64,000 bases of DNA from IMG/VR virus record IMGVR_UViG_3300042345_000884, positions 1-64,000 of that record. One strand, written 5' to 3'. Source of the DNA: a virus. Shown here in pieces: positions 1 through 64,000 of this stretch. Both the position numbers and the translations under genes were made by a program. Below the pieces are notes generated by a model. The model did no database searches. It was not told the origin of the DNA and worked only from the letters and a program-made list of their open reading frames with translations. The number at the start of each line of letters is the position of its first letter. The stretch's first letter is position 1.

Positions 1-357
1 ATGTCTTTTTTCGTCTCAGATTGTCCTTCTCGTCACACAGAGTGGCCTCAGCTTGACCCCGTACAACTGAGTCCAGAAAAAATAGAACAAGAAAAAAAAC
101 AGGCAGAAAAAAAGATTTTTAGAAGTATTCATTCAAAAAGAATACTTGGGAGTCTAGAAAAAATTGAAATAGTTTACGGATATACAGTTTATGAATTTTC
201 TGATGGCAGCCGATGGAACTTAGAGAATTATTATAGACATTTAGAAAGTATTCCCCTTTACGGTCCGTACTTAAGTGACTATGGAATTAACCGAAAAGAT
301 AAAGAAGGATTTAGTCCAGTTAGAACATATCAAGCAACAAATGATATGTTTCAATAA
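1..357 (+). CDS. hypothetical protein (may be 5'-truncated)
   Basis: ORF at window edge, ends at a bidirectional terminator. Confidence 0.5.
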   Translation: MSFFVSDCPSRHTEWPQLDPVQLSPEKIEQEKKQAEKKIFRSIHSKRILGSLEKIEIVYGYTVYEFSDGSRWNLENYYRHLESIPLYGPYLSDYGINRKDKEGFSPVRTYQATNDMFQ

Positions 358-366
358 ATCTCAAAT

Positions 367-396
367 AAAGAACAGAGGGTTAACCCTCTGTTCTTT
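367..396. terminator. bidirectional terminator
   Basis: perfect 30-bp palindrome AAAGAACAGAGGGTTAACCCTCTGTTCTTT between convergent genes. Confidence 0.8.
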
Positions 397-400
397 CTTG

Positions 401-955
401 TTATGCTCCGATTAGTTTCTCCTGTAAATATTGGTAAACTTCTTTCTGTAAATCTTTTGGGGCAGAACACAGAAAAGCTTTCACATCTTCTAGATCGATC
501 TCTTTAATCATCTTCTGTAACTCATCTAGCTTTGAGTAAAGAGACTCAACTTCTTTAATTACAAGCTTTGCTTTAACTTGAGTATCAGCTTCCTGAAAAA
601 GTTCGGGAACTAAATTAGGATTTTTAACACAATCCTTTTTTTGATTGATTGGATCTTTTAGAAAATCCTGAATTGTTAGCCAGTCGCCATTAAGATAATT
701 CACAAAAGAATCTGTATCAAGACCAAATACAGCAGCTAGTAATCGCATATTCCCTAGATCAGGGCAACTAGCGATATTTTTTAGCTCCCAGTTTTGAACC
801 GCTCCCCCAGAAAATTCTGTGCCAGGTAATCCCAATCGCCGGCCTTCTTTTAGTATCCACTCAGTAAATTCGGCTTGGGTCATACCTAGCCCCATCCTTT
901 TTGCCTTAATAAGACCTCTTGCAAAAGTCTTAAGTCGATCCTTGTACAGCAACAT
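401..955 (-). CDS. XRE-family HTH regulator, candidate phage repressor
   Basis: GMTQAEF...SGGAVQNWE...PDLGNMRLLAAVFG motif; divergent from replication genes. Confidence 0.7.
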   Translation of the reverse strand: MLLYKDRLKTFARGLIKAKRMGLGMTQAEFTEWILKEGRRLGLPGTEFSGGAVQNWELKNIASCPDLGNMRLLAAVFGLDTDSFVNYLNGDWLTIQDFLKDPINQKKDCVKNPNLVPELFQEADTQVKAKLVIKEVESLYSKLDELQKMIKEIDLEDVKAFLCSAPKDLQKEVYQYLQEKLIGA

Positions 956-1189
956 TTTTGAAGATTATCAACTACTAATAAATAATTAACTGAAAGTCCC
1001 TCCCATTATTGTTTCTATCGTTTGTTTTCGGATTTATGCAAGAGGTCTATAGTGTCGGACATTTTGCTTATCCCTTTTTCTGTCAGAGCCGAACTTTTTA
1101 CTCGTTTTCGGGGTGATCCGTCGCTATTGAATCGTGGTGTAGCCATAAAAGTGTATTTTGATAAGATACCCTTATCTTACACTACCCTG

Positions 1190-1222
1190 CAAAAAACTTA
1201 CAAAAAACTTACAAAAAACTTA
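1190..1222 (+). repeat. 3x 11-bp tandem repeat CAAAAAACTTA
   Basis: directly visible, in the divergent control region. Confidence 0.9.
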
Positions 1223-1274
1223 CGATCAATCTCAGCTTTTATGCTACAATATAGAAAATTCTGTAGATTAAACT

Positions 1275-1523
1275 ATGTCCGCTAATCAAGATGTCCCAAT
1301 AAAAGTTGTTTCAGTCCGCGTAAAACGAGAGCTATGGGCTGAAATTTGTCAAAGGGCTGAGGTTTTAGACCTAAAGACCCAAGAAGTGTTTGAGATTGCA
1401 CTAAAATCTTACCTTTTTATCCCCATTGACACCGAACTCACTGCCAGAAAAGAAAGCGAAGATGCCTTTTACAACTCTTTGTATAACCTAAAACCTAAGC
1501 GTAGCAAGGATTTGCAGATGTAG
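1275..1523 (+). CDS. ribbon-helix-helix (Arc/CopG-like) DNA-binding protein
   Basis: VVSVRVKRELWAEICQRA...TQEVFEIALKSYL beta-alpha-alpha pattern. Confidence 0.65.
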   Translation: MSANQDVPIKVVSVRVKRELWAEICQRAEVLDLKTQEVFEIALKSYLFIPIDTELTARKESEDAFYNSLYNLKPKRSKDLQM

Positions 1524-1670
1524 TGTAAGTGTAGTATTTACCGATCAAGAAAATTCTGCTAGGATAGTAGATACCTTGATTTGCTCCCTCCTACCCATCT
1601 ACCCAACAAAAAACCCGCTCGGAAGCGGGCCGTGTAAACAAAACACTTTTCTTTTATTTCAATAACATTT

Positions 1671-4553
1671 ATGGTAACACAATCCTCGAATCGTGTCAAG
1701 ATCAACGAAAACAATCCTTGCCCCCACTGTGGTAAGACTGATTGGTGCTATATGTACACAGCCGAGGACGGCAATCTACTCTCGGTATGCAAGCGAAACT
1801 ACGACCCCGCACCAGGATGGGAAAAATCGAGCAAAGTAGATAGTGAGGGTACACCGCTCTACTATCTTAAGAAAGAACCCAAATTTTCTGCCTATAAAGA
1901 AGAAAAAGCCCAATACTTCCTTTATCCCCCTTTTGCCAATGGGTTAAGAGTCCGTGTGTACCGGAAAGATTATTTTGATACAGAAAAGCAAAGATGGGAC
2001 AAAGAAATAAAACAACAGCACTCTACAGATAATGGTAAAAATTGGAAGTGGGGCATAGGTGATATTGAGTACAAAGATATACCTCTTTATCGTCAGAACC
2101 GCCTAGAAAAGGCTATTAAAGAAGGGACCCAGATATTTGTAGTAGAAGGCGAGACTAAGGTAGAAAGGCTTGAGTCGTTTGGGCTGGTTGCCACTTGCAA
2201 TATAGGCGGATCAAAAAAATGGCAGCCAGATCACACGAAAGCTTTAAAGGGAGCAAATCTGATTTTATGCCCTGATCGCGACAAAGGGGGAGTGGCTCAC
2301 TGCCAGAAAATTTATCAAGATTTCCCCGATGCAAAATGGCTTTATGCCTATCCAGATTCTCCTTTATGGGATCACTTGCCAGAATCTCAAGGGGTAGATA
2401 TTATCAATTGGATTGAAGAAAAGAAGGTAACTTGCGATACATTATTAGCTTCGATAGTTGATAAACCAAAAGAAATAAAAGAGAGCAAAGAAAAAGAAGT
2501 CACAGTAACAGAAACGATGACTTTTCAAGACCTAATAACAGCTATTGACGGCTGTATTGGTCAGGAAGAAATCACCCGAACTCAGTGGCAAGAAAAAGTT
2601 GATCTGTGGGCAAAAGCCACTGGTAAAAAGCCAACAGAAATACGGCATTTAATCGACATCCGTAAAACAGAAATAGCGGAAGGGGACGCTATTAAAACAG
2701 GACTAGAAGGTTTCCTGAAAGGTAAGTATTACCAGAAAAAAGAGACTGATCTTTTTGAAATATTGCCGCAACCTTTAGCTGAGGCAATTATATCCCGTGC
2801 CAAGACACTCAATCAACCCCCAATCCGATTACTGCATTCTTTATGGCCAATATTGGGAGCTATTTTAGGTAGTCGATTTGCAATTAATCTCCGAACTACC
2901 GCAAGGGATCGGGAATGCTGGAAGGAATATCCGATTTTTTATTGTGCAGACGCTGGTGGGGTAAGTAGCGGAAAAACTACTACTCAAAAAGAAATTTACA
3001 AGGTATTAAAAAGAAAAGACTTAGATGAGTTAGAAAGACTCTCTAAAAAGCAAGCTAGGCTAAAAGAATTAAAAGCAGAATGGTCTGAAATGACCCGCGA
3101 AGAGCGCAGCACAAACAAAGAAAACGGTGAGGTAAACCCTAGCCTTTACGAAAAAGAAAACTGTCAATCTCGTCGCTGGTTTTACGATGAAGGAACTTTT
3201 GATGGGGTTCTAAAAACGATGTCCACTCAACCTCGCTGGCAAGGTGGGGTATGGGTAGCGGATGAGCTAACGGGACTATTTGAAGGATTAAATCAATACC
3301 GGTCGGGCGGTAAAGGTAATGACCGGCAACGATTGTTATCATCTTGGAATGATCCAGTACAAAATACTTTTGACAGGGTAAAAGAGGAAAATCGCTATTT
3401 CCTGAATGGGCAAACTATCAATATATTAGGTGGGATACAGATACAGAAAGTACAAAAATACTTAGACCTATCTAACGACGTAGATGGATTGGTTTCTCGA
3501 TTTCTTTTTCTATTACATGAACCTCTTGATCCTCAACGCGGGCGACCACCAGAAGACCCTAACTCGATTCAAGAGTGTATTTCTAGTATTATCAATCAAA
3601 TCAGTGGGATTAGCCTAGAAGCTGATGACGATGGAATTGTCGATCCTTATAATTGTTGGTTCACGAAAACTGGTGAGGATTACGCATTTGGAATCAAGTA
3701 TCATTACGAGATGCTTATCAAGAAATATCGAGTAACTAACCCTTCATTCGCTTCTTATATAGGTAAGCAAATGAAGACTTTTTTGAGGCTTACTCTGGCA
3801 ATCCATCTATTGAATTGGATATTTGATCCAGACAACACAAATCTTTACAGTATCCCTGTACAAACAGCCGTTAAAGCGGCTAAGATGACTGATTTTTATA
3901 TTAGCCAATTCTTAACTATTCAGGGGGTTACGTCTCAGGATGAAAATCCAGTACAAGGAATCTTATCCGAGATATGGGAAATTGTTAAAACCACAGGAAA
4001 AATGACACCCCGGGAAGTTGTCGGCAAATTTGGCGGACGTAAAATTAATGGAGAAAAAGTAAATACCTCTATTGCATACACCCTACTTACTCAGTTAGAG
4101 CAAGCTGGCTATGGACGATTAGAGGTCAAGGCAAGGGGCATGGTATTACACTATCAAGAGCCAAAAGAATTAGAAGCTTTTGAGATAGAAGATGAATCCC
4201 TAGAATACCAATCAGAGATAAAAGAAGAAATTGTCCAGGTTCCCACTCCTACTCCAAAACCAGTCACCAAACCTGAGATAGTAGAAGTTGAATCAGAACC
4301 GGTAATCGATGAGTTCTCGGCTGATGGTGTACACATTGATAGCCTTCCTGATCTTGAAAAAGAAAGGGTATTAGTACGAACGGCTGCATCTGTAGAAATA
4401 GGAGAGCGCATTATCCCACCAAGAGTGGTCGGAAAAGTTATAGAAGTAACTTTTGACAATCAATGGCTTTTGAGGGTAGAAACTGTTCTAAATGGGTCTG
4501 TGATTACTTTTACAATTCCATTCTCTAACTGTTATCTAGATATAAGTACCTGA
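1671..4553 (+). CDS. primase (Zn finger + TOPRIM) fused to DUF3987-type domain; replication initiator
   Basis: CPHCGKTDWC, VVEGETK, PDRDKGG; GGVSSGKT P-loop; DELTGLF and DGLVSRFL. Confidence 0.8.
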   Translation: MVTQSSNRVKINENNPCPHCGKTDWCYMYTAEDGNLLSVCKRNYDPAPGWEKSSKVDSEGTPLYYLKKEPKFSAYKEEKAQYFLYPPFANGLRVRVYRKDYFDTEKQRWDKEIKQQHSTDNGKNWKWGIGDIEYKDIPLYRQNRLEKAIKEGTQIFVVEGETKVERLESFGLVATCNIGGSKKWQPDHTKALKGANLILCPDRDKGGVAHCQKIYQDFPDAKWLYAYPDSPLWDHLPESQGVDIINWIEEKKVTCDTLLASIVDKPKEIKESKEKEVTVTETMTFQDLITAIDGCIGQEEITRTQWQEKVDLWAKATGKKPTEIRHLIDIRKTEIAEGDAIKTGLEGFLKGKYYQKKETDLFEILPQPLAEAIISRAKTLNQPPIRLLHSLWPILGAILGSRFAINLRTTARDRECWKEYPIFYCADAGGVSSGKTTTQKEIYKVLKRKDLDELERLSKKQARLKELKAEWSEMTREERSTNKENGEVNPSLYEKENCQSRRWFYDEGTFDGVLKTMSTQPRWQGGVWVADELTGLFEGLNQYRSGGKGNDRQRLLSSWNDPVQNTFDRVKEENRYFLNGQTINILGGIQIQKVQKYLDLSNDVDGLVSRFLFLLHEPLDPQRGRPPEDPNSIQECISSIINQISGISLEADDDGIVDPYNCWFTKTGEDYAFGIKYHYEMLIKKYRVTNPSFASYIGKQMKTFLRLTLAIHLLNWIFDPDNTNLYSIPVQTAVKAAKMTDFYISQFLTIQGVTSQDENPVQGILSEIWEIVKTTGKMTPREVVGKFGGRKINGEKVNTSIAYTLLTQLEQAGYGRLEVKARGMVLHYQEPKELEAFEIEDESLEYQSEIKEEIVQVPTPTPKPVTKPEIVEVESEPVIDEFSADGVHIDSLPDLEKERVLVRTAASVEIGERIIPPRVVGKVIEVTFDNQWLLRVETVLNGSVITFTIPFSNCYLDIST

Positions 4554-4558
4554 TAGGG

Positions 4559-4587
4559 TTGACGATTTCAGAAGTCCCTGATAGGAT
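4559..4587 (+). promoter_or_regulatory. sigma70-type promoter of the tRNA-like RNA
   Basis: TTGACG-17bp-TAGGAT with extended TG; +1 predicted near 4594. Confidence 0.7.
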
Positions 4588-4593
4588 TGAAGT

Positions 4594-4793
4594 GCTAGGG
4601 TAGCTTGGTAGCTAAAGGCTGTGAAACGGAGCCTTCAACCGAAAAGGGACTTAATGCAAAAAATAAAGGTATTTTTTGTTTCAAAACTGAAATTTGCGAA
4701 TCCACCAAACTTGGCAAAGATTGAGTAAGGGAAGGGCGTTTCGTCAGGAGTAGATTTAATTAAGTTTTGCGGGTTCAATTCCCGTCTCTAGTA
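4594..4793 (+). ncRNA. tRNA-like structured RNA with large internal expansions
   Basis: acceptor GCTAGGG/CTCTAGT+A, T-arm GCGGG-TTCAATT-CCCGT, TAGCT-TGGT-AGC D-like arm, long-range GACTTAAT/ATTAAGTT helix, internal hairpins. Confidence 0.7.
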
Positions 4794-4796
4794 CCT

Positions 4797-5000
4797 ATGA
4801 TTGGAAAATACATTTCCTCTCGATACCCTGAAAAAGTTTATCGTGTTAATTCCTATGGTCGTATCTTTCCCTGTTGTAAACCATTGGGAATTATCAAAAC
4901 CGCTATAGGAATCTACTATCATTTTGAATCAATTGATCATCTCACAAAAGGAGAACAATTTTACTGTTTTAGGAAGGAAGATTTTCAAGAAATTTCTTGA
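4797..5000 (+). CDS. hypothetical protein
   Basis: ORF; ATG at 4797 immediately after the RNA. Confidence 0.55.
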   Translation: MIGKYISSRYPEKVYRVNSYGRIFPCCKPLGIIKTAIGIYYHFESIDHLTKGEQFYCFRKEDFQEIS

Positions 5001-5025
5001 CAATTCTAGTAAAATAATGTAAGAT
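4997..5025 (+). promoter_or_regulatory. sigma70 promoter (CTTGACAATTC class)
   Basis: TTGACA-17-TAAGAT. Confidence 0.75.
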
Positions 5026-5051
5026 TTAAGTAATGAATCAAGGAGAAAATT

Positions 5052-5243
5052 ATGAAGCTTGTTGCAGCAGATATGGACACTACTACAATTAGTTATTATG
5101 CTAATTTTTACGCAGGACAATATCGGAGTTCTAAGCAAGAATCTGGAGAAAATGTACAGAAAAAACGTGACACTTTATACTCGAAAATCAAAGAGTATAA
5201 TAAAATCTTAGAACAGCGTGGGCTTGAAAAAGTAAAGGTGTAG
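5052..5243 (+). CDS. hypothetical protein
   Basis: AGGAG RBS plus ORF. Confidence 0.65.
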   Translation: MKLVAADMDTTTISYYANFYAGQYRSSKQESGENVQKKRDTLYSKIKEYNKILEQRGLEKVKV

Positions 5244-5757
5244 GGGCAAAATGATGACAAATTCAGAAAAGCGACTATGGAGTATAATCTTTCGGATAAC
5301 TATTCTGGTTTATATAGTAGTTTCAACGGCTTTATCGCTAGAATCTATAGAATCCCATAAAGACTATAAAGCTAATTTAAAGTCTATTATACGGTATTGT
5401 TTAGACAATAAGTAAAGGTGTAATCATGGAGGAAACTAAAAAAGTGTGGAAAAACTTATCGAGTCAAGATAACATTGATAAAAACAAAGGACTTATCAGA
5501 GGGACGGAAGAACAAAAGTCTGCCAAAAGACTTAAGGCGCATTTAGATTATTGTAGGCAAAATTCAAAAAATTGGAAACAATGAGATACACAATTAAAAC
5601 AATAGATGGAAAAAATAAGCCTTGCAGGATCAAGACTTCTATGCACGAAAGCCGATTAATGGCTTATCTAGAAGCTTTAGCCCGCAATGGGCATCACAGT
5701 ATCGTAGTAGAAACAGTAAGTATTTCCTAGTAGTTTCACCCAATAGGAGTAACAGTA

Positions 5758-6165
5758 ATGGACACACAACTAGTAGCGGAAAAGCTATTCAATTTCTGTA
5801 AAGAAAAATACCCAGATTTAGACTGGAATTGCGATTTTACAGATGACTACGATAAAGTCATTCGATCACCTTATCTCGATAGATATGGAAAAATTTGGCT
5901 AGACGGATCACTTGAGTGTGTAATTTTGTTAGATGGATCACTTGAGTGTGTTCGATGGCAAGACAACCGAATAGGAAGCTTTAAAATTTGGATAAATCCT
6001 CCGATTGAGGATATAAGTTCTCGGTATGAAGACACCATAGTTTTTGAGAATCTTGCGTATTATAGATATAAGCTATGGAACGCAGAAAATTGGGAGTTAG
6101 TCAAACAATATCGAAAAATAATGTTAGATATTTTTAACTTCATCCTTGATGAAATTCAAGAATAA
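5758..6165 (+). CDS. paralogue-array protein 1
   Basis: MDTQ..EKLFNFC...FNFILDEIQE; AGGAG RBS; internal LDGSLECV duplication. Confidence 0.85.
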   Translation: MDTQLVAEKLFNFCKEKYPDLDWNCDFTDDYDKVIRSPYLDRYGKIWLDGSLECVILLDGSLECVRWQDNRIGSFKIWINPPIEDISSRYEDTIVFENLAYYRYKLWNAENWELVKQYRKIMLDIFNFILDEIQE

Positions 6166-6171
6166 AAACAA

Positions 6172-6196
6172 TACTAGACAGAATATCTGTCTAGTA
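6172..6196. repeat. intergenic hairpin, copy 1
   Basis: TACTAGACAGA-ATA-TCTGTCTAGTA. Confidence 0.85.
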
Positions 6197-6221
6197 GTTT
6201 CACCCAATAGGAGTAACAGTA

Positions 6222-6617
6222 ATGGACACACAACAAGTAACAGAGAAATTATTTAATTTCTGTAAAGAAAAATACCCAGATTTAGACTGGAACTATAGTA
6301 AAGAATGTTCAAAAACAGTTTGTCCTGTTGTATTTATTTCTGGCTCATGTCCTTTATTTAAATTAGAGTTAAAGATTGTTGAAGATTGGTTAAGAATTGA
6401 ATGTATTCGAGGCTATCTTAACCTACAAGACATAAATTTTAGGGGATGTTTCTTAGTTCAACTAAATGACGATAAAGATAGTGAGCTAGAGTTTTACAGG
6501 TCTGATTTTAATGAAACAACTAAGCCGCTAGATAAAAATAAATGGAATCTGTGTAAAAAAGCCAGAAAAATAGTGAGAGAAATCTTTAATTTTATTGAAG
6601 ATGAAATCCAAGAATAG
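6222..6617 (+). CDS. paralogue-array protein 2
   Basis: same N- and C-terminal motifs. Confidence 0.85.
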   Translation: MDTQQVTEKLFNFCKEKYPDLDWNYSKECSKTVCPVVFISGSCPLFKLELKIVEDWLRIECIRGYLNLQDINFRGCFLVQLNDDKDSELEFYRSDFNETTKPLDKNKWNLCKKARKIVREIFNFIEDEIQE

Positions 6618-6632
6618 ACAGGAGTAACAGTA

Positions 6633-7073
6633 ATGGACACACAACAAATAGCGGAAAAGTTATTTAATTTTTGTGAGGGAAGATACCCAGATTTAAAATG
6701 GACATGGAATTATTCTTATAGTGATATTGGTAGAGATGTTTCACTTATTTCACTCATTCTTGGCTCTTGCTCTTTATTTAAATTAGAGATAGAAATTCGC
6801 TCATATAAAAAACAAGAGCGTTATTTTTACGAAAAAGAAGCTACTTACGATTATATACTGGGGTCGCTTTTAATACCTCAATCAGAAGAAAAATCTTTAC
6901 TTCCCTGGTTAGGTAGTTTTCAAGTAAGTCTAAACCATAACAAAAACAGCGAGTTAGAGTTTATGATTGCCACTCATGACGAGTGGAATGATGATAGCTG
7001 GGGTATAGTAAAAAAAGCCAGAAAAATGGTAAGAGAAGTCTTTAATTTTATTGAAGATGAAATTCAACAGTAA
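6633..7073 (+). CDS. paralogue-array protein 3
   Basis: same N- and C-terminal motifs. Confidence 0.85.
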   Translation: MDTQQIAEKLFNFCEGRYPDLKWTWNYSYSDIGRDVSLISLILGSCSLFKLEIEIRSYKKQERYFYEKEATYDYILGSLLIPQSEEKSLLPWLGSFQVSLNHNKNSELEFMIATHDEWNDDSWGIVKKARKMVREVFNFIEDEIQQ

Positions 7074-7079
7074 AAACAT

Positions 7080-7104
7080 TACTAGACAGAATATCTGTCT
7101 AGTA
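7080..7104. repeat. intergenic hairpin, copy 2
   Basis: identical to 6172-6196. Confidence 0.85.
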
Positions 7105-7129
7105 AATTCACCCAATAGGAGTTAAATCA

Positions 7130-7492
7130 ATGGACATAAAACAAGTAACAGAGAAAATATTTGAATTCTGTCACAGAAGTTATCCAAGTTTAAGATGGAA
7201 TCTTGACTCTGAAAATAATATAATTCAGTGTCCACTTTTTCCTGATGAATTAATAATAGAGGTTTTTCTAGATGGTCCGCTTAAGCGTGTTTCATGCGAA
7301 GCGTATTATGTGGGCTCATTTGGATTATGGATAAACCCTGACGATAAAGACAATAACTATCCTTATGAGAATCAAATAGCATTTGATTATATTAGAAAAT
7401 CAAAATCTGATTATTTTGATAACAAATACAGAGAAACTCGAAAAGTAATGCTAGACATTTTCACTTTTATTCTCGATGAAATTCAAGAGTAA
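7130..7492 (+). CDS. paralogue-array protein 4
   Basis: MDIKQVTEKIFEFC...FTFILDEIQE. Confidence 0.85.
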   Translation: MDIKQVTEKIFEFCHRSYPSLRWNLDSENNIIQCPLFPDELIIEVFLDGPLKRVSCEAYYVGSFGLWINPDDKDNNYPYENQIAFDYIRKSKSDYFDNKYRETRKVMLDIFTFILDEIQE

Positions 7493-7505
7493 ATAGGAGC
7501 AACAT

Positions 7506-7916
7506 ATGGACACATGGGAAATAGATATTTATGAAAAGATAGAGGTATTAAAACAAATCGGGGTTTTTTGTGATAATGCCTATAAAATGATTGATTACTC
7601 AAAATGGACTCTTAAACTAAGGCAAATAGATGTTTTCACCGATTTAGTACTAGAAGGCTCTATCAATATTCTCTATCCAAACGAGCTAAAAGGAAAATAC
7701 AATGTTTGGGTTGAGTATCGTTCTAAATCGTCTAAAACTTTAGTAGTTAAGGTAAAAGGGGCAGTCACCGAACATGATTGGGTTGAGATAGATTCAATTA
7801 AAAAAGAGCCAAAAAGTGAAGGAGACAACGAAATCTTAAATATCTTAATTCCAGAAGCAACAAAGATCATGGAGACTATTTTAGGCTTTATTAAAACAAT
7901 TAAAGCTGAGGATTAA
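7506..7916 (+). CDS. paralogue-array protein 5 (subfamily B)
   Basis: LKQIGVFC...ILIPEATKIMETILGFIKTI. Confidence 0.8.
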   Translation: MDTWEIDIYEKIEVLKQIGVFCDNAYKMIDYSKWTLKLRQIDVFTDLVLEGSINILYPNELKGKYNVWVEYRSKSSKTLVVKVKGAVTEHDWVEIDSIKKEPKSEGDNEILNILIPEATKIMETILGFIKTIKAED

Positions 7917-7921
7917 CGCTA

Positions 7922-8418
7922 ATGAACAAAACAGAAGCATTAAAACAAATTGAGGTTTTCTGTAAAGAAACTTTTAAGCATCCTAAAAATTGGAGTCTTG
8001 AAGCGCAGAAGCTCGGCGTAAGTTCCTACGACAAGGACACCAATACTTTCGAGCATTTATATGGGGAGCTTGTCTTAAAAGGCGTGATTTTTGTTGTTTA
8101 TCCTAGCGAATTACTACAAGGAGTTTTTCCTCATGACATTTACTAGGAAGATATTATATTTCAATTAAATATCTTCCCAAGCCGTCTAACATTTTAGAGA
8201 CTAAAGTAGAAAGTTATTTGACACAAACTCAGGTGACTATGTTGCTAATAGGAGATTATCGCCAAGAAAATAAAAGCTGGGTTCAGCTTATTTCAACTAA
8301 AGAAGAATCAGATGTTGCGGGAGATAACGAAGGTTTAAAGATATTGATTCCAGAAGCAACAAAGATAATGGAGACTATTTTAGGCTTTATTAAAACAATT
8401 GAGGCTACAGACACTTAA
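7922..8418 (+). pseudogene. paralogue-array protein 6, frameshifted by a 29-bp insertion
   Basis: N-half (7922) and C-half (8218) both match protein 5; deleting 8117-8145 restores the frame. Confidence 0.75.
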
Positions 8419-8422
8419 AACA

Positions 8423-8755
8423 ATGGCAACAAACGAAGAACTAGGACTTCCGACTAAAGGAACGTATCCAGCTAAGGTAATTAAAGTTATCGATGATTTT
8501 AAAGTAGTAATAAACCGTGGTAAATTAAATTGTATCCGAATAGATGCCTCTCACTTGGTTTATTCAATTACAAACAAGCCAATATACGACCCAATAACTA
8601 GAGACTTCATTGGTCATCGTATCCTTTATAAAGGGTCGGGGAAGGTTATTTCTGTTGAGGAAAATACCTCTATTATTCAAGCTTGCAACAATTCTCGATA
8701 CGATTGCGAGAAATTTATCAATGTTTGCGTCGGTGATTTAGTTATTTGTATTTGA
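8423..8755 (+). CDS. small beta-barrel protein (FlgT C-terminal-like)
   Basis: VVINRG...IYDPIT..FIG...GKVISV pattern. Confidence 0.5.
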   Translation: MATNEELGLPTKGTYPAKVIKVIDDFKVVINRGKLNCIRIDASHLVYSITNKPIYDPITRDFIGHRILYKGSGKVISVEENTSIIQACNNSRYDCEKFINVCVGDLVICI

Positions 8756-8765
8756 GGTAAAAACA

Positions 8766-9269
8766 ATGGAAGTATTAAAAGAAAAGTCACTAAAAGAAAT
8801 CAGAGATTTCTTTAAAAAAACTTTTGAGCAGATGAGTATCTCCGAATACGATACAGTGGACATCTCGGAGTGGGATACGGTCGCAGACGATAAATGTATT
8901 CGTTTAATAGGAACTTTGATAATTAAAGAAGATTATCTTTACAAAACTTATGGTAAGTTAATAAAAAACAAAAAGTATGAAGTTTTGATTGAATGTCGAG
9001 AAATTTCGACTGAATATCAATTAGCGGACAAATCCCTTGAAAAAATCACAATAGAAGGTACGTTAGGCGGGTCTTTGGTTATTCTGCGTTGGAACTACAG
9101 TCTTGACAGAAACGATAAAACCTCAAGTTATAATCTTTATCCAAGCGGAAACAAAGAAGAGTTAAATATTTTAATTCCAGAAACAGAAAAGATATTGGAG
9201 ACTATTTTAGAAAAATGGCTTTTATACAAGATGGAATATGTTTATGGGGTAAAGGTACACAAATTGTAA
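8766..9269 (+). CDS. paralogue-array protein 7
   Basis: LKEIRDFFK...NILIPETEKILETIL. Confidence 0.7.
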   Translation: MEVLKEKSLKEIRDFFKKTFEQMSISEYDTVDISEWDTVADDKCIRLIGTLIIKEDYLYKTYGKLIKNKKYEVLIECREISTEYQLADKSLEKITIEGTLGGSLVILRWNYSLDRNDKTSSYNLYPSGNKEELNILIPETEKILETILEKWLLYKMEYVYGVKVHKL

Positions 9270-9318
9270 TTAACATTCTTTCATTTATCGAACATGAAAT
9301 ACAAACCGAGGTGACACC

Positions 9319-9807
9319 ATGACAACAGCAGAAGAGTTTTTTAAAAAGTTAGAAGCTATAGAACGCACACACAAAACAAGACTACTACAAAAGATTGCAT
9401 CTTTTTGTTATAAAGAATATAATGCTAATTCTGACTGGAACAGTTGGTCGTTTAAAAATTTTCTTTGGTCTGAATGGCAATTAAAATTTGATGAACAAAT
9501 TTGCCTAATAGCTAATGCTAGGGTTCTTTTAGATAGTCAGACAATAGCCCATGTCGAGGTTTTTTGTGGTTTTATACCAAGCTTTGGCTTAATACCAGAA
9601 ATCAGATTAACTGGTACGATATTTGATTTAAGAACAGGAAAAATAAAAGAAATAGCCATGTGTAAAGAGTATGGTGATCTAGATAATGGGTATTGCTCAG
9701 GATTTGGAATCTCTGACAAACAAGAGGAGATTACCTTTATTCGTGACAAGACAGGCGAAATAGCAGAAGCTATATCAAATTTTATCAAAACTGAAATACA
9801 ATTTTGA
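9319..9807 (+). CDS. paralogue-array protein 8 (divergent)
   Basis: LQKIASFC...ISNFIKTEIQF. Confidence 0.65.
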   Translation: MTTAEEFFKKLEAIERTHKTRLLQKIASFCYKEYNANSDWNSWSFKNFLWSEWQLKFDEQICLIANARVLLDSQTIAHVEVFCGFIPSFGLIPEIRLTGTIFDLRTGKIKEIAMCKEYGDLDNGYCSGFGISDKQEEITFIRDKTGEIAEAISNFIKTEIQF

Positions 9808-9808
9808 G

Positions 9809-10342
9809 GTGATTATGACTTTTAATGACAACGAAAGTGATGCAGAATACTGTGAAAAAATCTTCGGACAAGATTTTGAATATTTAATTCCTGATGATTG
9901 GTGCGAACCAAGTCAAGAGCAAAAAATATTTTATCTACTTTGGACTCCTAGTCTTTGCCATCTTAAGATTGGAAAAGCTGACGACGAAAAAAATCTGTTA
10001 CTAAGACTACAAGAACGAACTCGACAATGCGGTAAAACAATGATTTTAGGAATAAAATATTGTTTTGATCCTACAGAAGAAGAAAAATTCTGGAAAGACA
10101 ATTTATGTATTGGTATGACAAAAAACACAAAAATTAAACCAATTAAAATAGCAAGAGAAGTGTTTGATTTGTCTGCTAATACGGAGTTATTTGATTACCT
10201 TATTTTTATATGCAATCAAAGAAATGTGATAGCTGGAAGTAATCTATGGCGGTTTTGGTGCGATGACTTTTGCGGGGAATTACTTGCAGAAAATCCAAAA
10301 ATAATGGCAAATATTTGCAGTGCTTTGATGGAATTGGACTAG
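9809..10342 (+). CDS. GIY-YIG/T5orf172-like nuclease domain protein
   Basis: IFYLL...LKIGKA....RLQE. Confidence 0.5.
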   Translation: MIMTFNDNESDAEYCEKIFGQDFEYLIPDDWCEPSQEQKIFYLLWTPSLCHLKIGKADDEKNLLLRLQERTRQCGKTMILGIKYCFDPTEEEKFWKDNLCIGMTKNTKIKPIKIAREVFDLSANTELFDYLIFICNQRNVIAGSNLWRFWCDDFCGELLAENPKIMANICSALMELD

Positions 10343-10375
10343 AGATATCTAAAGCTAACAAAATCACCTAATATC

Positions 10376-12199
10376 ATGACACTAACACTACAAACACAAA
10401 CACTTTTTGTACCGCCTAAGCCACAAATTCAATTAAGAGACGACCAAAAAACTCTTAAAAGAGAACTGTATGATGCTCTAAAAATCCATAAAAGAGCCTT
10501 AGTAGTTGCCCCTTGCGGATGGGGAAAGACAGTATTTTTCTGTCAAATAATTTATGATGCCGCCGTAAAAAGACAGCGACGGACTTTAATTGTAGTACCG
10601 TTTACCGTACTCATTCAGCAAACCCTAGAAACTCTAGGGAAATTTGGATTAACTGCCGGAGTAATTGCTGGTAGCTACAAAGAAGATAGAAGTCAATTAG
10701 TTCAGATTGCAACAACTCAAACCTTGTCTAGAGGACGCAGTATTACTTGGTTTAACCCCGAAGTAATACTAGCCGACGAGGTTCATTTATCAGCTTATTG
10801 TCAATGGTTTAAGGATAATTTTACTAATCTTAAGAATGGTAAACAGACAACCTCAATCAAAGACATTCGTGATGAATTAGCAGTATTAGGTATTGCCGTA
10901 GAAAGAGAAGATATAGAAACTTACAAAATAACTTTTGATGAAGCTAAGGAAAAATACAAACATCTTAACTTAATTCACGCTGAATCAAAAGAAATCTTAC
11001 AAGAAATAAACTCGGCATGGGAAGTGATTCGTAAGCAACAGCATCTTTTTTCGGGGAAACCCCTACCAGTAGATAATCGTCTCGTAATTGGTCTAACCGC
11101 AACCCCGTGGCGGTTATCGAAACGTGAAGAGTTAGGGGATATTTTCGAGGTTCAAGTGACTGGGCCTACTCCAAAAGGAATGATCGAACGGGGTGCGCTT
11201 GTTGGCTGTGTCTATTTCGGAACTAAAAATAAAATAAATACTAAAGGGGTAAAAATTAATGGCGGTGACTTTGATGCTAGTCAGTTAGAAATTCGTTGTT
11301 TAGAAGCGGTAAAATCGACGGTTTCCGAGTATCGTAGGCTCGGTCAGGGGAGACAATTTGTTTGTTTTGCGGCGGGTGTGGAACACGCCAAAAGCCTCTG
11401 TACAGAATTTAACGAAAGGGGTATCCCTACGGCTGTTATAACAGCCGAAACACCAGAACAGGAAAGAAGAGAAATATTTAGAAAAGTAGCTGAATTAAGA
11501 TTGAGAGGGATTGTAAATATTAACACTTGTGGAATAGGATTTAACCTACCCGCAATTTCTTGTATTATTCACGCCAGACCGACCAAAAGCCGAACCCTTT
11601 ATATTCAGATGACTGGTCGGGGACAAAGGCTCTGTATTTGGTTAGATAAAGTTGATTGTTTGGTATTGGATCAAGCGGGGAACGTAACCGAACACGGATT
11701 TATTGAAGATGTAGATTATCCTAAGCTCTCTACATCTTCCGATACTCAAAAAGGACAAGCTCCGATTAAAGAGTGCGAAAACTGCGGTAAAATAACCTAC
11801 GCATCTGCTCGTATCTGTCCTCATTGTGGTTACGAATTTCCAACAAAAGAGAAAAAACAAATAGCTAACGAAAGACTAGAAATTATAATTCACGACAAGG
11901 ATAGAGAGTTATACCTAGCCTATAAGTACGCCCTCAAAGAAGCTTACAAGAAAGGTGAACATATTGATAGTGTCCGGGGATGGATGATAAAAACATTCAA
12001 AAATCCTAAATTAAGCAAGGACTGGATGCCTCCTAAAGCTTGGAAGTTGCACGCAATCTTTAAAAAAGACTATACTGTAAAAGACTTGAATAATTACGAG
12101 GCTTACTTGAAAAGTCTTTGTAAAATTGAAAACAATAACTGGGTAAAAGCCAAGATGGGAGAGGAATTCGGGGATGACTGGGACAATATTCGGGAATAA
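10376..12199 (+). CDS. SF2 DEAD/DEAH helicase with C-terminal Zn ribbon
   Basis: APCGWGKT, DEVH, TATP, QMTGRGQR, CENC/CPHC. Confidence 0.9.
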   Translation: MTLTLQTQTLFVPPKPQIQLRDDQKTLKRELYDALKIHKRALVVAPCGWGKTVFFCQIIYDAAVKRQRRTLIVVPFTVLIQQTLETLGKFGLTAGVIAGSYKEDRSQLVQIATTQTLSRGRSITWFNPEVILADEVHLSAYCQWFKDNFTNLKNGKQTTSIKDIRDELAVLGIAVEREDIETYKITFDEAKEKYKHLNLIHAESKEILQEINSAWEVIRKQQHLFSGKPLPVDNRLVIGLTATPWRLSKREELGDIFEVQVTGPTPKGMIERGALVGCVYFGTKNKINTKGVKINGGDFDASQLEIRCLEAVKSTVSEYRRLGQGRQFVCFAAGVEHAKSLCTEFNERGIPTAVITAETPEQERREIFRKVAELRLRGIVNINTCGIGFNLPAISCIIHARPTKSRTLYIQMTGRGQRLCIWLDKVDCLVLDQAGNVTEHGFIEDVDYPKLSTSSDTQKGQAPIKECENCGKITYASARICPHCGYEFPTKEKKQIANERLEIIIHDKDRELYLAYKYALKEAYKKGEHIDSVRGWMIKTFKNPKLSKDWMPPKAWKLHAIFKKDYTVKDLNNYEAYLKSLCKIENNNWVKAKMGEEFGDDWDNIRE

Positions 12200-12839
12200 T
12201 GGGTTATTACTGACATCTTCTCAGGAATATAAAGAACAAATAGCAAACGAGCTATTTAGACTTATTTCTATAGGCTCCGCTCCTATTCTTTCCCGTACCC
12301 TTACTTCACCCCCAAACCCCCAGAATATAGATAGCTACTATATTGTCCCTACAGGAGCTACTGGGGCATGGGCGGGAAAGACCAATCAAATAGCCTACCC
12401 TGTAGTTGGTTTAAACGGATTGCCTACGGGAGTTTGGAGTTTTTGGCAGCCTTTTACTGGTCTAACAGTTTTTCTTGTTTCTGGAGAAACAATATTTTTC
12501 AATGGTACAAATTGGGTACTCGTTTCTAATTTTGATCAATATTCTGGGGATATAGAAGCTCCTACCATTCAAACTTATCCTCTTGATTTTGCTTTATTAA
12601 GAGGGTATAACATCCTAAGTTTTAGTGCCATAAATCAATCCGGTACAGCTACTGTATCAGTTAAAATTAATGGAGTAGATGTCCCTGGGTTAAATAATTT
12701 ATCTATTACTTCTACTCGATTAACTGTTCCCGTAACAACAGGAAATTTTGTTGATGTAGGGAGCAGAGTAGAACTTGTTGTTTCTGCTATCAGTACCCCC
12801 AAACATTTGTTTTTTACTGTAGGAAGGAAATATGTCTAG
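12174..12839 (+). CDS. DUF2793-domain virion protein
   Basis: PP.P...DSYYIVPTGATGAWAGKTNQIA...W.F..P..G. Confidence 0.75.
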   Translation: MTGTIFGNNGLLLTSSQEYKEQIANELFRLISIGSAPILSRTLTSPPNPQNIDSYYIVPTGATGAWAGKTNQIAYPVVGLNGLPTGVWSFWQPFTGLTVFLVSGETIFFNGTNWVLVSNFDQYSGDIEAPTIQTYPLDFALLRGYNILSFSAINQSGTATVSVKINGVDVPGLNNLSITSTRLTVPVTTGNFVDVGSRVELVVSAISTPKHLFFTVGRKYV

Positions 12840-12987
12840 GTATCTGTTTTTTCCACGCAATCTTTTAGTGGTTCCTTATCAATCTGGAATCTATTGCCTA
12901 CCAACTTTTCCTATTAGAATAGAAAAAACTATTAACGTCCCTTATCAATCTGGTATCTATTGTCCCCAAAATATTGTTAGGAGTTAA
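12832..12987 (+). CDS. 51-aa peptide built from the VPYQSGIYC repeat
   Basis: MSRYLFFPRNLLVVPYQSGIYCLPTFP...; below ORF-track cut-off. Confidence 0.45.
   Translation: MSRYLFFPRNLLVVPYQSGIYCLPTFPIRIEKTINVPYQSGIYCPQNIVRS
12871..12980 (+). repeat. 110-bp direct repeat, copy 1
   Basis: 108/110 identical to 14675-14784. Confidence 0.9.
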
Positions 12988-12991
12988 TCTT

Positions 12992-13960
12992 ATGACCTTA
13001 CCTGTTGTTGGTTCAAGAAACACATTTGCCACTTATGGCTGGCGTACCGCTGACGCTGGCGGAGTTTACTTCAATTTGGCTAATTTTCTTTTATTTTTAG
13101 ATGCCATTGGTATCACCTCAACTCATCGGTTTGTCAAACCTGATCCAGATAACCAGATTAATATTCGGTTTCCAGCAGTTGATACTGATTTAATACAATT
13201 CGGGGATGTCGATGGCAGCTTTGGCTGGAGTAGTGGCCGACATCGGGCGCAAATCTTCTTTAGCAATACTATTGGACAAAACCCTTTTTTTTGGGGCTGG
13301 TCAGGACACACTTACCAAACAAAAACTCAACTGAACGACAATAGATTTACAATTGTTGGTAACTATAACGGCGCGGCGTCAGGATATTTTTACGCTTGTG
13401 GAGATAACAAAGGTATCGCTATGTTTGCGATTAATAATACTGGATTAAATACTTTTGGCAACATATATTCCTTCCACTACTTCGGATACTGCGATAATCC
13501 AGCATCAGTTGCTTATTTTGGGAACAATAATTCCTATCCACTGGATTACATTACTGCTTATGGATTGGGTAATGGAACGGGTCCCGACTTGGGGGCGGGA
13601 AGAATCAAAGAAATGACAATACCTGGAGTATCACCGCCAGGCGGTGCAAATCCTCAATTTGTATTACCGATTACTTCTATAGCCTGTGCTACCCCTACAC
13701 CTAATGCTAGTGTTTCCAATCTTATTTTCCGTGACAACGGCACTACCGATTACGGCACTAATTATCCAATAGGAATAGCGAGGCCGTTCTTATTATTTAC
13801 TACTCAAGACCTACCGATAAATAGTCTACACAGAGTTGAAACAGTCCCACCAGCCCAACCAACGCCAGAAGATCACTTTCATCTAGTAGTTAGCAAGGTG
13901 GCTGGGGGCGGCAGCTTGTTGATGCCAATTATTACCGATGGTATTACGATGAATCCTTAA
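12992..13960 (+). CDS. putative tail fibre / receptor-binding protein
   Basis: G/N/T/aromatic-rich, lies among baseplate genes. Confidence 0.55.
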   Translation: MTLPVVGSRNTFATYGWRTADAGGVYFNLANFLLFLDAIGITSTHRFVKPDPDNQINIRFPAVDTDLIQFGDVDGSFGWSSGRHRAQIFFSNTIGQNPFFWGWSGHTYQTKTQLNDNRFTIVGNYNGAASGYFYACGDNKGIAMFAINNTGLNTFGNIYSFHYFGYCDNPASVAYFGNNNSYPLDYITAYGLGNGTGPDLGAGRIKEMTIPGVSPPGGANPQFVLPITSIACATPTPNASVSNLIFRDNGTTDYGTNYPIGIARPFLLFTTQDLPINSLHRVETVPPAQPTPEDHFHLVVSKVAGGGSLLMPIITDGITMNP

Positions 13961-13963
13961 GCT

Positions 13964-14788
13964 ATGATCTACTATCACATTTTTGGAACTGCTAGACAGA
14001 AAAGCTTGGATGGAAGCCAAGAAACCTTTATATTTTGGCGTACGGGTACACCCATTTCTTGGGATAAAAACCCAGTATTAAAGATTGTTGGTGGAATTAA
14101 TTTGTTTGGTCAATTCTGGAAAATAGCCAGCAAATTTGGACAGCAAGTAAATATTTTCTCTATTCCAGAAAATCAGTACAGTTCTCGTTACACTGGTTCG
14201 GTTACTGACACAATTCCTTTGGAAAGAACCAGTAAAAATTACACTTATTCTGGTACTGTAACTGAACCCAAAAAACTTGCCTATGATGTCACAATAATTG
14301 ACATCGTTCGCGTTACTAACGCGAACGATTTTCCCAGTAATCCTTACCCAGTAAATATTCCTGAATTTCCGATTATTCCAGACAAGGATTATCAAACAGA
14401 AATTCAATTTTCTAACTCTTTGCTAGAGAACACAAGCGGAGCCGAACAAAGGATAGTAGAATGGGCTAGTCCCGTTAGGGTATTCAATCTTTCTCGGACT
14501 GTATTAAAACCCGATGATTTAAACGCTATCCTTGATTTTCATGAAGAAATGAAAGGATCAAAAGAAGACTTTCTTTACCGTGATCTTTCTGATTATGAGG
14601 TTAAAAGAAGTCTTTACTATCCTTTAACTTATTGTTCACCAACTTTTCCTATCAGACCAGAAAAAATCATTAATGTTCCTTATCAATCTGGAATCTATTG
14701 CCTACCAACTTTTCCTACCAGAATAGAAAAAACTATTAACGTCCCTTATCAATCTGGTATCTATTGTCCCCAAAATATTGTTAGATAA
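13964..14788 (+). CDS. virion protein containing the N-half of a DUF2460 (GTA-like distal tail) domain
   Basis: SGAEQRIVEW...LDFHEEMKG...FLYRDLSDY. Confidence 0.65.
   Translation: MIYYHIFGTARQKSLDGSQETFIFWRTGTPISWDKNPVLKIVGGINLFGQFWKIASKFGQQVNIFSIPENQYSSRYTGSVTDTIPLERTSKNYTYSGTVTEPKKLAYDVTIIDIVRVTNANDFPSNPYPVNIPEFPIIPDKDYQTEIQFSNSLLENTSGAEQRIVEWASPVRVFNLSRTVLKPDDLNAILDFHEEMKGSKEDFLYRDLSDYEVKRSLYYPLTYCSPTFPIRPEKIINVPYQSGIYCLPTFPTRIEKTINVPYQSGIYCPQNIVR
14675..14784 (+). repeat. 110-bp direct repeat, copy 2
   Basis: see copy 1. Confidence 0.9.
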
Positions 14789-14796
14789 AATTTACT

Positions 14797-16506
14797 ATGT
14801 CTTTAATAAATCTTTCAGCAGATATTCCTCCCATGACAGAAGGAATATTTTCTCCAGAGAATAATGGAATTAATACAGAATTTATCTTGCTTAAAAAATA
14901 TCTTATAGGCGATCCTGTAGGCAATACTAATGAAGTTGGGATCAATATTCATTACAGACCTATTCTTTATCCAGATGTTGAAAATCTAAAGATTTATATA
15001 GGAAATACAGAAATACCACAATCAGAATATATAGTAGCTCCTGATAGAATAGTATTTAATAGCCCTCCTGACACTAACAAAAAATTAACATGGTCAGGTA
15101 CTTTTAAGGTATTGTGTCATTTTGAAGAAGATAAATTAGATTATCAGCCTATTAGGAAAGATGACAGCAATAGAACCATCTTTTCTATTCCAAAGTTAAT
15201 TTTACGGGAATCAAGAATTCAACCAGACATTGCCTTACTGGAATATAATGATGTTTTTTATCCTGGCTTAAACCATGATTTTGATTTAAATCTAACCAAA
15301 AGATGTACGATTTCTCCCAGCTTTGAGACGAATATTATTAGTTTATCTAGTGGAGAAAGAAGAAGATTTTCTCGAAAAAATATCCTTTCTGATATTAGTT
15401 CTTTACAGCAAAGAACAACTTTATCACAAAAAGATATTGACTATTTGATTGCTTTATGGTTGTGTACCAAAGGCTCAGGAGCTACATTTCGTTATCCTGA
15501 TTTAGTTAATGATTTATCTATTTTATCTCGATTTAATTCTGTTTCTTTAAGTTACCAAAACCAAACCTCCTTACAAATCTATTCACTTGGAGAATTACAA
15601 ATTAGAAGATTTACCGAGGGAATACAACAAGACGAGGGATTAGGAGATTTATTTGCAAATTCTGTTTTAACGCTGTGCCATTGCGTTTTAATCGAACTTA
15701 CAAACGGAGAAAAACTCGGTTATACGAATTTCTCTCAAGACTTAAAAATTGGTGGGATAATATTTCGGGCAAGGCAAGCCCTTGATCCGACTGCAATAGA
15801 GAGGCAATTAGGAATACAATCAGATAATCAAGAATATAAGGGTGCTTTTGGCGATAATATTGACGAAAATTTGCTTTTTTCTGATAGATTTAGAGAAGCC
15901 CGAATTATTACAGCAATTGTTAACTGGAAAAACCTACCTAACTCACTTTTAGTCCTTCCAGAAGAACAAATCCAGATAGGTTATGTGGGAGAAATTAAAT
16001 CACTTGGGGGAGAAAGCTATACACTTGAAAATCTTACTGCCTCTAGTATTAATTTAAGGCAAAGTAGGGACGAAAAAACATCGCCTTTTTGCCAATGGGC
16101 TTTTGGGCAAAATAACGGCGACAACTCAGGATGCCGCAAAGAAGTACCATTTTACGAAACTCAAATTGCTGGCGTTAATAGCCGGAGAGACTTTGAAGTG
16201 TGGGGAGAATATCAAAATCTTACTTGGGGGAAATGCACTTTTACGGACGGAGCAAATAAATCAGCTACTTACGCAATTTATCGAACTGTTTCAATATTTG
16301 GGGGTAAAACTCAAATTCAGTTATTTACCGAAGCGTCTAGTCCAGTGGCCGTCCATGACGGCGTAATCCTTACTGCCGGCTGTGACAAAACCTACAATAC
16401 TTGTAAAGACATTTGGAATAATACTATCAATTTTGGCAATATCCCCAGTTTTGGTAACTTTATGCCTGGAAATGACTTTTTATTAAGTTCCCCAAAACAG
16501 CAATAA
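14797..16506 (+). CDS. GTA-like baseplate hub (DUF2460 C-half + DUF2163/BR0599)
   Basis: EFILLKKY..RPI; LCHCVLIELTNGEKLGYT; AGCDKT...C...NNTINFGNIP. Confidence 0.75.
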   Translation: MSLINLSADIPPMTEGIFSPENNGINTEFILLKKYLIGDPVGNTNEVGINIHYRPILYPDVENLKIYIGNTEIPQSEYIVAPDRIVFNSPPDTNKKLTWSGTFKVLCHFEEDKLDYQPIRKDDSNRTIFSIPKLILRESRIQPDIALLEYNDVFYPGLNHDFDLNLTKRCTISPSFETNIISLSSGERRRFSRKNILSDISSLQQRTTLSQKDIDYLIALWLCTKGSGATFRYPDLVNDLSILSRFNSVSLSYQNQTSLQIYSLGELQIRRFTEGIQQDEGLGDLFANSVLTLCHCVLIELTNGEKLGYTNFSQDLKIGGIIFRARQALDPTAIERQLGIQSDNQEYKGAFGDNIDENLLFSDRFREARIITAIVNWKNLPNSLLVLPEEQIQIGYVGEIKSLGGESYTLENLTASSINLRQSRDEKTSPFCQWAFGQNNGDNSGCRKEVPFYETQIAGVNSRRDFEVWGEYQNLTWGKCTFTDGANKSATYAIYRTVSIFGGKTQIQLFTEASSPVAVHDGVILTAGCDKTYNTCKDIWNNTINFGNIPSFGNFMPGNDFLLSSPKQQ

Positions 16507-16656
16507 CAACGACACTGGGATAACTTTCAAAACTTTGGAGGCATCCCAGCTTTGGAAACTTCATAAAAGGCAACGACTTTTACCTTGCACATTTAAGACA
16601 AAATTAAGTTTTTTTAAATATTTTATTCAGTAAAGAAAAAAGACTAGAATGGTTTT

Positions 16657-17112
16657 ATGTTCCCCTTTTACTATGCTCTTGCTAACCAAAGCCATCCCCC
16701 TTTTACTATGTATTATATTTCTCTTGCTAACCAAAGCCATCCCCCCTATGCTGGGAATTATGGTCTAAAAATAAGTTTTAATGACATTGGCACTGTTTTG
16801 GCTATTGCAATAGCATTACTCAGTATGCTTTCAAAAAATACCAGATCACAGGCTAAAGAACTTGATCACGAAACCTTTGAGAAAACATCAAGGAAGATGG
16901 AATCTCTTGAACAGAAACTAGAGAAAATGGTCGAAAAACTATCAACAGGAATAGAAAAACTGACCACATTAACATCTCAACTCGACAAAGAGATGAGCCT
17001 AATTAAAGCCAAACAAGAAGCTTTCTCATCTATTTCTGATCAAATAGAAACAATTCGCAAGAAACAGGAAGAATTTGATAAACGAATTGGAATACTTGAA
17101 CATAAATCTTAA
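16657..17112 (+). CDS. membrane-anchored coiled-coil protein, lysis-associated candidate
   Basis: one TM segment plus coiled coil, upstream of endolysin. Confidence 0.5.
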   Translation: MFPFYYALANQSHPPFTMYYISLANQSHPPYAGNYGLKISFNDIGTVLAIAIALLSMLSKNTRSQAKELDHETFEKTSRKMESLEQKLEKMVEKLSTGIEKLTTLTSQLDKEMSLIKAKQEAFSSISDQIETIRKKQEEFDKRIGILEHKS

Positions 17113-17143
17113 CAGAATTGTTAACTTTACTAACTAAACTACC

Positions 17144-17902
17144 ATGAAATCCCTAACAGCAAATCGCAACACTATCTTAAAGTCTCACCTAATCGACTCT
17201 AGTTCTGAAAGTCTTCCCCAAGATTTTAGATCAATCCTGATTAAAGCTGGACAAAAAGTGATTTATAATAAAATTATTAAAACAGAAAAAAACCATCATT
17301 TACTAGAAATAAAACCTCCAATTGAAGGTAGATTTAATTGGTACGCTTTTGTTAGTCACTTTGACGACCCTAATCCTATCGTAGTCCGCAAGGATCAAGT
17401 TGAGGGCGTGTTTGATAGGTTTAACGATAAGATTACTGATTTCCAGTTTAAAAAATTAGATGAATGTCTTAAAAGATTTGACATTGTTACGTTACCAAGA
17501 GTCCGTCATTTTTTAAGCCAAATAGCCCATGAATCAGCCGGATTAAGATTCTTAGTAGAAATTCATGACGGCTCAAACTATGAAGGTCGCAGAGACTTGG
17601 GAAATACCCGTCCCGGTGATGGTAAAAAATTTCGAGGTGTGGACGCTTTACAAATGACTGGCAGAGCCAATTACCAGTTATTTGCTAATCATATAGGCGA
17701 TCAGCGTGTTATGGAAGGGTGGAAATATGTATCAGAAAGATATTTGTTTTTACCTTCTGGGTTTTGGTGGATGAACAACAAAATAAATGAACTTTGTGAC
17801 CGTGGGGCAACGGTAGAACAAATCACCCGTCGCGTCAACGGTGGTACAAATGGACTAGCTGAAAGAAAACGGTATTATGAAAGGGCTTTAAGATTTATTT
17901 AA
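17144..17902 (+). CDS. endolysin, glycoside hydrolase family 19
   Basis: FLSQIAHES, LGNTRPGDG.KFRG...QMTGRANY, TRRVNGGTNGLAER. Confidence 0.9.
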   Translation: MKSLTANRNTILKSHLIDSSSESLPQDFRSILIKAGQKVIYNKIIKTEKNHHLLEIKPPIEGRFNWYAFVSHFDDPNPIVVRKDQVEGVFDRFNDKITDFQFKKLDECLKRFDIVTLPRVRHFLSQIAHESAGLRFLVEIHDGSNYEGRRDLGNTRPGDGKKFRGVDALQMTGRANYQLFANHIGDQRVMEGWKYVSERYLFLPSGFWWMNNKINELCDRGATVEQITRRVNGGTNGLAERKRYYERALRFI

Positions 17903-17906
17903 AATC

Positions 17907-17935
17907 TTGACAATTCAAAAAGTAATCTGTAATAT
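17907..17935 (+). promoter_or_regulatory. sigma70 promoter (CTTGACAATTC class)
   Basis: TTGACA-17-TAATAT. Confidence 0.7.
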
Positions 17936-17957
17936 TTAGTTAGGTTAAGAGGTTATC

Positions 17958-18227
17958 ATGGATACAAGAGAATTTCGTCCGTTGATTTTAGAAACCGTAG
18001 ATAGTTATCTAGAGTTTATCAACTGTTACAAGATTGTTACAATTACTCATTGTCCCGTAGGGGATAATTATGTAGTGGATGCGACCTCAAAAGTGGGAAT
18101 TACAATATCCAATAAAGCAGCTAAGGTCTTAATGCAAGCAATAGTTACCGATTTATTTTTTTCCAGTGACGATATTGACGAAAGAAAAGTTTTGCGGAGC
18201 GATGGGACATTCGATAGATTTTTATAA
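17958..18227 (+). CDS. hypothetical protein with its own promoter and terminator (moron-like)
   Basis: GAGG RBS; terminator at ~18257-18284. Confidence 0.65.
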   Translation: MDTREFRPLILETVDSYLEFINCYKIVTITHCPVGDNYVVDATSKVGITISNKAAKVLMQAIVTDLFFSSDDIDERKVLRSDGTFDRFL

Positions 18228-18317
18228 TATTTAGATTTCTACTTGGGTGATTTAAGAAAGACCATTAACAAAATGGTCTTTTTTCTTATATCATAGAAAT
18301 AGTACGCGGCTTTCCCA

Positions 18318-19592
18318 ATGGCAAAAAAGAAGAAAAAGGATGATAAGGCATTAAGAGGTTCTCAGCGTTCCCTGTCCTCACCGGGGATCGTGTCGGTATC
18401 GCGTCGGTACGATCTAGAGATTACGGAAAATCCTATCCGTGACCCGAGAATATCGAGAGAATTGATTGAACTTAATCAATGGTGTTATGAAGTGATCCAT
18501 GCCTTAGACATGGCCGCTTCTGATACCTTTGCATCCGACGATGGGGATGATCAAGGATGGATAATAGCCAAAACCCTTGACGATGAAGAAACTCCTATTA
18601 ACCCAGAAGTGTTTGCTATTGCAGAAGATATTAGGTTAAGGAAACAAAATTTTTCAACCTATGTCATTGGTGGGGATAGACTCAAGAAAGCCCTAAGATG
18701 GGCATTAGGAAAAGGGGAATGTTTTCTAGAGTTAGGTATCGAGCGAGAAGGTTTATCTGCCAACAAGTCTAAAGATTTCTGTGTAGCAAAGACTCTTTAT
18801 CTACCTACCTTTGAGATGTTTAGAAAAGAAACAGATCAAGGGGAATTAATAGGATTTGAGCAAAGAAAATACGTTTCGGAGTCTGACCCTGATTATTTTT
18901 TTGAACCTTATAAAATCTGCCATATTCGCCATGAACCTGATTTCCTTTACGGTCGCTCTCTTTGGTTAGCTTCATTAGATGCTTGGGCTGATGTTAAGCA
19001 GGCTTTTGATAATTTAATTAGGGCATCTAATGACTTAGGAGTTTCCCCGACTCTTCATATCATGCCAGGAGTATCTAGAGAACAGTCTGAGAGTTACGAA
19101 CGAGACTTAGGAATCCGTAGGAAAAGTGGTATTATAACCGATCATGTTCTCAAGTTTCCCGGTCAAGATATTCGCAAAATGGCTAATTTTAACTCTGATT
19201 TAACAGGGTTAGTCGACACTCTTTTACAATGCCGATACAAGCTAATTATCCCCGGGTTCCCTACCTATTTCTTTCCGGGATTAGAGTCAAAAGGGGGAAC
19301 TAAAGAATTATCCCGGTCGCCTGATCGTCGGTATTCTAGGATGCGATACGGATGGTGTCAGCTTCTTAGTGGTGCGATTAAGCAGGTGATCGATACAGAA
19401 ATCATTCTCAGAAAAGGATTAGATTTTTATACTGAAAATGCTAGAAATAAATATCGGATATTGTGGCCAGAATGGAGTGAGTCTATCGATGGTATGTCAG
19501 GGGGAGAAGTTGAGGACAATGATTCTGATTTAAGCGATGAAGAAACTAATAAACAACCTGTTAAAAAATTAAATATAAATCAAAATGATTAA
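18318..19592 (+). CDS. portal protein
   Basis: size, GECFLEL, ICHIRH..DFLYGRS motif, position before head genes. Confidence 0.75.
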   Translation: MAKKKKKDDKALRGSQRSLSSPGIVSVSRRYDLEITENPIRDPRISRELIELNQWCYEVIHALDMAASDTFASDDGDDQGWIIAKTLDDEETPINPEVFAIAEDIRLRKQNFSTYVIGGDRLKKALRWALGKGECFLELGIEREGLSANKSKDFCVAKTLYLPTFEMFRKETDQGELIGFEQRKYVSESDPDYFFEPYKICHIRHEPDFLYGRSLWLASLDAWADVKQAFDNLIRASNDLGVSPTLHIMPGVSREQSESYERDLGIRRKSGIITDHVLKFPGQDIRKMANFNSDLTGLVDTLLQCRYKLIIPGFPTYFFPGLESKGGTKELSRSPDRRYSRMRYGWCQLLSGAIKQVIDTEIILRKGLDFYTENARNKYRILWPEWSESIDGMSGGEVEDNDSDLSDEETNKQPVKKLNINQND

Positions 19593-20481
19593 TCAAATTA
19601 TTCACGGTGATTGTTTTGATATTTTACAACAAATTCCTGATAATTCAATAGATGCCGTGATAACTGATCCGCCGTATGGCATTGGATTGGCTAAATGGGA
19701 TTCTGTAATTGATATTCCATTGTTTACCAGAGAAGTAAAACGAGTTACCAATGGCTTTTATTGCTTTTTTGGACAAATGCCAACGATGGTTAATTGGATT
19801 AATTCGGCTAATGATGAAAAATTGCATCATTGCAAGCATATCTCATGGGTAAAAAGGACAGAGATGCCTGTACAGCCAAGATTAAAGCGTAAACATGAGA
19901 GTATTTTTATATATGCTCAAGATTCAAGTAAAAGGTATTTTAAACAGACCGGACGATATGAAGACGTAAAAATACCTGGTATATTGTTTGACGTTATTAC
20001 TATTCAAGCAATACAGAGAACTATAAGCGATTTAAGAACTGGAAAAAGCAATAGGATACATAAATGTAATCACTTAGGGCAGTTTAGTAGCTCAACGAGA
20101 AACCTCGGAAAAGAACACAGGCGTATAAATATAGACGATTCTAACTACACAAATGTGTGGTCTTTTTTGCCTCCTGTGTTTAGTGATGGTAGATGCCAAA
20201 AACAATCTTATAATCATCCTACAGAAAAGCCGATAGAAGTAATGAAACGGTTAGTAGAAATGTTAACTCCTCCCGGTGGGACAGTCTTAGACCCTTTTTG
20301 TGGTTCTGGTACTACTGCCTTAGCTTGCAAAGAATTAGGTAGAAATTATATCTGTATCGAGAAAGAACTAGAATATTATCGAATAGCCTGTAATAGATTG
20401 AACCAACCTATAGAACATATTCCAGATGAACCGATAGAAGAACCAGTAGATAATTCTCCATTACAGTTAAAACTGTTTTAA
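19585..20481 (+). CDS. DNA methyltransferase, N6-A/N4-C beta class
   Basis: DPPY; HPTEKP; DPFCGSGTT. Confidence 0.9.
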   Translation: MINQIIHGDCFDILQQIPDNSIDAVITDPPYGIGLAKWDSVIDIPLFTREVKRVTNGFYCFFGQMPTMVNWINSANDEKLHHCKHISWVKRTEMPVQPRLKRKHESIFIYAQDSSKRYFKQTGRYEDVKIPGILFDVITIQAIQRTISDLRTGKSNRIHKCNHLGQFSSSTRNLGKEHRRINIDDSNYTNVWSFLPPVFSDGRCQKQSYNHPTEKPIEVMKRLVEMLTPPGGTVLDPFCGSGTTALACKELGRNYICIEKELEYYRIACNRLNQPIEHIPDEPIEEPVDNSPLQLKLF

Positions 20482-20694
20482 ATTTGATAAAATACAGTAA
20501 AGCCAAGAGGTAACTATGACAAATCTAAAAGCTTATGTTGTTCCCGATTCTAATGATAATATTCGAGTCGCCAATATGACCGAACTGGAGGTTATTGAAG
20601 CTTTAAAAGACGAGGTGTCTAAGCTAAAAGCTCAGATCGGCGAACTTAACAAAGCAGAAACAGAAGCGTAAGTGGATTAGGGAACTGACAAGAA

Positions 20695-20721
20695 ATAACT
20701 CTTGACTGTCAAGAGTTATTA
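20695..20721. terminator. palindromic hairpin
   Basis: AATAACTCTTGAC-T-GTCAAGAGTTATT. Confidence 0.6.
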
Positions 20722-20742
20722 TTTAATTTAAAGAGAAAATTC

Positions 20743-20967
20743 ATGAATGACAATAACTTTGACGCTATTATCGAAGATTTGAGTATCGAAGACTTGAGAG
20801 CCGAATACGCCGAATTAACTGACTCATACGACAATCTGATGCTTGATTATGAAAGATTAAAATTAAAGGTAAAAATGTTAGAAGTTAAAAACCGTAATCT
20901 AATAGCTAAACTTAATAAATCAGAAAACATCCAAGAATTAGTTTATGACGGACTGGGAGACAAATAA
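20743..20967 (+). CDS. coiled-coil hypothetical protein
   Basis: ORF with heptad pattern. Confidence 0.6.
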   Translation: MNDNNFDAIIEDLSIEDLRAEYAELTDSYDNLMLDYERLKLKVKMLEVKNRNLIAKLNKSENIQELVYDGLGDK

Positions 20968-20971
20968 CACC

Positions 20972-21346
20972 ATGACAGAAGGAATTACAGTCAACGATAA
21001 CTTTATACCTTGCGACCCTAGTAAGGTTTCAGATGGATACCACACTTTTGAAGAACTTTATGACCATCGATGTCTTTTATTTATTCAGCTAATCGGATTA
21101 CTGCCAGCTTTTTCGTTTGCCTCTTATTGTCACAGCGACGAGACTGTGTGGGAAGGATGGTTTATTGCGGGCTGTAAATTGAATAGCGGAATGATTACCT
21201 ATCATTTACCGATAAAATTTGCAGATTTAATTCCTAATTGCGTATGGGTTTATAAAGCTCCTGAATGGGATGGACATACTTCGCGTGATGTTTGTGATCG
21301 GCTAATCAAAGAAGCTAAAACCAGAAAAATACTACTATACAAATAG
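20972..21346 (+). CDS. WDGH-domain phage protein
   Basis: SDGYHTFEELYDHR...GWFI...ITYHLP...PEWDGHT. Confidence 0.7.
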   Translation: MTEGITVNDNFIPCDPSKVSDGYHTFEELYDHRCLLFIQLIGLLPAFSFASYCHSDETVWEGWFIAGCKLNSGMITYHLPIKFADLIPNCVWVYKAPEWDGHTSRDVCDRLIKEAKTRKILLYK

Positions 21347-21510
21347 CATGACAGATAAATTCAACCCAGAAGATAAAAACCTACAACCAGTTGCTCGATT
21401 ACTAGAGAGAGCCGAAGTAACAGATGACGACATTCAGAAAGCTATCGATGACTGGAAAAAGAAACCTCCGGATGACGAATTTAAGAATCTATTAGAACCT
21501 GAAATAAGCT

Positions 21511-22155
21511 ATGAATGATTTTTCCTTTAACCCCGCGACCCGACGCTATCGAGATAATCGAACGGGGAGATTTGTCTCTACTGAAAAAGTTAGACAAATC
21601 TCCCAACAAACTATTAATACCCGTATCCAAAAGACAGATAGTATTACCCGCGACCTTTTGCAAAAAAAAATAACTGTCAGTGAGTGGGAAGAAAAAATGT
21701 CTCTTGAAATTAAAGACTTAACTATTCAACTTTATCGAATCGGCAAGCCCGATATGAACGCTTCTGACTACGGTAGAATCGGTCAGATGCTTCGCACTCA
21801 ATACGCACGATTAAGAAAGTTTTCCCGTGATATTATTCTTGGCACTCAATCAGAGGCTCAAATAATCAACCGCTCTAAGATGTATGTTGCTAAGTCTAGG
21901 GAAGCTTTTGAAGAGGGAAATAGAAGAGGACACGCTCTAATCAACAAGTGGGAAAAGAGAATAATTACCAAAAGAGAGTCTTGCCAAGAGTGCCTTTTTT
22001 ATGAGAGTGCCGGCTGGCAACCGATAGGGACACTCCCCCGACCGACCGAGAAATGTACCTGTCGGGCTAATTGTGGCTGTTATTTTGTTTTTTCTAATTC
22101 TAGGACACGCCCTACCCAGAATATGCTCTCGTTAAATTTTGGATGGACAAAATAA
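21511..22155 (+). CDS. head morphogenesis (minor capsid) protein
   Basis: C-terminal CQEC...LPRP...C.CRANCGC. Confidence 0.7.
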   Translation: MNDFSFNPATRRYRDNRTGRFVSTEKVRQISQQTINTRIQKTDSITRDLLQKKITVSEWEEKMSLEIKDLTIQLYRIGKPDMNASDYGRIGQMLRTQYARLRKFSRDIILGTQSEAQIINRSKMYVAKSREAFEEGNRRGHALINKWEKRIITKRESCQECLFYESAGWQPIGTLPRPTEKCTCRANCGCYFVFSNSRTRPTQNMLSLNFGWTK

Positions 22156-22335
22156 AAAAGCGTGGAGGCCACTTCCACGCTAGATAAACTATAGACTTCT
22201 TATGGAGACGAAAACTTTATATTGAAATTGGCTATTTATAGTTTTGGATGGAAACTACACTCTATTAATATACATCAACTAACCATAAACGTCAAGTCTT
22301 TAGATAGAATTGTTTGTAAAGTATTTTTTATTGCT

Positions 22336-23055
22336 ATGGAACTAAAATTAACCCGCGCTGAATTAGAAAGCCTGCTACAGACCCGTCATCCCACTGATGA
22401 CGAGATGCAATTAATCAACCAATTTAAACCCTACGGACTCGATCCGTGGGAATCATCGGAAATAATCCGATTTTGTGTGATTGCCTCAAATAATTTAATT
22501 CACAGTTCTGGACAGGTATGGGATAAAAATGCACTAGAAACTATGGTGGCTAGTTTTCCCGAATGTTCGTTTATGATTGATCACGAATGGGACGATCAAA
22601 CTAAAACTTTTGGGATGATCTACGATTCTTTTATTTATTCCTTACCCAGCGTAAGTAAAGAAGGGATAACAAAAATCCTCGAAAAATCCCCTAATCCGAA
22701 CGAAGATTATCGAATTATTCAAAAAACCGGTTATCATCAGGTCTTGGTTTTTGGTTTCGTAGAAGCAACTCACCCAGTTGTTTCAGAAATTTTTTACGGG
22801 CGTAAAGCCAATATTTCAATGGGGGGAATTTTCTACGGTGAATCAATTTGTCCTATCTGTGATATTCCATATAGTGATCCTAAATGCCCCCATTACCCCC
22901 CATATATGGCGGGATTAGTAGATGAAGAAATGTTAACCTCTTATTACCGCCGATCCGGGAAGATGGAATCCGTCGAATGCAGTTTCGTTGCCACTGGCGC
23001 TTGTCGTCAAGCGAGATTAGTAGATTCTCGTCTTAATACTTTTGTTTTTTCCTAA
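22336..23055 (+). CDS. prohead protease-like protein
   Basis: IDHEWD, ISMG, CPIC...CPH, ECSFV; directly before capsid gene. Confidence 0.65.
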   Translation: MELKLTRAELESLLQTRHPTDDEMQLINQFKPYGLDPWESSEIIRFCVIASNNLIHSSGQVWDKNALETMVASFPECSFMIDHEWDDQTKTFGMIYDSFIYSLPSVSKEGITKILEKSPNPNEDYRIIQKTGYHQVLVFGFVEATHPVVSEIFYGRKANISMGGIFYGESICPICDIPYSDPKCPHYPPYMAGLVDEEMLTSYYRRSGKMESVECSFVATGACRQARLVDSRLNTFVFS

Positions 23056-23110
23056 AACAGAAAGTTCTGTACTACAATTGTATTTAATAGTTAGTGATCA
23101 GCAATCGGTA

Positions 23111-25012
23111 ATGAAAAATACCCTAAAAGAAATTAAGCGGGTTACTCCCGTAGTTATTAAAGATTCAGTAGAAGGAAGTGATACTCCTTCTCAAGAGGAA
23201 GTCTTTACCTTGACTAAAAAAGCGGCTTTTCGAGGTGACTTAAAGCCCTCTGATAGCAGTGGCGTGCCAGTTAAAAATTCTGACTCCGACGAACCTGCTA
23301 CCACTCCCGCTACTGCCCCTGCGCCAGTTTTTGACCCTAAAATGCTTCAAGAGCTTGTACAAAATACTGTGACAGCAACCGTAGCATCGGTACAGCAAGC
23401 AATGGAATCGGAAAAACAATCGGCATTAGAAGCACAAAAGCAACAGTTTGAGGCTACGAAAGCTGCCTTAGAAGCTTCTCTTAATTCTGCTGCGGAAGCT
23501 ATCCAAAAATCTAATGAAAAAATCACTCAACTAGAAACTAAAGTCACTGAGTCAGAAAAGACGATTAATAATTTTGCTGACTTAGGAAAGCTTTACGGTA
23601 GCCAAACACCAGAAAAAATGCAGTTCCCTAACATCAATAAAACCGTCGCCCATGATGCTGATAAAATTACAGGTGCGCTTGACGAAACCTTTGGTTTGAT
23701 TGAAGACATTCAGAAAAATTCTGGTGTAATCTATTCGGCTCCTGTAATGGGCGGTAATCAGACAGTAAACTTGTACGATAAAGTACGATTAGATCGCCAT
23801 GTTAAAAATAACCGGCAACAGATTGTCAACTCTTTAGATGATTGGGGTCGCAAACAAGGCTGGTTCAGGGGGACTCGTTCGGCTCCTGTAATGGGCGGTC
23901 AAGTTTCAAAAAATGCCCCAACGACTGCGGCGGATTTGCCTCCGTTTTTTCTTGATACTTTGTCAGCAATTCTCCGTACAACCCAAATCCCTGGGTTTGC
24001 ATTTTGGCAGATTCCTAATTATGCCTTAGACTTTACGGCTCGTAATGGAACTGTTATCCGAATTCCCCGATTAAATTACCTGATGAGTTCCCCGTCAGTA
24101 AGTGATTACCAACTATCAGGAAAGGGTGAGTACGCTGATCTGACTTCTGAATCAGATAATAATAGTGCATCTAGCGTATCGGCAGAAATCTTTGAGTACG
24201 GAAGAGGTAAGGTAGGGGCTTCTACTGCAATCCGACCTGTTTCTATCCCAGCTTTCACTGAATATTTTAGTGCGATGGGAATGATTGATTGGATGCAGAA
24301 TACGCTGTATTACGACTATGCAAGTTTTGATAATACCATGATCAAAACTATGCTTGATAGCACGTCTTTGCATCTTTACAACAAAAAAGGTAGTCTCGTT
24401 ACTTCTCCTACTGGACTATCAGCAACAGGAGATGATGGAACTTTTACCAAAGGATTCTTGCGGCGATCATATCAATATGCCCACGATAACAGGTTCCAAA
24501 TGTACCCTGACCAGACGTATTTGTTATTCCTAAATTCGACTCAAATTCTGCAATTAAAAGAGAGTTATGATGACGATTGGCAAGCAAATACGACTCGCGA
24601 TCTTGACGCTTTACTAAATATTCTCAATCCGTCTTATATTCCCCCTGGGGATACTGGAAGGGTTAGCTCATATTTAGGGTTGGTAGAAAAATTCCATATC
24701 TTTGAAACTGGCAATAGTGTCGGGGTCGGAGCGGCTGGTCAACCTGGTGTCCAGAGTGAAACATTAGGCGGTTCTTTAGGTGCTAAAACTACCCGTACTG
24801 GTTATTTAATCGGAGCCGGTGCGTTAGGTGTTGGTGTAGGGATGCCGTTTCAAATCACTTTTGATAATGTCACTCAATTTGATCGTCGGATTCGGGCAAC
24901 TTGGTTAGCGTGGCTTGGTTACAAAACCCTAGACGTTGACCCCGTGGGTACCGGTGAAGCTTCTCAACAGTTACGAGTAGCTGAATTACGCACTTTAGAC
25001 GTGGCTGTATAA
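23111..25012 (+). CDS. major capsid protein with N-terminal scaffold domain
   Basis: coiled-coil N-third; GTVIRIPR E-loop and HK97-like C-terminus; synteny. Confidence 0.75.
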   Translation: MKNTLKEIKRVTPVVIKDSVEGSDTPSQEEVFTLTKKAAFRGDLKPSDSSGVPVKNSDSDEPATTPATAPAPVFDPKMLQELVQNTVTATVASVQQAMESEKQSALEAQKQQFEATKAALEASLNSAAEAIQKSNEKITQLETKVTESEKTINNFADLGKLYGSQTPEKMQFPNINKTVAHDADKITGALDETFGLIEDIQKNSGVIYSAPVMGGNQTVNLYDKVRLDRHVKNNRQQIVNSLDDWGRKQGWFRGTRSAPVMGGQVSKNAPTTAADLPPFFLDTLSAILRTTQIPGFAFWQIPNYALDFTARNGTVIRIPRLNYLMSSPSVSDYQLSGKGEYADLTSESDNNSASSVSAEIFEYGRGKVGASTAIRPVSIPAFTEYFSAMGMIDWMQNTLYYDYASFDNTMIKTMLDSTSLHLYNKKGSLVTSPTGLSATGDDGTFTKGFLRRSYQYAHDNRFQMYPDQTYLLFLNSTQILQLKESYDDDWQANTTRDLDALLNILNPSYIPPGDTGRVSSYLGLVEKFHIFETGNSVGVGAAGQPGVQSETLGGSLGAKTTRTGYLIGAGALGVGVGMPFQITFDNVTQFDRRIRATWLAWLGYKTLDVDPVGTGEASQQLRVAELRTLDVAV

Positions 25013-25032
25013 ATCTTATCTCTCTAACAATT

Positions 25033-25260
25033 ATGGCAAGCAAAGAAACCACCATCGAAGAAACTCCATCTATTGCAACAAGTGGAACTAAAAACATTCC
25101 CCCGACAAATGGAACCAATGAGGTTACTTATAACAATCTGAAAGCATTGGGCTATCCAGTTTGTAACCGGTGTAAAGGTCAACTCAGAACTGATCTCGAT
25201 CATCGTCCATTTTGTCCGGTTCATGACAACTCATGTCCTTTGTTGAGTAAAATTTCCTAA
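25033..25260 (+). CDS. small Zn-binding protein
   Basis: CNRC...CPVH..C. Confidence 0.6.
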   Translation: MASKETTIEETPSIATSGTKNIPPTNGTNEVTYNNLKALGYPVCNRCKGQLRTDLDHRPFCPVHDNSCPLLSKIS

Positions 25261-25931
25261 TGATTTTTAGCATTGATGACCTCCTACTATTCGCACCATC
25301 GGTATCTTTACCAGAAGATGCCGTCACTGGTGCGATTTACTTTGTTCAATCAATTGTAGAGGGGGATAGAGGTGCGGATCGACCTTTAGAAATTACCCGT
25401 CACAGAGAAAAGCTAAGAGTTAACCTAAAATTCCAAAATTTTAGGTTAACTTATGTCAGCATAAATACTCCAATTGTCAGTAATCCCGCTCCGATAATTA
25501 AAGCTAGATTAGGCAATGTTACCGATGGATTTAATCGGGCTATCGCTCCTGACAGTTGGCAGACTTTAACTTCTAACGATTATATGATCGATGTCGATGG
25601 TCAGATTCATTTATCTACTGCAATCAGCAGATCGTGGGGATATTGGGGTTATCATGGCTATAATCGTGAGCCATATCCTGAGTTTTCCGAGGCTGATGTG
25701 GAGTATTCTAGTGGCATTGATTTCTCTCAAGATACCCGACAAATAAGAGAAATAAAAGCGGCTTTTGGTCGTATTTTAGATTGGGTATGTAATACGGGTT
25801 CTTTTAAAGGTGTTTCATCTGTAGAATTGCCTTTTGAAGAGGCAAAGATTAACTATGGAACTGGTCAACTTGGTACAATTCCCGATGATTTGTTGATGGT
25901 ATTTAAAAAGTATCGCCCAATAAGCTTATGA
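25260..25931 (+). CDS. head-tail adaptor
   Basis: synteny; V.YSSG and IPDDLLMVFKKYR C-terminus. Confidence 0.65.
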   Translation: MIFSIDDLLLFAPSVSLPEDAVTGAIYFVQSIVEGDRGADRPLEITRHREKLRVNLKFQNFRLTYVSINTPIVSNPAPIIKARLGNVTDGFNRAIAPDSWQTLTSNDYMIDVDGQIHLSTAISRSWGYWGYHGYNREPYPEFSEADVEYSSGIDFSQDTRQIREIKAAFGRILDWVCNTGSFKGVSSVELPFEEAKINYGTGQLGTIPDDLLMVFKKYRPISL

Positions 25932-26338
25932 AAGCAACTTTCATCTGTCCACTCCCCCCGACTCTCAATGAACAGATCAGGTTAGCTCGTGCAAACAAAT
26001 TTAAAAGTGCGACTACTAAAAAAGACTGGGATGCTGATTTACAAAAACTTATCATAGAACAAGAAATTCCACGTTTTCCTGATAAAGTATGGCTACTCTA
26101 TGAATGGCGAATTAAGAATTTTGGGCGTGACCCTGACAATATTTGTGGTAGCGCAAAATATGTTAACGATGGACTAAAAAAAGCGGGGGTTGTTGTCAAT
26201 GACAGTTTGAAATATATTTATGGATACGATTCAATCTTTACAAAATGGCATAAAGATGAATTAAAGTTAATAATTAGTGACAAACCAATCATAAAGAAAA
26301 TTTTTATAGAAGACGATGATAACAATGAGACATCTTAA
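25928..26338 (+). CDS. rusA: RusA-like Holliday junction resolvase
   Basis: PPTLN, RDPDN...K...DGL...GVVVND. Confidence 0.75.
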   Translation: MKATFICPLPPTLNEQIRLARANKFKSATTKKDWDADLQKLIIEQEIPRFPDKVWLLYEWRIKNFGRDPDNICGSAKYVNDGLKKAGVVVNDSLKYIYGYDSIFTKWHKDELKLIISDKPIIKKIFIEDDDNNETS

Positions 26339-26486
26339 ATTAGACCCATCTATTGTCTGTGTTTTAATTGTTTTTGCTTACTTGATTCATTCTTTTTTTA
26401 CTCCTGAAACTAGCGATACTTACGGCATTGTTATTACAGCAATTGTTTCTGGATACCTCGGTTATTTGAAAGGTTCTGAAAACTAA
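26325..26486 (+). CDS. 53-aa two-TM holin-like protein
   Basis: MRHLKLDPSIVCVLIVFAYLIHSFF...YGIVITAIVSGYLGYLKG; below ORF cut-off. Confidence 0.5.
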   Translation: MRHLKLDPSIVCVLIVFAYLIHSFFTPETSDTYGIVITAIVSGYLGYLKGSEN

Positions 26487-26917
26487 CTACCTTGTTCAAA
26501 TCTTACATAAAGTTTAATCCTGCGTCCTAATTTTGCGGCGATTCCTAACTGTTGACTTGTTGGGGACTCAAACACATTTAACTGCCTAACAAGACCAATT
26601 CTGCCATTAATTGTTACTTGTATCTCTCCTGTAGTCTTAATTGGGAACGGGTAATCTTTAGGCTTTACTAATCTTCCCTCAAAGTATTCACAATCAAGAT
26701 AGCTACCCTCTTGTACTTCCGCTATAGGAGGTTTTGCCTGTTGCAGCCAACAGGCAATTACTACGGATTCCATCGCTGTAGGGCCTATAATCGGATTGCC
26801 TACACTATCGGTAGTCATAGTAGAACCCATAGCCACGGAAAAGGATAGAGAAGAATTAGCCTTAATCGTAGGATTTTCTAGAAATTTCCCCGCAACCCCA
26901 ATAGCAGTGTCGAACAT
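26483..26917 (-). CDS. hypothetical protein, possible head-closure protein
   Basis: TDSVGNP motif typical of stopper proteins. Confidence 0.45.
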   Translation of the reverse strand: MFDTAIGVAGKFLENPTIKANSSLSFSVAMGSTMTTDSVGNPIIGPTAMESVVIACWLQQAKPPIAEVQEGSYLDCEYFEGRLVKPKDYPFPIKTTGEIQVTINGRIGLVRQLNVFESPTSQQLGIAAKLGRRIKLYVRFEQGS

Positions 26918-26962
26918 TTGTATTAATATAAATTTATCTAATCTCAGTGTAACAAAACTGTC

Positions 26963-26991
26963 TTGACAATTCAAGCAAGAAGCCATATAGT
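26963..26991 (+). promoter_or_regulatory. sigma70 promoter (CTTGACAATTC class)
   Basis: TTGACA-17-TATAGT. Confidence 0.7.
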
Positions 26992-27108
26992 TTAGTTATG
27001 GGTGCGAAACGTTTAGGCAACGCTAAAACTCAGACAGAAAAAGATATTAAATTGATAATCGAAAAGGCGGACAAACAAAGCCAAATAACTATCTAAAAGA
27101 GGTGCGTC

Positions 27109-27657
27109 ATGGGAAAATCTCAACTTTGTAAAAACTCATTATCTCTTGGGGTAAAAATGGGAAACACATTAAGTTATGTAGTTTTTTGTAACTACTGTAG
27201 TTTTGAGATTCAAGAATGCCTAGACATTAAAAGCATTGAACTGCTAAAAAATATTATTCAGGAAACTATCAAGGCTAATCCGATAAAAAAGTACACACAA
27301 GCAAACTGGAAAAATTGGATAAAAACCAGTCGATTAATTATTCCAGGTTTTAATGGCGTATGGAAGAAATTAAAAAAGATTAGGCAAAACTATTTTAGAA
27401 AAACAATGCAAGAAATGTGGCAAAAAATGAACGACTTTGATTACAGTCAATACGAATATGATATATTTGAAAAACTATGGGACGAGAAAGCATGGGATGA
27501 ATTTCAGGAATCATGGGAAAAAGATTGCAGAGAAAGACAAAGAAAACTGGCTAGAGAACTAGCTTACACTAATGATTTGTGGGAAATTTTAGTAAAGACA
27601 AAGCAAAAATTACCTAGTTTTGATAATTTTGGGAAGGAGTTAGGCAATGGAAGATAG
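27109..27657 (+). CDS. hypothetical protein
   Basis: GAGG RBS plus ORF. Confidence 0.65.
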   Translation: MGKSQLCKNSLSLGVKMGNTLSYVVFCNYCSFEIQECLDIKSIELLKNIIQETIKANPIKKYTQANWKNWIKTSRLIIPGFNGVWKKLKKIRQNYFRKTMQEMWQKMNDFDYSQYEYDIFEKLWDEKAWDEFQESWEKDCRERQRKLARELAYTNDLWEILVKTKQKLPSFDNFGKELGNGR

Positions 27658-27937
27658 AATTAAAGCTAGACTTGCTTTTGTAGAAAAAACCAAAAAAGAC
27701 TTAACAGAATTAAGAAGTCGAATTTTGGGGGAACGAATGTCAAAAGAACAATATTATCAAGATAAAGTTAATGATGCTATTAGCATTAAAAACACTGTTT
27801 CTTTTTTTAACAAACATTCTGATAGAATAAAAGAAGAATTTGGCAACCCTGATTTTGAAGCTTTATTCGATAAAAGATTAGTCATGAAAATCACTTGTTT
27901 TGACAATTTTTGGGAAGAGTTAGATAATGGAAGATAA
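27647..27937 (+). CDS. hypothetical protein
   Basis: AGGAG RBS, coupled overlap. Confidence 0.65.
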   Translation: MEDRIKARLAFVEKTKKDLTELRSRILGERMSKEQYYQDKVNDAISIKNTVSFFNKHSDRIKEEFGNPDFEALFDKRLVMKITCFDNFWEELDNGR

Positions 27938-28121
27938 ATTCACACTAGAAGATTACATTTACGTTGCTATTGACCCAGAAGTAGCAAGAAAGCTACTTAA
28001 AAAACACAAAAAAGACTGGAAACCTTTTGACGAATTTAACGGCTTTTATCACTGTCTAAAAGACACACTAAAAGACTTTGATAATAGATTTGAACCCAAA
28101 AAAGAAGAGTCTGAATTTTAA
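27927..28121 (+). CDS. hypothetical protein
   Basis: coupled overlap. Confidence 0.6.
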   Translation: MEDKFTLEDYIYVAIDPEVARKLLKKHKKDWKPFDEFNGFYHCLKDTLKDFDNRFEPKKEESEF

Positions 28122-28136
28122 CTTTGGAGTAATAAA

Positions 28137-28340
28137 ATGTCTCAACCTATCGAACTTTCCCTAGAGCAACAGTTTAACATTCGTTCATTTCAGACTCAGG
28201 TAGAAAAAATGAGTCGTGAACAAGCCCAATGCTTTTTAGTTGAACTTTACGAACAAATGATAGTTAGGGAAAGTATGTACAAAGCTTTTCTTAAACACCA
28301 GTGGGGATTAGGAGATAATCCTTTCCCAAAAATAGAGTAA
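28137..28340 (+). CDS. nblA: phycobilisome degradation protein NblA
   Basis: ELSLEQQFNIRSF..QV..MSREQAQ.FL..LYEQM..RE..YK..LKHQWGL. Confidence 0.95.
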   Translation: MSQPIELSLEQQFNIRSFQTQVEKMSREQAQCFLVELYEQMIVRESMYKAFLKHQWGLGDNPFPKIE

Positions 28341-28549
28341 TACCACAATGTCAGTTATCAGTTATCAGTTTTTACATCTCTCAAGCAAAATAAAGGCAAA
28401 ACTAATTATGACTATGACTCTTCAAGAAATACAACAGAAAATAGATTTACTTCTAGAAGAAATAGAAAACTGGAAACCTAAATCTGATTTATTTCTGAAA
28501 GAAATAGAAACTTGGAAGCAACCCAATATTAAAGAAAAAGGAAAAGCCA

Positions 28550-30118
28550 ATGTTTAACGCAATCTACAAGCCCAATCAGTTGATTTTAGGCAGTGGCTAT
28601 ATTGCTATCTGTACAGGATGGACTCCTGCTAAGTCGGTAGCATCAAAACTTAGTCCATCCGATTATGCCGTAATTGGCAATCTTTATAATGCCTCAAGGG
28701 GAATTAACTTTTTGGTTCGCAATCTATTAGCTAATCCTCACGTTCGTGATCTTGTTGTAATGAACTCAACCCGTGAAGACAAAAATTCTGGTAGTGTTCA
28801 ATGTCTAAAGGATTTTTTTGAAAATGGAGTTTATAAAGGAAAAAATGATGTGGGGAAAGAGTGCTGGGTAATTCATTCTTTGGTCAAAGGATACATTGAT
28901 ATAGATGTTCCTTTAGAGGTTTTAAATCAATTACGGTCTTCTGTTACGTTAAAGGATTGTCTCACAGTCTATTCAATTCTACCTACAGTTAAAGAAATAA
29001 TCGAGCCAATGTATGGCACTTTTATTAAACCGTGGGCAGAACCGATGGTCTTTCTCTACAATGAACCTATATCAGAGGTAAAACCCGGCCCGATCTATAG
29101 TCATCGAATTGAAGGTAAAACTATTGCTGAAACTTGGATAAAGATACTGCAAAGAATCAAGACTACTGGTACTATCAGACCGACTGGGTATGATGGTAAA
29201 TGGCAAGAATTAATCGACTTAATGGCGATAGTCACCGATGAACCCGAAGACTTTTACTTTCCCGATCCCAATTATCTACCTTTAGATAGAGAATATCTAA
29301 AGAACTATATCCCACAAATACTTGATGATGGTGATTATCGAGAAGGGGTTAAATACACCTATGGTCAACGCTTAAGGTCATGGTTTGGTCAAGACCAGAT
29401 TAAAGCAGTTATTAACAAATTAGTCAAAGAAATTGACTCCGCTAGTGCCGTTATGTCGCTATGGGATAGTGGAAGTGGAAACTATCAAATACTTGCCGAA
29501 CATAACAGTTGGCGTACAAACGATTATCATACAATCGTGCGAGGAGAAAGAAAAGGGGGTGACTCAGATCATAATCACGGCGGTTCACCTTGCCTTAACC
29601 ATATTTGGGTAAGAGTAGTAGATAATAAACTATCCCTGACAGCTACCTTTAGAAGCAATGATATGTTTTCCGCTTGGCCAGCTAATGCAATGGGATTACG
29701 GGCTTTACATTGGCATATTAGGGACGAAATTGCTAGGCAGTCTGACTACGATTTAACAATTGGTCCACTGATTACCATTAGTCAATCAGCCCATATTTAC
29801 GATGACTGTTGGGAAACCGTAGAACAATTACTTGCTAATCAATACCAATCGATTATTAATCAAGAGTTTCAAAACTACAATGACCCTACTGGTAATTTTT
29901 TGGTAGAGACCAGTGGATACAATGGAAACAATATCACAGTCAGTCAGCTAACCCCTAACGGTGAATTTGTGGGGGAATGGGAAGGTAAGAATCCTTTGAA
30001 GTTAATCCGTCAAATAATTGCCGATTGTCCCAGTATTCAATCGTTTCATATTGGCTATTTAGCTAGAGAAATTGAACGAGCATCTCAACAAAAAACAAAT
30101 TACACTCAGGATAAATAA
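28550..30118 (+). CDS. thyA: thymidylate synthase fused to MtrA-like N-terminal and DUF4346-like C-terminal domains
   Basis: YTYGQRL, SPCL, FRSNDM...WPAN, SAHIY; N-term RGINFLVRNLLANP; C-term DPTGNF...HIGYLAREI. Confidence 0.8.
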   Translation: MFNAIYKPNQLILGSGYIAICTGWTPAKSVASKLSPSDYAVIGNLYNASRGINFLVRNLLANPHVRDLVVMNSTREDKNSGSVQCLKDFFENGVYKGKNDVGKECWVIHSLVKGYIDIDVPLEVLNQLRSSVTLKDCLTVYSILPTVKEIIEPMYGTFIKPWAEPMVFLYNEPISEVKPGPIYSHRIEGKTIAETWIKILQRIKTTGTIRPTGYDGKWQELIDLMAIVTDEPEDFYFPDPNYLPLDREYLKNYIPQILDDGDYREGVKYTYGQRLRSWFGQDQIKAVINKLVKEIDSASAVMSLWDSGSGNYQILAEHNSWRTNDYHTIVRGERKGGDSDHNHGGSPCLNHIWVRVVDNKLSLTATFRSNDMFSAWPANAMGLRALHWHIRDEIARQSDYDLTIGPLITISQSAHIYDDCWETVEQLLANQYQSIINQEFQNYNDPTGNFLVETSGYNGNNITVSQLTPNGEFVGEWEGKNPLKLIRQIIADCPSIQSFHIGYLAREIERASQQKTNYTQDK

Positions 30119-30120
30119 CA

Positions 30121-30492
30121 ATGCTAAAAAACTCAGTAACTCTCAATGGATTAAGCGACGATCAAAAGTTTTTTGCTAAGTCATACATTATTCCCACTTT
30201 AATTGAATCTACTGAAACATCCGGTAAAACTTTTACTGATGGAGAAATTGCAGAACTTTACGAAATTAATTTAACTACTGCCCGTAAGTGGAGAAAATAC
30301 ATAAGAAACGAATGGGAACCAAATACAAACCTCTGTTGCAGTTATTCTTTGCCTAAAATTTGGAAGATCAAGGATAACAAAATGTGGGAAAGAACAGAAT
30401 ATAACCCAAACAAAGACTCTTCATGGAAAGGATTCATAATATTTGATGATGAAACTATTATAAAAGCTGGATTTGTTGTCAATAAAAGCTAG
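30121..30492 (+). CDS. HTH protein (paralogue of 30809)
   Basis: FTDGEIAELYEINLTTARKW...PNTNLC...WERTE. Confidence 0.65.
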   Translation: MLKNSVTLNGLSDDQKFFAKSYIIPTLIESTETSGKTFTDGEIAELYEINLTTARKWRKYIRNEWEPNTNLCCSYSLPKIWKIKDNKMWERTEYNPNKDSSWKGFIIFDDETIIKAGFVVNKS

Positions 30493-30513
30493 TACAAAAA
30501 AGGAAAAATAGCA

Positions 30514-30762
30514 ATGGACGCTAAACAAGTTCTTAAAGAGTTAATACAATCGGTCAACGAAATTGATTTATACAATTTCTTATTACTTTATTCAAATATA
30601 GGAATTAATAGTGAAAATGAAATTGATAATGAAACCGATTATGGAGAAATTAGGCACGATCAAATTAATGCTTGGATTGATAAAGCTATAGAATCGGTTT
30701 ATGAAAAACCAGAAAAAAATGACCGACCTAATATCGAAGGAATGCTAGGATTATTAGAGTAA
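30514..30762 (+). CDS. hypothetical protein
   Basis: ORF with RBS. Confidence 0.55.
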   Translation: MDAKQVLKELIQSVNEIDLYNFLLLYSNIGINSENEIDNETDYGEIRHDQINAWIDKAIESVYEKPEKNDRPNIEGMLGLLE

Positions 30763-30808
30763 TACAACAATAAATAGTATTAAGGTATAACTAAAGGAGA
30801 CAGATAAA

Positions 30809-31054
30809 ATGATGACAAAATTTTTTAATCGCTCACATATTACCCCTGCTTTAATTAAAGTCGGTGAGACTTTCACTGACAAAGAGATTGCTGAAATTTA
30901 CGGCGTTAGCTTAACTACTATTTGCAGATGGAAAAAAGATGTAAAAGCTTGTCGTCAACCAAACACAAAACTCTGTTCAACTTTATCTTACGCCTGGATA
31001 ATCAAAAAAGATGGTAAATGGGAAAGAACCGAATGGAAGGGAGTGTTTAATTGA
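30809..31054 (+). CDS. HTH protein (paralogue of 30121)
   Basis: FTDKEIAEIYGVSLTTICRW...PNTKLC...WERTE. Confidence 0.65.
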   Translation: MMTKFFNRSHITPALIKVGETFTDKEIAEIYGVSLTTICRWKKDVKACRQPNTKLCSTLSYAWIIKKDGKWERTEWKGVFN

Positions 31055-31106
31055 AATAAAATATAATAGAAGCAAAAAAATTAAATTAAAAATCAGGAGT
31101 AAATAA

Positions 31107-33359
31107 ATGATTAACGTAATTCAAAGAAGTGGAAAAACTCGTCCTTTAGACGTCACCAAAATTCGACGAGTAGTAGAATGGGCGTGTGAGGGGTTAGAAG
31201 TCAATCCTCTTGCATTAGAGTCAGGATTAACTTCTCGATTGCGAGATGGAATTACCACGCGAGAAATTCAAGAAAATTTAATCAATGTTGCCACACAATT
31301 GTTCTGTGTAGAAGAGACTGACTGGAAGTATGTAGCTGGAAGACTTCATATCTGGGGACTATGGAAAGACACTAGAATCAAGAGAGAATTTGGTGGGTAT
31401 TTATCGCGTACAGTTTTTAAAAGACTTGAAGGGACTGACTACGCCAAATATGTCCAGTGGCAAGTGGAGAGGGGTGTTTATGATTCAAAAATCACGGAAA
31501 TCTATGGCAAAAAAGACCTAGAAATTGCGGGAGAGTGGATATATTCAGAATACGATAAAGATTTTGACTATGCTGGTGCGATCATGTTATCAAAAAGATA
31601 TTTGCTTGATTGTGAATTACCTCAAGAGGCTTTTCTGACTTGCGCTTTGTTACTTGCTAGTGTAGAGAAAAAGCCAGAAAATAGATTACAACTTACCCAT
31701 CAAATCTACCTAGCCATAGCTCAAAGAAAAATCTCTTTAGCTACTCCAATTTTAGGCAATCTAAGAACACCTAATGGTTCTTTAAGTAGTTGCTTCATCG
31801 TGGCGATGGAAGACAATCTAGAGAGTATTTTTAGCGAGATTACTAATACTGCTCGCATCTCTAAGAATGGCGGCGGTGCTGGGGTAAATGTAAGTAGAAT
31901 CCGTGCCACTGGTAGCTCGGTTATGGGGAAAGCTAATGCTTCTGGTGGGATTATTCCTTGGATTAAATTACTCAACGATACAGCTATTGCAGTAAATCAG
32001 GGGGGAAGACGCGCCGGGGCTGTCACCGTCGGGGTTGATATTTGGCATTTAGACGTGCCAGAATTTCTAGAAATGCAGACAGAAAACGGCGATCAAAGAC
32101 GCAAAGCTTATGATGTTTTTCCCCAATTAGTTATCACCGATGAATTTATGCGTCGGGTGATAACTAAAGCCGAGTGGACATTAGTTGATCCCTATGAAGT
32201 TCGGACAAAACTAGGGATAGAATTAGCAGAACTATGGGGAGATAAATTTGAAACTGCCTACAAATTAATCGAAGATAATCTAGGAATAGAGATTACTCTC
32301 TACAAAAAAATTAACGCTAGAGAACTATTTAAAGATATTATGCGATCTCACTTAGAAACTGGGATGCCTTATCTTGCCTTTAAAGATACTATTAACCGAG
32401 GCAATCCTAATAAACATGATGGATATATCCCCGGTGTAAATTTATGCTGTGAGAGCTTTTCTAATGTCACGACGGGTAAAACAGCCCATTGCTGTAATTT
32501 AGTTAGTCTTAATCTTGCTAATATTGAAACCATTACTAATTTAGCGGAAATGTGTAGTCTTGCTGTCAGAATGCTTGACAACACAATCGACCTGACTTGT
32601 CCCCCAATTGGTGAAGCTAAAGAACACAATGACCGCTATCGAACTATTGGAGTAGGGGCAATGGGATTAGCTGATTGGTTAGCTAAACGGAAATTATCTT
32701 ATAAAAACTTTAAATCTATCAGTGATTTATTTGAAAATATTAGCTATTTCTGTACTCATGCCTCAATGGAATTAGCTAAAGAACGCGGAGCTTATCAAGC
32801 TTTTTACAGTAGTGAATGGAGTCAGGGTAAATTACTAGGGGCTAAACCGTTAGAATGGTTTGAGTTAAACTGTGAAGATACTTATCATTGGCGTAAATTA
32901 GCTGCTAATGTACAACGCTACGGCATTAGAAACTCTCATGTTACTGCTATAGCTCCTAATACCACATCATCTTTAATTCAGGGTTGTACCGCCAGCGTTT
33001 TACCCGCTTTTAAACGAGTATTTACAGAAAAGAACTCAAAAGGTGCTGTTCCTAATTGCCCTCCTTTTATTAAAGATTCTTTTTGGTATTACCAAGAGAA
33101 TCAAAATCTTGATCAAAAGATTGTTGTTCAAGCAATTGCTGAAATGCAAAAATGGATTGATACAGGGATTTCTATGGAATTACTGTTTAACCTTAATCAG
33201 GGTGTTTATTTTCCTGATGAACCAAACCGCGTATTAACAGCTAAAGAAGTTTACGAGACTTTAATCTTAGCGTGGGAATCAGGCTGTAAAGCAGTGTATT
33301 ATGTGCGAACTGTTCAAAAAGATAACTTCAAAGATAGCTGCTCTAGTTGCGCTAATTAA
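31107..33359 (+). CDS. nrdA: class Ia ribonucleotide reductase alpha subunit
   Basis: ATP cone, SLATP, LSSC, NLCCE, AIAPN, KAVYY, C-terminal CSSC. Confidence 0.95.
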   Translation: MINVIQRSGKTRPLDVTKIRRVVEWACEGLEVNPLALESGLTSRLRDGITTREIQENLINVATQLFCVEETDWKYVAGRLHIWGLWKDTRIKREFGGYLSRTVFKRLEGTDYAKYVQWQVERGVYDSKITEIYGKKDLEIAGEWIYSEYDKDFDYAGAIMLSKRYLLDCELPQEAFLTCALLLASVEKKPENRLQLTHQIYLAIAQRKISLATPILGNLRTPNGSLSSCFIVAMEDNLESIFSEITNTARISKNGGGAGVNVSRIRATGSSVMGKANASGGIIPWIKLLNDTAIAVNQGGRRAGAVTVGVDIWHLDVPEFLEMQTENGDQRRKAYDVFPQLVITDEFMRRVITKAEWTLVDPYEVRTKLGIELAELWGDKFETAYKLIEDNLGIEITLYKKINARELFKDIMRSHLETGMPYLAFKDTINRGNPNKHDGYIPGVNLCCESFSNVTTGKTAHCCNLVSLNLANIETITNLAEMCSLAVRMLDNTIDLTCPPIGEAKEHNDRYRTIGVGAMGLADWLAKRKLSYKNFKSISDLFENISYFCTHASMELAKERGAYQAFYSSEWSQGKLLGAKPLEWFELNCEDTYHWRKLAANVQRYGIRNSHVTAIAPNTTSSLIQGCTASVLPAFKRVFTEKNSKGAVPNCPPFIKDSFWYYQENQNLDQKIVVQAIAEMQKWIDTGISMELLFNLNQGVYFPDEPNRVLTAKEVYETLILAWESGCKAVYYVRTVQKDNFKDSCSSCAN

Positions 33360-33393
33360 CCATGAATATTGTTTTTTATGTCATTTTATCTAT

Positions 33394-33720
33394 ATGAATA
33401 TTGTGTTAATAATTATTAACTTTTTAGCAACTATTGTATTAAGTATATTTTTACTTTATATTGCTTTAATTTTTGCTGTTGTTCTGTGTAGAGTGTTTTT
33501 TAGATTTAAGACTAATTTAATTTACACAATTAAACAATTCAAATACTATTCAGTAGCTGAATACAATCGAATTAGTTCCTGTAAATATTACAATCCTGAA
33601 ACCCACAAAAACTTTAATCTAAAATGTAGTGTAAATCCTTCTGTTTCTTGTGTACAATGTAGAGACTGGGAATCGTTAAAAGTAAAAAAGCAACCAAAAT
33701 ATGACATCAGCAAATCTTAA
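33394..33720 (+). CDS. TM plus Cys-rich protein (DUF6464-like) between nrdA and nrdB
   Basis: SCKYY...LKCSVNP...CVQCRDWE. Confidence 0.55.
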   Translation: MNIVLIIINFLATIVLSIFLLYIALIFAVVLCRVFFRFKTNLIYTIKQFKYYSVAEYNRISSCKYYNPETHKNFNLKCSVNPSVSCVQCRDWESLKVKKQPKYDISKS

Positions 33721-34762
33721 CGATAAAATGCCTATTTCTCCGATCTTTAATCCGTTGGGAGATGATGCGACTGGAACTCGATCTATCTGGTTTGGTAATA
33801 CTACTAACCTAATGCAATTAAATGACGTTCGTTATACTTGGGCGGTAGGTTTATATCAACAGATGCGCGAGAATTTCTGGATACCGCAAAAAATAGACGT
33901 CACTCAAGACGTAACTGATTATAACAACTTAACCTTAGATGAAAGACGTGCTTATGATGGTATTTTGTCTTATTTAACTTTTCTTGATTCTGTCCAGACC
34001 TGTAACATCCCCCACCTAAAATCTTGTGTGACAGCCCCAGAGATTAGCCTTTGTATGGGAGAACAAATCTCTCAAGAGGCAATGCACAATCAAAGCTATC
34101 AATACTTAATTGAAACGATTATTCCCTCGGATCGGAGAAGTCAAGTTTATGACTTTTGGCGTACTGATAGAGTTCTTAAGGATCGTTGTGAATTTATTGC
34201 TAATCTCTACCAAGAATACATCGATAAACAAACAACTAAAAGCTATTTTATCGCCCTTCTTGCTGATTATTTGCTAGAAAGCTTGTATTTCTATAACGGC
34301 TTTATCTTCTTCTATAATCTTGCTTCTCGACAATTAATGCCTGGTTCTGCCGATATTTTTAGGATGATTAATCGAGACGAATTAAGCCACGTCAGATTAT
34401 ATCAAAAGTTAATCGTTGAGGCGATGAATATCTTCTCTTATAGCAAACAAGAAATAGAAGATTTATTTTATTGTGCGGTTGAACAAGAAATTAAATGGAC
34501 TAATCATATTGTCGGTAATCAAATATTAGGAATTACCGAAGATAGCACTGATCAATACACAAAATATCTAGCCAATATTCGATTAAGGGCGATTGGCTTA
34601 AATCCGATTTTTACCGACGATAAATACAAAAAATCTCCTTATTCGCATCTAGAAAAATTCTCTGATACTCAAGGGGAAGGTCATACTAAATCAAACTTTT
34701 TTGAAGCAACTGTCACCAGTTATGTTATGTCTTCTGGCTTAACTGGATGGGATGACATTTAA
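33701..34762 (+). CDS. nrdB: class I ribonucleotide reductase beta subunit
   Basis: NFWIP, FLDSVQ, QEAMH...Y, RDELSH, NFFE. Confidence 0.95.
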   Translation: MTSANLNDKMPISPIFNPLGDDATGTRSIWFGNTTNLMQLNDVRYTWAVGLYQQMRENFWIPQKIDVTQDVTDYNNLTLDERRAYDGILSYLTFLDSVQTCNIPHLKSCVTAPEISLCMGEQISQEAMHNQSYQYLIETIIPSDRRSQVYDFWRTDRVLKDRCEFIANLYQEYIDKQTTKSYFIALLADYLLESLYFYNGFIFFYNLASRQLMPGSADIFRMINRDELSHVRLYQKLIVEAMNIFSYSKQEIEDLFYCAVEQEIKWTNHIVGNQILGITEDSTDQYTKYLANIRLRAIGLNPIFTDDKYKKSPYSHLEKFSDTQGEGHTKSNFFEATVTSYVMSSGLTGWDDI

Positions 34763-34841
34763 TTTAATTGCTTAATCTTTGAAATTTTTGGCATCTTAAT
34801 AAGTGGCAAAATTTTACCACTCTTTTATCAAAATACGATAA

Positions 34842-35009
34842 TTAACGATAAAGTCCGTTTATTTTCACTAATGGTATTTTTTGCTGGTAAATTTCATCAA
34901 TTTTAATCCAAAGCATTCCTTTAATATAAATTCCATTAGCAACCTTAATCCAAACTTCTGCAGGAATAGGTAAAGGAATTAAAGGAACTCTTGGACGTAA
35001 AAAACCCAC
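34842..35009 (-). CDS. 55-aa virion accessory peptide
   Basis: GTG-start ORF with VWIKVANG/LWIKID/LVKING repeats, last gene of the minus-strand operon. Confidence 0.45.
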   Translation of the reverse strand: MGFLRPRVPLIPLPIPAEVWIKVANGIYIKGMLWIKIDEIYQQKIPLVKINGLYR

Positions 35010-35010
35010 T

Positions 35011-35826
35011 TTAATCTCCTATGAATGGCGGTCGGTTGGCGAATGGGTGAGAAGCAAACAGAAGGTCTTGATAGCCAAACTTCCACGCACCCCAACCAAG
35101 AATAAGATCATCTTCGTAATCACTCAACATTCGCTGGAAGTGCAAGACAGCAAAGCATTTACACATTATATTCGGCGATAAATAATTTAAAATGCCAAGA
35201 AAACCTACTGTCGTGGCTGAGGCAAGGAACCTGCCACAGGCGATAGATTCCCGGACGGTTGCTGGTCGGTAGTCTGAGAGGTAGGTATCAATAAATGAAG
35301 AAGATAAATAACTGTTTTTACGTTGAGACATAATCACCCTTCTATTATCAAGCGATGTTTGTGTCGACAACAAACGAGATCGCCAACCTCCATCAAATAG
35401 GCCAATAGCAAAATCTGGGATAATATTCGCTGCCAAGAGAACGGAGTTTTCTAGACTATATTGACTGAGATTGAACATATACTGGCCAAGAGCGGTAGCA
35501 CCGAAAAAGTAAGCACTAAATCCAGACGCAGGCTGTAACGAGTATGAGATTCCTAACGGGTAGCCTAAAGCTTGAGCGTTATCTTTGTGAAAACAGGGTA
35601 ATCCGTTTTGCGGGAAAATGAATTGCTTTGTTGATGCTATTCCTCCTCGGCTAAAGGAAGATCCTAAACTTCCTAAATTTAGAATTGTTACAAAACCAGA
35701 GCTATCTAATACGTTATTTGCGAGCGCATCAACGTATAATTCTGGATGCAATAGATCAGGGGTCCACAACCGCCCTTGTAATCGGGCTTCATCGTATATC
35801 CAATTTAATCCTACTCCTCTAGGCAT
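35011..35826 (-). CDS. virion protein, LamG/receptor-binding-like
   Basis: WTP...L..DA N-motif and W.AWKFG...L...HPF...PP C-motif. Confidence 0.6.
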   Translation of the reverse strand: MPRGVGLNWIYDEARLQGRLWTPDLLHPELYVDALANNVLDSSGFVTILNLGSLGSSFSRGGIASTKQFIFPQNGLPCFHKDNAQALGYPLGISYSLQPASGFSAYFFGATALGQYMFNLSQYSLENSVLLAANIIPDFAIGLFDGGWRSRLLSTQTSLDNRRVIMSQRKNSYLSSSFIDTYLSDYRPATVRESIACGRFLASATTVGFLGILNYLSPNIMCKCFAVLHFQRMLSDYEDDLILGWGAWKFGYQDLLFASHPFANRPPFIGD

Positions 35827-36236
35827 TAATTAACCTCTTCATTCCATCTAAAACTTACTAAAGTATTGCCACTAGAGGGTATAGTAGCTCCCAGATTATT
35901 AGTAATATAAAGCCCCCAAGTTGATGCGTAAGGAATGCGAATCGAAGCCGCTAAATTTACTTGCCGAGAACCCGTCCCTGTCAACGCAGGGAGTTGAATT
36001 TCGCTGTTATTTTCAGCGTAAAAACTTCCCCTTTTTCTTCTTAGAATTATTGAGATCGAGCCGGTGCTACTAGGGGTCATATTTCCAGATTGAAACCACA
36101 GCCCTAGATAAAAATTCTTATTGGTTGTATTTTCAATATCTCCTATAAAAACAGTAGTTTCTGTAACCACACCATTTAAAGGGGTCGCTAAATTAGCAGA
36201 TTCTGCACTTAAAGCCGACCAAGTTGCAACTGCCAT
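35826..36236 (-). CDS. virion structural protein
   Basis: coupled operon, beta-rich. Confidence 0.6.
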   Translation of the reverse strand: MAVATWSALSAESANLATPLNGVVTETTVFIGDIENTTNKNFYLGLWFQSGNMTPSSTGSISIILRRKRGSFYAENNSEIQLPALTGTGSRQVNLAASIRIPYASTWGLYITNNLGATIPSSGNTLVSFRWNEEVN

Positions 36237-36730
36237 TAAGAGATACCCCCTCTCGATATTCCAATTATTCTAGGATTAATTTCCACGCCATTTAATTGCG
36301 CCCAACTTTTTCCTAAAACTTGTTTTTCTTCTAATACAATTAAAGATTCTAACCGTGTTTTAGTTGGTGCTGAAATTAAATCGGCTTGAAATAAACTAGC
36401 TACTATTTGCTGAAAAGTTGCCAAGTATTCTGATTGATTAAGATCTAAGGCTTCCAATTCACTTAAGACAGCATTAACACTGTAACAAATATTCTTAATC
36501 GATTTATTTTCTCCATTAGAAATGTAATCAACTATATTAAATAATTCTTGAGCAAGAATTAATATAGTTTTAATTTCTCTAATTTGCACAGGTTTGTACT
36601 CACTTTGCAGAATTACAATCGGCTCATTTAACTTATCAGAAATAGCCCAATCGGGAACACTTTCGATAGTTCCCTCAAATTGATCTTTTAACTCGTTGGC
36701 AACTTGATTGATTTTGTCTAGTAATTCCAT
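36236..36730 (-). CDS. hypothetical protein
   Basis: coupled operon. Confidence 0.65.
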   Translation of the reverse strand: MELLDKINQVANELKDQFEGTIESVPDWAISDKLNEPIVILQSEYKPVQIREIKTILILAQELFNIVDYISNGENKSIKNICYSVNAVLSELEALDLNQSEYLATFQQIVASLFQADLISAPTKTRLESLIVLEEKQVLGKSWAQLNGVEINPRIIGISRGGIS

Positions 36731-36734
36731 AGTT

Positions 36735-36959
36735 TTAAGTTACTTGGATGTAAATGCTACCTTCTGGGTTTCCATCGTTATTGTTAGGAGGCGATGTTCC
36801 GTATGTAATGGTAGTTTGGTTTATAGGATAAGCCGCGCTTCCCGTAGCATCAGCGACATAAATCATGATTCCAGTGCCTACTCTAACAAAATAAACAGCA
36901 TTAGGCGTTAGGGTAGGGGGGAGGACTCCTAATACTTTTTCAGGGCGAAAAACTACCAT
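36735..36959 (-). CDS. tail fibre-associated small protein
   Basis: LPPTLTPNAVYFV; ITYGTSPP...DG.PEGSIYIQ. Confidence 0.6.
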   Translation of the reverse strand: MVVFRPEKVLGVLPPTLTPNAVYFVRVGTGIMIYVADATGSAAYPINQTTITYGTSPPNNNDGNPEGSIYIQVT

Positions 36960-37528
36960 GCAATTGTTCCCTCCCATTCAATTTTAGGCAAGCTATTATT
37001 ATAGGTAAAAAGTCCATCAGTATTTTCTCCTATTTTATCAAGCTGAGTTTTATTGGTGTGAGTGTGGCTATTGGACACCGCCGTATCAATAGCAGTAGGA
37101 GAGCTAGTAGGCCTTCCCTGAATATTAGCCCATTGTGAAATCAAATCAAGCGATTCAGCTTCGTTTAATTTAATCCAAGAAGTCGTAGAAACTCTATAGA
37201 GGTAAGTAGCCGCGCCGCTTGTCACAGTGGAATCGCCAGTCGCGTCCAGAACCAATACCTGAGTGTTTTTGGTCAGCACTAAAGCATTTCTTGCTGCTAT
37301 ATCAGCTACAATCGGCATTTCACCAGCTAATCCAGAAATTGAAGCATCGATTAATGCCTGAATATCTACATCTGTCAATAGTCGCTTTAGAGCAGTCCCA
37401 GAAGTATTGCTTACATATATTTCAATATAGTTCGGCTTGTCTTGAGGCGCAACAAAAAACACAGCGTTACCCTCGCAGGGTAGCGATGGGACTGCAGTTA
37501 ATTTAGAGGGCTTAAAAGTTGTGCTCAT
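36953..37528 (-). CDS. tail fibre-related protein
   Basis: VADIAARNAL...VLDATGDSTV.SGAATY; HTHTNK. Confidence 0.7.
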   Translation of the reverse strand: MSTTFKPSKLTAVPSLPCEGNAVFFVAPQDKPNYIEIYVSNTSGTALKRLLTDVDIQALIDASISGLAGEMPIVADIAARNALVLTKNTQVLVLDATGDSTVTSGAATYLYRVSTTSWIKLNEAESLDLISQWANIQGRPTSSPTAIDTAVSNSHTHTNKTQLDKIGENTDGLFTYNNSLPKIEWEGTIAW

Positions 37529-37532
37529 ATTT

Positions 37533-37892
37533 TTACCAGTCTGTAATTATCCATTGCGTGTTTTCTAGGCTATTAAGCCAATCTTGCTCCGTGCCAGTGA
37601 ATCCATTATCAATAGCCACTTGATAAGCTGATTTACCTTCACTGCCACGAATATCAATTGCATTAGCAATTAAAGAAACTAATCCAGAAGCTCCGATATA
37701 CCCTCCGATATCGGGGGGTAAACCAGAACCTCCTACCCAGCCAGATACTTGCAATACCCGACGATTGCCATCAGAAATTAAAGAAAGAATAGGAGACCAG
37801 CCAGCATTCCCTAAAGTAGCTGAAAGAATTATCTTTTGAGAACTACCTGTTATTTCTGCTATCGCACCAGAGGATTGAACAATGACTGCCAT
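37533..37892 (-). CDS. tail-associated protein
   Basis: GKSAYQVAIDNGFTGTEQDWLNSL motif. Confidence 0.7.
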   Translation of the reverse strand: MAVIVQSSGAIAEITGSSQKIILSATLGNAGWSPILSLISDGNRRVLQVSGWVGGSGLPPDIGGYIGASGLVSLIANAIDIRGSEGKSAYQVAIDNGFTGTEQDWLNSLENTQWIITDW

Positions 37893-38350
37893 CAGACTTG
37901 CCCCCTCACTACTACAGGAGTTAAATCAAGGGCTAAAGGTTGAACTATCAATTTAGTAGCAATTGATTTAGAAGCCTCTAAATCAGCTTGCCAGTAATCC
38001 CTACCAGCTTTCGGTTGTTCAATTTCTTTAAAAGCAATAGGGGTAACTTCCATCTCAGCAGTAATATTACTATCGATAATTAGCTTAAAATAAGTGTAAT
38101 TTTCATATTCAGTTCCCTCTACCGTAAAATCTCCAAACTGCAATCCCTCGATCCGACCAGTAGCTATTCTAGCCTCGCCTGATTGCTTGGCAATATAAAA
38201 ATTAATGTTCCATCCTGTAAAATCTCCTTGAATAAAAAACTCCTCATCCCAAGTCGTTCCCTGCTTAACCTCGATAACAGTTTCACTGGCAATCGTAGGA
38301 TACGACTGCCCTATTAAATAGAGATTACCTGTAAGGACTTTTTGAGACAT
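37892..38350 (-). CDS. baseplate upper-like virion protein
   Basis: IEVKQGTTW...DFTGW pattern. Confidence 0.55.
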   Translation of the reverse strand: MSQKVLTGNLYLIGQSYPTIASETVIEVKQGTTWDEEFFIQGDFTGWNINFYIAKQSGEARIATGRIEGLQFGDFTVEGTEYENYTYFKLIIDSNITAEMEVTPIAFKEIEQPKAGRDYWQADLEASKSIATKLIVQPLALDLTPVVVRGQV

Positions 38351-38594
38351 TAACGAGATTGTACTGTTTATTGTATTATATATTGAATTTTCTTTTTTGA
38401 GATATACTTAAAAGGAAAACATATTTACACCGCCGCGCTCTTTTATACCGCACCCGGGAGCGCGGTTATTTTTTTGCCTTGACAATTCTATTAGGACTGT
38501 GAGAAAATTCTTAAAAAGATTGACTTGGACTACCGCTTTACGAGGGAGCGTTTTTTTTTATCTATCCGTATTACATATATTACAAATACTACAG

Positions 38595-39300
38595 AGCGAT
38601 TGTTAGATTGTAGATAGATTGTAGATAACCCTATCTACAATCGAAACCTTTACCCTATAAAGGTTCTAGACTTTGTTGATATTGTCAATGCCTTACAGAG
38701 GAAAAAAGAAAATAGAGTAAAAGATGTACGGCAAGGTCAGCAATAAAAGTGATTAAACGCAAAACTGACTCTATTGACAAAATGCCGTATTTTTGGCTAA
38801 TCAGGGAATTTTAGAGGTGAAAAGTGATTCATCGCTAATTTGTTCTTTTTGTGTTTGATTGTAAATAGGCTTATCTACAATTGAAAGCCTTACCCTGATT
38901 AGATTTTAGACTTTGTAGATATTGTCGATGTCTTATAGGGAGGAGAGAAAGATAAAGAAACCAAACAAGGTTAGCAATAAAAAGAAACAGTCTCAACAGT
39001 AAAGCAAAAAACACACACGGGGTAATCATTAACAATATCTACAAAGAAGTAAAAAAAGGATGAAAGTATTGATATATATAGCTTTCATCTTTTCTGTCTT
39101 TGTAAATACCCTTATTTACAATCTATTTACAAACTAACAATCTAATTAATCGAAGTCAGCAATAAGAACACAAAAAAACCCGACACGGGGATAAGGCTAA
39201 CAATATAAACAAAGTCTGAAATCTATATATATCAAGGATTCCATTGTTAATATTTCTATCTACAATCTATCTACAATCTATTTACAGACTAACAAACTAG
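38595..39300. repeat. cluster of four imperfect palindromic units rich in ATCTACAA/TTGTAGAT; ori-like
   Basis: non-coding; units at ~38600-38700, 38855-38945, 39010-39145 and 39175-39300. Confidence 0.75.
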
Positions 39301-39302
39301 CC

Positions 39303-39381
39303 AAGCTCCGAACATTACCCACTAAGCTCCGAACATTAGGCTGTTAAGCTCCGAACATTACCCACTAAGCTCCGAACATTA
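39303..39381 (+). repeat. 4x AAGCTCCGAACATTA, iteron-like
   Basis: starts at 39303, 39324, 39346, 39367 (period 21-22 bp). Confidence 0.9.
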
Positions 39382-39387
39382 GATAAT

Positions 39388-39417
39388 AAAAACCCCTGTA
39401 GTCCCTACAGGGGGTTA
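39388..39417 (-). terminator. terminator of the antirepressor-like gene
   Basis: AACCCCTGTAG-TCC-CTACAGGGGGTT with A-tract. Confidence 0.7.
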
Positions 39418-39477
39418 GTTGTATCAGTTATGCAACAGTTATCGCTTTTATCTTAGCAGTAAACAAATGCTTTTCAC

Positions 39478-40002
39478 CTAATATCCCCCCATTAACTCGA
39501 TTTGTTCTTCTAGGGTAGAGTTCTCGCTCTCAAGCTTTTTGATTTGCTCTTTTAAGTCAAGTATCTCGTCAATATAGTCAACTTCTTTGTAGTCCAATTT
39601 TTCGATTTTGGCAGTTAATTCAGCAATTTGGCTATCAAGTCGCTTGTTAGTCTCAATTGCCTCACTTTTGACCTGAAAACCCGCTAATGTGTGAAGGAAT
39701 AAGCGAACGCCCAACTGCATTACTTTTAGGGCTAGTTCGTGATTGTCTTTAATTAGCCACTGGCAGATTAAATTTTCTGGTATCAATGCAACGGTTCGTA
39801 ACCCACTTGCTGTCTCGATTTGAGCCTGTTCAAGACCTTTTTCACGCAAACCACTCATAGTCAAACGGCGAGAAACAGTCGAAGGTATTTTCCCTGACAT
39901 CCGGGCATATCCACTAATTGAGGCAAAGCTCTCACCGGTCTGGGTATCGATGATTAACTCGATACCATCGTGATCAAAACGTTGTAAACTAGAAACAGCC
40001 AT
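39478..40002 (-). CDS. antirepressor-like DNA-binding protein with coiled coil
   Basis: DGIELIIDTQTGESFASISGYARMSG N-domain. Confidence 0.6.
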   Translation of the reverse strand: MAVSSLQRFDHDGIELIIDTQTGESFASISGYARMSGKIPSTVSRRLTMSGLREKGLEQAQIETASGLRTVALIPENLICQWLIKDNHELALKVMQLGVRLFLHTLAGFQVKSEAIETNKRLDSQIAELTAKIEKLDYKEVDYIDEILDLKEQIKKLESENSTLEEQIELMGGY

Positions 40003-40078
40003 AATGACTCCTGATTAGTCTTATTGGTTAGTCCCCCGTTAACGCGGGGGCATACCAATATTATACCGTATTTAAAAT

Positions 40079-40318
40079 ATGCCTGACAAATTTGACCGAT
40101 GTGGTGGGTATTCAGCAAAAATTGACCGATTACCAGGTATTCCTCCTGATTTCAAGTCGAATGTCGTCAAACCACCACAATCCAGGGTTATTGTTTTACT
40201 GAAAACCGGAGAAGTCACAGGAATTCCCGATGATCAGCTAGAGTCTTTCCTTGAGGAAAACCAAGATTTAATTCAAGATCGACAATCACCCAGAAAAAGA
40301 CCGATTAGAAAACTTTAA
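40079..40318 (+). CDS. hypothetical protein
   Basis: ORF. Confidence 0.5.
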   Translation: MPDKFDRCGGYSAKIDRLPGIPPDFKSNVVKPPQSRVIVLLKTGEVTGIPDDQLESFLEENQDLIQDRQSPRKRPIRKL

Positions 40319-40322
40319 AGCA

Positions 40323-40616
40323 ATGACAAACACAGAAATCCTTGTTTTGCGGACTCTTTACAATAAAGAATTGTCGGGATTACAGACAATTCAATCTATA
40401 GCTGATATTAAAGGTAAAAGCCTTGATATTGGCTCATTTTACCCTGTATTCCAAAAGCTAGAGGAAAAAGAACTTATTAAATCCCGATGGGGAACTGAAC
40501 GATCTAGCGATAGAGGCGGTGCTAGAAAAAGATACTATCGGCTCACCCGATCAGGAGAAAAAGCCCTTGCTGATATACAAGGATTTAATAATTCTCTTAA
40601 CTGGGATTTTGTTTAA
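40323..40616 (+). CDS. PadR-family regulator
   Basis: GSFYPVFQKLEEKELIKSRW...RKRYYRLT.SG. Confidence 0.85.
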   Translation: MTNTEILVLRTLYNKELSGLQTIQSIADIKGKSLDIGSFYPVFQKLEEKELIKSRWGTERSSDRGGARKRYYRLTRSGEKALADIQGFNNSLNWDFV

Positions 40617-40620
40617 TCAG

Positions 40621-40691
40621 TGTCGGGGATGGGAATTGAACCCACTGTTTCAAGCTTATGAGACTTGCGTGAACCGTTTTACTCCCCCGGC
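40621..40691 (-). tRNA. tRNA with CAT anticodon (Met or Ile2)
   Basis: GCCGGGG/CCCCGAC acceptor (one mismatch), CAAGT-CTCATAA-GCTTG, GTGGG-TTCAATT-CCCAT; no encoded CCA. Confidence 0.85.
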
Positions 40692-40711
40692 TTTATTATT
40701 GTATCACACTT

Positions 40712-40915
40712 TCAATCAATGCGATAAACAATTTCGTTAGGCTGTACTTCATACCTATCACAGATTGCCTGTAAAACTGCTATAGAAGGAAGCTGATCAG
40801 GATTTTGGGACAGTTTGTACCCCGTGGACATTGCGATGCCTGTTTGTTGAATGAATTTATAGACTGTGATCCCTCTTTCTTCCGTAAATTCCTTGACTCT
40901 GTTTTTTAGTACCAT
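40712..40915 (-). CDS. XRE/Cro-like HTH regulator
   Basis: ERGITVYKF...TGIAMSTGYKL...VLQAIC..Y.VQP. Confidence 0.85.
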   Translation of the reverse strand: MVLKNRVKEFTEERGITVYKFIQQTGIAMSTGYKLSQNPDQLPSIAVLQAICDRYEVQPNEIVYRID

Positions 40916-40967
40916 TGTATTAGTTTTGTGTCTCTACAATTTATTATAACTTTTTTTAGAATAATGC

Positions 40968-40999
40968 TTGACAATATTACTGACTTCGCGGTAATATAC
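40968..40999 (+). promoter_or_regulatory. promoter with inverted-repeat operator
   Basis: TTGACA followed by ATATTAC-N10-GTAATAT; divergent from the HTH gene. Confidence 0.55.
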
Positions 41000-41077
41000 A
41001 GATATAGAGAAAGACGACCACCTCCAACTGCAAATTAGTGTGATCGCCTTTCCGTCAACCCTTATCAGGTCTAAGCC

Positions 41078-41524
41078 ATGATATCATCTAATTCTGCTTC
41101 TGTCAAAATCCCCATTATGTCCGGCAATTTTACTATGGTTGCCAAAGATCAAAAACATCGCGTATCCCTTGAAGTGTGGGGAAAAGGTCAGGTAACAACC
41201 CTCCGAGTCACTTGCCAGCAGACTGGTAAAGAATGGTGGTTTGATGCACTCAACGGTAAATTGTGGCGCGGATTCGATCCTGATAAAAAAATCCCCAACT
41301 GCGAATTACCCGCAATCGAATTTATTACACCTGCGCGTCCTGCTCCTTCTCAATTACCTATTTCTTCTCGTAAATACGAAGATTGGGTAATGGTGGGCGG
41401 ATGCCCATATCTGGTTCCTTCAAACGAACCCGACGACGATTTTATCTATGACGATGACGAACCGTCGGATTTAAGTCGGTACAGTGAGCCAGCAACCGAC
41501 CCGATGACATGGCAAGAGTTTTAA
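41078..41524 (+). CDS. hypothetical protein
   Basis: ORF with acidic tail. Confidence 0.65.
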   Translation: MISSNSASVKIPIMSGNFTMVAKDQKHRVSLEVWGKGQVTTLRVTCQQTGKEWWFDALNGKLWRGFDPDKKIPNCELPAIEFITPARPAPSQLPISSRKYEDWVMVGGCPYLVPSNEPDDDFIYDDDEPSDLSRYSEPATDPMTWQEF

Positions 41525-41581
41525 AGTTATCAGTTATCAGTTGTCAGTTATCAGTTAGGCCGCTTTTCTAAAAGGAGAAAA

Positions 41582-41773
41582 ATGAACACTCGAATTGTCA
41601 CAATTACGAAGGTTTCCAAAAATAGTATCACCCATAATGAAGGCTTGTCTGCTAGTCCGAAATGGTTCCCCGGCGCAAAGGTAGGACAGCAGTGGCGTCT
41701 TACAACAGATGATGATGGCATGTATCCGCTAGGTGAAATCAAAGAAGCCGTGCTAATCAAGGAAGCGGACTAA
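41582..41773 (+). CDS. hypothetical protein
   Basis: AGGAG RBS. Confidence 0.65.
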   Translation: MNTRIVTITKVSKNSITHNEGLSASPKWFPGAKVGQQWRLTTDDDGMYPLGEIKEAVLIKEAD

Positions 41774-41850
41774 CAAAGCGTGGAGCGGACGGGTGAAACT
41801 TTTCCCGTTATATCGGTTTTATCTGTCCGCCGCTCACGCAAGCCGTTATC

Positions 41851-41913
41851 AGTACAAACGTTTAGAAATAATTCTCCCAAATACTTGACTTTATTGGGAG
41901 AATATCGTAAGAT
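41851..41913 (+). promoter_or_regulatory. repeated promoter P1 (LexA-like box + inverted-repeat operator + sigma70)
   Basis: AGTACAAACGTTT...TTCTCCCAA-atacTTGACTtta-TTGGGAGAA...TAAGAT. Confidence 0.8.
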
Positions 41914-41965
41914 GAGTCTAGACAAGTAAAACAAGGAGATTAAGGAGATTAAGGAGATTAAGGTA

Positions 41966-42340
41966 ATGATTATTAACGCAACCCCCCATGTAATAACAAT
42001 AGTTTCCAAAAAAGGAGTCGAGCAAGACTCCAAAAGACAGTTTCTTGCTGAAACCGTCGAAGTTGTCAAAGAAATCCCCCCGTCAGGGGTTCTTCCCCGT
42101 GTTTCCATGAGCAATTCCCCCGCAGGGGAAATTAACGGGATTCCTATTGAATCCGTCATTTATGGGGAGATCGAGGGACTCCCTGAGTATCAGAAGGATG
42201 TTTACTACATCGTCTCTGGATTAGTGGCTGCCGCGGCCGCTAAAGTAGGTCGTGTGGACTGCCTTGCTCCTGGCGCATTAGTCCGGGACAAAAATAACCC
42301 TGGGGTTATTTTAGGTTGTCTGTTTTTACAAAGACCTTAA
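41966..42340 (+). CDS. NxTPH-family protein, candidate ring nuclease
   Basis: INATPH, PSG..PRV, GLP...YYIVS, R.D.LAP...VRD...ILGC. Confidence 0.6.
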   Translation: MIINATPHVITIVSKKGVEQDSKRQFLAETVEVVKEIPPSGVLPRVSMSNSPAGEINGIPIESVIYGEIEGLPEYQKDVYYIVSGLVAAAAAKVGRVDCLAPGALVRDKNNPGVILGCLFLQRP

Positions 42341-42393
42341 ATTGTCAGCATAGTTATCAGTTATCAGCTAACAACTTATTTAGGAGTAAAAAA

Positions 42394-42639
42394 ATGAAGG
42401 GTATTCGCATTGAAGGTATCTCTTTAAACGTAGGTAAAATCACGCTTTTTGTTAAACAAAAGCACATAATGACAGTTTTGACTGCTTATGAAAATGTATT
42501 GCCTTGTTCAGCATTTGAAAGCCTTGAACAATACTATGTAATGTTCTATCCTGATTTAAATCTGCCTCCGATTATTACGACATCTGAGTTGTCACCAGAC
42601 ATAAAGGAATGGATTTATACTGTTCTTAATACCTACTAA
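42394..42639 (+). CDS. hypothetical protein
   Basis: AGGAG RBS; flanked by identical ~40-bp junctions. Confidence 0.65.
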   Translation: MKGIRIEGISLNVGKITLFVKQKHIMTVLTAYENVLPCSAFESLEQYYVMFYPDLNLPPIITTSELSPDIKEWIYTVLNTY

Positions 42640-42690
42640 TAGATAGTGGTCATCAGTTATCAGCTAACAACTTATTTAGGAGTAAAAAAA

Positions 42691-43029
42691 ATGAACAAAC
42701 TAGAAAATCTTAGTAATTTTCATGGCACGGAAAATTACTATACTAATCCCCTTTACCCGTTTGAGTACACCGACGGTATTAAATACTTAGTAGAAAATGG
42801 GGGAGGCTATTGGATACTTGATGCAATTGCGTCATGGCAAAAAGAACTTGATTCAAGCCAGATTCAGTTCTGGATGCTAATAGTTAACTCCGATAAATCC
42901 GCAGTCCTTACCTGCGAACAAGACAATGAATCTGCCATAAGTCAGCAGATCCCATTTACCGATTTTCCTCTTTCAGAGGTCACGCTTTGGTTGTGTGACG
43001 GTGTTTTATTGCTATCCTCTGAGTATTAG
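42691..43029 (+). CDS. DUF6876-like protein
   Basis: FHGTENYY...YTDGIKYL....GYWILDAIAS...IPFTDFP...LLLSSEY. Confidence 0.75.
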   Translation: MNKLENLSNFHGTENYYTNPLYPFEYTDGIKYLVENGGGYWILDAIASWQKELDSSQIQFWMLIVNSDKSAVLTCEQDNESAISQQIPFTDFPLSEVTLWLCDGVLLLSSEY

Positions 43030-43080
43030 TTTCAGTTATCAGTTATCAGTTATCAGTAAAAATAACTTAGGAGTAAAACA

Positions 43081-43578
43081 ATGACAATGATAGACATAGG
43101 ACAATTCCCTAAAATTAACTCTGCACCGCAAGAGTTCGAGATAACCTGGTACAAAACAAAGTTAATTTATCCTTTTGAATACTCAGAAGGAATCCATTAT
43201 TTTATCCAAAAAAAACAGGGATGGATAGTTGATGAAATCGCTAAATGGGTAAAAGAAACTCATTTTAAGGAAGACTTTCCCTCAGTTATTGACTGGAAGT
43301 TAAAAGTAACCTATCAAAGCTTTAGAGATCGTATTCCGTGGGAGAATCCAAATCATTCATCTATATTAACGTGCAAAAATCGCCAAAATGCCACGTTTAA
43401 ATTTGCATACATGACAGTATTTCCAAATACTAATATTGAGTTATATTACGACAGTGATCGTATAGATGAAGTTGACTTTTGTTTATTTGATATAGCCGAC
43501 CCTTCTAAAACGGAATTAATGCTTGAAGAAGAATGGGTGTATTTACTTGGCGCCGCATCTTTCTTATTTGGTAGGTAA
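43081..43578 (+). CDS. divergent paralogue of 42691
   Basis: IYPFEYSEGIHYF....GWIVDEIA. Confidence 0.65.
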   Translation: MTMIDIGQFPKINSAPQEFEITWYKTKLIYPFEYSEGIHYFIQKKQGWIVDEIAKWVKETHFKEDFPSVIDWKLKVTYQSFRDRIPWENPNHSSILTCKNRQNATFKFAYMTVFPNTNIELYYDSDRIDEVDFCLFDIADPSKTELMLEEEWVYLLGAASFLFGR

Positions 43579-43597
43579 TCAAATGAGGAGTAAAACA

Positions 43598-44014
43598 ATG
43601 GAAGAATACATAGAAGAAATCGAAGAAACAATCGAAGAAGAAATTGAAGAAGATGAAGAAACAATCGAAGAAGAAATTGAAGAATGTATGTCTCCAAGCC
43701 ATCGTCATTTTTGGCTTTGCTGGTATCAATTATCTCTTCTAGAGAAAAAGGTCTGTTTTTATTTTCTTTGTGGGTTTGATAACAAAGAAATTGCTAAAAA
43801 ACTTTTACTAAAAACTGAAATAGTAAATGATTATACAACGGCAATTTTAAAAAAATTTAATATTTCGACTCAACCTAAGTTTATGTTCTTTTTCTATCAG
43901 CATACGGGATGGGATATAGCCAAAGATATGATTGACGATGACGAAGAAGAACAATGCGCTTTATGGGGTGTTCAAAAATGTCTAATTCCGCCTGGAATAT
44001 GGAAAAATATGTAG
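43598..44014 (+). CDS. LuxR-type HTH protein with acidic N-terminal repeat
   Basis: LSLLEKKV...CGFDNKEIAKKL....EIVNDY...ILKKF. Confidence 0.7.
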   Translation: MEEYIEEIEETIEEEIEEDEETIEEEIEECMSPSHRHFWLCWYQLSLLEKKVCFYFLCGFDNKEIAKKLLLKTEIVNDYTTAILKKFNISTQPKFMFFFYQHTGWDIAKDMIDDDEEEQCALWGVQKCLIPPGIWKNM

Positions 44015-44028
44015 TTTAACGAAAATCT

Positions 44029-44307
44029 ATGACTAATACTATTGAGAATAAATATATGCCAGATTTTATCTCTCCACCAGGAGAAACCCTTGCCGAAATC
44101 CTAAAAGAAAGAAAAATAACTAGGGCTGAATTTGCTAATCGAATGGGGTTACATAAAAAAACTATCAATCAACTAATAAAAGGTAAAGCAGGAATTACTA
44201 TTCGTATTGCTTACAAAATGGGACTAGCTTTAGGCGTACCTACTGCTCATTTTTGGATAGAGCGCGAAAGACTTTACCGAGAATCTCTAGCAAATCAAAT
44301 CGATTAG
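44029..44307 (+). CDS. HigA-like XRE antitoxin (orphan)
   Basis: SPPGETLAEIL..RKITRAEFANRMG...TINQLIKGKA.IT...A.K...ALG....FW. Confidence 0.8.
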   Translation: MTNTIENKYMPDFISPPGETLAEILKERKITRAEFANRMGLHKKTINQLIKGKAGITIRIAYKMGLALGVPTAHFWIERERLYRESLANQID

Positions 44308-44336
44308 GAAATTTTTACAATTATTAACGAGGATTT

Positions 44337-44543
44337 ATGAGCCTGTACCTAATTAAAGATTCAGTCACATCGTTTAGTCTTCTTATCGCAACAAAAGAAT
44401 CAGAATCAGAATTAAAAGCAGAAACAGAAGCTATTTGGTATTGGAACAAATATTTTGGGAGTAAAAACAAGAATCCAATCGAAATAGAACGTGTCAATAC
44501 TCCTGGTATAGTTTGGCATTGTGGACGGACTACTAGCGACTAA
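44337..44543 (+). CDS. hypothetical protein
   Basis: GAGG RBS. Confidence 0.55.
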   Translation: MSLYLIKDSVTSFSLLIATKESESELKAETEAIWYWNKYFGSKNKNPIEIERVNTPGIVWHCGRTTSD

Positions 44544-46185
44544 AACCGACCCTAAACCGATTGAGGGGAACAGTATCAATAATCGTGCTAATAACTTCCT
44601 CATGTCCCTGAAATTCATTTTCAAGAGAATAAAAAGCCCCCGATAGACTATCCACGATGTCATTAGTCGGGGGTGTTTTTTTGCTACCATCAAAGCCCTG
44701 ACAAGCATTTAGGAACCTAGTATTCCATGTCCCATCTCTTAAAATAAAGATTTGTCCTCGACTAGCTGCTGTTGCCACGGGTAAAGCCCTAGTAAGTTTA
44801 TCCCCTTGAGGTGCTATCGCCTTAATATCATGGTTCGGGTGATTTTCTCTGATAACATTAGTGATCGTATTCTCAACAAATTTACCACTCGATCCCCCTT
44901 CCTGTTCCCACCTTACAGCTACGGTTCTCCCGTCTAATTCAGCAGTATTTTTAAGCATTAATTCCACTTCCCCGACCTTTTTCTGTTCACAGATATTGTC
45001 AGCAATTACATAAGCAAATTCCTTGATTTCAGTTAAATCTGGCAGTGTATTCTTAATTCTTTGGTATTTATAAACAAGAGTCCCACTGGTGTAACAATGG
45101 TAGTTTTCGGCATTTTCTTTAGCCGTTGCCGCTAAATCCCAGAATCTCACTTTACCTATTAACTTCCAATCATTGGGTACTTTATCGAAAATCTCAAACC
45201 AAGTCCGATCAAATACCGTACCAGCTTCATATTTAACTTTCCAGTTACCTCTGAGAAGTCTTTCACGTTCGATAGGATGTAAAGCGTAAAGGTTAGCCAA
45301 ATAGGTAGGGTTAACCCTGATTAAAGCTGGATTATCAAAAATCGTAGCAGGAATAAAAGTAAAACTTTTAATCAGCTTATCTGGTGTAATATTAGTATCT
45401 ATATTTGATAAAAACTTTTCTCTTTTATCTTTAGGAATAAGGTCAAAAAGTTCATCTTTAAGACTAAATTTATCAATTAATTCTTCTTTAGTATCAGCCC
45501 AGTGGACTGTGTTTTCTCGTCTAATAAAATATCGAACTATTCCCCCTCTTTCTTCAGTAGCGTACCCAGTTTTAGGATCAATCCACCAAGAGATAAAATT
45601 AGCTACCCATGAGTCAGCATCGGGGTTACAGGTTGCCCTAACGGCTGGTTTAATGCCTGATACCGAACGGTTTCTAGAAAGAAGGTAAAAAAACTGCTCT
45701 TCTGTAAAGTGAGTTAATTCGTCAAAACCTATCCTCGTAATTTGTCCGCCCTGGTAAACATAGACAGTTTTTTCGTATTGTAAATGCCTAAAAGATATTT
45801 TTGATCCGAGTGGAAATCGCCACCCTGGAGGCTTTTCAATAAAATTACCTTTCACTGCTTGATAAATTTTTTGGCTTTCATCTATTAGTCCACCTGCTTG
45901 AGTAAATTCAGGATACGTCCGACGAAATATGACAGCCCGATAGTCAGGATTACTAATAAATTCTTGACGGGCAAAATCAATTAATAACCCGGCGCTCTTG
46001 CCACTTCCTGCGCCTCCGCCATAGAAGATTACATCAGCATCAATTTCCCCAAATAAAGCTTGTTTTCCCTCTTGTAATTGAGGAAAAACAATTTCTTCTT
46101 TGGTATTAACAAGTCGATATTTTTCGGTCGCTGTTTTTATCTTAGATAGATTTTTTAATGATAATTTACTCGCTCTCATCATCAT
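44533..46185 (-). CDS. terL: terminase large subunit
   Basis: PQ...Q, GGGAGSGKS, FDELT, TCNP, WDLAAT, NDIVDSLS. Confidence 0.92.
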   Translation of the reverse strand: MMMRASKLSLKNLSKIKTATEKYRLVNTKEEIVFPQLQEGKQALFGEIDADVIFYGGGAGSGKSAGLLIDFARQEFISNPDYRAVIFRRTYPEFTQAGGLIDESQKIYQAVKGNFIEKPPGWRFPLGSKISFRHLQYEKTVYVYQGGQITRIGFDELTHFTEEQFFYLLSRNRSVSGIKPAVRATCNPDADSWVANFISWWIDPKTGYATEERGGIVRYFIRRENTVHWADTKEELIDKFSLKDELFDLIPKDKREKFLSNIDTNITPDKLIKSFTFIPATIFDNPALIRVNPTYLANLYALHPIERERLLRGNWKVKYEAGTVFDRTWFEIFDKVPNDWKLIGKVRFWDLAATAKENAENYHCYTSGTLVYKYQRIKNTLPDLTEIKEFAYVIADNICEQKKVGEVELMLKNTAELDGRTVAVRWEQEGGSSGKFVENTITNVIRENHPNHDIKAIAPQGDKLTRALPVATAASRGQIFILRDGTWNTRFLNACQGFDGSKKTPPTNDIVDSLSGAFYSLENEFQGHEEVISTIIDTVPLNRFRVGFSR

Positions 46186-46933
46186 TATTTATCCTAGTGG
46201 GAACCATTACATCATCATCATCAAATTCGGCACTATTACGAATAATCGAGGTTAGTCCGTCATCGGGCCCCTCCGTATCAGAATGTCCTATAAGCTTTCC
46301 GTCAGGGTCAATGACAGCTAATCCGTGCTTTTGAACGATATTAATTGCATACTCAATCGTATCAAAACCTAAAACTTTTTCAAAGGTATCGGTTAACGTT
46401 TTAGCCATAGTCACCGCGTCTCTATGGCTCCAATTCCCGTTAGGTTCAATTGTTATAGCAATTGGTCGTCCCGATTCGTCCACAGAATCTATCCGACGGC
46501 GAGAAATCGGATAATTGGTCATCTGTTCAATTTTTTCAAGGTTTTTTAAAGTAATCTTTAGAGTTCTTTCTCTGACTTCTCGTAAAATACTATCAGTGTA
46601 AGCTTGTTGTTCTTGAATCTTCAAAAGCCAATAGGCTTTCGCTCGCTCTTCCCACCGATAGTTTTTATGGGCTAACTGCCAGTCGTCCGGAACAGTCTTA
46701 GCTCGTTTAAATTTAGTCTTCTCTATCTGTTCCCCAGAAGCTTCCCCGCAGTTACCGTAGGCTCGATTTAAAGTGCGATAGCCTGACGGAATAGGAAGGT
46801 AAAAAATCTGAAATCTTTCAAACCAGTCAGGGGTTTCTAGTTCTTGCTGTTCCCAGATAGGATACTTGGTAAACTCGATTACCTCTTCATGGATAGAATA
46901 AGTGCGTTTTCTGCCTCGATTAGTTATAACCAT
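46166..46933 (-). CDS. terminase small subunit
   Basis: directly upstream of terL; WEQQ..ET...F..Y and W.ERA.AY. Confidence 0.7.
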   Translation of the reverse strand: MVITNRGRKRTYSIHEEVIEFTKYPIWEQQELETPDWFERFQIFYLPIPSGYRTLNRAYGNCGEASGEQIEKTKFKRAKTVPDDWQLAHKNYRWEERAKAYWLLKIQEQQAYTDSILREVRERTLKITLKNLEKIEQMTNYPISRRRIDSVDESGRPIAITIEPNGNWSHRDAVTMAKTLTDTFEKVLGFDTIEYAINIVQKHGLAVIDPDGKLIGHSDTEGPDDGLTSIIRNSAEFDDDDVMVPTRINNDDESE

Positions 46934-46974
46934 TGGTTATTATAGTAGTAGAGTTATTTAATCTTACATCAATC

Positions 46975-47586
46975 ATGACAGATAAATTAGAAATTGAGTA
47001 TCGACGGCTTTGCGATTTAAAACAATTAAAGGGTAATTCCAAAAAACACGCCACTGAAAACACAATAGCTTCAATATTGGAATTGGGATTTAAAGACCCA
47101 ATTGGCTACGATCCGAGCTTAAACGGCGGAAAAGGGGGGATTACTGAGGGTCATGATCGGTGTGCCGCACTATTAGCAATTAAAAAGCGAAAAATAGATC
47201 GTCCTAGAGGTATAGATATTGACAATGATGGGGAGTGGATGGTTCCTATTTTAGTAGGAGTTCACGCTAAAAATGAGGCTCAAGCTACAAAATACTCGAT
47301 TATTCACAATCATTCTACGATTCACGGGGCGGGGCTTGACCTTGCTACAGAATTAAAGCTTTTTGACCCTGACTTACTAATTCATCAAGCTGAATACCTT
47401 GATGAAAAAGGGGAAAATTTAGGAGTAATCGGCGATTTAAATTCAATCCTAGAAGCTTTAAATGCTTCGGATGAAAATTATGATGATTCCCCTGATTTTC
47501 AACCAAGCGAAGAAGAACAACCTCGATTAGATGTCAAAAATCCTACTATTTGTCCTAAATGTGGGCATGAATGGACTAATGGATAA
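46975..47586 (+). CDS. ParB/Srx N-terminal-domain protein
   Basis: NSKKH...SILELGFKDPI...ITEGHDR; C-terminal CPKCGHEW. Confidence 0.75.
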   Translation: MTDKLEIEYRRLCDLKQLKGNSKKHATENTIASILELGFKDPIGYDPSLNGGKGGITEGHDRCAALLAIKKRKIDRPRGIDIDNDGEWMVPILVGVHAKNEAQATKYSIIHNHSTIHGAGLDLATELKLFDPDLLIHQAEYLDEKGENLGVIGDLNSILEALNASDENYDDSPDFQPSEEEQPRLDVKNPTICPKCGHEWTNG

Positions 47587-48211
47587 AGTAGAATTAAAAG
47601 TTGCTTTTTGTAGTTATGAAGCCGCAAAATACGCTTGTCAAAACTATCATTATTCTAAAACTATACCGGCTAGTAAACTTGTTAAAATAGGTGTGTGGGA
47701 AAATGAAGAGTTTATCGGTGCTGTTGTTTTTGGTCTTGGCGCAAATAATAATCTGAGTAAACCGTAAGGTTTACTCAGTCTTGAATGCTGTGAGTTAGTT
47801 AGAGTAGCATTAAAGAAACATCAATCACCTGTTACTCAAATAGTTTCAAAGTCAATTAATTTACTAAAAAATCATTGTGTTGGCTTAAAATTAATTATTT
47901 CTTATGCGGACACTGCACAAAACCATTTAGGCGTTATTTATCAAGCTGGTAACTGGATATATGTAGGTCGCATGAAGCAACCGACTGAGTATATTTTAAA
48001 AGGAAAAAGAATGCACGGACGAACCCTTTCTTCTATGGGAGGAGTAAAAAAGTATCCAGAGGCACGAGCAGTAAAAGGATCAAGTAAACACAAATATTTG
48101 TATCCTTTAGATAAAAAAACTAGAAAACAAATCAGCCGTTTATCCCTTCCGTACCCCAAAAAAGATGATGTCAAACAAGCTAAGAAAGTAGATACCCATA
48201 GTGACACTTGA
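47579..48211 (+). pseudogene. Mom-like (GNAT-fold) DNA modification protein with in-frame TAA at 47765-47767
   Basis: NYHYS, IGAVVFG, KP*GL, CELVRVAL, IISYAD...HLGVIYQAGNW in one frame. Confidence 0.8.
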
Positions 48212-48240
48212 TAAACTGTCACACTCCACCAACACTTATC
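48201..48240 (+). promoter_or_regulatory. GTGACA-N10-TGTCAC motif, copy 1
   Basis: near-identical 40-mer at 48723. Confidence 0.7.
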
Positions 48241-48287
48241 AAAGAAACCGATCTACTATAAAAAAGTAAACAAAACCGAGGTTTCCT

Positions 48288-48638
48288 ATGTTAATTCAAT
48301 CTTTCGCTAAAGACATTCTCAACTACGCTGAGTGGACTACCCGCGTTAAACGGGAAAAAGTCAATCGGCATTTATGCCGTACCTTAGAAAATATGCGAAA
48401 AGATGGCGTAATTGACAGTAAGCAATGGTGTGAGTGGGACGGCATTCTTTACGGGATTGCTATGTATATCCGCACTGGGCGGGCGTCTGTTGAAATTGAA
48501 AATAAAGTTGACAGTCTCACCGGTTACGGGTTTATCAAGCTAATAATTAAGATGTGGCTCGATGGGTGTAATTGTCCTGGCGACGCATGGGATTGGCTTC
48601 GTAAAAAAGGACACAACCTTGATAAATTAATCAGATAA
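48288..48638 (+). CDS. hypothetical protein
   Basis: GAGG RBS; terminator at ~48660-48690. Confidence 0.7.
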   Translation: MLIQSFAKDILNYAEWTTRVKREKVNRHLCRTLENMRKDGVIDSKQWCEWDGILYGIAMYIRTGRASVEIENKVDSLTGYGFIKLIIKMWLDGCNCPGDAWDWLRKKGHNLDKLIR

Positions 48639-48722
48639 AATCTAGATTAAAATCGGTCTAACCCCAATGCTTTACTGGCATTGGGGTTATTGTTTTAGGG
48701 TATCTTTAGAAGTTAATAGATT

Positions 48723-48762
48723 GTGACACTTGATAAACTGTCACACTCCGCCAACACCTATC
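48723..48762 (+). promoter_or_regulatory. GTGACA-N10-TGTCAC motif, copy 2
   Basis: see copy 1. Confidence 0.7.
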
Positions 48763-48814
48763 GAGAGATTCGATCTATATTAGAAAAGTAAGCAAAACAC
48801 AAGAGGACAAATCA

Positions 48815-49399
48815 ATGTTTTTCCCTTCTACTAATCCCATAATTGATCGCATAAATTCCGAAATCTTTTTTGATCGCTCAAAAAACTTTAATCACCGATC
48901 TATTGCTTCCCTTGATTCCTATCGAGGAAAGGTACTTACTCGAATCAATCTTCTTCTTACTGAAGAAACGCGGCAAGAAATCTGGGACGCTTTTTATTAC
49001 TGGTGGCAAAAAAACAACGACATTGATTACTGGTATTCGTGCCGTGAACAAAAAGATTTTAAAGAAATGGCTGACTGGATTATTGCCAATTTTTGGCGAG
49101 AATTACAAATCGAACAAAAACTAGATATGGAAACATCGGATAAACTTCCAGTTGAAGTTAAAAAAAACGAAAGCGGATATTATACTTTTGGCATTCCTTC
49201 CGAAAGTGACTTAGAAGATGCAATAAACTGGGTAGAAATTACTGAGTTTCAAGGAAGCGAAAAACAAGTGAAATGGGCAAAAAATATAGCTTTACAACAC
49301 TTACAAGAGATTGTAAGTGCATGGAAAAAAGAAATCGAAATCCCTATTTCTGCTAAGTGGTGGATCGAAAATAGAAACAGTATTGATTTTAGTAATTGA
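48815..49399 (+). CDS. hypothetical protein
   Basis: GSEKQVKWA...SAKWWIENR motif common in mobile-element proteins. Confidence 0.7.
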   Translation: MFFPSTNPIIDRINSEIFFDRSKNFNHRSIASLDSYRGKVLTRINLLLTEETRQEIWDAFYYWWQKNNDIDYWYSCREQKDFKEMADWIIANFWRELQIEQKLDMETSDKLPVEVKKNESGYYTFGIPSESDLEDAINWVEITEFQGSEKQVKWAKNIALQHLQEIVSAWKKEIEIPISAKWWIENRNSIDFSN

Positions 49400-49464
49400 T
49401 ATTTTCTATTGTAAAGCATTTAATTAGTTATCAGTAAAAACAAAACACACGGAGATTACCTATC

Positions 49465-50070
49465 ATGGAAAACTACAACTTTGAAAGCCAAATAGAAGAA
49501 ACTTCCCGCATAATGCGGGAATGGTACGAATCGCTGATCCCAGAAACTTTGCGAAAGCTAGATCGGCAACTAGCAAAATTACCAAAAGGCCAGATCGGAT
49601 TAATTTTTTTCAAGGATGGCAATATTAAAGCTTCCCTTACCACTCCTAAGTATGATCCAGGTATAGTTGATCGACTGAAAAATGCACACTATTTTTATGA
49701 CAAAAAGCCTGCATGGAATCCTCAAAAGAAAAGATGGGAAATTGAAATTGATCTTCTTCCCAGGATAGCTTTTGCTTTTCCTGATTTTGAATTATCACCC
49801 TCTCTTTTAAGCCGATTTCCTTCTGTAAAAGAGATTCAAGAAAATGGCACTCGCGCCATTGCTTATATTAATTCTATTATTCAGGAATATGCAAGCGAGC
49901 ATCTCAGCGAATATTACTTCCAATACAATGAAGATCCTGAAAAAAATTATGACACTGCAACAAGAATAATTTTAGGCAAGGCTCCCATCCACGCCGAAGT
50001 ACAGCCAAAAATTAAAGAATTGGCCTGGAAAATGGGATTTTCTGAATCAAATTGGGAAAAACCACAATAA
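49465..50070 (+). CDS. hypothetical protein
   Basis: GGAG RBS. Confidence 0.7.
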   Translation: MENYNFESQIEETSRIMREWYESLIPETLRKLDRQLAKLPKGQIGLIFFKDGNIKASLTTPKYDPGIVDRLKNAHYFYDKKPAWNPQKKRWEIEIDLLPRIAFAFPDFELSPSLLSRFPSVKEIQENGTRAIAYINSIIQEYASEHLSEYYFQYNEDPEKNYDTATRIILGKAPIHAEVQPKIKELAWKMGFSESNWEKPQ

Positions 50071-50140
50071 AGTTTTTATCAGTTATCAGTAAAACAAAAC
50101 ACATAAGGAGACAAATCATGACTACTACAGAAAACAAAAA

Positions 50141-50386
50141 ATGATTACAGCTAGACAAGCCTACATTTATCTGGTGTGGGCTAGAAACAACAATCTTGAC
50201 CCAGTGCCTGTAACTTGCCGGCATCGGAACTATCGCTTTAAAGTGGCATCAACTACCAAAGAATTAGGGATAGGAAAAGAACGAGTCAGGCAAGTTCTAG
50301 TTAAAATTCTCAACTTACTATCAAAAGGAAAACAAATTGAGGAGGCAACCCAAATAATATTAAGAGAATACGAAAAATTCAATTAA
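50141..50386 (+). CDS. sigma region 4-like HTH protein
   Basis: TKELGIGKERVRQV. Confidence 0.55.
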   Translation: MITARQAYIYLVWARNNNLDPVPVTCRHRNYRFKVASTTKELGIGKERVRQVLVKILNLLSKGKQIEEATQIILREYEKFN

Positions 50387-50418
50387 TAAAAACCCGTCAA
50401 TTGATTGACGGGTTTTTA
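50387..50418. terminator. bidirectional terminator
   Basis: TAAAAACCCGTCAAT-TG-ATTGACGGGTTTTTA. Confidence 0.75.
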
Positions 50419-50659
50419 GTTAATATCGTTAACAGATTGTTAGCAAGGGTATTGACAGTGGAAAGTATTGATATATATAAGTTTTATTGGTTTGTTATCT
50501 TTGTTAGCAGGTTCCCTAATTCTCGTTTTTTCTGTGTCCAGATTCCCCAATACAGAAAATTCTGTATTGGGAGATAATTGATTATTTAAAGTGGTACAAT
50601 ACTAATATGCCCCTGCTCTAAACAGGGGACTGACCACAATTACTACTCTAGAGTAAATC

Positions 50660-51391
50660 ATGGCTAATATTAGTTTACAGGAATTTGATCAAAATAGTGT
50701 AAATATTGTCCCGTTTCAGTTTAACACTCAAGAAATTCGAGTGACCCTGATTGACGGGAATCCGTGGTTTATCGGTAAAGATGTTTGCAATGTACTAGAA
50801 GTTAAGGACTCATCTACAGCGTATTCTCGGTTAAAGGGCTACGAAAAGCTGACCCGGTTAATAACCGTGTCAGGTCAAAACCGAGAAATGGTAGTCGTTT
50901 CAGAGTCTGGACTCTACCGATTAGTTCTTACTAGCCGTAAGCCTCAATCAGAACCTTTTCAGGATTGGGTAGTACAGGAGGTTCTTCCTTCAATCCGAAA
51001 AACTGGAAGTTATTCCGTTTTACAGTCAACAGAGAAGCTTGAGTGTCAAGTCGCCCAACTGACCAAAGACAACGAACGGCTAAGAAAACATTGCCTAAAC
51101 TCAACACTTGCCTCTGTGGGAATGATCAATGGGTTGAGAGAGACTCAAGAGTCGTTATTAGAATTAGTTGAGCTTCAAAAAGACAAGATTGCAGAACTTA
51201 CTCTAGAGATATTGTGCTTAAAAGACTCAAACGAAATTCAATCGGGTAAGATTGCGAAGCTTTACAGCCGAGTCGCTTTGTTTGAACAAAGACTTCAAGA
51301 CTACGAAAATATCGGATTAGCTTTTTCTGAACTGACGGCTAAATGTCAAGCGGAACGAGCGGAAGCAAATAAATACAAAAATCTGATCTAG
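50660..51391 (+). CDS. BRO-N antirepressor with coiled coil
   Basis: DGNPWFIGKDVC, VSESGLYRLVLTSRKP, FQDWVVQEVLPSIRKTGSY. Confidence 0.9.
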   Translation: MANISLQEFDQNSVNIVPFQFNTQEIRVTLIDGNPWFIGKDVCNVLEVKDSSTAYSRLKGYEKLTRLITVSGQNREMVVVSESGLYRLVLTSRKPQSEPFQDWVVQEVLPSIRKTGSYSVLQSTEKLECQVAQLTKDNERLRKHCLNSTLASVGMINGLRETQESLLELVELQKDKIAELTLEILCLKDSNEIQSGKIAKLYSRVALFEQRLQDYENIGLAFSELTAKCQAERAEANKYKNLI

Positions 51392-51439
51392 TAAAAATAC
51401 CTAAACCCAAATAACCCCTATGGACTCATAGGGGTTATT

Positions 51440-51890
51440 TTGCTAGTTTGTAATTAGACTGTAGATAAGATGATCAACAATGAAAAGCATTGATATATAT
51501 AGTTTCTAGACTTTGTTTATATTGTTACTCTATTTCCCCGTGTCAGGATTTTTTATCCTTCCTTATTGTCCAGTTCGTTTATCTCTCCCTATCTTTTCTC
51601 TCCCCTGTATAGGGCATCGACAAGATAAACAAACCTCGAAACCTATACCCTGCAAGACTTTCGATTGTAGATAAGGTTATTAACAATCGAATTACAATCT
51701 AACAGCCTTACTGCTGACCTTGCTTGTTTCTTTTGCAGTCTTTTTATTGTCCAGTCTGGTTTATTCTTTTGTTTTTCTTTTTTTCCTCTATAGTCCATCG
51801 ACATTATCTACAAACCTTAAAACCTATACTCTATAAGGCTTTTGATTGTCGATCACCCTATCTACAATCTATCTACAATAATAACGAGTA
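51440..51890. repeat. second cluster of three ATCTACAA/TTGTAGAT units, inverted relative to 38595-39300
   Basis: reverse complement matches units at 39175-39300, 38855-38945 and 38600-38700. Confidence 0.75.
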
Positions 51891-51899
51891 AATATACTT

Positions 51900-51962
51900 A
51901 GTACAAGCGTTCAGAAATAATTCTCCCAATCTGTTGACTTTATTGGGAGAATCGGATATATT
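51900..51962 (+). promoter_or_regulatory. repeated promoter P2
   Basis: AGTACAAGCGTTC...TTCTCCCAA..TTGACT..TTGGGAGAA..TATATT. Confidence 0.8.
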
Positions 51963-51996
51963 AAAGATGTAAGCAAAACACGCAAGGATTAAGACG

Positions 51997-52209
51997 ATGA
52001 TTCATCTTTACTGGGACAATAAAGTTGTAGCAAAATTTAAAACTCAAAAAGCGGCTTTTAAAAAAGCGCATGAATATGCAAAAAAAGATAGTCGTCCACT
52101 TTGTTTGGTTGATTTTTTTATTCTAGACACAAAAAATCCTTGCAACCTAGAATTAAACAAGCAGTTTGAAAAGCAATGGTCAGAATACATAATGAGGACA
52201 CCTATTTAA
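51997..52209 (+). CDS. hypothetical protein (YW..K.V family)
   Basis: N-terminus shared with 52390 and 57033. Confidence 0.65.
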   Translation: MIHLYWDNKVVAKFKTQKAAFKKAHEYAKKDSRPLCLVDFFILDTKNPCNLELNKQFEKQWSEYIMRTPI

Positions 52210-52293
52210 AGTAGGCTTCTTATAAAATTGCAATTCTTATATTGCTGACTAAGCAATAAAAAAACACTTAACTAAGTTAAGTGTTTTTTTATT

Positions 52294-52356
52294 AGTACAA
52301 ACGTTCAAAAAAGATTCTCCCAAATACTTGACTTTATTGGGAGAATGATCCATAAT
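52294..52356 (+). promoter_or_regulatory. repeated promoter P3
   Basis: same architecture, -10 CATAAT; preceded by a palindromic terminator at ~52256-52293. Confidence 0.8.
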
Positions 52357-52389
52357 AGAAATGTAAACAAAACACACAGAGAAAACAAA

Positions 52390-52647
52390 ATGATCACTGT
52401 TTATTGGCAAGGCAACATAGTATCGCGGCATCACAGTAAAAGAAAAGCTTTTGAATCTGCCGCACTTCTTTTGAAAAAAAATAATTTTTTTCAAAAATAC
52501 CTAACACCCAAAGAAGTCACCCAGTGGCTTAATAGCATTCAATTTACATACGGTTTATGGGTTTCTTGTACAAGCCATCGCGAATTTATTGAGTATTTGC
52601 GGGACACATACCCTGCCAATAGCAAGATACAGTTAGCTTGTGGATAG
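52390..52647 (+). CDS. hypothetical protein (YW family)
   Basis: MITVYWQGNIVSRH. Confidence 0.65.
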   Translation: MITVYWQGNIVSRHHSKRKAFESAALLLKKNNFFQKYLTPKEVTQWLNSIQFTYGLWVSCTSHREFIEYLRDTYPANSKIQLACG

Positions 52648-52673
52648 CCTAAAAATAGTAATCAGTTATCAGT

Positions 52674-52736
52674 AGTACAAACGTTCAAAAAAGATTCTCC
52701 CATATACTTGACATTTATGGGAGAATATCGTAAGAT
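52674..52736 (+). promoter_or_regulatory. repeated promoter P4
   Basis: inverted repeat has a compensatory change TTCTCCCAT/ATGGGAGAA; TTGACA-17-TAAGAT. Confidence 0.8.
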
Positions 52737-52775
52737 AAATCTAGACACATAATCAAAGTTTCAGGAGTTAAATAA

Positions 52776-53135
52776 ATGTGGAAATTTTTACAAGTCGATA
52801 TTGCTGATATCAATCCTTCCGTTCTTGAAGAAACTTTCTCTCAAACTAAATTAGATAATTTAGCTAATCTTATTATTGAAATGGGTGGACTTATTCGCCC
52901 TGTTATCCTCAAAAAAGCTGATAATAAAAAAGTTGGTGAACGTTATGATATTATCAGTGGAGATTTGGAATATTATGCTTCTGTTATCGCTAATCAGAAA
53001 TCTCCTGACATCGAGATGATTAACGCTTTTGTCGTTGATAAAGAAGCGGAGAGTATCGCTTCACGACAAATAGATTTATGTGATTCGGCAAAAAGAAAAA
53101 AAAACAGAGACGAAATTCACTCTATTAAATTTTAG
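52776..53135 (+). CDS. ParB N-terminal-like protein
   Basis: LDNLANLIIEMGGLIRPVILK...YDIISG..EYYA. Confidence 0.75.
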   Translation: MWKFLQVDIADINPSVLEETFSQTKLDNLANLIIEMGGLIRPVILKKADNKKVGERYDIISGDLEYYASVIANQKSPDIEMINAFVVDKEAESIASRQIDLCDSAKRKKNRDEIHSIKF

Positions 53136-53186
53136 TCACCTAAGCAAGTCAGTAAACTGCTTAATTTAATCTATAATAGCAACGCT

Positions 53187-53552
53187 ATGATCTTAATTAT
53201 GTCTCTTAGATCGGAAGATTTTGAAGTTTTAAAATCTTCTGTTCAAAAAATCGACAATATCGACACTAACTTAAATCTTGTTAAATTACAAGATTATTCT
53301 CTATTGGGCATAACAAGAGTAGCCTTAATCTGTGATAAACAGCCTGAAATAAAAGGGATTAATTTCTCTGTAGAGATAAGTATCCCTGAAACTAGATACT
53401 GCGCCGCTTGTTTAGTTTTAGGTAAGTTTACGCCACTTACTATCCGTAACAGTTCTGGATACTGTCTAGAACATCGAGAACTTGATCCTAAGCGAAAACG
53501 GGATCGACACAAACGCTATAAGCAGAGACGTAGTACAAATGTTCAGAAATAA
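53187..53552 (+). CDS. Zn-finger hypothetical protein
   Basis: CAAC...GYCLEH. Confidence 0.6.
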   Translation: MILIMSLRSEDFEVLKSSVQKIDNIDTNLNLVKLQDYSLLGITRVALICDKQPEIKGINFSVEISIPETRYCAACLVLGKFTPLTIRNSSGYCLEHRELDPKRKRDRHKRYKQRRSTNVQK

Positions 53553-53594
53553 TTCTCCCAAATACTTGACATTTCTGGGAGAATATCGTAAGAT
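53532..53594 (+). promoter_or_regulatory. repeated promoter P5
   Basis: AGTACAAATGTTC; TTGACA-17-TAAGAT. Confidence 0.8.
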
Positions 53595-53628
53595 AGAATC
53601 AAGCAAACAAACACAAGAGGACAAAGTT

Positions 53629-54006
53629 ATGACTTCCATTGATGATGATTGGTTACTTTACGAGTATGAGACATCGGTACTTATCAAGCATATCGAAAAA
53701 AATCTCAATGAAATTAACCGAAACTATTTCGAGGGAATTTACGGAATACTAAGCATCACTAATAGCGGCAATTACGTTACGGTTAAAAGTCAAGAGGTTT
53801 TTGTTGCAGATTATGACACTCAAAAGCTTTTTGACGCTCTAGAAAATTTTAGTGAAGAAGATCGAGACTTTCTTTTTCCTTATGATTTGTGGAACTATTT
53901 AGATCATTGCAAGCGCACGCCAGAAGATCAGGAATCTGACAACAAGTTAAAAACCGAGAAGGAATTAACTTTTTCTGAAAACAGTAATAATATGGAAATT
54001 AGTTAG
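53629..54006 (+). CDS. short paralogue of 54131
   Basis: NLNEINRNYFEG...ADYDTQKLFDALENF shared. Confidence 0.75.
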   Translation: MTSIDDDWLLYEYETSVLIKHIEKNLNEINRNYFEGIYGILSITNSGNYVTVKSQEVFVADYDTQKLFDALENFSEEDRDFLFPYDLWNYLDHCKRTPEDQESDNKLKTEKELTFSENSNNMEIS

Positions 54007-54035
54007 ATACCAGTTGCCAGTTTCCAGTTATCAGT

Positions 54036-54098
54036 AGTACAAACGTTCAGAAATAATTAACCCAGATAGTTGACTTTATTGGGAGAATCGGATATATT
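54036..54098 (+). promoter_or_regulatory. repeated promoter P6
   Basis: AGTACAAACGTTC; TTGACT-17-TATATT; left arm of inverted repeat degenerate. Confidence 0.75.
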
Positions 54099-54130
54099 AG
54101 AAATGTAACCAAACCACAAGGACACAAATT

Positions 54131-55438
54131 ATGACTTCCATCAAATTTTACGAAAGATCGACAATTATTAAACGTATTGAGGACAATCTCAATGAAATTA
54201 ACCGAAACTATTTCGAGGGAAAACACGGAATATTATCAGTCACTAATAGCGGCGATTACGTTACGGTTAAAAATCGAGGTGTTTACTTAGCAGACTATGA
54301 CACTCAAAAGCTTTTTGACGCATTAGAAAACTTTGAAGATGATTACGAGCTTGCGCTTTCCTGCTATGATCTTTGGGATTATCTTGATAATTGTGAATAC
54401 ACACTTCCAGAAGATCAAAAGCTTCTTGTAAAACTTGAAGATTTACTTGATGAAATTGATTGTACATACTTTAGTCATTGCCGTTCAGAATTATTAATTG
54501 AGCAACAAAATGACGAAATAGTAAATATCCGTAAGAATGGCGAATGTTTATCATTCTTTATTCAACCGCTAGTTAGCAGCTTAGATAATATCGATACTGG
54601 TTTTTTTGATGATCTATGGGATTATCTTGAGTATAAGTTTCTGTTTCACGCAGTAAAAACTGACAATGAATTAAAAACCAATGATGAGTTATCTTTTCCT
54701 GAAAAACGGCAAGTTGCGCTTGTCGATATGTTGTTAAGTGAACCTGTACCTATAACTGAATCTTCTGGTCTGGATGATTGGACTACCAGTTTAATACCCC
54801 ACTCACAAACTATACATACCGAAGCCTCAACGCTAAAGGAATTAGTTGAGGAACTAGAACAAAAAAATGAAATTCTGGAGAAAAAAAATCAAGAATTAGA
54901 ACAGAGCAAAGAATACAACGAAGCATGGATTGACAACTTAAAACAAAAAGTTCACGATTTAGAATGTGCGGTTTATCTGATGCAACAGGAAACAAATCAG
55001 ATAGCAGTCTTAAACGAATCTGTTACTCAGTTACACATTCGTATCTACAAATTGGAACAGGAAAATAAGTAACTAAAAAATCAATCAGAGCCTCAACCAG
55101 AAACTAAACTAGAACCTAAACCGACAACTAAAAAGCGACCCAAATTTAAACTCCCCGAAAACTTTGCTGACTATCAGCAAGAGTGCGACGACTTAATTAA
55201 TGCCTTGTCCTGTTTCTATAACATCAAAAAAGGTAAATGGAATGGGATTCTCCAATTTATCCTCACTCCTACCGCTTCTCAAAAAGAGAATTATCCTGAC
55301 AAGTGGAGAGCAGGACTATATTTACAGCCAGGACAGTGGATAGTTGACAAAGTAAGTATGTCCGACCCTGATGACTGGCAAGAGTGGTTTATGGACATTG
55401 ACGATTTTGCTGACGCTAACGGTATAGAGATTAGTTAG
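54131..55438 (+). pseudogene. coiled-coil protein interrupted by in-frame TAA at 55070-55072
   Basis: frame stays open from 55073 into ORF 55205-55438. Confidence 0.65.
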
Positions 55439-55505
55439 TTTCCAGTTATCAGTTATCAGTAGTCAGTTATCAGATATTAGTTGACAATTATTTAGGAGTA
55501 AAGCA

Positions 55506-56030
55506 ATGATTGAGATTGAAATGGTAGAGATTCCTGATGCAACTTTTGCAATAGGTAAATATCCAGTGACTCAAAAACAATATGAAGCAGTAATGGGAAC
55601 CAATCCCTCTTGGTTTAAAAACAATCCCCAAAATCCAGTAGAAAATGTTAGCTATGATCAAGCTAAAGTTTTTTGCCAAAAACTAAGGAAGATGACTGGT
55701 AAAAATTATCGTTTACCAACGGAAGCAGAATGGGAATACGCCTGTCGGGCAGGGACTGAAACCCTATTTAGCTTTGGTGATGATTTATATAGGTTAGAAA
55801 GATTATGGTTGGTTGGATTGAATTCTCAGAAGACAACTCATCCTGTGGGACGGAAATTACCTAACGCTTGGGGAATTTATGACATGAGTGGCAATGTCTG
55901 GGAAATGACTCAAGAAGCCAAGTTGCGGGGCGGTTCCAAGAACCGCGACCCTACTTATTGCTATTCTCGTTTTTATATCGTCAACACATTAGCAGAAAAC
56001 ATCGGTTTTCGAGTAGTTTGCGACAAATAA
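55506..56030 (+). CDS. FGE-sulfatase (formylglycine-generating enzyme-like) domain protein
   Basis: GKYPVTQ, RLPTEAEWEYACRAGT, PNAWGIYDMSGNVWE, RGGS, IGFRVV. Confidence 0.9.
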   Translation: MIEIEMVEIPDATFAIGKYPVTQKQYEAVMGTNPSWFKNNPQNPVENVSYDQAKVFCQKLRKMTGKNYRLPTEAEWEYACRAGTETLFSFGDDLYRLERLWLVGLNSQKTTHPVGRKLPNAWGIYDMSGNVWEMTQEAKLRGGSKNRDPTYCYSRFYIVNTLAENIGFRVVCDK

Positions 56031-56085
56031 TCAAGATTCAGTTATCAGTTATCAGTTATCATCAACAAATAAACAGGAGTTCCAA

Positions 56086-56349
56086 ATGATTTTCTACAAA
56101 GCTTTCGATTTTTGCCTTCTTACCCCTAGCGTACAAGAATTTGCTGAAAAACTAGAGAATATGCTAGTAAAATTAGACCATCATTTATTAATAAGTGAAG
56201 ATGGACTTTACTGCAAAATATTTTATCTTGAACCATCACTTAATGTTTTTCCGTATGTTTTTGAAACTCAAAAAGTTTACGAGATGTTGAAAAATTTTAA
56301 CAAACATAAAAGTTATTTATGGGCTTTTCTTCAAAATTGTAAAGCTTAA
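56086..56349 (+). CDS. hypothetical protein
   Basis: AGGAG RBS. Confidence 0.65.
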   Translation: MIFYKAFDFCLLTPSVQEFAEKLENMLVKLDHHLLISEDGLYCKIFYLEPSLNVFPYVFETQKVYEMLKNFNKHKSYLWAFLQNCKA

Positions 56350-56401
56350 TAGTTTTAGCTATCAGTAGTCAGTAATCAGCGATAAATTAACAGGAGTAAT
56401 T

Positions 56402-56632
56402 ATGTTTCACTTAAGCTTTGCAGAAAAAGATGAGAATGGCAATCCTAAAAATCAGACTTCTACTGTTGTGGCTATTATACGCGACAAGAATGGAAAGTGT
56501 AAAGAATATTCCCACAATATAAATACAGAAGCTGATGTTACTGAAATTTTTGAATATTACAATCAAAGGGACGATTTATTGTATTTTGAAGCTATAGACG
56601 CTAAAACTGGTCAAACTATTAAACTAAAGTAA
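56402..56632 (+). CDS. hypothetical protein
   Basis: AGGAG RBS. Confidence 0.65.
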   Translation: MFHLSFAEKDENGNPKNQTSTVVAIIRDKNGKCKEYSHNINTEADVTEIFEYYNQRDDLLYFEAIDAKTGQTIKLK

Positions 56633-56651
56633 CAAGTTAACAGAGGTAATT

Positions 56652-57023
56652 ATGTTATCGTTTCAAGAGTTTCAAGAACAAGTTTTAAGTATGTTTGATG
56701 TAACCGAAAAAGATAAGTGTAAGTTTGCAAAAAATTGCATTTATTTTGGGGCAACTATTAGTTACGATAGCTATCAGGCGATAGTATTTGATGTAAAATA
56801 TATCAAAAGTAACGGTCAGTGGCATATTCAAAAAATTTATACACAAGACTGTGAGGCTTTTTCGGATTCCTTGACTCAAGGAATCAAAACCATCGACAAA
56901 CAAACCACAGACTCTATTAACGGTGAGTTACAAGTTTTCTTTAAAATTCAGAAAGGATGGAGAAAAGCTAAGTTCCAAGAGTTGTTTGAGTCTTTCAATG
57001 AATTAATAGAAGCAAAAAAATAA
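56652..57023 (+). CDS. hypothetical protein
   Basis: GAGG RBS. Confidence 0.65.
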   Translation: MLSFQEFQEQVLSMFDVTEKDKCKFAKNCIYFGATISYDSYQAIVFDVKYIKSNGQWHIQKIYTQDCEAFSDSLTQGIKTIDKQTTDSINGELQVFFKIQKGWRKAKFQELFESFNELIEAKK

Positions 57024-57032
57024 GCAGGAGTA

Positions 57033-57530
57033 GTGATGATTAGATTTTACTGGAATGATAAATTAGTGTCTCGCCACGAGACAGAAGCAGAAGCTTTTGA
57101 ACAAGGATTCAAATATTTGCATCAACATCCTGCATCGCCTGATTTTAAGGGTATGCCTCATAGACAGTGTTCATTTGTGGACACAACAGAGATTGACTGG
57201 TGGAAACGTTCAAAAATCCTTTTTGAACGTTTTACTGATTGGATTTGGTATAAACGGTATTCTGATAGTAGAGGTGTACTTATAGACATGAAGCGTATCC
57301 TTTCAGAAATAAAAAGAAAAGGGTATTTATCTTTAGACGATATAAATCAACTAACAGAGGTTGACCCAGATTTCTTGCGTAGCTTTGCAAAGTGCTATAA
57401 ACTAACTCTAGAAGAGGTAAAAGTGTTAGCATCTAAAAGAGAAGTAACGTTTAACATGGTTTTTGAGTACATAGAAATTCGTTATTCGGCATTAGCGTAT
57501 TGGTTACGCAAATCAAAAATCACTCCTTAA
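57033..57530 (+). CDS. hypothetical protein (YW family)
   Basis: IRFYWNDKLVSRH. Confidence 0.65.
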   Translation: MMIRFYWNDKLVSRHETEAEAFEQGFKYLHQHPASPDFKGMPHRQCSFVDTTEIDWWKRSKILFERFTDWIWYKRYSDSRGVLIDMKRILSEIKRKGYLSLDDINQLTEVDPDFLRSFAKCYKLTLEEVKVLASKREVTFNMVFEYIEIRYSALAYWLRKSKITP

Positions 57531-57587
57531 AACTAATAAAAATAAATTGTTATAATAGCTGTAAGTTATCCTTACAGCTATTTTTTA

Positions 57588-57986
57588 ATGATCAACTGGA
57601 ATCTAGGAAGACAATTAGCGATTGAGTCTTTTAATGAGATGACGGACGAATTTGCCCAAGAAATTAACTTTCAGATAGAAGATACTAAATGGCCTTGGCC
57701 GCGGGAAACCGAGCGAAAAAATAATACTGTAGTTGGCTCACCTCGGGACATTGTAGATACAGGTGAGCTAAAAAATAGCCAATTTATTGAAGATGTATCT
57801 GATACCTATAAAGTAATCGGTTATACGGCTGAACACGCACCTCTCGTTCATGAGGGATACGAAATAGAGCGTAACGATGGAACGGTGACAGATATTCCCG
57901 CCCGTCCTTTTATAGACACAGCTATAGAAGACTATAATCCAATTGAGGCTTATAGTGAAATTTTAAAGGGAAAATTAAATGAGTGA
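57588..57986 (+). CDS. HK97 gp10-like neck/tail completion protein
   Basis: VDTGELKNS...VHEG...PARPF. Confidence 0.8.
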   Translation: MINWNLGRQLAIESFNEMTDEFAQEINFQIEDTKWPWPRETERKNNTVVGSPRDIVDTGELKNSQFIEDVSDTYKVIGYTAEHAPLVHEGYEIERNDGTVTDIPARPFIDTAIEDYNPIEAYSEILKGKLNE

Positions 57987-58428
57987 ATCAGAATTAAGAG
58001 ATATTTTACTCGGTATTAGAAATAATTTAAAAATACTTATTGGTACTGACTTAGGTAAATATGAAATAACAAGCCCTACAGGGCAAAAATTAAATGAAAT
58101 AGACGCTATCTGGGTAGAGCCTCCCGAACTACCCGCTAACTATAAAGTAAAGCTTAATAGTGGAATTGAGGTAATTATTCAGAGGGAACCCGACCCCTAT
58201 CACGAAAACCTATTAGGCTATACCGTAGGTATAAATAACTATTGTATTACTTTAAAACAGTATAATCTAGAGAAATCTCTAACGCCGGTAATCGAAAGAC
58301 TTAAATCTTCTCGCTACTGGAATTTTCTAGATCAGCCCCGACTAACCCCCTACACCAAAACTTCTGAGGGAATCATTAGACCAAAAGCGACCTTTAAAAT
58401 CACTACTGCTAGGCTTTTAGGATTTTAG
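57979..58428 (+). CDS. putative tail terminator
   Basis: synteny. Confidence 0.55.
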   Translation: MSESELRDILLGIRNNLKILIGTDLGKYEITSPTGQKLNEIDAIWVEPPELPANYKVKLNSGIEVIIQREPDPYHENLLGYTVGINNYCITLKQYNLEKSLTPVIERLKSSRYWNFLDQPRLTPYTKTSEGIIRPKATFKITTARLLGF

Positions 58429-58498
58429 AGTACATAAATACTAAACTTTCTAAACTTTATAGTACAATGTAACTAGAAAAGTTTAGTCAGTGATCAGA

Positions 58499-59230
58499 AT
58501 GAGTAATCAGATTTTAGAACTCAATCGGAGTGACAACCTCACCCCGTCTCGTGATACGCGATTTTTCATATCGGGTGTTTATGGGTTCGGAGAAGACCCT
58601 CCGACGCGGGTAGCTGATTTAGCTACCGCGGTTATTTTAGGAGACACTACTCTTACCGTAGCTACGGGGGGATTTGGTAGAATCCTTTACCCTGGCAACC
58701 TAATTTATCTCGGTGCTACTAGCAACGACTACGTTGTGGTTCGCACAAAAACCACAGCCACTCAGACAGCAATTCAGATCGAGCCGGCTAAGGTCGCTGC
58801 TACTCTTGCTACCCCCGCGCAAAAATGCACGCTTAAATCTTGGGTTCCGCTTATAAGCGCAAAAACCTTCAATGTTGATACTTCTACTACTGAGGTAAGT
58901 GATAGTGTTTTCACCGAAATTGCGGTTGAAAAATTCATCTCCGAAATCATGAGTACCGGATCGGTATCGGGTGCGATTGTATTTGGCGATCCTGGTTATG
59001 AAATTGTTAAAGCCGCAGAGCAAAAAGGTGAGCGAATTTATCTTGAGATTGTCTATATGGGGCAACGCGGCGGGCTAGGATTCCAGTGTAATGTTAGCCA
59101 AAATGTTAATGGAGAAAAAGGTAATTTCTTACAGGGGAATATCACACTAACTATTAGTGGCAATGTGATCGACATTAAACCGATGGCAACGTCGCCATTC
59201 TCTTCTAATGTAGCCGATGACCTCAATTAA
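58499..59230 (+). CDS. major tail (tube) protein
   Basis: synteny; GSVSG...DPGYEI; beta-rich. Confidence 0.7.
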   Translation: MSNQILELNRSDNLTPSRDTRFFISGVYGFGEDPPTRVADLATAVILGDTTLTVATGGFGRILYPGNLIYLGATSNDYVVVRTKTTATQTAIQIEPAKVAATLATPAQKCTLKSWVPLISAKTFNVDTSTTEVSDSVFTEIAVEKFISEIMSTGSVSGAIVFGDPGYEIVKAAEQKGERIYLEIVYMGQRGGLGFQCNVSQNVNGEKGNFLQGNITLTISGNVIDIKPMATSPFSSNVADDLN

Positions 59231-59492
59231 AGTTAACCTTCTTGTTGATGAAAACGAAGAGGTAATGTTAGTTAACTGCAAAATAATTAATAATTACCTC
59301 TTGTTTTCTCTTGGTACATTTGATCGGGAAATAAGTCAACAAGAAAAGACATTAATCGAACCACCAGACGGAACAAAGAACCAAGAAAGAATACAGGTAT
59401 CTGTAACCCTTGATCCTCTGTGGCTCAATACAGAACAAAGCGCAAAAAGAAATCAAAAGGTAAAAATAAATGAAGTTAAGCGTATTAGGTAA
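59217..59492 (+). CDS. hypothetical tail-region protein
   Basis: overlapping operon. Confidence 0.6.
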   Translation: MTSIKVNLLVDENEEVMLVNCKIINNYLLFSLGTFDREISQQEKTLIEPPDGTKNQERIQVSVTLDPLWLNTEQSAKRNQKVKINEVKRIR

Positions 59493-60252
59493 ACTGAAAT
59501 TCAATGAAACATTCTTTTTCCCTTTAAAAAAAGAATGGATTTATTATATCCAAGACAATGATGCTTTATTAGAAAAAATAGACGCAATTGCTACCGAAGA
59601 AAATGGGGAAATTGGGATTAAGTTTTTAAAACGATACGGGATTAATCCAAAGGAAAATGAAACAGTCAAGGAATACTTAGAGGCACGAGAAAAAGCTGAT
59701 AAAGCTTATCTTGAAAAAATTAAAGCTATCGGGCAAAAAACGGGACTATCCACTACTGAAATTGAAGGAGTAGTAGTTAACGACGGTTCGATCCGAGAAC
59801 GAATTGAACAGGTCATGGTTGATGCCCTTGACGGGGTAAAATCTGACAGCGTAGAACAAAAAGTAGAAACCGCTGCTATTGTACAGCAATCGATATTAAA
59901 CAACCGCAAGAAAACAAGAGAACTAACAAGAGAATCTATAGAACTTGTAGAACCTTATCTTGATGAATTGAACGCTTTATTTAAAGATCGGGAAACAACC
60001 TATGAAACTTACAATAAAGCCTTATTAGCTAATTTTCTTGGCAGTCCTCGTCGGGTAGTCAAACTCAAAGATAAATCTTCTGTTGACTTTACTATACAAG
60101 ACATTAACGATATGTCTCAATTTATGATGGTAGCTTTATACCAAGACTATCTCTGGCAGGACATAACCCAGTGGAAGCAATCAGAACCTGAAAAACCAGA
60201 ACCAGAAAAATCAGAATCAGAGCCAACGGAGGATGACGAAAAAAACGAATAG
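59470..60252 (+). CDS. tail assembly chaperone (G-like)
   Basis: between tail tube and tape measure genes; ends in a slippery site. Confidence 0.7.
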   Translation: MKLSVLGKLKFNETFFFPLKKEWIYYIQDNDALLEKIDAIATEENGEIGIKFLKRYGINPKENETVKEYLEAREKADKAYLEKIKAIGQKTGLSTTEIEGVVVNDGSIRERIEQVMVDALDGVKSDSVEQKVETAAIVQQSILNNRKKTRELTRESIELVEPYLDELNALFKDRETTYETYNKALLANFLGSPRRVVKLKDKSSVDFTIQDINDMSQFMMVALYQDYLWQDITQWKQSEPEKPEPEKSESEPTEDDEKNE

Positions 60253-60698
60253 ATGACGCAATTAATGCGCGGTTAGAAGCAATCGCTAATCCCATCAATT
60301 GGGAAGAAATCTATTACAAATGGTGTGCGTGGGGACTGTCTGTCGAGGAGTGGGAAGAGTGGCCAGACTGGTTAATCCTAAAAAAATATTCAGGGATTCA
60401 AAAAGTCAAATGTGAAGAGATCAATTCACTATCGGACACAGTTAGCCAGATTGCCGCCATGGTTAACATTTACTTAATGGCTCAATCAAAAGAAAAATCA
60501 CAGTCTCAACCTCCAAAACCCAGTGATTTTCTTCCTTTCCGGTTTAAAGAAAATAAAAAATATTTTCTTGATCAAGAAACCGCTCAAATTCTGTTAGAAG
60601 CTATGAAAACTGGACAAGTGCCAGTCTTCGCCACTCAGATAATAGTTGATTGCGGACTATACGACGAAATAATTCAATCAATAGGGGAGAAAAGCTAA
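60240..60698 (+). CDS. -1 frameshift extension of the chaperone (GT-like)
   Basis: A AAA AAC at 60240-60246; -1 frame open to 60698. Confidence 0.75.
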   Translation, partial: KKRIDDAINARLEAIANPINWEEIYYKWCAWGLSVEEWEEWPDWLILKKYSGIQKVKCEEINSLSDTVSQIAAMVNIYLMAQSKEKSQSQPPKPSDFLPFRFKENKKYFLDQETAQILLEAMKTGQVPVFATQIIVDCGLYDEIIQSIGEKS

Positions 60699-63600
60699 TG
60701 TCTTTATCACTTGGTACTTTAGAAATCGGTCTAGGGCTAAATACAGCCCAATATGATAGTGGTATCAAATCGGCTAAAGACCAGCTTTCTTCCTTAGAGG
60801 ATTATGCCCAAAAAATCACTAGAGACATGGAATGGTCTCTTAAACAAAGTATTCCTAAGCTAACAATTGTTCCGTCAGTAGATCACCGTCCATTACACGG
60901 TTTAAATAAACATTTATCAGAAAAAGGAAAACACATTGATCAAGTTAGTAAAAAAGTTATCAAGATTAAAGTTGATGACAGTGAACTACAAGAAATAGCA
61001 AACAAAACAGTTATAGTTCAGGCGAAAGTTCAGTCTAAAAGTTCTAGCCAAAAATATTCTAATGAGATTAAACAAACAGTAGAAGTATCTATCAAAAATG
61101 CAAATCTTGAATTATTAACAGAAATTAAAGCGGTTACAAAAGAAATCAGAGAAGTTGTTAAAGCTGTTTCTAGATTAAAGCCTACAGCTATTGGAACTAT
61201 AAGCAATTCTTTAATACAAGGAATTGGATTTAATTTGACTAAAAGTTTTAGTCAAGGATTTGAACAAAGTTTTACTAGAAAAACTGGATTTAACTTTGAA
61301 TCTGCTGGGCAAAAAACTGGAGATATAACTGCTAGTTCTGTACAGTTTGTTCAACCAGTATTAAATAAACTTGTTGATACTTTACAAATAAAAATAGATA
61401 AAATAACAGGCAGAGATAAACCGATTGGAGAACGAATATTAACTGCATCAGAAACTTTCCAAAAAATACAAACCAAGATAGGAGTTTCTAATAATAATCC
61501 TTATGCTCAAAAATCTATAGATAGTTCGATAGCAAGTTTTCAAAATATGCTCAGTGTTTTAGGAAGTGGCGAATTTTCAGAATTTCCAGAAGCATCTCAA
61601 AAGGCAATAACTTCACTAACAGAGTTATTAAACCTTATATCTTCCGAAAATAACTTAGGTGAACTTACTAAAGATTTAGCAGATTTATTAAAAATAACAA
61701 TTGCTTTTAGTGGAAAAGATTTTTTACAAATTATTAAACAATCTCACTCTCTTTTGAAAACTCAAAAAGCTTTAGAGGGAAGTAGCGCAGAATTTATCGG
61801 AGCTTTAAAGCAAGCAGTATCAGAGCAAAAAATTATTGAACAAGGATTTAGATTGATTGCAAGAGAAAATCATAAATCATTTTTTGTTAACGATGAAGGT
61901 AAATATATTGGAACCGACAATGTAGGTGGTCGAGTGATCGGATTTACAGCCACACCAAAACAATCAATACCTGGTGTTGGGCAAGATATTTATGAAATTG
62001 CTTTTTCTCTAGATTCTCGGTTTTCTAGTCTAGGAGATGCAGCGCAATTAACAAAAAAAGAAGTAATTCAACTAAAAAACTCTGTGTCTGAGTTTTTTAA
62101 TAAGTTTGTAAGCAATACTAATGAAGCTATATTAACTGCATCGCCAGAAAATGTAGATCAAAAAGGAAAAAGACGGGGATCAATTTATCAACGATTTGGG
62201 TTTGTTCCTGAAGGAGAAGACAATCGTTTAGTGGCGCAAATTTCTTCTAGGAAAATTGTTGAGCCAAACTTAAAGTTTAATTTAAAACAGAATGAACAGG
62301 TTGCTCAAATAAGTAAACAAATTGAACAAAGATTGACAACTACTTTAGGTACGTTTGATAATCTATTTCAGCATAGTATTTCACAATCTATTCAATACGC
62401 TAAATCTATAATTATTGGAAGCGAGTTAATTCAGCAAGATTTAGAGCAACTTCAAAAAGAAGCCCAAAACGCTGAATATGATGATTCACCCGCAATACAA
62501 GCTCAAAATAGAATAAATCAAAATTTAAAAAATTTACAAGCAAGAGTAAATCAAAGCAAAAGACTGCAAAACGATCCTATTTTACGAGATTTTTCTAAAA
62601 TAGACATAACAAATATAAATACTCTTGTACCAAAAGAACAATTAGCAAAAATTGCATTAAAAATTACTAAAATTACAGAAAATGTGCCTAAAGAAATTGT
62701 TGAAAAATTACTTGAGCGTATTGCACAATTTCAGCCAAAAGAAATAATTGACCCTACACTCTTAGGATCAATTATTTCTTCATTAACAAAAGATATACAA
62801 ACTCAATTAACAGGAGTAACACCTCAATTAAAAATGTTTGGTAGTGGTGTTAATTCAAATTATCTAAATTTATTACCAGAAAAAAAACGAGCATCATTTC
62901 TTAAAAAACAAACAGAATACGAGCAAGCATTAATTAAATACGAGCAGACCGACAATCCAGAAGCCAAAATACCGACTCCTCCACAGTTAAGCAAGATTGA
63001 TAAACAGACAATTGCTAAAAACCTTAGAATTGAAGACATTCAACGTGAAGTCTCTTATGTTATTCAAAATGCTAACACTTTAAGAAAAGCGTCTCAAGAT
63101 GCTATTGATCGAGTTAATAATTTATTAGCTAAAGTGCCAAAAAACGAAAGATTTGGACATCCATTGGCATCATTAAAAGGAAACCTTACTCAACTTAAAG
63201 AATCTGCCGAAAATGTTAATCCTATTTATGATTTAAAAAAATTAGGTGTAAACAAAGAAATTCTTGACGCTATTAACGTTAAATCTCAAGTAATACCAGA
63301 AATGGCTGATGCTGGCTCTAGTATTGTCTCTGGATTAATGCAAGGATTAAATAGTAAACTAGCAGAACTTGAGACTGTTTCAATAGACATTGCCTCTATT
63401 CCACTAGAAATAACTAAACAAATCAATAAAATACAGTCGCCTTCTAAAGAATTTGAAAAAATAGGAAAAAATATAGTTGAAGGTGAAATTAAAGGGATTA
63501 AGTCGAAAGAAAAAGATTTACAAGCGACGATGGCTATCATTGCTAAAAATATGATAGAGAATCTTTATTTGGCGACTAAAAATCCTGTAAACATCGATCC

Positions 63601-64000
63601 GTTTTTTCCTCATCCACAATCATCAGGTGGTGGAATACCTCCTATTCCCCCTATTAACCGACCTGTTGCTTCATCTGATCCCGAACCCGAACCAAATAAA
63701 CAGGCAAAATCGGCAAGCAAGATAATTCAGAATATAGACAATCCTACTCAATTACAAAAAATAGGTAAGGTATTTGAAGTAATTAAAAATCAGTTAAATA
63801 ACTTGCCTGAACCTATTAAACGAGTCTTGCTCGGAGCAAGAACACTATTATCAGCTTTTGCTGGTTTTCAAATTCTTCAGCAAGCCAGTATGTTTTTTCG
63901 ACAATTTACCACTGATTCTTTTGAAGCAGCATTAAACATGGAGCGGCTTGAAACAGCCTTAGATTTTTCAACTGAAAATGCTGAATCTTCTCTTGCTAAA
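60698..64000 (+). CDS. tape measure protein (3'-truncated by window)
   Basis: MSLSLGTLEIGLGLNT...; IQSPSKEFEKIGKNIVEG motif; no in-frame stop reported by the ORF track. Confidence 0.85.
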   Translation, partial: MSLSLGTLEIGLGLNTAQYDSGIKSAKDQLSSLEDYAQKITRDMEWSLKQSIPKLTIVPSVDHRPLHGLNKHLSEKGKHIDQVSKKVIKIKVDDSELQEIANKTVIVQAKVQSKSSSQKYSNEIKQTVEVSIKNANLELLTEIKAVTKEIREVVKAVSRLKPTAIGTISNSLIQGIGFNLTKSFSQGFEQSFTRKTGFNFESAGQKTGDITASSVQFVQPVLNKLVDTLQIKIDKITGRDKPIGERILTASETFQKIQTKIGVSNNNPYAQKSIDSSIASFQNMLSVLGSGEFSEFPEASQKAITSLTELLNLISSENNLGELTKDLADLLKITIAFSGKDFLQIIKQSHSLLKTQKALEGSSAEFIGALKQAVSEQKIIEQGFRLIARENHKSFFVNDEGKYIGTDNVGGRVIGFTATPKQSIPGVGQDIYEIAFSLDSRFSSLGDAAQLTKKEVIQLKNSVSEFFNKFVSNTNEAILTASPENVDQKGKRRGSIYQRFGFVPEGEDNRLVAQISSRKIVEPNLKFNLKQNEQVAQISKQIEQRLTTTLGTFDNLFQHSISQSIQYAKSIIIGSELIQQDLEQLQKEAQNAEYDDSPAIQAQNRINQNLKNLQARVNQSKRLQNDPILRDFSKIDITNINTLVPKEQLAKIALKITKITENVPKEIVEKLLERIAQFQPKEIIDPTLLGSIISSLTKDIQTQLTGVTPQLKMFGSGVNSNYLNLLPEKKRASFLKKQTEYEQALIKYEQTDNPEAKIPTPPQLSKIDKQTIAKNLRIEDIQREVSYVIQNANTLRKASQDAIDRVNNLLAKVPKNERFGHPLASLKGNLTQLKESAENVNPIYDLKKLGVNKEILDAINVKSQVIPEMADAGSSIVSGLMQGLNSKLAELETVSIDIASIPLEITKQINKIQSPSKEFEKIGKNIVEGEIKGIKSKEKDLQATMAIIAKNMIENLYLATKNPVNIDPFFPHPQSSGGGIPPIPPINRPVASSDPEPEPNKQAKSASKIIQNIDNPTQLQKIGKVFEVIKNQLNNLPEPIKRVLLGARTLLSAFAGFQILQQASMFFRQFTTDSFEAALNMERLETALDFSTENAESSLAK

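What the first reader, a model, noticed from the sequence alone, without database searches (positions are those of the whole stretch)
5758..9807. Tandem array of eight paralogues with conserved ends and hypervariable cores
Four genes share MDxxQxxEKLFxFC...YPxLxW and I/VFxFIxDEIQE with near-identical DNA at the ends but largely unalignable middles. Four more share LKQIxxFC and LIPEATKIMETIL/FIKTEIQ. Genes 1 and 2 share the N-terminus, 2 and 3 share core and C-terminus, and 1 and 4 share the C-terminus, so the genes are mosaic. Inference: a recombination-driven diversifying cassette array (fixed helical scaffold, variable binding surface), plausibly anti-defence or host-takeover factors, downstream of the 4997 promoter and the tRNA-like RNA.
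Basis: partly seen in the sequence, partly recalled or inferred. Interest (0 to 1): 0.8.

Follow-up and report, generated by a model that had tools for sequence, protein, structure and literature searches.

The report
Recombining paralogue array in Microcystis phages
Viruses of the bloom-forming cyanobacterium Microcystis carry a fast-changing tandem cluster of small related genes that keep the same protein frame but swap and vary their middles; this looks like an arms-race toolkit, but its target is unknown.

Summary
Window 5758-9807 has seven intact members and one frameshifted member of a single protein superfamily. It also holds an unrelated conserved gene (gX) and the 3' scrap of a ninth member.

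AlphaFold models of one member from each group give the same helix / six-strand sheet / helix sandwich. The two conserved end helices frame a variable sheet.

The family has no Pfam, PHROG, NCBIfam or PADLOC match and no convincing solved-structure relative. It occurs only in Microcystis-type phages, on three unrelated phage backbones. Two window genes are about 88% identical in DNA to genes of Fukuivirus phages.

In 36 complete arrays of the window's own lineage there are 20 architectures with 3-11 genes. Several results point to homologous recombination at the conserved ends:
- breakpoints fall in the conserved ends;
- one gene is an intragenic chimera;
- truncated copies are common;
- synonymous divergence is higher in the ends than in the cores of orthologues.

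No reverse transcriptase is present, so this is not a diversity-generating retroelement.

The function is untested. Counter-defence or host takeover is the best guess. First readers of this scan noted the same family in other genomes, none followed up.

The parts
4997..5025 (+). Sigma-70-like promoter site (TTGACA, 17 nt, TAAGAT) at the head of the same-strand gene run
   Evidence: Pattern scan, 10 of 12 matches. The 4960-5060 stretch is 85-98% identical in almost all related loci, including those of the third phage backbone. Activity was not tested.
5052..5730 (+). Four tiny leader ORFs (5052-5243, 5251-5415, 5426-5584, 5572/5582-5730) that travel with the array
   Evidence: ORF list. tblastn finds them upstream of the array in the window lineage and in the third backbone. 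They are not members of the family.
5758..6165 (+). g1, family member of type A, 135 aa
   Evidence: Orthologues at 88-90% identity. pI 4.5.
6172..6196 (.). Perfect palindromic hairpin in the long linker; a second copy lies at 7079-7105
   Evidence: A contig joint 6180->7094 runs from one hairpin copy to the other.
6222..6617 (+). g2, family member of type C, 131 aa
6633..7073 (+). g3, family member of type C, 146 aa
7130..7492 (+). g4, family member of type A, 120 aa; modelled
   Evidence: 88.6% DNA identity to a gene of the MaMV-CH02 and MaMV-DH01 phages. AlphaFold2 pLDDT 84.5, pTM 0.80: helix 3-17, six strands, helix 98-118.
7506..7916 (+). g5, family member of type H, 136 aa; modelled
   Evidence: AlphaFold2 pLDDT 86.5, pTM 0.82: helix 8-25, six strands, helix 108-135.
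7922..8418 (+). g6, frameshifted member of type G (ORF pieces 7922-8146 and 8218-8418)
   Evidence: Intact orthologues of 164-168 aa match both pieces at 86-99%. The frame changes between 8136 and 8146. The intact allele has an extra A behind 8139 in runs X4 and X19. The broken allele is letter-identical in the independent DNA run X2.
8423..8755 (+). gX, conserved single-copy gene that is not a family member, 110 aa from the ATG
   Evidence: No BLAST link to the family. Present in most arrays at 79-94% aa identity. Orthologues are 110 aa and 80-95% identical. dS 0.14, dN/dS 0.25.
8766..9269 (+). g8, family member of type B with an aberrant C-terminal tail, 167 aa
   Evidence: 88.8% DNA identity to MaMV-CH02 gene 148L. 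An extra stretch of about 70 nt interrupts the usual C-terminal helix coding.
9263..9322 (+). Out-of-frame 3' scrap of a lost I/J-type member (..FIEHEIQTEVTP, stop overlapping the g9 start in ATGA)
   Evidence: (repeat family D6). In locus L066 the same DNA is the end of an intact J-type gene, and collinearity with the window resumes exactly at 9284.
9319..9807 (+). g9, family member of type D, 162 aa, with a bridging C-terminus (NFIKTEIQF)
9809..10342 (+). g10, strain-specific gene between the array and the helicase; not a family member
   Evidence: Found only in the window and in L066. No family match in any library.

Best explanation
This is a birth-and-death multigene family of small, mostly acidic cytoplasmic phage proteins. 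Each is a single domain: an N-terminal and a C-terminal helix lie on one face of a six-stranded antiparallel sheet. The helices are conserved and form the frame. The strands and loops differ between types.

The genes lie head to tail in one transcription unit, between the primase-helicase and the SF2 helicase genes. The conserved 5' and 3' gene ends and the short linkers act as homology patches. Recombination between them, within a genome or between co-infecting phages, deletes, duplicates, replaces and fuses cassettes. As a result closely related phages carry different sets, and the module has moved between unrelated Microcystis phages. These steps are shown.

Inferred: the members are binding proteins whose variable face recognises different host proteins, or variants of one. 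Most likely these are components of the unusually large Microcystis defence and toxin-antitoxin arsenal. On this reading the array is a counter-defence or host-takeover repertoire kept diverse by an arms race.
For: One family:
- All 312 near-full-length sequences form one BLAST component.
- hhalign of the two groups gives 97% probability, E 1e-10, over 117 columns.

Same fold:
- Searches give the same order of helices and strands.
- Both models share their top structural neighbours.
- In BFVD the g5 model hits only other family members.

Real genes: each has a GGAG site before the ATG, and dN/dS is below 1.

Phage-only and narrow:
- 231 clusters in metagenomes, but only about 25 representatives at 50% identity among 1.84 billion.
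- One hit in 185,579 prokaryote genomes, on a 10-kb contig of an Acidimicrobium-labelled MAG.

Three backbones. Two genes are 88-89% identical in DNA to Fukuivirus genes while the flanks do not match.

Turnover:
- 20 architectures in 36 complete arrays, with 3-11 genes.
- Fukuivirus phages carry 0, 1 or 3 copies at one site.
- Truncated members and a segregating frameshift allele occur.

Recombination at the ends:
- Cassette replacement between genomes that are 96-97% identical, with a breakpoint at the conserved C-terminal motif.
- Contig joints at linkers and gene ends.
- An intragenic chimera.
- N-end types shared between core types.
- Within orthologue groups, dS of the ends reaches 0.43-0.61 against 0.09-0.27 in the cores.

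Selection: core dN/dS is 0.29-0.77, against 0.09 for the helicase and 0.25 for gX in the same loci.

Host context: Microcystis has exceptionally abundant defence genes (PMC5780444).
Against: - No activity, partner or homologue with a known function was found.
- No known anti-defence gene sits beside the array.
- The neighbourhood is replication or middle class rather than immediate-early, by analogy with Ma-LMM01.
- The dN/dS values are pooled Nei-Gojobori estimates and stay below 1, so positive selection is not shown.
- The RNA evidence is metatranscriptome contigs only, and these may contain DNA.
- End conservation could also reflect folding constraints alone. The excess third-position identity in the ends is modest: 0.75 and 0.68 against 0.60 in the cores.
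Confidence: 0.55

Rival explanations
1. The members are packaged internal (ejected) virion proteins, like the T-even internal proteins. The conserved terminal segment would be a capsid-targeting or processing signal, and the variable body would act on the next host at injection.
For: The closest formal parallel from general knowledge is the polymorphic ip locus of T-even phages, where small proteins share a conserved N-terminal targeting sequence and have diverse bodies. The N-terminal 24 residues here are the best conserved part.
Against: The genes sit in a replication-gene operon behind a sigma-70-like site, not among the head genes. Both models build the N-terminal helix into the domain core, at pLDDT 91-96 in g4. 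The C-terminus is equally conserved. No protease-site motif was seen.
Confidence: 0.08
2. The array is an immunity or exclusion repertoire used in phage-phage or phage-element conflict. It would resemble the polyimmunity loci of polymorphic toxin systems, with each paralogue neutralising a different incoming toxin or nuclease of competitors.
For: Tandem arrays of diversified small alpha+beta proteins with recombining conserved ends are typical of immunity-gene arrays (general knowledge). Several lineages co-occur in the same lake metagenomes and exchange cassettes.
Against: No toxin gene is adjacent. Pfam shows no match to known immunity families. The family is absent from cellular genomes.
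Confidence: 0.12
3. The members are accessory subunits of the phage's own replication machinery, or regulators of it. The conserved helices would dock on the primase-helicase or the helicase, and the paralogues would be functionally redundant.
For: In the window lineage the array always lies between the primase-helicase and the helicase. In Fukuivirus phages it lies next to the DNA primase. The C-terminal acidic motif (DEIQE) is conserved.
Against: In the third backbone the module abuts baseplate genes instead. Ma-LMM01 and MaMV-DC replicate without any member. Redundant replication subunits would not be expected to diversify their whole sheet or to vary from 0 to 11 copies.
Confidence: 0.1
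4. The copies are functionless, selfishly duplicating filler. The array would be a recombination hotspot whose copies drift and decay.
For: One frameshifted member, one scrap and many truncated copies are present. Core dN/dS reaches 0.7-0.8 in two groups.
Against: dN/dS is below 1 in all groups. Each type has conserved orthologues. All 36 complete arrays of the lineage hold at least 3 members. The module was taken up by three backbones. The folds are confidently predicted.
Confidence: 0.1

Closest known systems
Hyperplastic regions of T4-type phages, shuffled through PeSL cassettes (Arbiol et al. 2010, PMC2839356; Comeau et al. 2014, PMC4122927)
   Same: Clusters of small non-essential genes of unknown function. 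Insertions, deletions and replacements between close relatives are mediated by recombination at short conserved motifs that include a stem-loop. Both are vehicles for horizontal transfer.
   Different: Here the exchanged genes are paralogues of one family, and the homology patches are mainly the coding 5' and 3' ends plus an RBS linker. The linker hairpin carries no promoter hexamers.
Segmental amplification of the counter-defence gene tifA in T4 (Srikant et al. 2022, PMC9391042), and the 'genomic accordions' and multigene families of poxviruses and ASFV (general knowledge)
   Same: Copy-number change of an accessory gene by recombination, followed by divergence and loss. Repertoires differ between close strains and are tied to host-specific conflicts.
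   Different: Those amplifications are recent, near-identical copies of a gene with a known target. Here the copies are old and deeply diverged (cores 39-53% DNA identity), and the target is unknown.
Polymorphic internal-protein (ip) locus of T-even phages (general knowledge; reviewed in PMC3012670)
   Same: Several small proteins share a conserved terminal segment and have diverse bodies at one variable locus. At least one (IPI*) is an anti-restriction protein.
   Different: ip proteins are packaged and cleaved at an N-terminal targeting peptide. Here both ends are conserved and are structural parts of the fold, and the genes lie in a replication operon.
Anti-CRISPR and anti-defence loci with a conserved anchor gene (general knowledge)
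   Same: Variable sets of small genes lie beside a conserved neighbour. Here that could be gX or the four leader ORFs.
   Different: acr genes at a locus are usually unrelated to each other. gX shows no HTH and no family match.
KA1 / TBP-like / frataxin-like two-layer alpha+beta sandwiches
   Same: Two helices lie on one face of an antiparallel sheet. For the g4 and g5 models respectively: KA1 of Chk1 (5wi2_B) scores Z 7.6 (rmsd 2.8, 79 aligned) and Z 7.2 (rmsd 3.0, 84 aligned); TBP-like 4jhy_A scores Z 6.5 (rmsd 3.7, 90 aligned) and Z 7.2 (rmsd 4.0, 108 aligned). Frataxins score Z about 5 with the g4 model only.
   Different: The Z scores are in the range that the tool itself calls a common arrangement. 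Foldseek finds nothing at E <= 0.001. There is no sequence signal.

Membership tests
Tandem multigene family with birth-and-death turnover ('accordion'-type accessory array) | Adjacent paralogues that are demonstrably homologous | tested here: met
   One BLAST component of 312 sequences. hhalign 97% probability, E 1e-10. Matching models.
Tandem multigene family with birth-and-death turnover ('accordion'-type accessory array) | Copy number and content differ between close relatives, and pseudogenes are present | tested here: met
   20 architectures in 36 complete arrays, 3-11 genes. Frameshifted g6, a scrap and truncated members.
Tandem multigene family with birth-and-death turnover ('accordion'-type accessory array) | Rearrangement breakpoints fall in the repeated (conserved) segments | tested here: met
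   Breakpoint at 9284 between L066 and the window. Joints at 6166/7129, 6180/7094 and 7819/8325. Chimeric gene in L015.
PeSL-mediated modular shuffling (T4-type hyperplastic regions) | Intergenic cassette made of a strong sigma-70-like promoter plus a stem-loop terminator | tested here: not met
   Two linkers carry a perfect hairpin, but neither has promoter hexamers or a T-run on the + strand. The single promoter-like site is at 4997.
Diversity-generating retroelement target | A reverse transcriptase and a template/variable repeat pair that differ at adenines | tested here: not met
   No RVT_1 match in the 77.9-kb genome, which CheckV estimates as 86% complete. The repeats are the gene ends, not the cores, and the cores differ by indels.
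T-even internal proteins | Packaged in the head and cleaved after an N-terminal capsid-targeting sequence | not testable with these tools
   Needs virion proteomics. Context and models argue against it.
Known anti-defence, defence or immunity protein families | A significant profile match | tested here: not met
   No match in Pfam, PHROGs, PADLOC or NCBIfam at E <= 0.01. No dedicated anti-defence library was available.
KA1 / TBP-like / frataxin-like folds | A structural match clearly above background that covers the domain | tested here: inconclusive
   Best matches: Z 7.6 (5wi2_B, rmsd 2.8, 79 aligned) for g4 and Z 9.3 (8fbd_D, rmsd 3.6, 129 aligned) for g5. Foldseek finds nothing.
YdhG / DUF1801 | A reproducible profile match | tested here: inconclusive
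   E 0.031 with the whole-family profile, 0.61 with A4, and absent with A5.

The most novel reading that the evidence does not exclude
The array is a phage-borne, recombining repertoire of single-domain binders. A constant pair of helices would dock on one shared partner or simply hold the fold. The interchangeable sheet faces would each neutralise a different member of the expanded restriction, abortive-infection and toxin-antitoxin arsenal of Microcystis. Co-infecting, unrelated phages would trade cassettes through the conserved gene ends, making a community-level counter-defence gene pool.
Probability: 0.3. Interest if true: 0.85.

Novelty: new variant of a known kind. Interest (0 to 1): 0.6.

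Why it matters
Microcystis blooms are shaped by phages, and Microcystis carries one of the largest defence arsenals known, yet no counter-defence gene of its phages has been identified. This family is the most plastic part of an abundant phage lineage. It is shared by three unrelated Microcystis phage groups, and it is present in some cultured phages (three genes in MaMV-CH, -DL and -DH) but absent from their close relatives (MaMV-DC, Ma-LMM01). That is a ready-made natural experiment.

It is also a clean example in phages of cassette exchange through conserved coding ends, a process better known from immunity and antigen gene arrays.

Tried and rejected
- Pfam, PHROGs, PADLOC and NCBIfam gave nothing significant.
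- Foldseek against PDB gave nothing at E <= 0.001. The ESM Atlas gave no usable hit.
- YdhG/DUF1801 is a weak sequence lead that is not reproducible across profiles.
- The long multi-stretch hits of the representative search are unrelated repeat proteins that match the 'KYPDxDW' motif by chance.
- The search for longer, fused forms found none, which is weak evidence.
- The genome-contig scan found one locus only, a 10-kb contig in a MAG labelled Acidimicrobium.
- A DGR is rejected because no RT is present.
- A first hhalign with only 4 and 3 sequences failed to link the two groups (5% probability). Richer alignments did link them.
- The first regex-based extraction kept only 84 of 153 genes, so that third-position statistic covers a subset.
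- Morimoto et al. 2023 (PMC9972985) is not held. No paper describing this family was found.
- Some parts of the stretch had no RNA-contig cover. Nothing is concluded from that.


Full report
CONTEXT. The window is the first 64 kb of a 77,922-bp single-contig virus record (CheckV estimates 86% complete). Its genes include a 960-aa primase-helicase (1671-4553), an SF2 helicase (10376-12199), ribonucleotide reductase, thymidylate synthase and tail genes. Nothing in the phage collection is collinear with it. Only the array region matches, at about 86%, in five Microcystis phages of the genus Fukuivirus. The primase-helicase has only remote relatives.

THE OBSERVATION. Between 5758 and 9807 all long ORFs are on the + strand and tightly packed. 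g1-g4 share the start MDxxQ..EK(L/I)FxFC..YPxLxW and the end IFxFIxDEIQ. g5, g6, g8 and g9 share LKxIxxF(C/F) and a C-terminal KIxETIL / FIKT motif. The repeat families coincide with gene ends and linkers. For g1-g4, DNA identity is 68-89% in the first 24 codons, 39-53% in the cores and 63-83% in the last 22 codons.

Four things were missed:
- g6 is broken. It reads as two ORFs (7922-8146 and 8218-8418) in different frames. Intact orthologues of 164-168 aa cover both pieces at 86-99%.
- An unrelated gene, gX, lies inside the array. Its orthologues are 110 aa, 80-95% identical and single-copy, so the true start is the ATG at 8423.
- Behind g8, out of frame, lies ..FIEHEIQTEVTP with its stop overlapping the g9 start. 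This is the tail of a lost member.
- g8 itself has an extra stretch of about 70 nt that interrupts the usual C-terminal helix coding.

ONE FAMILY, ONE FOLD. A profile of all nine pieces finds 231 clusters (at 90% identity) in public data, nearly all unnamed metagenome proteins. Together with the ORFs of 64 IMG/VR loci there are 321 distinct sequences. Of these, 312 form one BLAST component at 70% or more coverage, and they fall into 21 groups at 50% identity. Intermediate types (I, J, E) combine an A-like YPxLxW start or NEIQ end with B-like features. Profile-profile comparison of the two halves gives 97% probability, E 1e-10, over 117 columns. An earlier try with very thin alignments had failed.

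AlphaFold2 models:
- g4: pLDDT 84.5, pTM 0.80.
- g5: pLDDT 86.5, pTM 0.82.

Both models have the same order: N-terminal helix, six strands, C-terminal helix. They also share structural neighbours: the KA1 domain 5wi2_B (Z 7.6 and 7.2), the AMPK alpha C-terminal domain, the TBP-like 4jhy_A, BamC-N, and OrfX3 8fbd_D (Z 6.3 and 9.3). These scores lie in the range the tool describes as a common arrangement, and Foldseek finds nothing significant in the PDB. In BFVD the g5 model matches only four or five uncharacterised phage proteins whose lengths and identities fit other family types.

The conserved positions are the two helices plus a GxF...(W/L)xN strand. Most members are acidic (median pI 4.6-5.3), though types E and I are basic. 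No library gives a family match. A weak YdhG/DUF1801 signal is not reproducible.

DISTRIBUTION. An exhaustive HMMER scan of 1.84 billion representatives returns only 33 hits. The real ones are family members and the long ones are chance motif matches. One locus turns up in 185,579 prokaryotic species genomes, on a 10-kb contig of an Acidimicrobium-labelled MAG. No longer, fused forms were found. The family therefore appears confined to phages of Microcystis-type freshwater blooms. Runs holding the stretch are lake and freshwater metagenomes from 20 studies.

It sits on three backbones:
(i) The window's own lineage, about 50 loci. The primase-helicase is 78-90% and the helicase 87-100% identical in protein, and the array always lies between the last leader ORF and the helicase.
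(ii) Fukuivirus phages. The array lies immediately upstream of the DNA primase, with three members in MaMV-CH01/02, DL01/02 and DH01 and one member in two IMG/VR contigs. MaMV-DC has none. Ma-LMM01 also has none; an insertion sequence (gp135/136) occupies that site.
(iii) A third myovirus-like lineage. Here the module, with the same promoter region and leader ORFs, abuts convergent baseplate genes that have no homologue in the window genome.

g4 and g8 (with its trailing scrap) are 88.6% and 88.8% identical in DNA to the Fukuivirus genes, while the flanks do not align. This is horizontal transfer. It happened after the scrap was formed.

TURNOVER AND RECOMBINATION. Among 36 arrays of lineage (i) that are bounded by both flanking genes there are 20 architectures with 3-11 family genes, spanning 1.3-5.3 kb. 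The window's order (A C C A H [broken G] gX B D) is a further one. Truncated members are common (types P, L, M, T).

The evidence for recombination at the conserved ends:
- Locus L066 is 96-97% identical to the window on both sides. There, window 8441-9283 (gX plus g8) is replaced by 327 nt, the body of a J-type gene. Collinearity resumes exactly at 9284, the conserved C-terminal motif.
- One gene in L015 is an intragenic chimera. Its first two thirds are of the P0112 type and its last third is of the g4 type.
- Contigs of independent metagenomes join g1 directly to g4 (6166 to 7129; X2 depth about 30, also X4), join hairpin to hairpin (6180 to 7094), and fuse g5 with the g6 tail (7819 to 8325).
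- Within orthologue groups, synonymous divergence is higher in the ends than in the cores. For the g1 group it is 0.43 and 0.49 against 0.13; for the g4 C-end 0.47 against 0.09; for the g3 N-end 0.61 against 0.22. Yet between paralogues the ends are the most similar parts. The ends therefore have their own genealogies.
- N-end sequence types are shared among different core types, with one full four-combination case.

Core dN/dS is 0.29-0.77, against 0.09 for the helicase and 0.25 for gX in the same loci. No reverse transcriptase is present.

The g6 frameshift allele is letter-identical in an independent 2020 DNA run. The intact allele (one extra A behind 8139) shares the 2016 run with it and appears in a metatranscriptome contig. 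The break is therefore a real, persisting allele and not an assembly slip.

EXPRESSION. A TTGACA-17-TAAGAT site at 4997 heads the run of four tiny ORFs, the array, g10 and the helicase. No + strand terminator-like site lies inside. The promoter stretch is 85-98% conserved in nearly all loci of backbones (i) and (iii). Metatranscriptome contigs cover g4, g5, gX and g8, but such libraries can contain DNA. In Ma-LMM01 the primase neighbourhood is middle class (PMC5780444). The 'early host-takeover' label is thus unproven.

INTERPRETATION. The following are shown:
- a phage-restricted superfamily with one fold;
- conserved helices and variable sheets;
- cassette-like exchange through the conserved ends;
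- rapid gain and loss;
- spread across unrelated phages of one host genus.

The following is inferred: the proteins bind diverse host targets, most plausibly defence or toxin-antitoxin components. This rests on the evolutionary pattern and on the host's known arsenal. The rivals (packaged internal proteins, an immunity repertoire for inter-phage conflict, replisome accessories, junk) are each less consistent with the context, but none is excluded.

The closest described process is PeSL-mediated shuffling in T4-type hyperplastic regions (PMC2839356, PMC4122927). Next closest is recombination-driven copy-number change of counter-defence genes (PMC9391042). The difference here is an old, diversified paralogue family whose own coding ends serve as the recombination patches.

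First readers of this scan noted the same family in at least five other genomes. None of those notes was followed up.

Noticed in passing
window 9809-10342: g10 (177 aa, acidic, 10 Cys) sits between the array and the helicase. It occurs only in the window and in the near-identical locus L066, so it is a strain-specific insertion. No family match in any library.
   Followed up: partly
L068 (Ma-LMM01) 1334-3092; L069 (MaMV-DC): The site just upstream of the Fukuivirus DNA primase is a plasticity hotspot. It holds an IS element (transposases gp135/136) in Ma-LMM01, almost nothing in MaMV-DC, and three family genes in MaMV-CH, -DL and -DH.
   Followed up: partly
window 4555-4800: The tRNA-shaped RNA gene upstream is itself present or absent among relatives. 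It is 94-99% identical in 25 loci of the window lineage and missing from others, such as L003 and L017, that keep the promoter and the array.
   Followed up: partly
window 13127-13669 versus L066 5221-5799: Within 97-99% identical flanks, a segment of about 540 nt of the 328-aa ORF 12974-13960 (next to the tail-fibre-like genes) is replaced or highly diverged in L066. This may be a receptor-binding swap.
   Followed up: no
L010 2194-3402; own genome about 73808-74554 (outside the window): A TnpB / IS605 OrfB-type gene (Pfam OrfB_IS605 plus Cas12f1-like TNB) lies just upstream of the module in the third backbone. A 30% identical relative lies near the end of the window's own genome.
   Followed up: no
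P0081, P0078, P0100 (family proteins from metagenomes): Some A-type members carry a duplicated N-terminal helix segment (MEIQQIAERI.. followed by ..KIFNFC). This is another scar of recombination within the conserved 5' end.
   Followed up: no
window 5052-5243: The first leader ORF (63 aa) has a weak match (E 0.009, far below the cut-off) to a YlxM-type putative DNA-binding protein model. It might be a small regulator of the module.
   Followed up: no
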